From Geosiphon pyriformis uo1 (lineage: Eukaryota > Fungi > Glomeromycota): 64,000 nucleotides of DNA. Positions within the stretch are counted from its first letter, which is position 1, and every line of letters starts with the position of its first letter. Position numbers and translations under genes: made by a program. The stretch is taken from the NCBI GenBank assembly GCA_016748015.1, contig JAAOMT010000200.1, forward strand, positions 901,502 through 965,501. Direction: 5' to 3'. Below, in pieces: positions 1 through 64,000 of the stretch. Under the pieces are notes generated by a model that saw only the letters and a program-made list of their open reading frames with translations, did not search any database and was not told where the DNA came from.

Positions 1-3000
1 CTAATCGTGTATAAAAAGTGCATAAGCCGCGTTTAATAGGGAACATGTATTTGTCGAATTTATTTAAATAGCAGCTGAATCACACCATATGCAAAAAAAC
101 AAATTACACAAATCATTTTTATTACATTAAAAAACTATCCAATTTTTCATTGGATTCATCAAAGTAAAGGTTTTTGATATCCTTAAAATTTCTTTGATAT
201 TTACATCAGAAGTGGTTAACTCTTAGATTAGAAGTTAGCATTAATGAAGATTCCAAAACTTAGATTTACTGTCAATGATGATCCTGGCATAAATGCCACA
301 AATAGAAAGAAAGCTCTGGCCTTTATTGTAAAAGCTATTTTGACCGAATATCTTTAACCCCCAATTCTATTTCACAAAAATTCTCTTATGGGAAACATCA
401 TCAAAACCAATGCAAAAGCTGACTCTCAAAACTGAACCACTCTTCAGCCGATGATGATTCCACCAAATATAAAGATCGTAGTTGGAGAAAGTCCTCGTTT
501 TATATTCAAGCAACAATTGCCTTGGGAATCGTGGATTTGTCACACATTTATGCACAGGAGAATTCTCCTTCTCTGGAATCCGGTATTTCATTAATCCTAA
601 CAAACTATTTATTACGTTTCATGTCAACAGATCAATTGGAACCAACCGATGTTCGAAATTGTCGGTATCAAATCATTTGGAATTTAATTTTTAGTGGATC
701 GATAAAGCGCTAATGCCTTAAACTTGGGGAAACTAGCTTCCGAAAGGTATCCCATGTATCAGGAACTGGTTTTTTTGATGTCGATGGAGCAAATCAATTC
801 GCAATCGTGAGTAAACCAGAAATATCATGGGATGGGTTACGAAGAAGGTGTGTATATTCACTTTTGTGTTGTTTGATTCAATATTTTTTCTAATGATAAC
901 TTTTATTTCGATTCAAATATTGGTTTTATTTTTGTGAGAAACCGAAAATAGTCAAATTCTAGTATTTCAAGAATCTTCGTTTCCGCCTATAATACCATCT
1001 ATTTACATTGCCTTTAATGATTATCTTGCAAACAAAAGAAATCAACAAAATCAACGAAGAAAGAAAAAAAGAGCTACTCATTAAATCTATAAAAAATACT
1101 TAATACTATTTTCTGTTAATGATTAAAATTTTATCTAACAAGCATCCAACTTGCAGCAGTAAAATTATGAATTGAAAATGAGTTATTGATGATATCTTAA
1201 ATAATAAAATTACATTTTCGCATTCGCATAATACAATAAAATTCCGCTCTTTATGATTTAAAAATAAGAAATTCAAAGGTATAAATTATGACTCAATATA
1301 TTTTTGTGTAACTGAGCTTTCATAGGTGATCATCTAGTAGTGTTGAAAAATGTTTTTAGCAAAATGATATCATATTAAGGATAGATGCCGCGCTCGGGGA
1401 AAAATTAATCATATTTGCTGTCTTTATTTACGGAAACCATAGAGCTAGTGAGATATTTCAATAGTCATACAGAGTAATTAAAAAACATGAATCCCTACTC
1501 CTAATTCGTTCACATCCCTTAATGCACCTTTTTGCCAACATGTTCGCTCGCTTGATGAAACGGCAAAAAACCCCTTGATGATCATTATTATAAGTGGTAG
1601 ATTTTTTAATCTCATGTTTATTGGTGTGAAAATTTCTTTGACAGTAAGAAAGAGTGCAGTCCATTTCAAGATGACTTTCATTATTATACAAAAAAGCTTG
1701 GGAAGCTCAGCATAATTATAATTGAAATTGGGAATTGTTTGGTTCCGTGATAAATACTTGGACTAACCCTTTTAGTTGAAATAAAAATCCTTGATTTCAC
1801 AAAGCTTACTCATAAAACTTCATTCGATTTGATCCAATCTATTAAGATACAGTTTAATGTCAAATTAAAATAGTTTGTTTCTATGCCTTTCGCATAACTG
1901 TACCTGTTGCCGCTCTTTTATGAAAAATCAGCTTATTAAACGACTTTAATTTTTCGGAGTCTCAAAATGGATTCACGGCAATTACTGTTTCCACCAAAAA
2001 AATGCATCCTGTATTATTTTATCTCTCTATATCCGATTGCATTTTTAGTAGCCACTGGTAGATTAGATGTACATCATTCTCACTTTTAGTAGTGGGTAAC
2101 TCTTTAGGAAAAGGATCTTGATTTCTTAATAATAATAATGAACGAAACGAAGCAGAGCTATACCCAGTTGGTAAATTAATAATGGAAAGCGCTGAGCTAT
2201 CGATAAAAATTTCAATGGTTTTGATTAGACAATTCTCAGCTAGGGTATTTGAATATTTGTAGATTCGGTAAAGATGAACTCAAAGATGAAACAACATTGA
2301 ATCTGTAACAGAAAAGAGAAAAATAATAAAATTTTCTAGTGATGGAAGTAAAAGAGCTCACAATGGTAGATTCAATTAGATTGATACATATAAATAAATA
2401 TTAAATAAAGTGAATTATATAATCAGAAATCTAAACCTGACTCATTTTCGTCAGTAACTATACACTTCCAAAAAAAATTAGTTTACTTTTCAGTCGATTC
2501 ATATGGGCGATCAAGAAAAATTATGTTGGCTGTTTTTTATCTTTTGCAATTAAAATATAACTTTCCTTTGCTGTTTATTTACCAAAAAAACCCATAAAAA
2601 AGCATTCTGCTAGGTAATAAATATCATGAAACGGCATTCATCAATTTCTTAAATTTTTAGCTACACAACAGCATTAATAGATAAACAAATGACTTTGTCA
2701 TCTTCGCCCGATACATGATCTTTCCGACTGTTTTTCGGCGATAAAAAATCTAGTAATGAACTTAAAAAATCTACATGACTGCATCACATTCTTTCTGGAT
2801 GTGAAAAAAATTATATAACAAATTGCATTAAAGAATTGAAACGAATCACATAGCAAAGATCCCGTGTTTCGTATCTATGGCAGGCTTCTTCTATCATTAT
2901 GGAATTGGGACGGAGGAAGTTGCTAACTTGGCTTGCAGAACTATCTGCTTTCAGCCAAAACGCGGCATTTTTATACCAGGAAGGAGATACCAAAGTAAAT

Positions 3001-4380
3001 GGAATGTCGAATTTGAGCCTGTGCTATAGTCACGCGTTAAGACAGGTAATTTTTTAATTAATTTATTCAAAACTTGAAATCTAATGAGTCACTACGTTTA
3101 TGTGGGTAAAAGAGCAATAGGTTTGTGTAGCGTCACCAAGGAGATGATTTTGGAACACAGAAGAATCTCGATAATATTTATCAACGTGATTAAAAATCAC
3201 CTTATGAAAATATTTATTATGAACCGTGTCTGTATTTAGCGCAAAGGCTACCAACGACATAGTACGCTAAATGAAATTTCTAAAAACCTTTTGGAAAAAT
3301 TCCTCTTTGACGTCAAAAAACCTTAAAAACAGAAAAGGCCGATTTATACATGGCAATCGGGTTTCCTTGTTTAGCGGAACTTTTTAATAGAGAGATGCAT
3401 TAATTTAACTTTTAGGGTTTGCTAATAGAGCTGACAAGGTCATTTTTAAATTCCGGCTTGGTATACACATAAAACAAACCTAATTTTATTTCGTGCCGTA
3501 TATTATCGAGAAACATAATTCAAAGATGATGCTTCTGGCCATGACACAGATTCGAAAAAAATTTTCAAATCAATTCTATTTCGTAGCCATAATCCTTGTT
3601 CTATTTTTCAAAAGAATAACATTTTTTGACTCGTTCGCATTTGTGATTTCAAGATTCCCGAGGTATGATCAAATTATTTGCATAATATTTCGAATAATAC
3701 GCTAAAAGGTTTCCTATCTTTATGAAATTCTATTATCTGCTTTTAAAAATTTAGCATGCATAACCATCCATTTTCATAGAATATGACAAAACGGGTAAGA
3801 CAATCACAGCTTTCTTACTATACCAATATCACTTCAATTGTCATTTATATTGTAAGTCCGGTTTCCAAACTTGGACAGGAAGAAAAGGGTTCTTATGAAT
3901 AAGTAAAAATGATGCACAGCGTAGATGAATAATTATAAATTGTGATTTGGAACGTGGTATAGAGATTCCTGCGGGAAATTAAACGATGGAACAAGGAAAA
4001 AAATGATTAAAGAATTATTATTATTATTATTATTATTATTATGTTATATTAACGATATGATTTATTATGAGAAGCGAGATAATTTAAGATTTATTACACG
4101 AAATAAAAATCCTCTTGATCATTACTATGCATGCTTACGTTTTTCGATCAATTTATTTGAAAATCCTGAACAAAGTCGACAATTGAAAAAAGAAACCGGA
4201 TATTTAATCCCATGTTTTATCTGGATCCTTTGATTTTTTGACTCTTTGGCTCAATGAAGAAATCATACAAATAAGTACGGGAAAAACTTTAAAATTTTGA
4301 ATTTGACCGCCAAATTTTTAAAGAGTCTTTCAATTAGCTGACTTTGGCAATAGAAACAAGTTATACTAAATAAGAATATT

Positions 4381-5521
4381 ATGGCTTTTGAAATTGATAG
4401 CATTCAGTTAACCGTTGTTATGTTTAGCGTTGTTATAAGTTTAGCTACAAGTACAGTATTAATACGATATATGTGGAAAAGGTTTACTTATCTGAGACTT
4501 GCTTGGTAAGATTTCTTTGATTGCGGTCTTTTGTTTTCAAATTGTTTTGAGTAATTAACAAAAAAAATTAACATTCTGCTTTTATATGTTCTCGACCCCT
4601 TCCCTTTTCAAAAGTGTTTTTGCAGGAATAACAATAATTCTCTTATCAACATGCAACCTTCTAAAAACCCTATTTCCAAACACAATCTACGAAAAGTGGT
4701 ATTGGTTCTGTTATGAACTTCTCTCGGGAACATACACCTCCCTAATTACAATTTTCTTATTATTCACTGGGCGACGATTTTATGCGCCACAATCTCGACA
4801 CAATAACCTTTTCAAATTTACATGTTTCTTTCTTTTGGCAACTATCATCGTACACGGGACAATTGCATTTTTTGTATTACCACCGCTAATACAAAGTTCT
4901 TCGACGCTTTCTGAAAAGTTTGAGATAAAAAAAGAACCCAATCTGAACTCATATATTGTTCAAGTGATAGTGAGAATGCTAGTTAGCGTCTTTGGATTTT
5001 TGTATGCTTTTATGCCAGTCTTACGCTTACAATTCCGTTCCATGAAAAAGGAATATGGAAATGCAACGAAACCTGACAACAATAATATGAACAAGTTGAA
5101 TAATAATGAAGGATCAACATATGATAGAAAAGAACTCAACCCACAAAATGCCGCAGTTGGGATATGGTACATGACCACCATTACATTATTAGTCGTATTA
5201 TACATTTCGTTTTACGCATCAGTATTCATTCTTGGGATGAAGAATTCGGTAGAAGGAAGCACAAAGGCTCCATTTTTGCCAGTGAATAATGCCATTGATT
5301 TTATTTTACGGATTGGAGTCTTACTTGTTTATGGTATTCCTCCTTCTGGAGTTGTGCTGAAATTTTTGATCAAGAAGATCAAAGGTAGTAACAAGTTGAA
5401 TACAAGTGATGATTTTAATATTAGTATACATGTTATAAAAAATTTTGATGAAGATAACACAACTATTAATGAAGATGTTGAAAGCAGTAGGGAAAGCCAG
5501 AAGGGCTGGTTAGATTTGTAG
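4381..5521 (+). CDS. Seven-transmembrane GPCR-like protein, ~343 aa, 2 exons (4381-4505, 4615-5521)
   Basis: ATG at 4381 opens MAFEIDSIQLTVVMFSVVISLATSTVLIRYMWKRFTYLRLA. The GTAAG donor at 4506 and the AG acceptor at 4613-4614 join in frame (TG+T=Cys) to the 4586-5521 ORF. Seven hydrophobic segments are visible, with a short N-terminus, a long polar loop between TM5 and TM6, and a polar C-tail. Confidence 0.75.
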
Positions 5522-6554
5522 AAAATTCATTAGAAAAAGTGTAGATAGTAAAAATAGGATGTAGAAAAATGTAAAAATTTAAATTAGAGGGATTTAAAAT
5601 TTCTATTACTGACATCAGGTAATGTAAAAAAAACTGATGTCGAACTTTTACTTTCTGATTAATTCTTTAAACTGTCTAATAGTTTTGACACAGTAAATTA
5701 TTAATTATTAAAATACTAGCAAACTTAAAAACTGTTATTTCCCTTTTTTATAAAATTTAAAATTTTGTATTTATATGTTACTAAAATTAAGAATTTATTT
5801 TCGTTTAATAAATATATTCAGTGGGTTATTTTAATAAACTATTTTGTCTTTATAAACACATGTCTAATGAATTGAGTAAAATTATATAAAAGCCAACTAG
5901 TCGTGAAATCTCATTTTTTTATCTGAAATAGTTACCCTCCGACCTTGATGAAAAATTTAAAGATCAATTATTAAACATTGTAGAATCTGGTAAATGAATA
6001 TGTCCTTTATCACGTGGCCCGTTCCTTATAAATTCCATCGAAATTAGGGAAAAACAATTTAATTAAGTATCTTTTGTCAAATATCATATTTTCAAATGGC
6101 AATTGAAGGAGCTTATCCAAGGTAAATTTAAAAGGAATGCCACGATGCATTCTAGAATAAAAATTAGTGCCATCCTCAAATAAAACTCCAATATAGTGAA
6201 CAGCTATAGTCTCGCTTAAAAAACTGTACCATTTTGCTGGCTGACATAAAATTTGCCTTGGCTTATTCTTACACTTCTCTCTTTCGTCTTTAGTCTTTTT
6301 ATTACATTTCTCTTCTGAAGTGTGCTCTAGTGAAAAAGTTTAGAAAGAGCATCCAAAATAAATTTAGAAATAACAGTTTTTACAGATTATAAGAAAATTT
6401 CCCCACTAGTCTGAAGGTTTTGGGTGGCGCTTGGAATTTACAAATGTAATGAGGGAATAAACAAAAGTAAAGAAGGCTAAGAATAAAGGTCAAGTACTTA
6501 CATTCTTAGATTAAGTTATTAAACGGAAGATTGGAAGGCAAAAAACCTAACACA

Positions 6555-8010
6555 TCAATAATAGGTAATACCAAGTATTGTTAAATAACACTCATCAAGC
6601 AATCCCCGGAGGAAGATCCCGGCAGTTGTACACATTGGACCTTCCGATTCTTTGGATTTTGCCATATTACAAGTCTTGGATTGTAAGCTTCGTTCTGGAT
6701 AATAATACGGACCCCTAATTCCTTAACCTTGCTGATTAGACGTTGTCGAAAACAATAATGTCCCCAACAATGCATTTTCCAAACAGTTTTTCGTGTAATC
6801 TTTCTTGTCTTGCGATTCACTATCTCTGAAACTTCAAAAGGAGGAAATGACAATGGCATCGAATTCGGGAAAAAATCTAACTGATTTCCAGTGATTTCAC
6901 TTTGCATACATACAGCTTTTCGCCACACTCGAAATCGCCTTATCGAGTCGCCAGGCCATTTATTTTTACATTTTGAGGAGGATACTAATAAATTATTCTT
7001 TTTGCAGATTATATCATCCAAGTATTTGCAAATGCCAACATAGGTCCAATAGAATGTTCACCAATCTTATATGCACCGTTTGTGGGAGAGTACCATGTAA
7101 AAGGTGTATAAGCTCCAGAATTAAATAGAGACTGTATGAACAGAGCTATTCGCTTGGGTTTCGCAGAGCTGTTTTTATGTCTCATATACTCAGACTAATT
7201 CTACTCATTAATTTTGCGAGAATAAGTGAGCTTGCCATCCGACATTATCTGGTGAAAAACCGGCCGCTATTATTATGTCTCTTTTTTCCGAAATGAAAAG
7301 GCCTTATCATTATCCAGAATGATGGTACGCTTATAACAATGTGTGTAAGCATCATCGGATTATGGAGATAAGTGACATAGAAACGTTTCTATGTGGATTT
7401 CGAAAATTTCTGTGCACGAATTGTCAGTTTGTCGCAGATCTTTCAAGATCGAAATGATAGTGTGTTGATAGGCCTTGCCGATTCGCATTACACTTAATCA
7501 CTTCTTCCTTAGCAATAAATACTTCATCAATTTTATCAGTGGGCGCTTTGCCGTGCACACTCCAAAACATTCTGAGACACACAACAGTTCGGATGAACTT
7601 GCGCTCATCCCATGTTCGGAGTTTTTTGTCTTCGTTTTCATTAACTTAATTTCCAGGCAGAAATCTGTTTAAAGCTCAAGTTATCTTGATGGATTGAGTC
7701 TTCATCCAAGAGTGTTGATATGGGTGATGTCGACACTATTAGACAACGATACTATAAGCAAATCTCGTCAAGCCCAGCCACCGCTTCAAGAGCTGCTTTT
7801 GAAGATGTTTTAGATACACCTTGATTAATAGTGAATTGTTGAGAATATCTGATATTGCTACGAGCTGTTATGCGTTTTTCGTCTGCTATGATGCTCCCGT
7901 CAATAGCAGCCAGCTGCATGCGACAGATAAAGACTGTGTTGATAAAAATGTTTATGAAGAGGTCGGCAAAGTATATCCTGGTGGGTGACCACAACTTTCG
8001 AGACCATTCC
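6555..8010 (-). pseudogene. Decayed TnpB-family / Fanzor2 RNA-guided nuclease (IS607 OrfB-like), with multiple frameshifts, stops and deletions
   Basis: Motifs appear in order across shifting frames: WSRKLWSPT (~8005-7985); LIKVYLKHLQKQLLKRWLGLTRFAY (OrfB N-terminal helix, ~7830-7755); FRS*K..LTIRAQ; SDGKLTYSRKINE; CETQ..VSI / SGAYTPFTWYSPT (RuvC-I region, ~7165-7085); FPPFEVSEIVNRKTRKITRKTVWKMHCWGHYCFRQRLISK; IIIQNEAY-SKTC (RuvC-II and start of Zn finger); GKIQRIGRSNVYNC; GIFLRGLLD (C-terminus). Confidence 0.85.
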
Positions 8011-8150
8011 GCGACTTGTTCGTAGGTGGGAAATCGAGAGAGAAGTTGCTTTGTCGCTCGATCCTCTTTTGCTTTGCACTAGAGACACGGGTATAGAGTT
8101 AATCTTTCTTGGTGGCAGAGGTGGTGAAGATGGTATCAGATGAGGTATTT
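7930..8150 (-). pseudogene. IS607-type serine recombinase (TnpA) remnant overlapping the Fanzor N-terminus
   Basis: The minus strand reads KKD*LYTRVSSAKQKRIERQ (YxRVSS catalytic-serine motif, ~8098-8055). Another frame reads GMVSKVVVTHQDILCR, matching the resolvase VVVxHxDRLxR motif. Confidence 0.75.
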
Positions 8151-8184
8151 ATTTTCGCAAATCTTTTCTATTGGTTAAATCCAA

Positions 8185-11100
8185 ATGTTAATCATTGATT
8201 GGCTTCATCATTCGATAATTTTTTGTTTGCTTCCTTGCTTTATGGTATTCTCTGGACAAAAGCTGTCAATGTCACCAGTGCAAAAAACGCTATTCTCTTT
8301 TATACAGATTCAGCGCCTTCTATCAAAGTCTCATACTAATTCAAGGACATTGAAACATCAAGCATCCTCTAATTGTTCACGCTCTCAGCGACTCATTAAT
8401 AAAGACCGCTACTATATTCTCTCTCTGAGGGTTACTTGTAAATTTCGTCCTGGGGATTTCTTCCTGTCTCCACCAACAGGAATTAGTCGTTTTTTGAGTA
8501 CAAACTGTAGCGCTGAACTCCAGGTTAACAAAGTACCAGACCTGGATAAGTCGAATATTCCTTGGACAGTAAAATGTTTTCTTGCCCTTCTGAATGAATG
8601 TGCCAATCAGGCTCATAAAGAGCGACAAATTGACCCAAATGTGATGAACGTCATGTGGGACTTATATGTCTCAATTGAATCGCAAGAAAAAGTATTTTTG
8701 AAGTTGGATGATTTCAATCTATTTATCTATATATTAAAACATTATGATCACAAAATCAAGCAACAACCATCAAAATTGATCAAGATTCTAGATGATATCA
8801 AGGAAGTCAAGCTGAAGTTTGGGAGGCAGCACTACAATACTTTGATTCAAGCACTAGGATGGAAAAAAGATCTAGCAGGTGCACTAATGGTTTTCCTCGA
8901 ACTACAATCTCATAGATTTCCACCAAATGGAGTGACTTTCGATTCATTAATGGATGCGTTCCTCTCGAGTTTTAATCACAAGGAGGCCATGAAATTATAT
9001 CGGGGGCTCAAAGATCCCATTATCCCACAGGATGTTCCCATAAAATTTTTCATCAAACTTCTTAAGTTTCAATGTGATCGAGGCTATCTGAAGTCTGCGA
9101 TCTCAATATATAAAGATATGATAGAGGCAGATCGACAACCCTCGATCTACGTAGCCAACGTAATCTTGAGTGCAATATGTGAACATAATGATTTGACGAC
9201 AGGCTTACAATTTTTTCGAGATAATTATCCCCCAAACGCAGCAAAAATTGCTTCTAGTTACAATATTCTTCTTACTACTGCACTCCAAAATGACGAACGC
9301 ATTATGATCCTTCAAATTTGGAAAGAAATGGTAGACAACGAAGTGGAACCAGATATAATTTCATATACACTTCTAATGCGACTTCATCTCCGCGAATTGA
9401 AGCTCAGAGAAGCTCTCGATGTTTACACAGAGATGCTTAAAATAAATATTATTCCAGACTCTCCTATATTCCGGATTTTGGTTCAAGCGTGTGTTTTCAA
9501 GGAAGAGTGGAAACCTATGTTGCCATTTATTTGTGAAGAAATGAAACAATTCGATTTCATTGATCAGAGTTCTTTGACATATAATATTGTTCTCAAAGCT
9601 CTTACTCAGCTTGGAATCAAGTTCGCCCAACGCGTTATGTATGATTTAATTTGTGCTGGATTATCTGTTGACAGTAGATCCCCTAAAGCTTTGATTGAAG
9701 AATACGTGTCTCGTAATGATTTACCAAGTGCCTCTCAAATCTTACAACGCTGCCAATCTCATAACATCCTCCCTGATCAACAAACATATGAAATTTTAAT
9801 TCGTGCTTATATACGTGAAGGGAATATTTTACAAGTCCAAAAATACTATAGCGAATTTATTAGCAACAATAATCGCGATTTCCCTCAGAGAGCTTGGCCG
9901 AAACAAAACGATGACATATCCGGTATAAACGAATTTCTCAAATTATGTTCAAAAAACAAATTGAAATTCGGGATCGATTTCTTTGAACATATCCAAAAGC
10001 TTGGCTTCAAGGGAAACACAATGACGTACACCATATTAGTTCAATTTTTACTGGATTTAGGGCGTCGTGAAGACAATAAACTTTTAGCACGCATATACGA
10101 AAATGCATCTACCTCAAATATACAATTTCCTCTTGATATATATAATCTTTTATTGCGCCGGTTTATAATTACACGAAACACAATATGCATGCATAAAGTC
10201 TTCGAGGATATGATGCATGCCAATCTTGAGCCCGATTCCGAAACATTCAGGGTTTTAGTAGACGGATTTAACAAATTTTCAGAAGCTGATGTATTGGAAA
10301 TAGTTTATGATAAATTAAAAAAATCATTCAGTGCCAAATTGAGTAGAATTAATTACAATGGATTTATTTATGGATTCTGCCGGAATTCTAGAATGAATCT
10401 GGCTTATAAGGTATATACGGATATGCGCACGTCCGGATTGTCTCCTGATGTTATAACCTTTAGCCACTTAATCAACGGTTACGCGAGTGAGAAAGATATT
10501 AAATCAGCACATCTGATATTCAGCGATATGCCCTTATCAGGAATTAAACCGACGATCGATATCTACCAATCTCTCATAAATGGATATATAAACTTATCAC
10601 TACCATCAAAAGCCATCCAATTATATGAGGATCTGGCCAAAGTACAACCCTTTCTGATCGATAATTCGATTTATCATAATATTATTTCGGCGTGCCTTCA
10701 AACATCAAACTTTGGGCTTGCTAACGAATTACTTAACAAAATGGAAAAAGACACAACCCCTTCCAAGAGATTCACTGGGGTCATTATTCAAAGCATTGAT
10801 CGTCAAGATCTTGGGACGGCTATTTTTATATTTGAACATATGGTAATAAAAAAAATAGAAATCACTTTATTATTATGCCAACATCTCGTAGAAGCTTTGT
10901 CGAAACACTCTGAATTTCCTTTGGTCCGTCGTTTATACCGTTATTTGGTAGCCCGTAAAGGTAGACGTAAAGTGCTGTTAAGTATGGCCCTCTTAAATTC
11001 TGTTATTAAATGCGCATCGATGACAAAACATACTAGATATGCTAAAAGGGTTCTCGAAGATTTACTGCGCTTTGGTTTCACACCTTCGACTGAGACAATG

Positions 11101-11979
11101 AATGCCTTTATAAGTGGTCCGATCAGAGCAGGACACATTGAAGAAGCGAAAAAATTGATGGATAAAATGCGAGCTCTTTATAATATCGCACCAAATACAG
11201 AAACTTTCTCGATGATGATCAATTCGTTGGTACATCGCGGTCAACTCGGAGAAGCAATGGCAGTATTGCGGTCAATGAAGCAAATTGACATTAGACCTAA
11301 TATTGCAATATTCAATTCAATTTTTGACGGATATATTCACAGTTGCCCCTGGCGTGTTGCCTTACGTGTATTAGAACAACTATTACGAGAGTATCCATTC
11401 AAACCTGATATTGGAACTGCCAACATTCTATGTGAATTTTTGATCAAGAAAAGATCTAGATCGTTACTAAAATTACGTGAATTATATAATTGTTTGCATG
11501 GACGTGGCATGGAAGTTTTCATGAAAAATGAGATCGGGGCAGTAAAGGAACAAGTCAGTGAGTCGCCTCTAGTAAACGGACCTTCAAGGCTAGATTCTCC
11601 TTCTTTGGAAGTTGGAAAACCCTATCAAGATTTAATTTCACATGATAAAACCAATTTCCAAGATTTTGCCAGCGATCACCAGATATTTGATTTACTTTTT
11701 AAAATTACAAAAATTCGAGTCAAAAATAAAAAATCTGTTTCCACAAATCAGCAAAATTTAAATGAGCTCATCGATGAACATCAAAAGACCCCCAAGAATG
11801 AAACACTCAATGAAATAATAGATTTATATTTCCAAGTAAGCAAAGAATCCTTAAAATCACTTACGTTGACTCGATCTACATATGTAAAGTTCTTGAAAGC
11901 CTTCTGGAAATATGAAGATGTGAGTGCAACTCGGCAAGTCTTTGCAGATATGAGAAAAAGAAAAAAATTAATATTATAA
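8185..11979 (+). CDS. Pentatricopeptide repeat (PPR) protein, probably mitochondrial; the true start may be ATG 8269 (MSPVQKT...)
   Basis: Single 1264-codon ORF with many 35-aa PPR-type repeats (e.g. YNGFIYGFCRNSRMNLAYKVYTDMRTSGLSPDVITFSHLINGYA, PNTETFSMMINSLVHRGQLGEAMAVLRSM). The stretch after M29 is rich in R/S/K and poor in acidic residues, like a mitochondrial presequence. Confidence 0.92.
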   Translation: MLIIDWLHHSIIFCLLPCFMVFSGQKLSMSPVQKTLFSFIQIQRLLSKSHTNSRTLKHQASSNCSRSQRLINKDRYYILSLRVTCKFRPGDFFLSPPTGISRFLSTNCSAELQVNKVPDLDKSNIPWTVKCFLALLNECANQAHKERQIDPNVMNVMWDLYVSIESQEKVFLKLDDFNLFIYILKHYDHKIKQQPSKLIKILDDIKEVKLKFGRQHYNTLIQALGWKKDLAGALMVFLELQSHRFPPNGVTFDSLMDAFLSSFNHKEAMKLYRGLKDPIIPQDVPIKFFIKLLKFQCDRGYLKSAISIYKDMIEADRQPSIYVANVILSAICEHNDLTTGLQFFRDNYPPNAAKIASSYNILLTTALQNDERIMILQIWKEMVDNEVEPDIISYTLLMRLHLRELKLREALDVYTEMLKINIIPDSPIFRILVQACVFKEEWKPMLPFICEEMKQFDFIDQSSLTYNIVLKALTQLGIKFAQRVMYDLICAGLSVDSRSPKALIEEYVSRNDLPSASQILQRCQSHNILPDQQTYEILIRAYIREGNILQVQKYYSEFISNNNRDFPQRAWPKQNDDISGINEFLKLCSKNKLKFGIDFFEHIQKLGFKGNTMTYTILVQFLLDLGRREDNKLLARIYENASTSNIQFPLDIYNLLLRRFIITRNTICMHKVFEDMMHANLEPDSETFRVLVDGFNKFSEADVLEIVYDKLKKSFSAKLSRINYNGFIYGFCRNSRMNLAYKVYTDMRTSGLSPDVITFSHLINGYASEKDIKSAHLIFSDMPLSGIKPTIDIYQSLINGYINLSLPSKAIQLYEDLAKVQPFLIDNSIYHNIISACLQTSNFGLANELLNKMEKDTTPSKRFTGVIIQSIDRQDLGTAIFIFEHMVIKKIEITLLLCQHLVEALSKHSEFPLVRRLYRYLVARKGRRKVLLSMALLNSVIKCASMTKHTRYAKRVLEDLLRFGFTPSTETMNAFISGPIRAGHIEEAKKLMDKMRALYNIAPNTETFSMMINSLVHRGQLGEAMAVLRSMKQIDIRPNIAIFNSIFDGYIHSCPWRVALRVLEQLLREYPFKPDIGTANILCEFLIKKRSRSLLKLRELYNCLHGRGMEVFMKNEIGAVKEQVSESPLVNGPSRLDSPSLEVGKPYQDLISHDKTNFQDFASDHQIFDLLFKITKIRVKNKKSVSTNQQNLNELIDEHQKTPKNETLNEIIDLYFQVSKESLKSLTLTRSTYVKFLKAFWKYEDVSATRQVFADMRKRKKLIL

Positions 11980-12299
11980 AACAAAGGAGTCAAATTCCTG
12001 ATTTGAAAGATCTCCATGAGCAATTATCTTGCACGCAGGCCCCAACTATTAAGAGATTATCATGTGCAAGAGCGTGAATAGTGCCACAACAAACTCCCCG
12101 TGATTGGATAACAATTATATTAGAGTCTCGGGGTCCAAGTTATAATTATACAGGTTTTCTTTTTTTAACTGTCTAAACAAGACTTGTTAGTTAGATCCAA
12201 GATTGCGACGATATCTTCTTTGAAGTGTGTTTGTAGGATAACAATAAATTGAGCATTAAATTCACATGATAAAATTTATCTTTTATTATTTTACCAGAA

Positions 12300-15200
12300 G
12301 GCTATATCAAGCCAGTTCGAGGTTTTAAGATAATTTCCTTATTAATATAAATTTTATTTTCATATATATTTACAAATGGTGTTTAAAAGGAAAATTTTAA
12401 ATCAGTCAATTACCTAAAATATATTAGCATTTTTTTATTTCTGTGATATTATTTTAGTCTGATAATTAAACACAAAAGACATCACATTTTAATTGTTATT
12501 GTTTTTTTAAAAATACAATTACAAATATTTATATTTATTACATTTAAAAAGATATAGAATTTAATTAATATTATTTGTATTAATTAAAAAACTATTTTAT
12601 ACTTTGCCAGAATTTAAATTTACAAAATTAATCTTTAAATATACATGTTTTTAAAAAAAGAAATTAACATCAAAAATACCAAACCATTTAATGCTGTAAT
12701 AATATATTACTATATAAGATTTTAAGAAATTGCTTAAAAATTCTGGGTTTTCAAACACAAAAAAAGAATAATATTTGTTAATAAGAAATAAAATTATTTT
12801 AGAACAAATAAAGTCTATTTTAAGTTAAAATTGCTTATGTTTGTATAGTTACAAATTATGTATATATATATAATAATTTTTAATTTAAAAAATATATATT
12901 TAATAATTTTATTTATTTAAAATATTAATTTATTATTTTATTATTTTAATAACATAATTAATATTAAAATAACAATTTTTTCTTGCTTAAAAACACTAAT
13001 TTATTATATTAACAGCTGAGATTATTACATTATAAAAACAAATTGGACAATTAATTTACTAAACCTAATATTATAAACAAAACTTTAAATTAGCAATTAG
13101 TCAACTAACAAAATTCACTTTATAATAATTGGAAAAAAATTGGTTGCTGACTTAATTTTGTTAATGTTTGGCAATAAAAATAATACTAAAACTGTTTTTA
13201 GTAAAAAATTTTAATAACAATTTTACAATAGAGCTAATATTTAATTACCAGTTTATTGCCAAAAAAAAATTAAAGTTGTTGCTTTTTTAAAATAAATATG
13301 TGTTTGATTTCGAAAATTTTTAAATTAATTGGTAAAAAATCAAAATTTATTATATTTTTTAATAGTGTTTTTTAATGATAAATAATCAAAGTTAATTGAT
13401 TTAAATTTTTAAAACTAAATACTTATAATTATATTTTATGTCAAAATTTTTTGATCTACAGTATAGTATTAATTAATATTAATATTTTTATTTATCATAT
13501 GTTAATTTGTTATTTAATTCACCTTTTTATTTTGAACTTAATTGTTAACATAAAAATTAATTAGGTTTGATTTAATTTCTTATTAAATTTATAGATAAAA
13601 GCTCTAGAGAAACATAAATAAAATATTTTATAACAAACTTATTTTCAGATTAAATGAGATTTTTTTTATATAATTTATTAAAAAATAATAATAATAAAAA
13701 CTTGTATCAAAAGATATTATATATGTTAAATATAAGATAGAATTGTATTTATAGTATGATTTTATTAGTATTTTAATAGAATTCAAATCTTTAGAAATTA
13801 ATTATTATTATTTTGCTAAAGGTATAGCCCAACCATAATGATCTCTTACGATACTATATCATACATTAGACTTTGATTGCGCGTGACAGTTTGTTATTTT
13901 TGCTAAAATTAATATATTCTTTTTTGTTAAATTTTTATTTTATTATTATTTTTTTAAAAACAATTAAATTTCTTGATGTATAAAAAAATAAGCTTTTTAT
14001 TATTGAAATCAAAATTTTAATACACAGCATAAAAAAAATTTTTAAAACTTTAAAAAATTTGTTCAATGAAATTGTTACCTCGTTAAAACACAAAATATTA
14101 TTTAAAAAATAAAAAACTTTGTTTGTAATCTGTAAAAAACAAATGTTATTTGTTACTAATTCCAAAAAATACCAATTAAAGCATAAAATTACAATAATTA
14201 TATAACTTTTTATTAACTACTTTATATTTTTAAAATTTTTTGGTAATCAACAATGTTTTTTTTAGTTAATTATTCTTATTTATATATTAATATATTTTTT
14301 ATTTATATTAATTATATAACTCTTTTAATAATAATTTTTTAATTAAAACAATAATATTTATTGTTTTTTTATTTTACTTAAATATTGCTATTTATAATAA
14401 TTTAATTAGATTACTTAATATTTATTTATTTTTTCAAAAACAGAATTTTTATAAATATAAAAACAATAAAAGATTTTAATTTGCAATAAATATATATTTT
14501 TTTAATATGATATATTAATAATTATTTTATTATTTATAAATAAAATGCAAAATATATTAAATATAATTAATTTAAATTGAGTTTTTTTAAATAGAAAACA
14601 ATTTAAACCAAACCAAAAATATTAAAATTAAACTCATACAGTAAATATGTGATTTAATGTTTCTGAATTTATAAATTTTTATTAAAAATAAGTAATAAAA
14701 CTATTTAATCAAAAATACATTTTTTAAAAAAAATTTATTAATCAATACTATATTACAAAAATATAGAAAATTTATTTTAATTTAAATACAATAATAATGT
14801 AATATATAAAATTTGATAACAAATTCTGAACAAAATTGTTGAAAATTACTTGAAAATATTGTTATTATAAGTTAAATATTAAAAAAAATAACAAATTAAT
14901 GTTAATTTCTATTAAATAGGTTTTTATATCAAAAGTAACATTTTTAAAAATTTAATATCAAATATCAGTTGTACTTTTTAGTAAACATTTATTTAATATA
15001 CTTCACAAAAACTAACAATTATACAAATTAAAATAATAATAATAATAATAAAATAAAATATTTAATATTATTATATTAATTTGAGTGTAAATTTAAATAT
15101 AAATGATCTTTTTATAACTTTAAAAAGTCTTGCTTATATATTTTTAAAAATAGAATGGTTAATTAATAATATTAGTGGTTAATACATATGATTATTTATG

Positions 15201-16300
15201 ACTAAGTAAATAAATAAAAATTATAAAGTAAAAAATTCATCTGTAACAATATAAATATTTAAATATATATTCAAATTTGCTTTATTTTTTGATTTTAATT
15301 ATTGTTAAAAATATTTATTATTATGTTCAAGTTTAAAAAATTATAATTGTTAAAGCTAATATTTAAAATAATTGTATTTGGTAAAAAACTTTTAAATATT
15401 AATATAATTATAAATATTAAAGTAAAAATTATTTGGTTTTTAATGCAAAATTACTTTTTTTGATTTCTTAAATTTATTGAAATTTTAGTTGCTCAAAATA
15501 TTCTTTCACTGGTTATTAAGCTTAAATCTTTTGTAAAAATAAAAAACAATTTTTTTTTGGAAATTCAAATACAAAACTTTAATAATATTATTAATATACT
15601 AATAAATAAATAATAATGAACCATTAATAAATAATGTATATTTAGATAATTAATAATTCTATACAAATTTGTAAACTTCTAAAATTAAATTTAGCAAAAA
15701 AATACAAGAATCTAAATAAAAAAATTTGATTAATAATAAAATTCAAAATTATTTTATTAATAAATATGCAAAAAGACATTTTATAATTTATAATAATATA
15801 TAGCATACATACATATTTTATAAATTTTTAAAATTTAGAGGTATTTATTAATTTCCATGTAAAATTAATATAATCCAAAAAGGATTATATATATTTTAAA
15901 TAAATTTATTTTAAATATTAAAAACAGGTGAAAACCCAAATACAACAATTTCATATGTAATAATTTTATAAAAATCTTAAAATACATCACAATTATAATA
16001 TATTCGTTATAGTATGAATAAAATATTTAATAAAATAATTTCTTTAAAAACTTTTGTAATATGTTTTTTATTGGATAGAAATTATTTTATTTTTATGATA
16101 TTATGCAAGTAAATTGAAAAAGTTTTTAAAATTAAACCTGTAAAATTTGAATTATAATTATATAAAAAACAAATAAAAAATAGATTAAAATGTTCTTCAA
16201 AATAGTTATTTTTTCAAAAAAAGTTTTCTTATACCAGTATCGAGCTTTTTGCATCAAAGCATACTATAATTAAAGATATCAAATATATATGTACGAAAAT
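12300..16300. repeat. Extremely AT-rich decayed repeat block; similar blocks at ~17950-21700, ~26900-32400 and ~39600-45650
   Basis: No credible ORFs. Segments are shared between blocks: 14960-15220 with 30120-30450 (direct), 15250-15345 with 40975-41065 (inverted), and 19550-19605 with 43520-43580. Confidence 0.7.
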
Positions 16301-16338
16301 TTATAATAAAATAAAAAAAGAGCAATATATGATATTGA

Positions 16339-17655
16339 TCAGGATCCCGAATTTATCACGCATATATTCCAATTACATGTGCGGCTAGCTCGGATGTTTT
16401 TCCTGAGATACAAGTTTTCCTCGTGAGTTTTGTTTAACACAATGAACAACATCCTTTTCAAACTCGAGAAGTCATGTTTTACGCCGCCCTCGTATTTATG
16501 ATATTTGACAATTGTCTTATAGAGGTATGAGCGGGAAAGGAAAGTCAGAACTAGGTCTGGTCTAACCTCATTAAGGAAGATAGAGTTTACAAGATGAACG
16601 GTAGCCGAAGTGACTTTGACGAAGGGAAAAGTAAATGTGTCATCCGCCCGTCTTTCGAGACCTATGCTCTTTAGATGCGAGTCAAATGAAGTGTACCAAT
16701 CGCTGTCAGTGCTGCGGCCATATTCATTGGGTGGTACATATTTTGGAGTTGCTACATATTTCGGAGTTGCTGGTGGATGAGGAACATATTCAAATATCGA
16801 ACGTCTAAATCCACTCGTTTTTTCCATGATGTCGGATCCAATTTCTTTTCGGAATGAAAAATGACAGAGAACCAACATTAGTTTTGGGGAGATGACGTAA
16901 AAAAAATGGTAGGGAAATTGAATTGGACCAAAAATCCCCAGGGATTTATTCACTCCTTCGAAGGTGCCAAATCCGTGGCTGGTCATTATAAACTCGTCAT
17001 TTTCACCGGCTTGCCAAATTACAAGAAAAGAATCATGCATGGACTGCTTGTAATCTTGTCTATCTACCCAAAAGATTCGCAAGCTGTCTTTGATCTCTTC
17101 ATGCGGGGTCTCTAGTATTTCACGGATATTCTGTAACCACACTTCTTGAGTCTTTTTTAACTTGTGCTCTCGCATAAAGTCTTTTACCATCGACGAAGTG
17201 AAAATATCAAACTTTTCATTGGAAAATTGGGACCATCGAAGAGGGTTTCGATAGGCCATGATAAAGAGGAACTTGCGTAGATTTTCAAGGTCTCTTCTAA
17301 CCAAAACGATCTGACTTTCCACTTGAGATGTCTTTATAATATCTCTAACCACTCTTGATGCTTTTTCTTCAAGTTTTGATAGTTTTTCTTCTACATGCAT
17401 CGCATCTTCATGATTAATATCTTTGTACATGTTATAGTATCCATAGGTTTTCGCGACTAAAGAGACGTCCAGTTTATCAATCGTTCTATCATAAATTCGG
17501 AGAAGTGCTTCTTCCTTATTCTTATTCCTAAATTTTTGTCTCTGTTTTTTCTCTTTGAATAGCTCTTCATTGCTCATAAATATCCTCTCATAATTATTAA
17601 TAGCAAAATTACGAAGAAGGAATCTTGGAATGTAGTGATGGTATTGATTTTGCAT
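16339..17655 (-). CDS. DUF4238-family protein, 438 aa, intronless
   Basis: N-terminal QYHHYIPRFLLRNF motif and internal EEKLSKLE / LRKFLFIM / EFIMTS motifs typical of DUF4238. The ORF is intact and has much higher GC than its flanks. Confidence 0.8.
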   Translation of the reverse strand: MQNQYHHYIPRFLLRNFAINNYERIFMSNEELFKEKKQRQKFRNKNKEEALLRIYDRTIDKLDVSLVAKTYGYYNMYKDINHEDAMHVEEKLSKLEEKASRVVRDIIKTSQVESQIVLVRRDLENLRKFLFIMAYRNPLRWSQFSNEKFDIFTSSMVKDFMREHKLKKTQEVWLQNIREILETPHEEIKDSLRIFWVDRQDYKQSMHDSFLVIWQAGENDEFIMTSHGFGTFEGVNKSLGIFGPIQFPYHFFYVISPKLMLVLCHFSFRKEIGSDIMEKTSGFRRSIFEYVPHPPATPKYVATPKYVPPNEYGRSTDSDWYTSFDSHLKSIGLERRADDTFTFPFVKVTSATVHLVNSIFLNEVRPDLVLTFLSRSYLYKTIVKYHKYEGGVKHDFSSLKRMLFIVLNKTHEENLYLRKNIRASRTCNWNICVINSGS

Positions 17656-20600
17656 TATAGTTTAAGTCTTAAAAGAGCACCCATAATTAGGTTTATATAG
17701 GCACAGGTATGCAAAATCATCTTTTCATTGTAAAATAAATATATCCACAAACTCATTTAGCCTAATGGATGTTATGATTCTTCGAACCCCTTCTTTTGGG
17801 GTGTAAAAACCCGCTTAATCGAGAAATTTTTCTTTAAAAACCTTTTCATTAACACCTGAATCAAATTATTGCCTTAAACAGTACTTAGCAAGATATAGAT
17901 GTTATACATGAAAATCGTTGCCGCCGTTAATGCCGTTGTTATCGTCATTATTTAAATATTATTGAAAATAAAGTTGTTAATGTCTTTGCTAGTTTGCAAA
18001 TAAATATTAAGGAATTTTTTTTTAAAAACATGTAAATAGCATTAAGTAATATTTTATATCTAGTTAAAATATTGTTTAACTTTTGTTAATTATGTTTAAT
18101 AGAAAGCTAATTGTATTGTTAAATACATAAATAATAAGTTGACAAGACATATTGATTAAAATAAAACTAGCTTAATATAGTATTCTAATAGTTTTATTAA
18201 GTTTAATACTATAAGCTAGAAGTTAGCCGGTTTTTATACATATGATCAGAAAGAAAATTATATAATTTGATATATTTTAATAAAAAATATATTAGATATA
18301 AGAAGAAAAAAGTATAAGATTATGTTTTTTTGTGTGTATAAGATTTTAATAAGAGACATCTAATTCTATAAAAACTTGTTTAAAGTTTTATAAATACTTT
18401 TTAATGTCTAATATTTGTATAATGCTAAGATTAATGGTAAAATATATATGTTTATTATTAAAATTTTGTTTTCAATAATTAATATAATAAATTTGTAAGA
18501 TTTTAAAGCTAATTGCTATTAAAGTTTTTTTTATTTAACGAGGGCGGCCCAACCACTATTAAAGTTATTGCAGTTTAATATGTAATTATTAAACTTTTAA
18601 TAAAACCAATAAAAAAGCAATACTATAAAATCTTAAAAAATTAGCAGTTTATAAAACCAAATTATTAATTTTAAAAATTGTATAACTAAAAATAATCAAC
18701 CAATTTAATTTTAAAAATTAATAACTTTTTTTAATTGGCAAAAAAATTTTGATATTATTTTTATTATCAAAATTAATTAATATAACAAAAGTAGCTTTAA
18801 CAGCTTTAAAAAACTTAAAATACAAAACAATATATTGTTATTAACTAATAAACTTTAGCTTTAATATTTACTAAAAACACTTAAAGCATTTTTAATTTTG
18901 TTAAAAAAGACATTCAAAAGAATATCTACAAAACTGCAGCAATAAAAACAGAAGTAAAATAAACATTACAAAATTTTTTACAATCTTACAAATATTAACA
19001 AATATAATTTGAATAGCAATATTTAAAATGACTTATAGTAAAATTTCATACAAAAAAGCTTAATATTGTCTTTTACAACCAATTTCAAACCAAAAAAAAA
19101 CATATAAAAACTAAAATAAAAATTATTTATCTAAAAAAATTTTAATAATTAGTAAATATTTTTTAGATATTATTAAGACCAATAGTATTTTCAGAAGACA
19201 AAAAAGAAAAATGCTTTAGTTTTTATTTAATTAATCTAATATTTAAAATCAAATAACTTAATAGATTAATTAATTAAAGTTATATGTAAAAGCATAACTT
19301 GTTTGCTTTTAAGACAGTAAATATTGACGAGAATTCAACATATTAAACAATTTAATTATGTGCTAATTAAAACCAGTTTTGGTAGATATGTAGATTAGAT
19401 ATCATAATCAGTACAAGTGTAACAAAATTAATATAAATACCAGTAAAACAAAATAAAGTTAATATCTTATTTTTCAGAAAAATTTTCGAATACTATTGTT
19501 GTATTTTTGTTAATTTTGCTTTTAATTACTAATTAAATTTCTATTAATTAAAAAGAAATTATTGTTTTAAAAAATATTTTTAAAACCAAATTAGTTAATT
19601 TTTTAATTTCCAAATTCTAATTGTTATAAAAAATACAATTTTAATTTATAAAACTTAATTTTATTGTTGTTAAAAATAATATGCTTAAAAAACTATATTT
19701 GATAAAAATATTTTAAGTTATTTAACTCAAAAATATTGTATTAATCTAATTTTTTAAATTTATTATATGATTTGGTAATTAGTATGTTATATTGTTTGAA
19801 AAAGCTTATATAGTAACTTTATTTATTGGTTATAAAAATACTTACAAGCATAGTTATGTATATTTTTATAATAATAGACAGATTTCAAAATGCTGTAAAT
19901 TTATTTTTATCATTTTTAAAATTTTTAAACTTAATTTATTTTAATATAATTACAGCTTACTGAATATAAAAAGATCTGTATTGAGCATTTAAAAGTTTTC
20001 AAGTTATAAAAATTAAGATAAAAAAATTTAATTGAAAAATTAATACAATTAAAAATTTTAATTTAATATAGTTAAAGCAAAATGTTTTAAATTATGGTCT
20101 GAATGCTTTTTTATTATAATATTTCATTTATTTTAACAAAAACAAGCTTATTAATTTCTTACTTGTAAATTAAATATAATAAAAATAGTTTGAAGTATTA
20201 ATCTTAAAAAAAACAGCTTTTTTTTAACAAAAAATAATAGTTGTTAAATTAAAAAATTGTAATTACATAGTTTTTTATAATTCAAACTTTTTTAAAACAA
20301 ATTTCAATTTTTAATCAAACAAATTGACTTTTGATTTAACTTAAAATTTATGGAATTTTAATTAATTTTACAAACAATATTCAAACAAACGAAAAGTCGT
20401 GTTTTTTTTAAAATAAAAATTTTAAACAAATATTTATTATTGTTTTTTTCAATTATTTTTACCAAAACTAAGTATTATATTTTTCAATTATATCATTTAG
20501 TGTAATTTTTTTAAAGTTTGCTAATTTCTTTATTAAATACTAATTATTTATTTGAAAATTCAATTTTATTTATTTTATAATATCATATCTATAAAACAAA

Positions 20601-21799
20601 TGAAGATATTTTATAATAAAAATTGATTTAATTTGATTTATTTTTTTTAATTAAAAATTTAAAAATAAATTTTGTATTTTAGATTTACGAGTAATTTTAC
20701 ACTTAAAATATAATAATAATAATTATAATAATAATAAATAATAGATTTGTTTTTGGATTAAAAATTTGAATAGTTACAAAATTTAATTAATTATAATGTT
20801 TTTTTTTTCGATAAAATTTGATAGAATTTTTACAAGATGATTTTATAACCATCTAAAAGAATACATTTTTATCAATCTAAACATAATAACCAATTAAGTA
20901 AGTAATATATATATATTTATTTTTTTATTAATTGGCTAAATTACATATATAACTAAAATTTTGAATTTTGAATTTTACAATGCTCTGTTAATTTTTAATA
21001 AATAATTTTTTTGTTACATAAAACTTTAATTAAAAATACAATTATTATTATTGAAATAATTTTTTATGGTTTTAAATATTTCAATAAAACATAAATTCTT
21101 AACTTTGTTTAACAGCTAAAATTCATAAATGAGTTTTACTAAAAAAAATTCAATTTAAAATAAATGTAACTTGTTTATTTATTTTATTTTTTTAATCAAT
21201 TGAATTAATGTGAAATTTATTTTGAAAAATAATGTTTTTTCTTTGCCAATTAATAATTAGATTCATTATAATTAATTGATGAAAATCAAGTAATACTGTT
21301 AATAATTATGTTTTCTTAATATATTTTTAATCTGAATTGACAAAAAAAATAATTACTATTAATTAATTTAATTGAAAAATTTCAAAAATATTTTATCAAA
21401 TATTACAATAAACTGCTTAAAAAATAAAATTTAAAAGCTGTAATTCAAATTTTTTGGTTAAATTATATTTATATTAAAATTGTTTCAAGAATTGATGTAT
21501 ATTTAATTAAACATTAAACAATAATAATAATAATATAATAATAAGCAGTGAGCTTGTTAAATTAGAAAATTATATTACTTTAATTTTTATTGCTTTTAAA
21601 AAAACCAGACTTGCTATTTGAATTATTATAAAAAATTTGAGCAAAAAGTATTTTTACTAAAAATAACTTAATGTAAGTATATTTATTTAATTTAATTTAT
21701 TACACCAAAATATATATAAATAAATAAATTTAGAAATGTTAATTCATATTACAAAAATAAACCGATTTAAAAATATTTTTGTGATAACTAGTAGATATT

Positions 21800-22830
21800 A
21801 GCAACTTTTTGAGAAGGCAAGATTTTAAGGAAAAGGAGAGTATTGAAGCTGGTAGTGATAACTCAAGGTTCATTTTCAAGTTTTTCCTCATTAGACCAAA
21901 CTTTCCATTGCCGAAAATTCTCCTCATTAAACCTAACTTTCCATGGCTTAAATTTTTTCTCATTATACCAAACTTTCCATGGCTGCAACATTCACAATAA
22001 CACGATTATTCTAGATGTTTGAAGGAGTCTTATTGCAAAGATTTAAAAAACGTCATTTAAAAAAATTAGCTTTAGTATTTGGGTGATAGACTCATGTGTA
22101 AAATGCATATGTTCGTAGTCCTCAATGAGTGAAAATAATTAAATATGGTATAATAAGGTGAAGGCAATAAGGCTTGCTTTTCTTAAAGAAAAGACAACTT
22201 GTGAAGCATCCATCTTGGTTAAAATACTGCGGTTATTGCTCGAATTCGTATGTTACATGTATGTTCAACCAGAAGTTTTACAATTTACGATAAAGGCTTT
22301 GATTAAGGGATTGAAATTTTTATTACAACGATCACTTTTGGGAGACACCAACATACCTATATTTGGTAAAAGGCAGTCAATTTTGATGGTTTTAGGCAAT
22401 AAGTATAGTTGAAGGTCGAGATTTATAGTGCAAATATCGTTTTAATTCCTTTTGCGCTATCGCTACGGGTAGAGTCTTCACAAATATCTGTGGCGAAGAT
22501 CAAAATTACTTGTTCAAATGCAGTGAAACCAAATTACTGCAACACTGTTAATCAATAACAAACATTTATGCAGCGATCCCGCATTGTGATTCCTTTAAGG
22601 TTTTTGGTTGGTAAGGCTGACAAATGGCTCTTACAATCAATGCTCACCTAGCGTATGTGAGAGTTTGCCCTCTTTCCAGAAAATTAGATTTTATTTTAGT
22701 TTTAGGCCACCAAAGAATTTTCATCTGATGGTTGATTCGCAGTATATGTCTGGTTCTAGAGTGTTCTTTTTTGACTAATTTTTGTTCTTGATTTATATTC
22801 ATTACTATAGCTTTTTCTAGCATCAAAATA
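21800..22830 (-). pseudogene. Decayed F-box-like gene of the expanded AMF type
   Basis: Minus-strand fragments HLSALPTKNLKGI..AGSLHKCLLLINS and FNYTYCLK resemble the LPxE..LxSCLLVN..PxFNY pattern. They are interrupted by stops and frameshifts. Confidence 0.4.
21878..21985 (-). repeat. Three-copy 36-bp tandem repeat (PWKVWYNEKKFK / PWKVRFNEENFR / QWKVWSNEEKL in one minus frame)
   Basis: The unit ccatggaaagtttggtataatgagaaaaaatttaag is repeated with substitutions. Confidence 0.75.
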
Positions 22831-23879
22831 ATAATTTATAAAGTTTCAACATGAATTGAAAGTACATATACCTGCCATTCATGAAAATCCATGATTTAAA
22901 AATTTATTTTAAACAAGACATCCAAACTGATTAATTTATGTTAATATTGGAGAATTGAAATTAAATGATCTTTTTTATACATTAAAATTATGATATATTA
23001 ATTATTGCAAAAAGCAAAAAAAAATTTGAGGTTAAATTTATATGAGTTAAATGTTATCAATAATTATATTTTAAAAATACTAGAAATTAATTGTGAAATC
23101 AAGAAAAAGCTTGACTTTAATAAATAATCATATTTAGATATGATACCAATTTTTTACTTTGATTTCACATTTAGTTTTGACAATTATCATGCCAATACTT
23201 TATTATTCGTGAAACAATTTCAAGAAGCAAAAAGATCAAGTAAAAGAAAAAGGAAACTTTAATTAACAAGCTTTTTATAGAAGATAATTGATTTTTTAAA
23301 ATAAAATTGAATAATTTGTGCAACTAATTCTAGAATTTGAACCTCCAATAACTTTTTTGAAGTGCGCCAATATTATAGAATTATTTGAAAACTATTAATA
23401 TATTTGAATAAAATTCCATTAAAAATGAAGAAAAAGATTTTGAACCAGCCTCATCACAAATGAAGAATTTGATTATAAATGATTTTTCTTTAGGTGAATA
23501 AATCAAAGAATTGAAGATCTACCATTTGTTTTCAGGGCTAAATGCAAATGGAACTAGAAAATTCGATCCATCAATTGAAACCCCTCGGAAAATTATTAAA
23601 GAATTATGGTAATAATAAAAAATCCCAAAAACTTATATTTTTATATTATTTTATTACTTAATTAAACTTATTATAGAGATAATTGTTTAAGTGGCTGGTA
23701 AATAAGGTTTAAGAATAATTTTGAAACCAACAATTTTTTAATCAGAAAGTTAATCAAATTCAAATGGTGAAAGAATTCCTTTGGAAAAACAGGTTGAATA
23801 CAGGTTTTTAAATATAAATTTTAATATAGAAACTCAAGATTTTTCGCTATCAAACCTATTTTTTTTACAATTTATTCAG

Positions 23880-23880
<1 letters not shown>

Positions 23881-23924
<44 letters not shown>
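23881..23924. repeat. (ATT)n microsatellite; a shorter one lies at 4014-4040
   Basis: Directly visible trinucleotide run. Confidence 0.95.
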
Positions 23925-25058
23925 GAGTGGCACTTAATTAAAATATGTGAGCATTTTTGCAACTGAATCATATGCCTATAAAATTTTTCTTGGAAAAAAT
24001 ATCTTGGAATTGGAGCGCAATTTTGTCCAAGTATCTTATTCTTTATAAAAATCTTAAAATTTTATTGGTGTTAAATATATATAAAGAGTTTTATTTTAAA
24101 TAAGAATTTAAGTGCGTTGTGATACATATCTTAAAATTGATTATAATTGATTATTTCGGAGCTACATTTTACCTTAAATTAGTCTCGGAAGCATTCATTA
24201 ATATTCTTTAATAAACTTATTTGGCTAAACAAAAATGTTCGTCATTTACTAATATAGCCTACACATGTGAATAAATCTTTTTTGTGACTTATTATTTTCC
24301 TTAATATTCATTTTTGAGTTTAATTTGTACAAAAATCCATAATATTGGAAGAAATGCTGATACAACCAACCAACCAACCAACCAAACCTTTTCAACTTGT
24401 ATTTTTCTAATCTGTAATTTACTTGATCTTTACAATAAAACAATATTCATACTTCCCAATTCAGTTTTGAATTATATGTTCGAATATAATATGAAAGAAA
24501 TGATTCGATTGGAAGAGCAGATATGGCAAAGAGGGAAACACGGATGATCCTGTATAAAATTAATAGATAAATACTTTTAGTGATCCCAAAAGAAAATCTA
24601 TGATCACATTCATCTAAACGTTGATAACAATTCGAGGTAACAATCTCCGAATTCTCCAAGCTATTTTTTAACTAGGATCGAATATTTGGGCGTAGGTTTT
24701 TAGAGAATAACATATAAAATATTAGTTAGCAGCAATTGAAATTTTTTTTCAATAATCTCTTCATGAGAAAATGATTACTAACCTTAAAAATGTAACATGA
24801 CTTGATCGCTTCATTGTTGAAACACTCCTAATAACCTAATAAGCTAACCGCCTCTACTGTAGTGTCACCAGCTTGTGGAACGTATGAAGAGCGTCATTAT
24901 TTAGTGCCTTAACATTTCCAATTATTGTTATCACAACATACACACCATACCTTCGTCTTTTTCGTGAATCAAAAGTATTGATATTTTTTGTCTTTATCAC
25001 AAACTAGTAGATCCCTCAATTTTTACATTAACATTCTAAAATTTAAGGGAACTAAAAT

Positions 25059-25585
25059 ATGTCATCAACCCCTCGAAAAAGACCCCGAGAAACTGCCACT
25101 CCTAACAATGAACCTATATCAAAAGAAAGTAAACACTGTGGTCATCCAAAGCATGAAACATACATTTCTACACTTAAGCAAACCAGTAAAAATCCAAAGC
25201 CTGGGTTAATTAATAGAAAATTGGTCAAAGTTCCAAAGAGAATGATTCTTGCGCTGGGCGTCAAGGAAGGAACGTTGATTTGCAGTCGTTGTGTAATCCA
25301 GACGGATAAGGATCCTCAGGTTTACAAAATTTTTTTTACGAAATATTAACATCAATTTTTTCAAAAAAAAATTATTATTATTTTAAAAAATTTATTCATT
25401 TATAATTTTGATTAATCGTTTTTTAATTTCAGTATCTCAAAAACCCAAAATATGTGTCTCAGAGAGTGCAAACACGTAAGAATGTTCTTTCCAGTTTGAA
25501 AATTGATATGAAAGATGATCCCAGAGATAGAAGGGAAACGAGAAGTTCCAGTGCAAAGGCATTGAATGGCAAAAAGAATCTTTGA
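25059..25585 (+). CDS. Small basic hypothetical protein, ~137 aa, with a CGHPKH...ICSRC putative Zn-binding motif; 2 exons (25059-25319, 25433-25585)
   Basis: The ORF has an NLS-like PRKRPR. A phase-0 GT donor at 25320 and a TTTCAG acceptor ending at 25432 give an in-frame second exon ending in TGA at 25583-25585. Confidence 0.55.
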
Positions 25586-28195
25586 GGCTTTAAAAATTTT
25601 CGAAATAGATTATTGCCTGTATCGAGGGTTGGTATTGTAGCGTAAAACACTCTATTAACAACTTTCATTATTCAGATAATATTTCTTTCTTCCTTTCTTC
25701 TTTCACTATATATTATATGAATATTTTTACATTAAGTTATTTTATATTTCCTGGCTCTTAAATTTACTTACTAAAACTTACCAATATTCTGTCATTTCCA
25801 TATAAGATTGACCTTTTTATATAGTAATAGAGAGTTTAAATTTTAAAATTTCAAATAGCTCTTTCCACAAATAGTTTATAATATATATTTTTTTGAAAAT
25901 GAATATAATTTTGAAATATGCGACAAAGAAAAGTCACTCTATTATTTGGTTCTCGTTTCAAATTTGAGGTCATTAATATCCTTGAATTTTTTAATTTTTT
26001 TTGTTTCACATTTAAATATCAATAAAGTCTATTTTTAAATATATACAAAAATGGAAAGCTCAGAATATTTTGAATAGGGTCTTATAAAATAAGATGACAC
26101 TCACTTTAGAAAACTCAAATTTCTAATGAGGCCTGGTTTTATGTTCAAAGCATTTGGAACAATATGATTCATTTCAAAACCGTTGATTAAGAATAGGCTT
26201 AATTCGGTTTAAACTTAGGACTTTTTTATTTACGTACAATAGAAATAATTTTCATTAAATCAATTATGATTTGGCCCCAATCCAATTGAAGAGCCCTTAA
26301 ATTTCCCAAGAAACTAAAATTCCGCAATTCTATTAACTTTGACAGATTTCACAATGTTGAAACTCAAAGTTTTTCCCCAGTTAACCATTAAACTAAGCCT
26401 AAATGCATTCATCATTCGTGTTCTTAAACCTAAATATGTTACAGCAATTTTTGTACAATCGTTATTGATAAAAGATTGGTCAACCTGAAATTTTAAAGGG
26501 TATTCATGTGACTGATTAACTGTATAATGGGAACATCTAATTAGCATAATATTTAATTGCAACTTTAAATCATATAAATGTAATTAATTGCACCCATACA
26601 ATGTTATTTGTTGCATTTACAATTTCATCTTTAGTTGGATAAGTATTTTGGAAGTACAGCTTTCTTCACTTTAATCTTGGAATCACATTTGAATTTAAAA
26701 CTAATCAAACCTATTAGAAACTAAAAGACATATGTTTTAAATTTCAGGATCAATATGTTTTCTGTATATGTATTTAAAAATCAAAGTTTCTTTTAGACTA
26801 AATTGTTGGTTTGAAATAAGCTTTTGACATTTAATGAGTTCTTTGTATAGCTTTCACAAAATATGGTTTTCAATTGGCTGAATTCTAAGAATAAAGATAA
26901 TTTCGAATTAAAATATTTCCAAGCCTTATCGTGTTAAACTAAATTTGTATTGTTAATAAAAAGATATTTAATAATTTGGGCATATAAAATTTAAAACAAG
27001 TCTAGTTAAAAAAAATAATGCGAATACGAAGTTACTTCAACCCAAAATATTTTTTAAATTAAATGAAAGAAGTTTTCATACTTGAATAAGAAAATTTAAA
27101 TCAAATTCTCGAATAATTAATTTTTAAAATGTTACATGATAAAATATAGCAAAAATCTTATTTTGTAATTTCCTGCCAAACTTTATCATATAAACTGAAT
27201 TTTGAACCAATTTTTTGCTAATTTAACTTAAAACTAAATGATAAAATGATATTATGTCTTTTAAACATAATATAAAAATATTTTAATTATATCAATAAAA
27301 ATGAAAATAAAATAAAACAGATATATATATATATAATCTAAAAAGTTAACTTTCTTTAAAATTGTGTAAATGTGGAATTATTATGTTTGATTTTTTTATA
27401 AAAAAATTTTCGTAATTAAGAATTAATAAAAAATTAATGCGAAAAATAATTTAATATACATATAAAAATTTAATCTAAATTTACAAAAATAATTACATAA
27501 AAAAGCTCTTTTTTTATTTTCATGATCACAAATAGAGAAAACAATAAGAAAAAGCAATTACTATTTTTCTTATAATAACTAAGCGTGTTAAAACCAAAAA
27601 AGTTCTTTTAGTCATAAAAGCAAGTAAACAAGATGTTGTGTAAACACTTTTTTTAAATAACTCTGGTGTAAAGCAGCCTCCAGCTTTTTAAAAGCACTTT
27701 TTTTGAAGTCTTTTTAAGTCAAAATTTCTTCAAAACAACACATTAGAACCAGTCTTAGTGTTTCTATTACTATTATAAAGAGTCTTAATTACTTTTTTTA
27801 CTCTTGTTCAAATGCTAAAAAAATCAAAACAGCCAAGAAATAACTGCTTTTTTTCTACCACTACTATTTCTATTAAAAACTTTTTTTAAATTCTAAAAAA
27901 TACTTTTTTTCTTAGTATTTCTTGTTGTTTTTTTTCCTTTCTAGAAGATAAAGTTATAAATTTCTTTTTTTCTAAAGTTTTTATTAATTCTGTATTCCGA
28001 ATACCAAATACAATGGTTTATTTAAATTTAATTGTAAATAATAAAATTTTCTCTATTTTGAACAATAGCAGAAATATCACATTTATTAAAATAAATATAG
28101 ATTCATAAATAATTGTAATGTTAAAGCAGTTAACTTTGGTAGATTATTGCCAATTATTGTCAATGATAGAGCAAAACAAATTATGTTTCAATATA

Positions 28196-28641
28196 CAGTC
28201 GAACCTCCTTAAATGCACACGCTCTCTAAGTGCACAGTTACTACTGGTCCCGTAATGGGACTTATAGATAAGAGCACACTCTTCACTCTATAAGTACACA
28301 TTATTTTTTAGACCGATCTATATATAGTATCTCTCCATAAGTGCACATCTCGTAATTACACCAATCAAATTTTGTAATTATATTGTGAAAATCAATGTTG
28401 TCAACAAAAAATTTTTTTCTAAGTTAGATGTATATTCGAAAACCGACTGACATACTATCAAGTTAGAATATGATGAAACATTATTAGAGTTACATAAAGG
28501 GATAAAAATGCTTCATTGAAACAAGTCAGTATTGAAACTTTTTTGTAAATTGAATAAAATTTATTAGTAGCTTTTAATTTCACCAAATAATAGAATAGTC
28601 CCAATATATTAATATAGTTATTTTTCAGTCAAAATCAACTG
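28196..28641 (+). mobile_element. Pogo/Tc1-mariner-type internally deleted DNA transposon relic
   Basis: The left end is TA|CAGTCGAACCTC followed by repeated TAAGTGCACA-like subterminal motifs. A C-terminal LKQVSIETF (PIP-box-like) fragment lies at ~28516-28545. A possible decayed right TIR AAAATCAACTG|TA lies at 28631-28643. Confidence 0.5.
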
Positions 28642-31600
28642 TAGACTCTTCAAAAATAAGTAATAAAGGAAAAAATAATAGTGCTAATATGTTTTTATTG
28701 ATTTGGAAAAGAGAATGTTTCTTTTTAAGCTGAGAATAAGCTTGATTTAATCTATTAAATTTGGTAGCTAATTAAATTTAGAGTGTTGGTTGAAAATAAT
28801 TGTAAAAGAATTTGGTTTTCAAAGTAAAATTTATTTTTTAATAGTGACTAATGTTTCTATTAAGGATTCTGATTAAATATAATATGTTTTTCGAAAAAAA
28901 AGCTTTTATTTTATATATTTGGTTGTAATACTATTTTAAATTCTGATTTCTTTATTTTATTAATATTTTTATGAACTTTTAAGAGCTAAATATATATATT
29001 TCAAAAATTATAAATAATTTTGGTAAACTATTGAAAATTTTAGTGAATTTCTAAATGTTTTGGTAAATTCTTAAATACTACATAGTTTAAAGTATTACAT
29101 AATCTAATTATACATTTAATTATATTTTGTTTATTATACAAACATAAATTAATTACTGGCATAGTTCTTAAAAAAATTTCTTAAACAAGCTTTGTAAAGC
29201 ATACAAGTATGTAATTAAAACTTATAATTGTAGAGCATATAAACAGAAAACAATTTATTTTTGATCTTTATAACAAAAAACTTGCACAATTATCTTTCAA
29301 ATTTTCAAATTATTAAGATTTAAATAGTACTATAAACTAAATAAATGCATTTGTTATTTTTTAGTATTTAATTAACTTTAAATCAGATTTTGTTGGTATA
29401 TTAACTTTTAAAAAAATATTTTAATAGACGAAAAATATTTTAGCTGATTTTAAATTAAACAACATTTTTATTTTATAAAAAGTGATTAAAGATTTTTAAA
29501 TTTACCAATTTTTGCTGTTAATTTATAAGAATTACTATTTAACTAACTGCTTTAATATTTAGAAATAATTGTTTATGTATAGCGTTAAAGTTAATATTAT
29601 ATTTTAAATTTTTAAACGAGTTTTTGTTATGAATTTTGTTCTAATTTATGCTGATTTTTTAAGTCATATATTATTAATATTAATGTTTTAGATTTTACTT
29701 TTGAAGCAATTCTGTTATAATTTAAATTAAATAATTAAATATATTTTATTGTTTCTATTTACGTTAATTTTTTGCTTTAGAAATAATTATAATGTATAAA
29801 ATACAAAGCTTGTAACAATTACTTTTATTTTTAAATAATAATAATAATAATATAAATATGATCAGATATATCGCACTAATAGATAGCAAGAAAAAATAGT
29901 ATTGTATGATAATAAATTGATCAAGAGTAAATTCAACTTTAATGAGCAAATTAAATTTGTAAAAATTCAATATGTGATATCAGTTTTATAAATATCTCAG
30001 ATATTAATCTTTTCAAAAAATAATAAGAGAATCTGAAAGTAGAAAGATAATCCATACTATCAACAAAAATAACACACTGATATAATTTTATGTCTTATAT
30101 TAGTGCTTTTAAAATTCAATATTAGATATTAGTTATATTTTTTAGTAAACATTTAATATATTTCACAAAAACTAACAATTATACAAATTAAGAAAGAAAA
30201 AGAAATAGTAAAAAATAAATAAAAAAGTTGATATTGTTGTATTAATTTTTGTTTGAATAAATTTTTATAGCTTTGAAAGGTTTTGCTTATATATTTTTTT
30301 AAAAAATTAATAATTAGATTAGTAATTACATTAATAATTTAGTTAATAATCAAGTTAATAATCGAGTCAATAACCAAGTCAATTATATTAACAATTACTT
30401 CTAAAAATAGAGTGGCTAATACATATGACTAGATATGACTAAATAAATAAGATAATTATTAATTTTATCTTGTTAGTATATAATACCAAATTATTATTTA
30501 TTATAAATAATTTTTTTTAATACATTATAACGATCTGAATTTTAATTGGTTTAAAAATAATGGTTAATTTAATTTTTTATTATTTTAATTTATTGTGAAG
30601 TAGATTAATGTTTTTTTACAATATTTAAAATTTAAATTTAAAAAAAAGTTTACAGCCAGCAATAAATTATTTTGTTTAAGTCTAAATATTTTAAAATTAC
30701 AGTGTTTTTTTATATTCAAATTCATAACTTCAAATAATTTATAGCTATTAATATTTATGCTTACAAAGTTTTAATAATTTTATTATATTTAATTTATTAA
30801 CCACAAAATTGAAATATTTAAACAGATTTATTTTATAATAATTTAATTTATGTTTTAAAAAAAAACCATAACAACTTACCTATTGGCTATTTTAAAATTA
30901 GCAAAATTTTATACTTGTTATTAAAAACTATTGATGACTAAGACAATAAAAATTTCTTGAAGATTATATTAAGTTTTGTATATTTATTTTCAATTTAAGA
31001 TTTTTTGTTATTTTTTTGGTTTGCTGTAATCTTTGCTTATTTTAAAACATTTGAAATCTATTTTATAAATTTATAACAAATTTGTTTAGTTTTTGTTATA
31101 ATATTATTAAATTTTATGGTCTTTCAGAAAAATATTATTATCATTAAAAATTAAAGTTTTTATTAGATTATCACATGTTTTAATCTTATATTACATAATA
31201 AGCACTTTATTTTTAAATAATAATATTAATCTAATGATTAATTTAATTGTTAATTTAATTATTAATTTGCTTATTAACTTAATTATTGACTTTTCTAAAA
31301 ACTAAAAAATAATGTTTTTCTTAACTAAAGAAAAAACATCAAGCAATAGAAGTCCAATTTCTTATTTTTCTGTTATATTTTTTATTTTTAAATAATTATT
31401 TGTTTGTTTTTACATTTTTTTATTTATTTTGTTAAAATTAATCTAAAAAGTTATTTGTTTGCATTTGTAATTTATTGAATAAAGAAATACTTATCGATTC
31501 TAAAAATTGCCAAGTAAAAATAATAACAAAAAAACAATAGTTTTATTACTAATTTGTTGTTAAAAATTTTAAAACTCTTAGTAATAAATGTAGCACTAAA

Positions 31601-33750
31601 ACTTTTTTTAACGTGTTATTTAAATAAAACCCTAATTTAAAAAAACTTCAAGTTTAAGAGAAAAAGTGCTTCTAAAACAACTAAAAATTGTGTCAAATCT
31701 GTATTATTTAAGAAATTTTTTTTTATTGTAAAAAATATTTTTTAATTTATTGTTTTTTCTTTTTGGCTCTGGTTGTGAAAATAAAAGCTAAAAATAAAAA
31801 AGCTTATTTCTATTTTATAATATTAATAAAAATTAATAGATCAAACTTTTTTGTAATAATTAAAAAATTAGTTTTCTCTAGTTTATAAAATATTAAACTT
31901 TCTTAAATTTTAGATTTATTAATTATATATATAATTAAAAATAAAAATAAATTAAAACGGAAATTTTGAAAGAAGTGTTTAATTGTATATTTTTTATTAA
32001 AAATATTGCAAAGTTGTTCAAAAAAAAAATTAATATTATAATTATTAATATCAAATTCTTTGAAAAAATAATGATTCAAGAAATGTTTATAATAATTTTG
32101 AAACTTTAATACACAAAGCATTTTTTATAACTATTATTAAAAATAAAATTGCCACAATTATAAATAAATATTATATAAATTATAATTATATAGTTTATAT
32201 CTTATTAAAAATGTCTTTCTTAGTTATTGTATTGTGGTTTTATTTCAATTAATAAAAATTGATCCATCAAAAATCTAAGCAAAAAATTTTGTGATATTGA
32301 ACTAATTATTATTATATTTCTAGATGAACATAATTTTTTATTTATATTGCAGTATATCATTCTTTAATATAGTTTTCTTATTGTATTATAATTCACTAAC
32401 AATTATATTAACCGAGAAAAGTTTCATATAGCTAATTAATAAAAATTAAAATTTTTGATTATGTTGGCTTTGAAATGTCTCATTTTAAGTAATATGCAAT
32501 TGTCATTTTTCTATAATTTTTGAAAATTTTCTAAGCTGTTAGCTGGAGAAATATTCCAGCTTCTTTTATGTGCAAATTCAGCTTAAATTTTTTCATTATA
32601 TCAATTTATCTATTTCTTTCAGAACAGGCTCCCTTCATTTCTGGATAGAAATTTTGAAAATAATAAAAAATATTTTACACTAAAAAGATATTATTAGGGA
32701 AAAAAGTAAAGGAACTTATTTCCAGCGCGATTTATTTCTTGGACAAGACCTTAAATTTGAAATAATTTAGATCGAATTATTTGTAAATTTACACTTTTAA
32801 AAAAGTTCTCATAATTTTTAACTTGTCTGCAAACAAATCACAAACAGAAAAAGCCGCTTCCAATCCCTCAAGAATTAGGATAATTTCATTAAGTTTACCC
32901 AAGTAAGCAAGCTTCTAGGAATGGTTAGTTCACAATACTTTTTATTCTTTTTGGTTCATTTAAAATCTATATAGGAGTTTGTAAACGAAAAATCATAAGC
33001 TTCTAAAAAACCTTTGATGTCAATAAGATATGTTCTTCCAACAGCAAATAAAAATCATGCTTATTATTTATGCACCAAGAAATAAATACTTAAACTGAGA
33101 ATTTTAACTTTGCTGATTTGAAAAAAATGACGTATTAGAATAGGTAGTAATTCAAGAGACAGTTATTTTATCTTTAATTAAAAATAATTTTTTAAGGAAT
33201 TGGACCCTTAAAAACTTTGCCCAAAATGTAAAAACTTTCCCAATTAAAATAATGTCTTGACTCATGAAATTTCATTATTATAGACTTCTTATAAAGGTTA
33301 TCAACGAAGAAACCAAAATGGGTAATTGAATTCTGATTTTTGGGAAAATTGACGGGCCGAAAGGTTTCCAGTCATTGTTTTCTTTTATTAATATGGGTTT
33401 CGGCAATTATCGTTATCAATTACCAATCAAAATACCAAACCAGGAAGGCACAGTTTTATTAATAATCCAGACTAGTCATGAATCAAAAGATATAAATCAA
33501 AACCTTAAATCTGTATTTGCTATTGATAAGCCAAACAAAAAAAATCTAGTTAATGCAGAAGGTCGTATTAGTCTCTGCCAACCGGATCAACAAAAATCAT
33601 GTCTTGAAACAGTCATAATTATTCATCTAAGAATTCGGGTTTCCGGAAAATCAGAGAACAATATATATAAACACCAAGGTTATCTTTAAATAATTTAGAT
33701 TTTCTTCAATTACAATTTTCTCTAAAAAAATTAAAGATTCTTTTCTCAAA

Positions 33751-35310
33751 ATGTTACGCTCCGCTTTTCGAGCCACAAATATAATTGCTCGTCGTAGCGC
33801 TTTGTCAACAAGTTTAATTTCAACTTATTCGACTCAATTTTCAAATATTGTTCATAAATCTCCTGTAAGATTCATCACTGAAAGTGGTGCTCCAAAAGGT
33901 GCAGCTATCACGAGTAGTGCTTATGCAAAGCCCTCGATAAACAACGACACCAGCGATAAGGATCGTGACGCAATTTTGCAACAAATTCCAGCCGAATTGC
34001 TACGTACACCTCATCCAAGACCTGTTCGTAATGAATTCATCGATGCGAAGAAACCATTGACAACGAAAGATCTGGAGAAAATTGATATTAAAATTAATTT
34101 GCATCGTGAACCAGTTACCTTCAAGGACAAAATTGCTTATACTGTGGTGAAATTGTTAAGAATTCCAACGGATATGTTCTTTAAGAAGAAATATATTCAT
34201 CGATCAGTTATGTTGGAAACGGTAAGAATTTTCGGTCTAAAAATAACTGTTAATTTTAATTTTTCATAATTCGAGATTTCGTTCAACGTCTGGAAAAGGC
34301 TCTTTCAAAATAGTTCTTCCTAAATCAAATTTGCATAGGGGTGCACAGCCTTCTGTAATTATGATCAAAACAGATCAAATTAATACGAGAAAACTATGAT
34401 ATTAATACTTTTCTTTGTAACTTTTAGCGTAAATGGAACTTTCTCGTACCTAATATATTCCTTAAACCTCTGATTTTTAGGTTGCTGCCGTACCAGGAAT
34501 GGTTGGGGCTACACTCAGACATCTTCGATCACTTCGTAGAATGAAACATGACGGTGGTTGGATCGAACATTTGCTACACGAAGCAGAAAATGAACGGTAA
34601 TAATCTGCTAATTCTCGTTATAATTCAGAAGGTGGGCTCTAATATTTACGGATAAGGTTTCAATTTTAGCATGCACTTACTGACATGGATGCGTTTTTCA
34701 CAACCCAATCTTTGGGAAAGAGGCTTAGTTGCTGTTGTTCAAGGCGTTTGGTATAATGTCTTTTTTGTTTTATATCTGATTAGTCCAAGTACTGCTCATC
34801 GCGTTACCGGTTATCTTGAAGAGGAGGCAGTCATTAGTTATACATCTTTTTTGAAAGGTGTGTTTTTAATAAGTTTATCATGATTTTGCGTGTAAAGCTT
34901 GATATTGATTCTTCGAATTTTTTCCTTAGAGATCGATAATGGTAATATTCAAAATATTCGTGAAGTACCTGAGATTGCTTTAGAATATTGGAAACTTGAC
35001 CGAAATACTGCTACCTTACGTGATGTTGTCCTAGCAGTGCGTGCTGATGAAGCAGTACACAGGTAATTTATTTTTTTATGAATTTAAATGAATTGGATAT
35101 TTAATCTCAATGGATTAAGAATACAGTCCTAAGAATATTTCTTTATACATGTATAGGGATTCCAACCACCACTTTTCGGATCGTCTGATTCTTCATCGTG
35201 AAGATTTAAGAGAAGATATCAAACTTGTTATAGCAGAGGAAGTGGCGAACAAGAGAAATAAAAATATTGCCGGTTTGAATCATAATGCAAATGAAAAATG
35301 GGCACACTAA
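33751..35310 (+). CDS. AOX: Mitochondrial alternative oxidase; 5 exons (33751-34221, 34481-34596, 34670-34857, 34930-35062, 35157-35310)
   Basis: The spliced product has the di-iron motifs [27 protein letters not shown] and [12 protein letters not shown]. All introns are GT-AG and in frame, and there is an N-terminal mitochondrial presequence. Confidence 0.96.
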
Positions 35311-36489
35311 GTAAAACCATGTACAATGACTGCGTTAAGGTGTATTAAGGGTCATTTAAAACTGATTAGAACATTGGAAGAGCATTATTCGATAAATTTA
35401 AATTATCTTCTGTCTTAAATATTTCTATACGACAATAGATGTACATTGTGTAACGAAAAAAATAGGATATTTTACTCATTAAATCATTTTTTTAACAACA
35501 CTCCAAAGATATTTTATTGAATTAATTCTATATTGCTGAAGAAAAGCTTTAGCAATTTGGTTTTGTAAGCTTGGAATTATAAATTCTGAAATAGGATTTT
35601 AACGTAAAAAAGCAGATCTAGTAGTTTTTTTCAAATGTCTGGTTTTCTATGTTAGTTTTTATTAAGACTGATATGGTTAAGTCTAGAACCTTCTATAATG
35701 ATGAGGCTTTAATTTCTTTAGGATGATATTCATTATACACGCTGGAAAAACTAGTATTCTGCATTCAAACAAGCCTGTCATGAATGAAGGGTTTGTGAGA
35801 GAAGTTGGTTTGATATTTTGAACAGAACTTGGCTGAAAAATAATAGGCCAGTAACTTTATTCGGAACCTAGCCGAAATGTAACAATTTTTATAATTTTAA
35901 AAGCCTTGGATTATTGGACATACAAATTATTTCTGATTAAGGTTACCGTAAATTTGCCTGGAGAAAAATTCTTTTGTGTACCCCCGTTTGAAAAGCCTCT
36001 TTGACCTTTAATTTTGTTTCCAAACAGAATTGCCCCGTTTTTGACTAGGGAACACAAAAATAGTAAGTCTAACTGAGATAAAGGTAACGTAACATAAAGC
36101 AAGCGGAAATTTTTGAAGCCTCTATTCCTTCGCCTCAAAGCAATCGATCAACTCTTTATTTAGCTTAGCAACCATTAAAATTCCTCTATTTAATGCAGCA
36201 CGCATATCAATTCTAATAAAAATAGGTTTAAAAATAACGTTGAAAAAATTTGATTGTTCTCCGAATTCTGTGCAAAATATTTTTAGAAATCAATGCCTTA
36301 ACTTATTCCTAAACGAGTCATCAATTCAAAATAGGTTTACGAGTACCAATAAACGTTATTTTAGGCATGAATTTGATAAAGGAAGGGAATTCGTCCGTTT
36401 TTCCTTCTGAAATCTTCGAATTTTCTGGGAATTATCTTTCAAAAAGAAAATAAATCCAAATTTCCCCCATAGAGACTTCAAAAGCACAA

Positions 36490-38350
36490 ATGGTTGAACA
36501 CAATTCGAAAATATTTGTGTGTTTGCTGCTAACAATTTTTCTCGCTTTATTTATATCGAACGAAACTCAATTTGTCGTCAGTCAACCGCAACCAACAACA
36601 GCGAAAACTTATAAATCAGTTGAAGAATGTCTCGCTGCCACTGGAGCAAAAATAGTTTTGGCTTCTGATCCTTTATATCAAGAAGCAAGACTTGGGGAAC
36701 GAATACGGTCTTTATGAGAAGAATTTTTAATTGGTTTTCGTGTACCATTTCTTAATTTTGTATTCTCATCAATTACACAGAGTCCAGCATTATCCCACAG
36801 CTATAACTTTTCCCACAAATACTTCCCAAGTCCAAGCATTAGTTTTATGTAGTACAGGTTTCCAGCACAAACCCATCCCCAGAAATGGTGGTCATAGGTA
36901 AGAATTTGTGGAAATTAGTTTTCAACCCAAAAATATTATTATTCTAATCGATTAAAATATTGTTGTATTTAAGTTATGAAAGTTACTCTTCAAGCGATAA
37001 TTCAATTGTGATTGATGTCAGTAAGATGGTTGATATATCGATAAATCAGAACGCTAAAACCGCTATCGTTGGTGCAGGATGGCGTATTGGCCCATTATAT
37101 CTACGACTAGACCAAGAAGGTTTTACGATAGTTGCTGGAACCTGCCCATCCGTTGGACTCTCCGGGCTTATAGCTGCTGGAGGATACGGTATACAAAGTC
37201 GGCAATACGGAGTCACGTATGTCAAAATTTCTCTTTCGCTTCCAATTTATTCAATTCTTAGTTACATTTTTCATTTAGGGGGGATTTAGTGGCAGAGGCA
37301 AAAGTTGTCACTGCAGATGGAAACCTTGTGAATGCAAACGCACAGCAAAATTCAGATCTTTTTTGGGCAGTGAGAGGTGGTGGTGGTGGAACTTTTGGAA
37401 TAGTTACACAATGGACCCTGAACCTAATTCCATCCTGGAAACAAAACACCGTTTTTAAACTCACCTATCCGTTACAAAGTGCTCTTACCGGATTTAAATT
37501 ATGGTCAGAATGGGCACCAAAATCTCCAAACAATGTTAGCGCCTTTGCCCAATTGAACCAAAATGAATTCATTATTGTTGGTCATTTTCTTGGGACACCA
37601 GATCAAATTAAATCTATCCTTGACGCCGCTGGTTTGCGAAACATTGGAGGGACAAGTCCTTCTGAAACGTATCAACTTACAACCAATATCGGGGCCAGAG
37701 CGTATTTCGCTGGTAATGAGGATCAAAGCGTCCTTAATATTGGAACATCACCATTCACTAGTTCTGGTGGTGGTCTTGTAACTGAAGGTGTCTTGCCTGG
37801 CTTCCCGGCTGGACCCAAGGTTCGACGTGAACTTGAAAAAACAAAGTCAATGTATTTTGATAAACCCCTTACTAGCGATCAGGTAAAGGTCATAATCGAT
37901 CTTATCGCGAGATCTCCTGGTGCTTCATATGCTGCGTTTGATCCGTACGGTGGAATCTTCGCCGGTCAACCTTCGGATTTAACCGCGTTCCCCCATCGAG
38001 CAGGGACTTTATTTGGCTTACAAGTGAGCATTTTCTTGACGGGTGATCAAGCAAAAGATAAAGTTGATTTGGACTGGATAAAATCATGGGATGCGTTAGT
38101 CAGACCTTTTTCAAATGGATATAGTTATCAAGTAAGAATTTCATTCAAGATACTGTCTATCAGTGTATATATATAAACTAAACATTTCTCATGACACTTT
38201 TAGGGATACGTCGACGCAGATTTACAGAATCCTCAAAATTCTTATTTTGCTAACAATCTACAAAGACTACAAGAAATTAAAACCAAATATGATTTAAATA
38301 ATATTTTTTCGAACCCACAATCGGTGAAACCCGACTCGTCGCTAGGGTGA
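36490..38350 (+). CDS. Secreted berberine-bridge-enzyme-like FAD-linked oxidase (FAD_binding_4 + BBE; AA7-like); 5 exons (36490-36707, 36781-36897, 36974-37216, 37279-38131, 38204-38350)
   Basis: Hydrophobic signal peptide; RNGGHSY FAD-His motif across intron 2; AGTCPSVG second covalent Cys; DLFWAVRGGGGGTFGIVT; C-terminal BBE motif YQGYVD...YFANNLQRLQEIKTKYDLNNIFSNPQSV. Confidence 0.92.
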
Positions 38351-38638
38351 ATCAAATGATAAGCATCATACATGTATTTGAAATAGTAAAACAATTAGGG
38401 ATTCGTATTTTTTCTAAAATTCGATTTTAGATTCTCGTTTTTCCGCTACCCTGTAACTTCCTTTCTCGAATAAAAAACTAGGAGTCGATAACAATTACAT
38501 GTATAATGCATCATGACCTTTTATTGCCTGCTACTCGTGAAGTTCTCGAATTTTTATCTTTGAATTTTTGATAAATTGAACGTATTCTGATACCTCCTCA
38601 TTAAATACTCTGTACCCCAGTAAGTTTCTTATTCCACC

Positions 38639-39091
38639 ATGAAAAACCTTGGATCACCCTTACCTATTCAGATCGATATTCTATTGAAAGAGTTTACCGT
38701 GATATTCCAGAACCATCAAAAAACGGAAACTTCTGCAAAGCTCATTTTTTTTACTTTACTTCAAAAACATTCAATGAATCCTAAAAATTTATTCATTTAC
38801 TTGCTTAACCATTCAAAAACTGGTCTAGAATTTATTATGTTAGGTTTTTTGTATCGTTGGGGAGTTGGGGCGCCAAAAGATTTGAGAAAGGCAAGGATTT
38901 GTTTTTGGAAAAGTTTAGAGTTGAAATTTCGGGCAGCCTATTACTTTTTGCCAGATTTTTTCATAGTTGGGAATGGAGAAAACAAGGACTTGCATTTAGC
39001 CATCAAGTTGCACAAGAGTTTTTTGGAAAATGGAGGGAATGAGCATAATAACGATTTCGCTGTAAGACTATTTCAAAATGGTTGGTTCTAA
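38639..39091 (+). CDS. Short or truncated Sel1-like repeat protein (possibly a pseudogene)
   Basis: LGFLYRWGVGAPKDLRKARICFWKS is a Sel1-like repeat. A second degenerate repeat (GNGENKDLHLAIKLHKS) follows, then an early stop. Confidence 0.55.
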   Translation: MKNLGSPLPIQIDILLKEFTVIFQNHQKTETSAKLIFFTLLQKHSMNPKNLFIYLLNHSKTGLEFIMLGFLYRWGVGAPKDLRKARICFWKSLELKFRAAYYFLPDFFIVGNGENKDLHLAIKLHKSFLENGGNEHNNDFAVRLFQNGWF

Positions 39092-40366
39092 AAGACTGAA
39101 ATATATGCTTAAATAATATCTTCGGAGATAATGAGTTAAATTTAAGTCCATAATAAAGAAAACACCTTTTTGAATTTTTTTCCTAAAGAAGCGTTGACTT
39201 GAGAAAATTTTACTTAAATTTGTTTTTAACATATCTGAGAAAGTTAAGTAATGCTCTCTTTCAGATTTAAAATCGAAAATGAGCAAAGTTGGTTTATATT
39301 CAGTTAATTTCCCAGAGGCCAAGGATCCTAGCATTGTTCCCAAAAAGTACGGCACCAACTCAGGAGTCAACTTATGCCCAACACCAATTTCGTGGCTCGG
39401 CTTAAAACCTTGAGTGATAAGATTTATCACGCCACCATTCCCATTCCAAGTTGCTCAATAAAAGTTTCGTCGCGTTTTGCGAAATGATTATATTTTGTAT
39501 GAAAATATACCTTTTTTTTGAAATAAGTATATATATGTAATTTCAATCATATGAACACTTAACTCAGATTTTTCAGAAATTAAATAAAAAATGTTGAATT
39601 TTTTTCTTATGTATAAAACTCTGATTGTCAATAAAATATTAAAGATTTAATAAGTTCAGAAACTGTAACATGTATCATGAGAAATAGAAAAACAATGTCA
39701 AAAAAATAAATAAAAATTTAAACATGCCACCATATATTTGAAAATACATCATTAAATTTTTATAGAATTTTATAGAATTTTATTCTTAAGAATATCTCGG
39801 CCAAATAATGAAACAAATATAAATTTTGCAAAATATTTTGGTTCTTATATTGAGGAATTTTAAAATAAAGGATTTGCAAAAAAAATTATATAGGCTTTGA
39901 AGATATTTTTTGTTTGATTTATAATGTTTTACCAAAATCAATAATTTATTGGCATAGCCAAAAAAAATTTAATATTGTTGAAGTACTGAATCAAGTTGTT
40001 TTTTTGGTTTGTTTCTAGTTAATTGATCTGTTTTTTAATATAAATCAACTTGAAATTTTGTATAATTAATATTAAAAAGTTAACTTGAACAGCTTGTGTA
40101 TATTGGCATTAAGATATATTTTTGGTTATCATTTTACTAATAAGTTTAAAATTGATAATTTTAGCTTGACATTAACACTTGTTTTTTGTGAATAATAAAT
40201 GAAAAATACTTGTGTCACTATTTTAATATTAATACTAATGGTAAAATAGTTAAAAATAGAATTGTAATTGGTTTCAACTTTTATAAAAAAATGCTGTAAT
40301 TGTTTTTATGAAAAATTCCAACTTTTTATATGGAGTTATAACAAATTAAAAAATTTTAAATCTTGC

Positions 40367-40661
40367 TTTTCCCTTCGTCAAAATCACCTCGGCTACCGTT
40401 CATCTTGTAAACTCTATCTTCCTTAATGAGGTTAAACCAGAACTAGTCCTGACTTTCCTTTCCCCCACATACCTCTATAAGACAATTATCAAATACCATA
40501 AAGAAGAGAGGGTCGGTAGACAACATAACTTCTCAAGTTTAAAAAGGATGTTGTTCATAGTGTTAAACAAAACTCACGAGGAAAACTTGAATCTCAGGAA
40601 AAACTTCCCAGCTGGCCGTACATGTAATTGGAATGTACGCGTGATAGCTTCGGGATCTTGA
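40367..40661 (+). pseudogene. 5'-truncated inverted copy of the DUF4238 gene's 3' end
   Basis: Reads FPFVKITSATVHLVNSIFLNEVKPELVLTFLS..YLYKTIIKYH..FSSLKRMLFIVLNKTHEENLNLRKN..RTCNWN..SGS*, matching the C-terminus of 16339-17655. Homology continues into the 3' flank (40660-40940 vs 16060-16338). Confidence 0.88.
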
Positions 40662-43600
40662 TCAATATCAACCCCATGAGGAGGATATTGCATATATTGT
40701 TCTTTTTTTTATTTAATATAAATTTTAGTATAACATATGCCTATTTAATATATGTGTTTGATGCAAAAAATTTGATACAGCATACTAGTATAAGAAAAAT
40801 AATTTGAAGAACATTTTTGATCTATTTTTTATTTGTAATTATAGTTGAAATTTTAATGGTTAATTTTAAAACTATTTCAATTTACTTGCATAAAATCCAA
40901 AAAATATATAATAATTTCTATTTAATAAAAAACATATTTTATAAATATTAGCTTTAATAATCATAAGTTTAAGAGATTTTTTAAACTTGAACACAATAAT
41001 AACATATTTTTAACAGTAATTAAAATCAAAAAATAATACGAATATAATTATATATTTAGATAAATATATTATTAATTTTAAAAGCTGTACTTTTAAATAA
41101 AAAATTTATTAACTTTGTTTTAAAAATATTGTATAAAACAATAATTTTTTATCTTTTGACATTATGTTTTTACAAAATATAATTAACAAACAAAAAGAAA
41201 ACAGCAGATTTAAAACTTTTATAGTAAACTATTACAAATTAACGAATTTAACTTAATAGTAAAAATTTTATTAAACATTTTAAAAGTTTTTAACAATAAT
41301 ATCAAGAACTATATTATAAAAAATTACAATATTAAAAGAAATTATAATAAATAATTAATATTATTAAATATTAATTAGCTATAAAAAAAACAAATCAACA
41401 ATTAGCTTTATTATAATAATAAAATACAATTAATTATTAATTTAAATTGAATACAAAATAATTTTGATAAGTAAAAAACTAATCAAATTAATAATATTTT
41501 AGATCTATAATTTTAATCCAAAAATAATTATTAAGAAATATAATAATTAATTTATAAATAAAGTTCTATATTTAACTATTTAAATTTAATTATTTAAATA
41601 AATAACATGTAAAATAAAATATTAGTAAGTTTATAATTAAATTATTTAATATATAAATTTAATATAATTAATCATATAATTATTTTATAAATATTGATAA
41701 AAACCTTTTTATATCTATGTTTAAAATTTTATAAAATTATTAAATCAATATTTATATTATTTTATTATATGTTTAATAAGTATAGTCCAACTACTACTTA
41801 AAATCATAAAACTATACAAACTCTTATATTAAATATGGCTCATGCTTTTTCTATACATGACCAGTCACTTAGGCCAATTAAAGCAATCCTAAGCACCTAA
41901 ATTATCTACAATTAGAAAGTTATGCAAAAAACTAAAACATATATTAAACAAACAAAAATGTAAACCAAAACAAACATGAACATTCAACTTAATACCAAAA
42001 TTATGAATCATCTTAGAAAACCACAAAAATGTTAAATCAGATACAGCCAGTATTACAGATTTATTACATGACAGGAAGTTATGTTTTTTATAATATACTT
42101 TCAGCTTAACAGTCGGCAACTATATAATAGATCTGTAACCTTTAGTAAAACCCTAGACTAAATTGATAATTAATTAATATATTTCTAAAAAAATAATATA
42201 TTTTAAAAATTTAATTTAAGATTAGTTAAATTTGTATTTTTTTAATTTGTTATATAATTTATACAGTTTAAATATTCTAAAACTATATATATATATGTTT
42301 TTTATAATGTATAATTTCTAAAATAAATTAAAATATTATTAAAATAATGCATTATAAAATAATTTAAACAGTTTTAAAGAATTAATATTTATTAAATTTT
42401 AAAAACAACAAATATATTAATTAATCCAAACAATATAAATAAATATATTTTTAAAAACAAAAATAAAAATTTTTTCTTTTTTTTAATTTTATAATCATTA
42501 GATTAAAGAATAAAAAAGTTTTAAATATTACTTTTCTAATAATAACTAATAAAGTTTCTAAAAAAATAATTCTTTTTGTTATAAAAACAATTAAACAAAA
42601 TATTTTAAAAGCATTTTTTTTAAGAATAATAATAAAAAACTGTTTTTGGCAGCTTTTAAAACATTTTTTTTATTTTTGATTAGTGGTTTTTTTTAATCAA
42701 AGTTTTTTTTAAAAGAAATACTAAAATTAATTTTAATTTTTTTTTAAAAATTTCAAAGTTTTTAATAATAAATAGTTAATAATTGGTTTTTTTTGTTCTT
42801 ATAATTACTATTATTAATATTATTTTATAAATAAAAAAAAAAAAATAGCAGTTATTTGTGTTGGTTATTATTATACCAAATTTTAGATAAAATTTTTACA
42901 ATAATTTTGTTAATATAAATAATAACAACAATAACATATTTTTTAAAATAAACCAAAATTAACTATTGACTATATTGTTAAATATAATCTTTTTGGCAGA
43001 TCATTATCAATTTTGAAAACAAAACAAGATATATTTTTAAATATGTTTTTAATCAATTAACTTATAAAATTACTTAATTTAAAAATTCGATCAACCAAAT
43101 AAAAACTAAATTAACATTTTCTTTTTTGTTTTATTTGTTACTTGATTTTGTTAAATTTAAGTCAATTTTAAAAGATAATTTTAAGTTGTTTGTGTAAATT
43201 TTGTTTTTGAGACTTTTTTGGTTGCTGTTATTAAAGTTCATATTAGTAATTCTCTTTTTGATTATATTTAAGATTGCAAAGTTTTTTGTAATAATATTTA
43301 CTTTTATTATTATTATTATTATTGTATTTTGTAATGTTTTTTTAGATAATATTAAAAATGTTTTTGGTGATTTTAGTGTTATTATATCAATTAAGTTAAA
43401 TTTATTGGTTTATAATAATATATTATTGTTTAATTTAAAAACTTTTTTCTGTTATTGTTCTTATTAACTAATTTGTATTAATTAAAAAATACAATATTAA
43501 AATATTTTTTCTGTTTAACTAAAAAGAAATTATTATTTTAAAAAATACTTACAAGATTAAATTCGTCAATTTTTTTTAAGATCAATAATTTAATTTTTCA

Positions 43601-46600
43601 AGTTAGTAGTTATATATATTTTACTATTATTAATGCTTTATTGTTATAATTTTTGTTAATATAAAATCTTATGCTAATATTTCTGTTTTTTAATTTTTTC
43701 TACTGTTGTATTTTTGGTTGCTTTTGCTGTTAGTTTTATAATTAATTTTAAACTTGATTTTTTGAAATTTTAGATTTCTGATTTAGTTGCTTTAATTAAG
43801 TTTGTTATTAAACTAATTAATTTTTTAGTTATTCTAATTACTTTTTTTTAAATAGAGATTTATACAAAAACTTTAAAGTAAAAAAATATGATTACTATAA
43901 TAAATGTTACTAACTACTTTGCTGGTTTTTTTGTTAGTCTGTTTAAAAACTTTGTAAGTTTTAAAACTAAAATAATAATATAAATGCTGTTAAAATATTT
44001 TTTTAAGCAATAAAATTACTAATTATTAGTGACTTTATAGCAAATAAGTAATTTTAATATCAAGTATAATGTTAAAAAGATTAGATTATTTTTAAGTAAA
44101 TTTATTTTTAATAATCAAAACATGAATAATTTTATTGCCAGTTTTTGTAAGTTAGATTTTTCAATTTTTTCTAATTCAGTTTAATATGTGTTTTAATTAA
44201 CTCAAGTAATTAGTCATATATAAAAAATATATAAATTATATCTAATTTAAAAATTTTAAAAATCATATTATATCAAATTATAATAAAGTCACACTTTGTT
44301 AAATCATAATAAAATAAAAACAAAAATAGTATTATTAAATAGTTAAAATAATTATAATATATTTAAAAAACTGTTTTTTATTTGTTTTTTCTGTGTTTAT
44401 ACCAAATTATAAACTTTTAAAATTCAATTTTTATTAATATCTAAATTATATATAATTAATTTAACAAATTAAAAATTAAAAGTAATATATACCAATTTTT
44501 AATTATAATAGTTAATATACAATTTAAAAAAATTATTTTTTTCTTAATAAATAGTAACAAAATAGTTGTTAAAAATTTGAATTTTGTGTTTGAAAAAATT
44601 GTAAATTAATCCAAATAAAAGTGGTTTGTTTTTTTTTAAATTAATAAAACAATTATATAACCAATGTTTTAAAATCAAATTAGCTTTTTTTATTAAAAAT
44701 TTTTGGTATTACATAATAGTTTTAATTTTTTAGAGGTCTCAACTTTTTATTTACGATAAAAATAATAGAAATAAATATAATAAGTTAATTAAAACAATTT
44801 AAAAAACAATTAATGTTTTAATAAAAAATATTTTTGCAAATTTATACTTTTATTTATTTACTATTCTAGAAATATTAAACAATTTAATCATATAAGTTCT
44901 TTAATTAATTATTAAATTATACAAATATAGTTAAAACAATTCAAAAATAACAATATAATATGAACTTTTATAATATTAAAAGTTATTTTTTTTGATATAA
45001 AAATAAATTATAAAAGTTTTTTGTTTAATATTTTATAAAATATTACATTATTTATTATTAATATCTAATAACATAATATATTTTGTGAATTTACAAAAAT
45101 TTTATAGATAAAACAAAAATTTTTACACTAACACTAAGATTTAATTCAAATTTAATAAGATAATTAAAACTTAAAACATAAATAAATACAAAATAAAAAT
45201 ATTATTAAACCAAAATTAGAACCAAATACATAACGAATTTAAAACTTATTATAAAAAAGCCAATAAGTTTTTAATTTGAAAGTTTAACAATATTTTGTTT
45301 TACAATTTTTTAATTTAACTTATTATTAAGATCTTAAAAGCTTATTATTGTATTTAAATCTGGTTATTTTTGGATAAAGTTACTATTATCCTATTAATTA
45401 ACTTAATAAAATACTAATAAACAATATAACCAGCTTTTTTATAATTTAAACAAAAATTATTGGTTTAATAACACAATTTTTTGGCATTTGTAAAAAACTT
45501 AAACTGAATTATATCAACAAATATAGGATTGCTATACTGGTTAGCTGTTAATTAATTCTTGCTAATAACAAAAAAAGAATAAAATTAGCAATTTGTCTTC
45601 AAAAACACCATTTTTAACATTGCTTAATTAACAATAATTTCTGTATATTGTTGTAAATACCAAAATTAAACTGTTTATTAATGTTTTTTTTTCTAATTAA
45701 CATTGTATATTAGTTGTTTCAAAATTCTTAAGGAATTTCTTGAAATCTTGATTAAAAAAGCAAACTAAATAGGAACTATTGTTAAATTTTTCAGACAAAT
45801 CGATTTTGTGTTTAGAAAATGTAAACTGAGTCAAAATAGCGTGACCAACTTGTAATTGAGCAAAGAAATTTTGTAGACAGATATTTTTTTGCAAGATCAA
45901 AGTTTGGTTACACTGGTCTTTTTAGTTTTGTTTTAATGTAGCAGGTAAGTGAATAGCTAATTGAAAACTGGTGTTGATCTACTTGTCGTCCAATTCTTCC
46001 TTATATATCTGAATCCCAATTCCAAATTTTGTTACTAGCTGATTTGATCAGTCAATTTTCTAGAATATTCCAGAATACTCAATGGTTAAAATTGGTATAG
46101 TATATTTAAATAAATATAATTACATATTTTAATTGTAATTTTCCCAAAAACATATTTACATGTTGAAATAAATCGAAAATTAAATTAAATTTTTTAAGTT
46201 ATTACGACATTTTTAATATTAAAAACTACAAATAAAATATTTTATTTATATGTTTGATTTAAAAATAGAAATATAATTATGTAATTATGCTTAAATTAGA
46301 TTTTTATATATAATTTTAAACAAAAGAAATTTAAAATCTAAGATTTAATAAATGATCCAACACAATTATTATTATTTGCTGAAGTTTTTCTATTAAAGAA
46401 CTCAAAGAATATAATAAAGCTGACTACTGAAACTGATAATGCTTTAAATGAATTCTTGAATGGAAACATTAAAGATATAAAAATTTATTTTGGTATTGTC
46501 TTAAAAGATTTAATATTATTTAAGCTGCAGGTTATAAATAACGTTATGTAGAATTCCAAGTATACTTATTTTTTGAAGAAAAATGTATGCATAAAATCTA

Positions 46601-47227
46601 CACTGCTCATTCTACTTGAAAGTTTCCTGTTTTCTTATGTTTGACCTAATAATAAAAACATCTTTTTTAGAAAAAAATCAAATTATCTAAATTGGGTTAA
46701 TTTATTTCGCCCTTTAACAGGTTTTATTGTGCACCACTAATTAGCAACAATTCAATAAGACGTTTAAAAAATAGGAATTAAATATATACAAATACGAAAT
46801 ATTTAAAATACAAAGCAGGCATCTTTACAATTAATACAGGAGGGGTCCGCAAAATTATCTAAAACCTAGATTAATGAAGAGCCTAAATTGGGTTATGTAA
46901 ATCGAATAATTCGAGCTTTTTTAAAATAAATTTTTCCTATGCACACTTAGCAAAAATTCATTAATGCCTGATAATATTAAATTCTATTTCTTACTAACTA
47001 CTTGATTTCAAAATTTCCTTCAGATTGATTTTGAAATTGAAAAGCATTCGTTTATGATTGATACTTATTCTAAAAAACGAAAAATCATTTTATCACAATT
47101 TTTAAATTATATTTTGCTTTCGAAAAGGTTTAAAAAAGATATCCATTTATAATCATGAATTCAAAGGTATTTTCCGTCCTAGCGATAAAGTTTCTTGCAT
47201 GTATTACTTAGCGTTAAACAGCAGGAA

Positions 47228-47672
47228 CTGGAATAATCAAAATTTAGAGTTTTTAATATTGTCTGTGAGTAAATATGTATTCATTGTACAACTATAACAC
47301 GTTTTACAGAATACCCTTTAAAAAGCCTGTTTACGGTATTGTAAATTCATGCATCCGCTATGTAATATATTGCATTGCAAAGAACAATGACCCACCTTTT
47401 GCCTTTTTAGACTAATAATCTGATATGTTTTTAGGGCATTGTTAGTATTGCTTTAACAATGCATCTATTAAATTTATGATTAAATGAAATAATATTTTGA
47501 CTTTTTTAACATTCTGCTTCAGTTAATATTGTTTCTTATCACATCTTTTTCTATAAAATTGATCGTGCCCTTACAATTTCTTTCATTTAATCCAACCAGA
47601 AGAAGTACGAAAAAAGAAAAAGAAATTGAGTTCTCAAATTCAAATTAAACCAAATCAAATAACTTAAACAAA
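47228..47672 (+). promoter_or_regulatory. Conserved ~450-bp promoter block of the peptide genes (copy 1 shown): HMG-type sites and a TATA box
   Basis: TATAAAA lies at 47552, 51274, 54906, 56811, 59194 and 62345, which is 111-122 bp before each ATG. AGAACAAT lies at 47381, 51091, 54721, 56627, 59032 and 62191. An inverted CATTGTTA-N8/9-TAACAATG is present in copies 1, 3, 4 and 6. Confidence 0.7.
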
Positions 47673-47804
47673 ATGCAACCAACAACCAACAATCAATCCT
47701 CATTCAATCCGCTCTCAATCATTGCTCCTGGCAACGGCTCAATTAAAGGACCAACCGGTGACCCAGACGATGGCAGTGGCACTGGTCAATGCTCGATCAT
47801 GTAA
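47673..47804 (+). CDS. a-factor-like lipopeptide pheromone precursor, copy 1 (43 aa, CAAX = CSIM)
   Basis: ATG in an AAAATG context; MQPTTNNQSSFNPLSIIAPGNGSIKGPTGDPDDGSGTGQCSIM-TAA; the protein is identical in six copies with only synonymous differences. Confidence 0.85.
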   Translation: MQPTTNNQSSFNPLSIIAPGNGSIKGPTGDPDDGSGTGQCSIM

Positions 47805-50800
47805 AAGTTGCAGAGTATTCATATTGAAGATTCTCTTTTCCTACCATCCCAGTAAATTGTGTGAAAAATTATCGTCGGGGCTTCTGAATTACATACTTCA
47901 AATTAATATAATGCAAATTTGGACTTTTAACATAGATATCTAGCTCTGAAGAATCAATAGTAAAGCAAAAGTCAGTATAATTACTCGCAACGAAAGGATA
48001 CTGCATATTTCTCTTTCACTATTTTTTATTATTAATTGTATATTAACGTTATAGTAATATAATTTGATTGGTTCTACCAAATGTTAAATAAATTATTTCT
48101 AGTATTTAAATTTGGTAATAAAATGTTCTGATTCAAGACCATAAAATATTCTTCTCTCAAAGCTAATTGGACCTTTAAAAGTATATTTCTTAATGGCGAA
48201 GTGAAACTTGAAAGTCAAATAAAACCTATTCAATTTTTACTAATTTAACTGAAGGCATTTAAATATTAAAATATAAAATCAAAAACTTAAATTAAAAGCC
48301 CTGATGCTTTTTACTGTTAATAAATTTCTGAATTTAGTTTAGAAAACTATAAAATTGTTTTCACCATGCAAGAAAATATTTTAGATTAAATTAAAATTTT
48401 ATAAATAAGAATGATAGTAATTTTAAATTATTATTTTAATTTTAATTTTATCAGCAACACAGTAGCAAAAGTTTTGAAGTTTTTTATATAGCTTTCAAAT
48501 TATACATATATCAAACCAAAAAAAGTGAAGCTTATTCCTTCAAACTATTATTCTATGTTGAAAAAAGCTATTTCCTAAAGTCTATTTTGAAATTTTTCGC
48601 AGATTTAATCCAAAAGCGATTGACAAGAAGACTGCGATAATTGAATTATAAATTGTGTGAAAATCAAAAAAATCAGTTATGAAAAATTCTATAGCTTGAA
48701 TTACTTAGCTACCTTAATTGTTTGATTTCGCGCTTTATATTAAAGCTGAAAATTTTAAATTGATATGGGATAATAATAATAAAAAATTTCAAAATTTATT
48801 TCGTTTTATTATTAATTTTCAATTCTAAGGATTGTTCGCTTTAGAAATTTTAAAACCAGGGTTTTTTCTTAAATATATTTGTGTATTAAATATTAATAAC
48901 TTATCAACTCCATTAAAATTCTCATTCTGTATTATCATAAATCTATTTCTCAATTATTTCAGTGAATTAATAAACTGTCAAAAGTTAATATAAAAATGTA
49001 TATCTTTTTGATGTTAGAGATATTAGGCTCAATTGAAAATCGAAAAGCTCAAATTAAATTGTTATCGTATAGTAATAGGTCATTTTTGAGAATTTAGAAT
49101 CATGGCAGAACCCTTTTGGAGATTTTAATTAATAGACTCTCCAGAATTAATTTATTTAAACTTGTGATTTATTTCAGTTATATTCAGGTCAAAAGTACAA
49201 AATATGATATTTACAATGCTTATGTCTTATATATTTTTACTCTTTCTCACGAAATTTATGTCAATGGAGTTTAGTAAAGGTGCTTCACATAAGAGGATAA
49301 AACTATTTTTAAATTTTACATTCATAATAACTCAATACTCACAAGATTTTGATTCAATCTAATGAAAAATAAGCCATTTTCAGAGTGTTAGCAATATTAT
49401 CAAAAAAAATAAAAAAGTAATAGATACTATAAAGCTCCTTAATATTATTGCAATATACTATAGATAACAGGAAAATTGAAACCCTATTTAACAAATGGTA
49501 ATGCACTTAGGCAATCTCTTCTTGTTGCATAAAAAATTCCCCTAAAAAAATTTGTTCCGAAAACATATATTGATATAATTATGCAAATTCTATTTTTTTC
49601 GGGTTTTGAGCACATCATAAAAATTTTGAAATTAAAAAAACTCTCCCAGCTGCTGAAATAGTGATAGAACTTTTTAAAGAGTAAGCAAAGTCTATTTTAT
49701 TTACCTCATATTCACCTTGAAAATTATTAAATTTTTGAAACAAAGAGATTAAAAGTTTGCAATAAATATATCCATTAATTAAAATACAATTTTTTCTCCA
49801 CACTCAATATATTCTTTTACATTTTCTTATTTGAAGTTATGAGTTTCTTAAAATATTTTGTGGTATTAAAAAATTAACTCTAATTTATAGTTTTAATATG
49901 AATTAAAAATAAAAGTTAAAATACCGAAGTTTATATGAAAAAGTATTTCAAAGAACAATTGCTTTTGTGAAGAATTATATTTTTAATACTGCTTTAAAAA
50001 AAATTTAAATGGAAATAATATTAGACTTGTAATTTTCTTGTTTTTTTATTGAACTTAGTTATTAAGCATCGAACCTTTTGATATAAAATTTAGAATTTGT
50101 TTTTATTGTAATCTAATTTAAAATCTTATTGATGAGTTTATAACAACAAATATTTAAAAAAATTTCAGCTCCATTTAATTAAAAAATATTGAAATTTGGA
50201 ATATACAAAGATTGTCAAACAAAAATTTATATAAAATTCGAATTATAAATTAAATAGCAAAAGATGTTTGTTAATCATAAATAACTCATAAAAAGTGCTA
50301 AATTTCTTACCTATTAACAAAAAGAATATTATTCAATCAGAAAATAATATCATTAAATTCTTACATTGTAAAAAATACCCTCAAACATCATTAAAGAAAA
50401 TAAATGCAAAGCTCTTCATTGGTTAAAACAATGGATAATAAAAACAACAATTAAAAATGAAGCAAATGTCTAAACGTTGATTTAATTTTTTTTTTATTAG
50501 TATTTAAGCTGCAACAGAACAATATCTACTTCAAATTGGTCACCAATATATTGTTTTTTATTTGAAATTTCCTATATTTCTATTCGACTTAAGAATTGAA
50601 GAATAAACGAGAATTGTTAAAGATTAACTCTTTGAAATAAGATCAAATTATCTAAAATTCAGTCGAACTATTTTATATTCAGGAAGTTTAATTTTTCTAT
50701 ATTAAGATTGGATAGTTAATTTTCTCTTTCAAAAAAGGTATTTAGAGACTAAAAAATTATCAATAAAAATCAAAAATGTCAGAAAACGAGATAAAAAGTG

Positions 50801-51387
50801 GCATCATGTAGCGTACACATTTTAAAAACTAGACTAATAAAAAGTTTAGATTTTATTAAGTGATTTGAGCTTTCTCATTAATTAATTATCTGTACCTATA
50901 GTTTATTTAATTGAGATTTCAATTTAAAAACTTTTTTCCTCTGGAATAATCGAAATTTAAAATTTTAGCATTGTCCGTAAATAAACAAGTATTCTTTGTA
51001 CAACTATAACACGCTTTGAAGAATACCCTTTTGAAAGTCTGTTTACGGCATTGTAAACTCAAGAATCCGTTCTATAATATTGTAGTGCAAAGAACAATGG
51101 CCCAAATCTTGCCTTTTTCGACTAAAATAATCAATTATAAGGGCTGATCCATTTTTTAGGATATTGTTTGCATAGCATACAATTCATCTGTTAAATTTAT
51201 GATTAAATGGAATATAATTTAACTTTTTTAACATTCTATTTCAATTTATATTGTTTCTTATCACATCTTTTTCTATAAAACTGGTCGTGCCTTTACAATT
51301 TTCTTTTCATTCAATCCAACCAGAAGAAAAGGAAAAGAAATTGAATTCTCAAATTCAAATTATATCAAATCAAATAACTTAAGCAAA

Positions 51388-51519
51388 ATGCAACCAACAA
51401 CCAACAATCAATCCTCTTTCAATCCACTCTCAATCATCGCTCCTGGCAACGGCTCAATTAAAGGACCAACTGGTGACCCAGATGATGGTAGCGGCACTGG
51501 TCAATGCTCAATCATGTAA
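51388..51519 (+). CDS. a-factor-like pheromone precursor, copy 2
   Basis: Same 43-aa peptide; 8 synonymous differences from copy 1. Confidence 0.85.
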   Translation: MQPTTNNQSSFNPLSIIAPGNGSIKGPTGDPDDGSGTGQCSIM

Positions 51520-54500
51520 AAATTGCAGAGTATTCATATTGAAGATTCTCTTTTTTCGACCATCCCAGTAAATTGTGTGAAAAATTATCTTCGGGCTTCT
51601 GACTTACATACTTCAAATTAATATAATGCAAATTTGGGCTTTTAACATAGATATCTAGCTCTGAAGAATCAATAGTAAAGCAAAAGTCAGTATAATTACT
51701 CGCAACGAAAGGATACTGCATATTTCTCTTTCACCATTTTTTATTATTAATTGTATATTAACGTTATAGTAATATAATTTGATTGGTTCTACAAAATGGT
51801 AAATAAATTATTTCTAGTATTTAAATTTGGTAATAAAATGTTCTGATTCAAGACCATAAAATATTCTTATCTCAAAGCTAATTGGACCCTTTAAAAGTAT
51901 ATTTCTTAATGGCGAAGTGAAACTTGAAAGTCAAATAAAACCTGTTCAATTTTTACTAATTTAACTGAAGGTATTTAAATATTAAATACAAAATCAAAAA
52001 CTTAAATTAAAAGCCCTGATACTTTTTACTGCTAATAAATTTCTGAATTTAGTTTAGAAAACTACAAAATTGTTTTCACTATGCAAGAAAATATTTTAGA
52101 TTAAATTAAAATTTTATAAATAAGAATGATAGTAGTTTTAAATTATTATTTTAATTTTAATTTTATCAGCAACACAGTAGCAAAAGTTTTGAAGTTTTTT
52201 ATATAGCTTTCAAATTATACATATATCAAACCAAAAAAAGTGAAGCTTATTCCTTCAAACTATTATTCTATTTGAAAAAAAATATTTCCTAAAGTCTATT
52301 TTGAAATTTTTCGCAGATTTAATCCAAAAGCGATTGACAAGAAGACTGCGATAATTGAATTATAAATTGTGTAAAATTAGTCATGGAAAATTCTATAGCT
52401 TGAATTACTTAGTTACTTTAATTGTTTGATTTCTTGCTTTGTGTTAAAGCTGACAATTTTGAATTAATAGCCTAATAGTAGAAAAAGAAAATTTCAAATT
52501 AATTCGTTTTCATATCAATTATTGATTCTCAGGATTGTTTGCTTTCTAATTTTGAAACAAAGGTTTTTTTTCTTAAATCTATTGGTGTATTAAATATTAA
52601 TAACTTATTAACTCCATTTAAATTCTCATTCTGTATTATCATAAATCTATTTTTCAATTATTTCAGTGAATTAATACACTGTCAAGATTTAATATAAAAA
52701 TGTATATCTTTTTTATGTTAGAGATATTAGGCTCAATTGAAAATCAAAAAGCTCAATTAAATTGTTATCGCATAGTAATAGGTCATTTATGAGAATTTAG
52801 AATCATCGGCAGATAGTTTAATACCCTTTTGGAGACTTTAATTAATAGACTCTCCAGAATGAATTTATTAAACTTGTGATTTATTCCAGTTGCCAAGTGG
52901 TTATATTTAGGTCAAAAGTACAAAATATGATATTTACAGTGTTTATGTCTTATATATTTTTACTTCTTTCTCTCGAAATTTGTTTCAATGAAGTTTAGTA
53001 AAGATGCTTCACATAAGAAGATAAACTATTTTTAAATTTTACATTAATAATAACTCAATACTCACAAAATTTTGATTCAATCTAATAAAAAATAAGCCAT
53101 TTTAAGAGTGTTAGCAATATTATCAAAAAAAGATAAAAAATTGTTAGACACTATAATTATCATTGTAATATACTATAGATAAGAGGAAAGTTGAAACCCT
53201 ATTTAACAAATGTTTATGCATTGTGTTTTCTGCTTTGCTTTGAAACAATATTTTATTGTTATATAAGAATTCTCCAAAAAGATTTGTTCCCAAAAATAGA
53301 TTAATATAATTACCAATTCTATTTTTTGTCGGATTTTGAACACATTATGAAGTCTTGAAATCGTCCCAAAAGCTGAAACCTTTAAAGAGTAAGCAATATT
53401 TATTTTGTTCATCTTATATTCACTTTGAAAATATTAAGTTTTTGAAACAAAGAGATTAAAAGTTTGCAATAAATATATCATGAAATTAAAATTTAATTTT
53501 TTTCTCCACACTCAAAATATTCTGTTGCATTTTATTATTTGAAGTTATGAGTTTCTTAAAATATTTTGTGGTATTAAAAAATTAACCCCGAATTTATAGT
53601 TTTAATATGAATTAAAAATAGAAGTTAAAATACCGAAGTTTATTATGAAAAAATACTCAAAGAACCATTGCTTTTGCAAAAGATTATATTTTTATGCTTA
53701 TTTGAGAAAAAGCTATATTTCAATAATATTGTACTTGTAATTTTCTTGTTTTTTTCTTGAATTTATAGTTATTAAGCATCAACTTTTTGATATAAAATTT
53801 AGGATTTGTGTTTATTGTAGTCTATGTTTAAATTTTTTATCATAAGTTTATAACAACAAATATTTGAAATTTTTTTCAGCTTTTATTATTAATATTAAAT
53901 ATTAAATATTCAAATGTAGAATATTCAAAGATTGTCACATAAAGATTTATATCAAACTCGAATTAATATTATCTAAAATACAAGATAATTATTGTTTAAA
54001 TAGTGAAAGATGCTAATTAATAATAAAAAACTTATAGAAGACGCAGATTTTCTTAGATTTTAGCGAAAAAAAATATTAACATTAAATTTTCAGAGTTTAG
54101 AAAATACCCTCAAAAATCATCAAAAAAAATAAATGCATAAAGTGCAAAGCTCTGCATGGTTAATACAATGGGATAATAAAACTGATATTAAAGTGAATAA
54201 ATTGTCTAGACGTTGATTTGATATTTTTTTTATTAGTATTTAGGCAACATAACAATATCTACTTCAAAACTGTATTGTATATTCTAATTGAAATTTCCTA
54301 TATTCTATTCACTTAAGAATTGAAAAATAAACGAAGAATTGTTAAACATTAACTCTTTGAAATTAGCTAAACTTGGTCAAACTATTTAACTTTTCAGAAG
54401 TTTAAGTTTTCCATATTAAGTGAGTTATGTATGTACACATTTAAAAACTAGACTAATAAAAAATTTGAATTTTGTCGGGTAAATCATGTGACTTGAACTT

Positions 54501-55024
54501 TCTCATAATAAACTTTCTGTACCCACAGTTTATTTAAATGAGGTTTCAGTTTAAAAACTCTTTTCCATCTGGAATAATCGAAATTTAGAGTTTTAGCATT
54601 GTCTGTGAATAGACAAGTATTTTTCGTTCAACGATAACACATTTTGAAGAATACACTTTCGAAAGCCTGTTTACGGCATTATATATTCATGCATCCGCTA
54701 TATAATAGGTTGTAATGCAAAGAACAATGACCTACCTTTTGCCTTTTTAGACTAATAATCAATTTTGAAATCTGAAATGTTTTTGGGACATTGTTAGCGT
54801 AACTTAACAATGCGCCTATCAAATTTATGAACAATTGGAATAATAATAAATTGGCTTTTTTAACATTCTGCTTCAATTAATATTGTTTCTAGTCACATAT
54901 TTTCCTATAAAATAGATCGTGCCTTCCCAACTTCTTTTCATTCAATCCAACCAAAAGAACTAAAAGAAAAAAAGAAATTGAACTCTCAAATTCAAATTAA
55001 ATCAAATCAAATAACTTAAACAAA

Positions 55025-55156
55025 ATGCAACCAACAACCAACAATCAATCCTCATTCAATCCGCTCTCAATCATCGCTCCTGGCAATGGCTCGATTAAAG
55101 GACCAACTGGTGACCCAGACGATGGTAGCGGCACTGGTCAATGCTCTATCATGTAA
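55025..55156 (+). CDS. a-factor-like pheromone precursor, copy 3
   Basis: Same 43-aa peptide; ends TGC TCT ATC ATG TAA. Confidence 0.85.
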   Translation: MQPTTNNQSSFNPLSIIAPGNGSIKGPTGDPDDGSGTGQCSIM

Positions 55157-56921
55157 AATTCGCAGAGTATTTATATTGAAAGTTCTCTTTTTTCGACCAT
55201 CCCAATAATATGTGTGAAAAATTATCGTCAGCACTTCTGAATTATATACTTCAAGTTAATATAATGCAAATTTGGACTCTTTACATAGTTATCAAGCTAT
55301 TAATAATCAATAGTAATGCAAAAGTCAATAGGATTATTTATAATGAAATGATATCGCATATTTCTCTTCACTATTTCTTAATATTAATTGTGTATTAGTA
55401 TTATAGCATTACTTTTATAAATGTCATTGGTTTTACCAAAGTTTAAATAAAATGCTTCTAGCATTTAAACTTAATAAAGGAAAGCTTTAACTCAAGGACT
55501 GTGGAACTTTTTCCTCAAAAAAAATGTGGTTTCTATCATATAAAAAATACTGCTACTCAGGTGCTTTTAAGGTATATTCTTGGTGAACTTGAACAATTAA
55601 ATTATTTAACGCAAAAATTGAGCCTTAGATATTTGGAATCCCCCCAAAAAATAGAAACCTAAATAAAAAATTTAAGTTTTTACTGCTAATAAAATTTTTG
55701 CTTTGAAATTATGAAATGCATAGCTACTATTTAAAGTATTTTAAAATATGTTATGAACTATTTTTCACTACTTTTTTTAGATTAATAAAAATCTTGATGA
55801 CATAACTTAAGTTTTTGAATTATTGTCTCTAATTTAAATTTTACGGGCAAAAAACATTGACATAAATATATAAAGTGTTACAATAGAAGGTTATAAGACT
55901 AAAAAAAATAAAGCTAGATATAAAATATATTAACAATTAAATATGACATCCTTTTGAAAATATCGAATTATTTAAATTGGGTTAAATTGTTTCGCTCTTT
56001 AGCAAGTTTCGGTTTGAATTTCTAATTAGCAGCTATTCGAATAAGTCATTGAAATAATTAAATTACAAGGCAGGCATCCTTACAATTAGTATAAGAGAGG
56101 CTAGCAAATTTATCTTAAAACTAAAATAATAATAAGTGTCAATTTGGTTTGGGTAAATCGAATGATTCGAGCTTTTTAAAATAAATTTTCATATGCACAC
56201 TTAGCAAATAGTCATTAAAGCCTCATAACTTAAATAATATTTTTTACTAATTACTTATTAATTCAAAGTTTCCCTCATATTAATTTTGAAATTAAAACGC
56301 ATTCTGTTTATAGATTGATACTTATACTAAAAGTCATTTTATTCCCGATTTTTTATGGATATTTGTTTATGAAAAGGTTCAAAAAAGATATTCATTTACA
56401 ATCTTAAATTCAAAAGCATTTTGCATGCTAGTAATAGATTTTCTTGCATGTAATACTCATTTAGCATACCGTTAAACATTAGATGGAAATTTAGAGTTTT
56501 TAATATTGTCCGTGAATGAACAAATGTTTTTTCTACAACTATAACACATTTTTGAAGAAAACTCTTTTGAAAGCCTGTTTATGGCATTGTAAATTCATGC
56601 ATCCGTTCTATAATATTGTAGTGCAAAGAACAATAACCTACATATTGCCATTTTCGACTAAAATAATCAATTTTAAAAGCTGATCCGTTTTTAGGACATT
56701 GTTAGTATAGCTTAACAATGCGTTTATCAAATTTCTGATTAAATGGAATAATAATTTGACTTTTTTAACATTCTGCTTCAGTTAATATTGTTTCTAATCA
56801 TATCTTTTTCTATAAAATAGATCGTGCCTTCCCAACTTCTTTTCATTCAATCCAACCAAAAGAACTAAAAGAAATTGAACTCTCAAATTCAAATTAAATC
56901 AAATCAAATAACTTAAACAAA

Positions 56922-57053
56922 ATGCAACCAACAACCAACAATCAATCCTCATTCAATCCGCTCTCAATCATCGCTCCTGGCAACGGCTCAATTAAAGGAC
57001 CAACTGGTGACCCAGACGATGGTAGCGGCACTGGTCAATGCTCGATTATGTAA
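56922..57053 (+). CDS. a-factor-like pheromone precursor, copy 4
   Basis: Same 43-aa peptide; ends TGC TCG ATT ATG TAA. Confidence 0.85.
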   Translation: MQPTTNNQSSFNPLSIIAPGNGSIKGPTGDPDDGSGTGQCSIM

Positions 57054-59313
57054 AAGTTACAGAGTATTCATATTGAAAGTTCTCTTTTTTCGACTATCCC
57101 AGTAAATTATGTGAAAATTATCGTCGGCACTTCCTCAAGTTAATATAATGCAAATTCGGACTCTTTATATAGATATCTAGCTCTTAATAATCAGCGGTAA
57201 AGCAAAAGTCGATAGAATTACTCGCAACTAAAGGATACTGCATATTTCTATTTCACTCTTATTTAATATTAATAGTGTATTAGCATTAGAGTAATCGAAT
57301 TTGGTTAGTATTAACAAAATATTCCTAATATGTAAATTTTAATATTAATAGACTTTAATTCAAGAACGTTAAAACCTTTTTTGCTCAAGTAAAATAAAGC
57401 TATTTGGACCTTTAAAAATATCTCTCTTAATATCAAAGTGAAACTTGAAAGTCAAATATGAACCTGTTCAATCTTTACTAACTCAACTCAAACCTGATAT
57501 TTACCTTGAATTATTAAATTTTTTAAAGCAAAGAGATTAAAAGCTTGCGATAAATATATATCAACCAATCTTTGAATCATATTTCTCCTATCAAAATTCA
57601 GTGAAATTCATATTAAATGTTTTATTTGCGCTTAAAATATTCTATTTCATTTTTTTATTTGAAGTTATGAGTTTTTCTTAAGCATATCTTTTAACATTGA
57701 GAAAAATCTAATCTCTAATTTATACTTTTAATATGAATTGATAATAGAAGTTAAAATACCGAAGTTTATTATACTAACAATTGAAAATACCTATAAAAAA
57801 AGATTGCTTTTGCAAAAAATTATATTTTTTAATACTACTTTAAGAAAAAACCTGTAGTGCACTTGTATTTTCATCAACTTTGATGTAAAATTTAGAATTT
57901 ATTTTTTATTGTGATCTAAGCTTAAAATTTTATTGATGACTTTATAATAATAAATATTAAATTTGGCATAATCAAGGTGTTTTTATATAAAAATTTAAAT
58001 CAAATTTGAACAAAATTTTTACCGCAATATTGCAACATAATGTTTTTTTAAATAGTAAAGATGCTAATTATTAACGAAAAGATAATATCTAATCAGAGAA
58101 TATTATTCGTAACTTTTTAGAATGTAGAAAATACTCTCAAAAGATTATTAAATGCACAGATGTAAAGCTCTTTATGGTTAAACACAATGGGTTAATGAGA
58201 CTAGCACTAAAAATGAATGATTTGTCTAAACGTTAATGTGATATTTTTTGGTATTTAAGCTTCAGATTATAGAATTCAAAGAATATTTATAACTCAGACA
58301 GAACAATATCTACTTCGAAACTCGCATAAAATCTATATTGTTTGTTTTAATTGAAATTTTCCTATCTTCCTATTTTCGACTTAAGCATTGAAGAATGGAA
58401 CCAGATAGTGCTCGAACGGAGATAAAGAATTGTTAGACATAAACTCTTTGAAAAAAATTTAAAGTATTTCACTTTTAAATTTGCGATAGTAAGAGTTGAT
58501 AGCTAGTTTTCCCATTCAAAAATATTTAGAGATAAATGTTATATTAAGTGAGTTATTTAATGTAGAAATCCTATAATTTATTCTAAAATTAGACGAATAA
58601 TTAGCAGGAGTTTATTTGAACCTAATATAAATAAATTTATTTAAAAATATTTTCAGTTCTACCCAAATCAATTCTGAATTTAAAAGCATTTGTTTATAAA
58701 TTGATACTTTTTACTAAGAAAACAAAAATGTTATTATTTCACATTAACTGAATTGCAAATCTAGCATATTTTAATTCCGAAGAGATCCTAAAAAAGATCC
58801 CTATTTACAATTTGAATTCAAAGGTATTTGGCATGTTAGTCATAAATTCTCTTGGATGTAATACCGTTAAACATCAGGCACTGGAATAATCCAAATTTAG
58901 AGTTTTTAGCATTGTCCGTTAATAAACAAGTATTATTTGTACAACTATAACACGCTTTTGAAGAAAACCCTTTTGAAAGCCTATTAACGGCATTGTAAAT
59001 TCATGCATCTGTTCTATAATATTGTAGTGCAAGAACAATGACCTATATCTTTCCTTTTTCGACTAAAATAATCAATTTAAAAAGCTGATCCGTTTTAACA
59101 ATGTGTCTATCAAATTTATGACTAAATGGAATAATAACTTGACTTTTTTAACATTCTGCTTCAGTTAACATTGTTTCTAATCATATTTTTTTCTATAAAA
59201 TTGATCGTGTCTTCCCAATTTCTTTCCATTCAATCCAACTAAAAGAACTAAAGAAAAGGAAAGAAATTGAATTCTCAAAATTAAATTAAATCAAATCAAA
59301 TAATTTAAACAAA

Positions 59314-59445
59314 ATGCAACCAACAACCAACAATCAATCCTCTTTCAATCCGCTCTCAATCATCGCTCCTGGCAACGGCTCAATTAAAGGACCAACTGGT
59401 GACCCAGACGATGGTAGCGGCACTGGCCAATGCTCGATTATGTAA
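59314..59445 (+). CDS. a-factor-like pheromone precursor, copy 5
   Basis: Same 43-aa peptide; the G38 codon is GGC. Confidence 0.85.
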   Translation: MQPTTNNQSSFNPLSIIAPGNGSIKGPTGDPDDGSGTGQCSIM

Positions 59446-62400
59446 AAGTTGCAGAGTATTCATATTGAAAGCTCTCTTTTTTCGACTATCCCAGTAAATT
59501 GTGTGAAAATTATCGTCGACACTTCCTCAAGTTAATGTAATGCAAATTCGGACTCTTTATGTAGATATCTAGCTCTTAATAATCAGCGGTAAAGCAAAAG
59601 TCGATAGAATTACTCGCAATTAAAGGATACTGCATATTTCTCTTTCACTATTTTCTAATATTAATTGTATAGTAACATTATAGTAATATAATTTGATCAG
59701 TTTTACTAAAGGTTAAATGAAATATTCCTATATTTAAATTTGGTAATAAAATGCTTTTATTCAAAACCATAAAACTTTTTTTACTCAAATAAAATAAAGC
59801 TAATTGGACCTTCAAAAGTATATTTCTTGATTGTAAAGTAAAACCTGAAAGTTAAATCCGAAACTGTTTAATCTTTACTAACTCAACTCAAGGCATTCGA
59901 ATATTTAGGTGTTCATAAGTCTTATAAAATTAAAAAATTAAATTAAAAAGCTTTGATACTTTTTATTGCTTTAAATTTCTGACTTGAGTTGAAAATAAGC
60001 AAAATTAACACTCTATTTAAAAACTTATCAGGAAAGTAGTAGCAAAAAATTTCGAATTTCTTTATATAGCATTAAAATATACAAATAGTTTCACATATAT
60101 TCAGTCTAAAGAAGTTAAAAAATAACTTAAGGCTTTTTCTTCTAAGTTAACATAAAAAAACCTCGAATGATTATTCTCTACTGAATAAAGTCATTTACTA
60201 AAATCTAATTATGGTCGGCTCTTACGCTTTCCATAGGTCTGATCCAAGGCTCTTTCATATGCAGAACGGAAACAATAAAATTTTATAGCTATTTTTCTTA
60301 GCAGTTGCTACTAAAGTAATAACCTTTCAATATTTGTATTTCTTTATTCTGGTGCTTGTGATAATTAAATTTTTTAGCCTTTGATTATAATAGCTAGTTT
60401 AAAAAAAATTGATTTTGAAGATATTAGGCTCAATTAAATATTGAGATTTCCACTAAATTTATATTAAAATATCAGATAATTTTTATTGCGATTGCAAGCT
60501 GTAAAGTCATTTTTGAGAATTTAGAGTTATCGGTAAATAGTTTAAATTTCTTTTGGAAAATTTAAAACATAGAGATTAATTATAATTGATTTAAATAATA
60601 AGAAATTATTTTTTGGAATTTGAAGGATAGATCGAATTTTGTGATTCATTCCTGTTGCTGAGCGGGTAGGTTTAGGTCAAAAGTAGCTAATGTTATAGCA
60701 TAATTAGTATAAATATGAAATTTGCAATATTTAGGTCTTTTGTCTTTTTACAAAATTTATTTTAATCAATTTTTTGTCAAAGGTACTTCACATAAGAGGA
60801 TAAAAATATTCTAAATTTTAATTAAAATAATAAAAACTAAGCAATTTTTAGAGTAACAGATACTATAGGGGCTACTCATTATCACTGTGATATGCTATAG
60901 GTGAGAACCTATTTATTAAATTCTAGTGCAGTGTATTTTTTGCTCTGTACTTTGAAACAATAATGAATTCATTTAGAAACTATTAAAATTTTAAAAGCAA
61001 AGAGATTAAAAGCTTGCGATAAATATATTATCAAACAATACTCTCAACTCTATTTTTTGATATTAAAAAATTTAAACCCTTTAATTTACACTTCTAATAT
61101 GACTTAAAAAACAGAGGTTGCAATGCAGATGTTTACTATACCAATAATTGAAAAATCCCTCAAAGAATGATTACGAAAAATTATATAGCAATAATATTTT
61201 ACCTATAATTTCCGTGTTTTTGTTTAAAATTTATAGTTATTAATATCAATTTTTTTAATGTAAAATTTAGAATTTATTCTTTATTGTAATCAAAGTTTAA
61301 AATTTTGTTGATGACTTATAAAAATAAATACCAAAACTTGGAATAACACACAAAATTTGAATTCAATGCGAATTATAAGCTAAACCATGTTTTTTTCTTA
61401 ATATTATTTGAATAATGCAACATAAAGAATTCAGTATTAATTGTTAGGAGTATTTAAATAATAATTAAATATTAACAAAAAGAATAATAATTAATCAAAA
61501 ATTATTTTCTAAGTGTAGAAAATATTTACAAAAAAGATTTATTATTAAAAAATAAATGAATTGTCTAAACTTTAATTGATATTTTTTTAGTATTTTAACT
61601 TTACTTTATAAAATTCTATAGTTCTTGCAGAACAATATCTACCTCAAAACTCGCATAATATATGTATTGTTCAATCTAATTGAAATTTTCTTTTATTTTA
61701 TTTTCGACTTAAGAATTGAAGAATAGACGAAATGGTTGACAAATGCAGATGAAGAGTGATTGAACATAAACTCATTAAAAAATTAAATATCCAAGATTGT
61801 CCAATTATTTTACTCTTTAGCGGGTTGAAATTTGCAAAGTAAGAGTTGACAGTTAATTTTTCCATTCAAAAAAGGTATTTAGAGACTAGTAATATTATTT
61901 CAAAATTAAAAATATTAGAACACACAAAAAAATTCTTATAATTTAATCTAAAAATTAGGCTAACCATTAACAAATTTAAGAATCTTTCATATCTACTTAA
62001 ATTAATTCTGAAAATTAAATTCATTAGCATAGAGTTAAACAGAATAATTGAAATTTAGAGTTTTTAGCATTGTCCGTGAATAAACATGTATTCTTTGTAA
62101 AACTATAACACGTTGTGCAGAATATCCTTCCGAAAACTATTTATGGCATTGTTAAGTTCATGCATCCCTATATAATATATTGTAGTGCAAAGAACAATGT
62201 CTACCTCTTAAAATCTGACATGTTTTTAGGGCATTGTTAATATGGCTTAACAATGCGTCTATCAAATTTATGATTAAATGGAATAATAATTTGACTTTTT
62301 AACATTTTGCTTCAGTTAATATTGTTTCTAATCATACCTTTTTCTATAAAATTGATCGTGCCTTCCAAATTTCTTTTCATTCAATCCAACCAAAAGAACT

Positions 62401-62466
62401 AAAAGAAAAGGAAAAGAAATTGAATTCTCAAATTCAAATTAAATCAAATCATATAACTTAAACAAA

Positions 62467-62598
62467 ATGCAACCAACAACCAACAATCAATCTTCATTCA
62501 ATCCACTCTCAATAATTGCTCCTGGCAACGGCTCGATTAAAGGACCAACTGGTGACCCAGACGATGGCAGTGGCACTGGTCAATGCTCAATAATGTAA
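62467..62598 (+). CDS. a-factor-like pheromone precursor, copy 6
   Basis: Same 43-aa peptide; ends TGC TCA ATA ATG TAA. Confidence 0.85.
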   Translation: MQPTTNNQSSFNPLSIIAPGNGSIKGPTGDPDDGSGTGQCSIM

Positions 62599-64000
62599 AA
62601 ATTGCAGAGTATTCATATTGAAGCTTCTCTTTTTTGATCATCCCAGCAAATTGTGTGAAAAATTATCGGCACTTCTTCAAGTTAATATAATGCAAATTTG
62701 AACTCTTTACATAGATATCTAGCACTTAATAATTAGCAGTAAGAAAAGTCGATAGAATTATTCACAACGAAAGGATAATGCATATTTCACTTTAATCTTA
62801 ATTGTATATTAGTGTTATAAACTTATTTTGATTAGTTTTTACCAAAGCTTATATAGAATATTTCTAGTGTTTAAATTTGATAATAGAATCCTTTAACTCA
62901 AAGAACCATAAAAGCTTTTTTTCTCAAATAAAATCTTGAGCCTCTATCACTGATAAAATAAAACTAATTGGACCCTTTAAAAGTATATCTCTTGATAGCA
63001 AAGTGAAACTTAAAAGTCAAATAAAAAAGTGTTCAATATTTACTAACTTAATTCAAGGCATTCGAGCATTAGATATTCATAAATTTTATAAATACAGAAC
63101 TTTAAATCAAAAAGCCTTGATACTTTTACTGCTAATAAATTTCTGATTTAATTTAAAATGAGCAATGAAGTCATTATTCATCATGCAAAAAAAATTAAAA
63201 ATTAAAATAAAACTCTTATAATATAAATTATATAAGTTTTAAATTGTCACACTAATTTAAAAATTTATCAGCAAAACAGTGCCAAATAATTTGAATTTTC
63301 TTTATACGACCTTCAAATTATACATATATTTTTGACACAAATTCAATCGAAAAAAAGTGAAGTTTTTTCTTTAAACAACTATTCTCTATTTACGAAAATG
63401 TAATTCTCAATAGTGTGCAAAATTAGTGAAATCAGCTGTAGCTTAATTATTTTGATTATTTTATTTCTTGCTTTGTATTAAAATTGAAAATTTTGAATAG
63501 ATATAAACTAAAAATAATAAACTTTAGTTTCTTATTAATTATTGACTTTAGGAATTGTTTGCTTTTAAAATTATAAAACTAAAGTTTTTTCCTTAAATCT
63601 ATTAAGCTATTAAGTTATTAAATTTTAATTTTGTTGAAATTCTCATTTAGTATTGTCATGAAATTATTTTTCGAATATTTGTGTAACTTAATTGCAAAAA
63701 CTTAATATAAATACATATATCTTTTAAAATAATTCATTATTTTCAAATCCTTTCTCCTATAAACATAAAAAATATTATGGCTTTTTTATCATATTTTCAT
63801 TTAAGGCTTGTATTAATTGAATTTTTTAGCCTTTGATTAAATAGTTGGTTGGAAAATCTTTTAATGCTAAAGATATTATATTTAACTAAAAATTGAATTT
63901 AAAATTATTAGCATATAATTTAATTTTTTTTGAAAACTTTAAAGATAGAAGCTATCCAAAATAATTAATAGTTAAGACTAATCTTATACATCAAACTTTG

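Follow-up and report, generated by a model that had tools for sequence, protein, structure and literature searches.

Two described pheromone systems come closest to the genes reported here. In ascomycetes, a-factor genes (S. cerevisiae MFA1/MFA2, S. pombe mfm1-3, and those of Yarrowia) encode short, single-exon precursors that lack a signal peptide, end in a CaaX box, and carry an Asn 5 to 20 residues before the Cys; the genes are multicopy, change only synonymously in the mature part, and are unlinked to the receptor gene. In basidiomycetes (Ustilago mfa, Cryptococcus MFalpha, and the agaric B locus), CaaX precursors of about 40 residues are read by a Ste3-type receptor, the HMG-box factors Prf1 and Mat2 act on the promoters, and the pheromone genes adjoin the receptor gene in an allelic P/R locus. 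Sex in arbuscular mycorrhizal fungi is a long-standing open question: mating has never been observed in Glomeromycota, and when STE3 and STE6 were found in Rhizophagus and Glomus in 2013, an a-type ligand was predicted and no pheromone gene was found by homology (PMC3834313). The Rhizophagus KEX2-processed repeat proteins, with alpha-factor-like STE13 signatures, are likewise candidate Glomeromycotina peptide signals; those proteins are made with a signal peptide, contain repeated motifs, and travel by the secretory route, in contrast to the single-unit cytosolic CaaX precursor described here (PMC6339444).

The window, the last 64 kb of the Geosiphon pyriformis contig JAAOMT010000200.1 (Glomeromycota, Archaeosporales), contains six 132-nt ORFs, running from ATG to TAA on the + strand, that encode one identical 43-amino-acid (aa) peptide ending in Cys-Ser-Ile-Met-stop. 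Translation of all six bears out what a sequence-only reading of this DNA had reported, and its suggestion of a Glomeromycotina/Mucoromycota-type genome agrees with the source. No other ATG-to-canonical-CaaX-stop ORF of 20 to 104 aa is present anywhere in the window. Copies 1 to 6 lie at 47673..47804, 51388..51519, 55025..55156, 56922..57053, 59314..59445, and 62467..62598, all on the + strand, with start-to-start spacings of 3715, 3637, 1897, 2392, and 3153 nt; they sit in duplicated units that are ~65 to 88% identical, and the contig ends 1.4 kb from copy 6. In copy 1, the CaaX box Cys-Ser-Ile-Met plus TAA is read from the sequence at 47790..47804 (+), and the predicted mature peptide, the 19 residues Gly22-Cys40 delimited by the N-X rule at Asn21, would be encoded at 47736..47792 (+). 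The genes had been called unannotated, which holds for copies 3, 4, and 6, as no gene model is on record for them; copies 2 and 5 are represented by the mis-spliced NCBI models G9A89_021139 and G9A89_021140, and copy 1 probably by the mis-spliced G9A89_021138.

The CaaX ORFs code for protein, and the purifying selection on them is strong. Among the six window copies, the 16 distinct changes, which fall in 14 codons, are without exception synonymous (pS, 0.22; pN, 0; neutral probability, ~1.3e-10), which identifies the six ORFs as selected genes, and such selection implies that they are probably translated at some stage. In four of the five other reading frames, every one of the 14 columns varies, while the antisense in-register frame varies in 4 columns and carries stops. 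The 20 core Geosiphon copies give a pS of 0.37 and a pN of 0.004; residues 22 to 40 are invariant, and amino acid changes occur only at positions 15, 16, and 18, all before Asn21.

Whereas the array had been presented as a six-gene locus, and six copies are indeed present, it does not stand alone. Four further Geosiphon copies lie within the 9 kb preceding the start of the window, and the genome-wide family comprises 23 copies found on at least 7 contigs, with the CSIM terminus in all 23. A search of related genomes, which the earlier reading had proposed, produced seven homologues in two Ambispora species, all of which end in CVIM, CVIV, or CIIW and retain the stop and a Cys at -4, and none outside Archaeosporales, not even in Glomerales, the order from which Ste3 was described. 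Among 11 Geosiphon and Ambispora sequences (two families), neither Asn21 nor Cys40 varies, and the residue after Asn21 is mostly Gly. Identity between the two genera follows a mixed pattern, with 13 to 15 of 21 residues shared at positions 1 to 21, 7 to 8 of 9 at positions 22 to 30, and 1 to 4 of 8 at positions 31 to 38. A profile search of short proteins matched Geosiphon and Ambispora only, a result with little bearing on unannotated ORFs of other genera, and the Geosiphon-plus-Ambispora profile retrieved no relative from metagenome contigs or viral contigs. The single bacterial match to the profile is an internal chance match that lacks both start and CaaX, and it gives no support to an origin from bacteria or endobacteria. 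No published description of this CaaX peptide family was found in the literature.

To place the peptide among known precursors, we used the a-factor-type filters of Srikant et al. (bioRxiv 10.1101/2021.09.28.462209), namely a CaaX box, a length of <100 aa, an N-X site, multiple copies, and conservation in relatives; in the Axl1/Ste23-type site rule of the same work, X is aromatic or uncharged and 5 to 20 residues separate the site from the Cys. The 43-aa peptide has the CaaX box, size, Asn21, copy number, and conservation in Ambispora that these filters select for, and, read directly from its sequence, it has a polar N terminus and neither a signal peptide nor a transmembrane segment. In the yeast a-factor context, CSIM is farnesylated and is cleaved by Rce1; a-factor with this ending supports mating to the same degree as the native CVIA version, and CVIM undergoes prenylation and cleavage (PMC9231725). 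Both motifs are processed in yeast reporters (PMC9231725; PMC11152559). At the sequence level, then, the family appears to carry the hallmarks of an a-factor-type precursor tested here: CaaX, size, Asn site, copies, selection, Ambispora conservation, and putative HMG-type promoter motifs.

The likeness to ascomycete a-factor covers the short single-exon CaaX precursor without a signal peptide, the position of the Asn, and a multicopy family whose mature part changes only synonymously, and the length of about 40 residues is shared with basidiomycete precursors. Known lipopeptide pheromones are short and hydrophobic, whereas the predicted 19-residue peptide is longer and more acidic, with three Asp and no aromatic residue. 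Also unlike ascomycete a-factor, the family shows no Pfam- or phmmer-detectable homology, is hosted outside Dikarya, and has at least 22 copies compared with 1 to 19 in yeasts. Its N-terminal half is unusually conserved, nearly as much as the remainder in Geosiphon and Ambispora, whereas that of Yarrowia a-factor is variable (bioRxiv 10.1101/2021.09.28.462209). The AlphaFold model of the 43-aa peptide is unstructured (pLDDT 54, pTM 0.16), and no match was found to PDB sequences or the ESM Atlas. Searching Pfam with 11 family members at E values up to 10 likewise gave no match and no pheromone family, which carries little weight because homologous pheromones are expected to become unrecognizable past ~100 million years (bioRxiv 10.1101/2021.09.28.462209).

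Each window copy has its own conserved promoter, as the sequence-only reading had noted, composed of a TATA box, CTATAAAA at 111 to 122 nt upstream, and ATTGTT/AACAATG motifs. Upstream of copy 1 (47380..47558, +) are AAGAACAATG at 47380, an inverted ATTGTT..AACAAT pair at 47438-47460, a proximal ATTGTT at 47528, and the TATA box at 47551. The corresponding + strand region of copy 2 (51090..51280) has AAGAACAATG, the inverted pair with a single arm intact, the proximal ATTGTT, and the TATA box, while in that of copy 5 (59031..59200) the left arm of the pair is deleted and the other motifs and TATA box are retained. Copies 3 (54720..54912, +), 4 (56626..56817, +), and 6 (62146..62351, +) have a TATA box and the complete pair, at 54790-54811, 56698-56719, and 62233-62254, respectively. 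The ATTGTT-N8-13-AACAAT pair occurs four times in the window, always upstream of a copy, versus 0.4 expected, although the copies are not independent samples; the same holds for its presence in 16 of 22 Geosiphon copies, which are related. Upstream of the Ambispora copies, AACAATG is ~15-fold enriched in promoters that are otherwise unlike those of Geosiphon. AACAATG, which is in excess in the Geosiphon promoters as well, fits the HMG core A(A/T)CAA(A/T)G (PMC3730723) and is a putative HMG-box-like site. As Ustilago pheromone genes are driven by HMG factors (PMC3248468), a likeness to the basidiomycete system is proposed, but the Ustilago element is ACAAAGGGA and the Geosiphon motif differs, being AACAATG and often arranged as an inverted pair. 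Promoter motifs have little power to predict pheromone genes; upstream of the copies, Ste12-type TGAAACA shows no enrichment and Prf1/Ste11-type ACAAAG is not clearly enriched.

In the window and in the Geosiphon loci that were retrieved, which together cover part of the copy neighborhoods, no called gene or scanned ORF has a STE3 domain. The linkage of pheromone gene to STE3 that defines a basidiomycete-type P/R locus is absent from these loci, and the copies, in contrast to basidiomycete genes adjoining their receptor, occur on at least 7 different contigs; in the loci viewed, they resemble ascomycete a-factor genes in being unlinked to a receptor gene. A 7TM-like gene at window positions 4381-5521, between two arrays, is not Ste3 and weakly matches GPR137/TOM1-like clusters. 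The orphan STE3/STE6 pathway belongs to the same phylum, but it was described in Rhizophagus and Glomus, which are Glomerales (PMC3834313); as no homologue of the peptide was found in that order, its pairing with the orphan Ste3 is offered as a hypothesis.

We lean toward the view that this is an a-factor-type precursor family of Archaeosporales whose product is farnesylated and acts as the pheromone of the orphan Ste3 receptor in Glomeromycota. That Glomeromycota possess a working lipopeptide pheromone/Ste3 system under HMG-box control, with the CaaX family as its ligand, seems somewhat more probable than the contrary, and a pheromone or mating function of the 43-aa peptide is what we infer. 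Modeled on the yeast pathway, HMG-box factors would switch the copies on, and the cytosolic precursor would be farnesylated on Cys40, lose SIM to Rce1, and then be carboxymethylated. An Axl1/Ste23-type protease would cut after Asn21, and the resulting lipopeptide of ~19 residues would exit via a Ste6-type ABC transporter. It may then act on the Ste3 of a neighboring hypha and prepare partner recognition and fusion during cryptic mating or a parasexual step; the high copy number would raise the peptide dose, and residues 31 to 38, which would adjoin the lipid and which vary between species, may give specificity. If true, farnesylated peptide pheromones would exist outside Dikarya, and lipopeptide pheromones would be older than Dikarya or have arisen twice. 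The family would also give molecular access, for the first time, to a cryptic mating or cell fusion program in the arbuscular mycorrhizal lineage and open hyphal recognition in a major group of plant symbionts to experiment. A defined 19-residue candidate lipopeptide can be synthesized and assayed on its cognate receptor in yeast without fungal culture, and short multicopy Asn..CaaX ORFs with AACAATG-rich promoters offer a search recipe for other genera.

The sequence evidence for processing fits equally well an exported lipopeptide of the same pathway with a nonsexual role, as an anastomosis self-recognition, density/autocrine, or developmental cue, possibly read by Ste3. Such a role would suit the presence, in one assembly, of at least 22 genes for essentially the same peptide with no linked receptor in the loci viewed, a number above the 1 to 19 of yeasts (bioRxiv 10.1101/2021.09.28.462209), as well as a phylum in which mating is unobserved (PMC3834313), and anastomosis in Podospora is also under HMG factors (PMC3730723). 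The lipid-adjacent region, however, diverges between species as a mate recognition signal would. To our knowledge, all characterized Ste3 ligands are mating pheromones, which also counts against a nonsexual signal, and we consider this role rather doubtful. It is quite unlikely that the peptide is instead an intracellular prenylated microprotein, never cut at Asn21 or exported, that stays at a membrane in full length and acts as an adaptor, an inhibitor, or a sink for prenyl substrate. Whereas the conservation of all 43 residues, with 13 to 15 of the first 21 identical between genera, and the polar, acidic C-terminal half would be in keeping with such a protein, it has no predicted fold and no known domain, the eight residues beside the Cys are the most variable stretch between species, the changes in the Geosiphon core copies are confined to the part before Asn21, and >20 copies would be unusual for a housekeeping membrane microprotein.

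That the lipopeptide addresses the symbiotic partner (Nostoc for Geosiphon and plant roots for Ambispora) rather than hyphae strikes us as very improbable: the peptide is conserved although the partners, a cyanobacterium in one genus and plant roots in the other, are unrelated, and we know of no partner receptor for such a peptide, although obligate symbiosis combined with high copy number and the restriction of the finds to Archaeosporales would fit. It is hardly credible that the ORFs serve as first exons in longer spliced genes, the NCBI prediction, or that they are passengers of repeats or assembly artifacts. The ATGTAA at the ORF end does hold a GT donor-like site, and in the three NCBI models the predicted introns start at this site or a few codons before it, dropping the stop or the entire CaaX and appending unrelated tails. 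These tails differ in each copy and are mutually unrelated, on which ground we rejected the spliced models, and CaaX and stop are retained in 30 of 30 copies examined. The six copies differ by 2 to 11 nt in the CDS and by 7 to 16% in the flanks and are therefore neither collapsed nor duplicated reads, and the spacers between them contain neither a long ORF nor terminal inverted repeats, contrary to a passenger origin. Gene predictors thus splice these CaaX peptide genes away, which may explain why the family was overlooked.

A six-frame scan of the window bears out the sequence-only reading that six 132-nt plus-strand ORFs (starting at 47673, 51388, 55025, 56922, 59314, and 62467) encode a single 43-amino-acid peptide (window:47673-47801:+) with the C terminus Cys-Ser-Ile-Met-stop. 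No other canonical ATG-to-CaaX-stop ORF of 20 to 104 aa occurs in the window, and tblastn found no extra or decayed copies within it. The six ORFs sit in direct duplicated units, 1.9 to 3.7 kb apart, and the contig ends 1.4 kb past copy 6. Coding sequences differ by 2 to 11 nt and flanks by 7 to 16%; judged by sequence, the copies are not recent clones. The copies show 16 distinct changes in 14 variable codons, every change being synonymous (pS 0.22, pN 0; binomial P ~1.3e-10), which argues that the peptide frame is translated and under purifying selection. The product is unstructured in the predicted model.

Hypothetical proteins of Geosiphon pyriformis, a glomeromycotan of the Archaeosporales, match the peptide at their N termini, in agreement with the earlier guess of a Glomeromycotina/Mucoromycota source. 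The tail of the window is identical to Geosiphon locus L002, which places the window as the final 64 kb of contig JAAOMT010000200.1 (GCA_016748015.1). Retrieving the loci of mis-spliced models brought the Geosiphon total to 23 intact copies, spread over 7 contigs, and 17 of these copies encode the identical peptide; the safe count is 22, as two copies at one locus (L009:4208-10132) do not differ and have an N gap between them. This pair lies in inverted orientation and is possibly an assembly duplication. Four copies precede the window by 1.2 to 9 kb, in the same orientation on its contig; here L011:2173-10132 holds another head-to-tail array, with four or more copies encoding the identical peptide. 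Block 54622-59961 of the window is 82.5% identical to L011:1772-7177, which covers three upstream copies; a segmental duplication thus links the arrays. In a tree built from the coding sequences and their flanks, which left out the third copy of contig JAAOMT010000761.1 and one L009 copy (N in flanks), all six copies of the window group with the four upstream ones and two from contig 761 in one clade (support 100/99), which makes this a local expansion of a dispersed family. The contig-761 copies of this clade lie near the contig end (L001); as both contig ends carry copies of one clade, contigs 200 and 761 may be adjacent, and the cluster could total 13 or more copies. The 20 core copies have a pS of 0.37 and a pN of 0.004, with amino acid changes at positions 15, 16, and 18 only.

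Exhaustive phmmer searching and a profile search added homologues from Ambispora leptoticha and A. gerdemannii. Among annotated proteins of Glomerales these searches detected none, and metagenome, viral, and prokaryotic collections yielded no relative. The Ambispora loci hold seven unspliced ORFs of 39 to 43 aa, ending in CVIM (five), CVIV, or CIIW; the A. leptoticha variant at L005:14447-14566 (-) has 39 aa, lacks three residues following the Asn, and ends in CIIW, a less canonical CaaX. Invariant across 11 sequences are Asn21, Gly26-Pro27-Thr28, Asp30, Gln39, Cys40, and Ile42. Between species, 7 to 9 of residues 22 to 30 are identical, while residues 31 to 38, adjoining the Cys, are the most variable (1 to 5 of 8 identical).

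A conserved promoter at each copy had also been proposed, and holds up: a TATA box lies 95 to 130 nt upstream in all 22 Geosiphon copies, shortly preceded by ATTGTT in 21. An inverted pair, ATTGTT-N8-13-AACAAT, is present upstream of 16/22; its four occurrences in the window are all upstream of a copy, versus 0.4 expected from shuffles, and AACAAT is 3- to 5-fold over shuffled expectation in six diverged promoters, with P values for such motifs overstated by the copies' relatedness. Ambispora promoters show no evident likeness to those of Geosiphon. Upstream of Ambispora copies, AACAATG averages 1.33 per 340 nt versus 0.09 in GC-matched background, a signal that, coming from a second family, is independent of the Geosiphon one. 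As a putative site, the motif agrees with the HMG-box core, A(A/T)CAA(A/T)G (PMC3730723), and Ustilago pheromone genes are driven by Prf1, an HMG factor (PMC3248468). On their own, HMG-type motifs are weak predictors of pheromone genes. Two Geosiphon copies are more divergent: L003:7772-7903, with six amino acid changes, a decayed inverted pair, and an intact CaaX, is possibly under relaxed selection, and L008:10001-10132, the most divergent (8 changes), is without the inverted pair.

The peptide is thus small, unstructured, selected, multicopy, and cytosolic-type, with CaaX conserved across two families. Yeast a-factor with a CSIM ending is Rce1-cleaved and supports mating equal to the native form (PMC9231725), and CVIM is prenylated and cleaved (PMC9231725; PMC11152559). 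The pipeline that found the validated Yarrowia a-factor calls for CaaX, <100 aa, conserved homologues, several copies, and an N-X site 5 to 20 residues from the Cys (bioRxiv 10.1101/2021.09.28.462209); all are found here, with Gly22-Cys40 spanning 19 residues. The sequence features behind the proposed lipopeptide pheromone (CaaX, size, N-X site, copies, homologues) therefore stand, and from them we infer the function itself. We regard it as rather probable that Cys40 would be farnesylated, SIM removed before methylation, and the peptide cut after Asn21, exported by a Ste6-type transporter, and sensed by Ste3 on another hypha, with HMG-box factors controlling the copies. A single STE3 and a STE6 occur in Rhizophagus and Glomus, where homology search gave no peptide pheromone gene (PMC3834313).

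Other readings carry less weight. An exported signal using the same processing route for a non-sexual role has a modest chance, an intracellular prenylated microprotein is improbable, and a signal aimed at the symbiotic partner is very improbable. Least credible is an artefact or the first exon of a longer gene. NCBI models exist for three of the six window copies, spliced at or just before ATGTAA, such that the description of the peptide as unannotated is right for the other three only; but the tails these models append are unrelated from copy to copy, and we take the models as artefacts because every copy keeps CaaX and stop.

On sequence evidence, the family would work like an a-factor-type precursor, a membership we treat as provisional. 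Compared with Yarrowia a-factor, the N-terminal half of this peptide is more conserved. Among the loci seen, no STE3 adjoins any copy, and a basidiomycete-type P/R locus is therefore rejected; the arrangement resembles that of ascomycete pheromone genes, which are unlinked to the receptor gene. The mature peptide as predicted exceeds known pheromones in both length and acidity. This kind of system is already known. What is new is a candidate a-factor-type precursor outside Dikarya, its copy number, and a putative ligand that can be tested on an orphan receptor of fungi in which sex has not been observed; in our literature search, which lay outside most subscription journals, no lipopeptide pheromone was described for Glomeromycota.

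L008:10001-10132 and Ambispora L005:13235-13360 each lie just upstream of a gene for a ~750-aa membrane protein, the two being homologous (30% identity). This shared neighbour could mean that the site is ancestral and syntenic or that a second type of pheromone is encoded there, or could reflect chance, the protein perhaps belonging to a large family. The neighbouring genes seen in the window (PPR protein, alternative oxidase, DUF4238, Sel1 fragment) are ordinary. The alternative oxidase gene (33751-34269, +) lies 13 kb upstream of the six-copy array; in Podospora, AOX has an HMG site and is a target of the mating type (PMC3730723), and the proximity here is probably coincidence. Between the two arrays, 4381-5521 (+) encodes a multi-pass membrane protein of 343 aa that matches no Pfam family above cut-off; it was rejected as Ste3, its features being weakly similar to GPR137/TOM1-like 7TM proteins. 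An open stretch at 6581-7057 (-), with no Pfam match, resembles by eye the tail of a transposase or a TnpB-like remnant.
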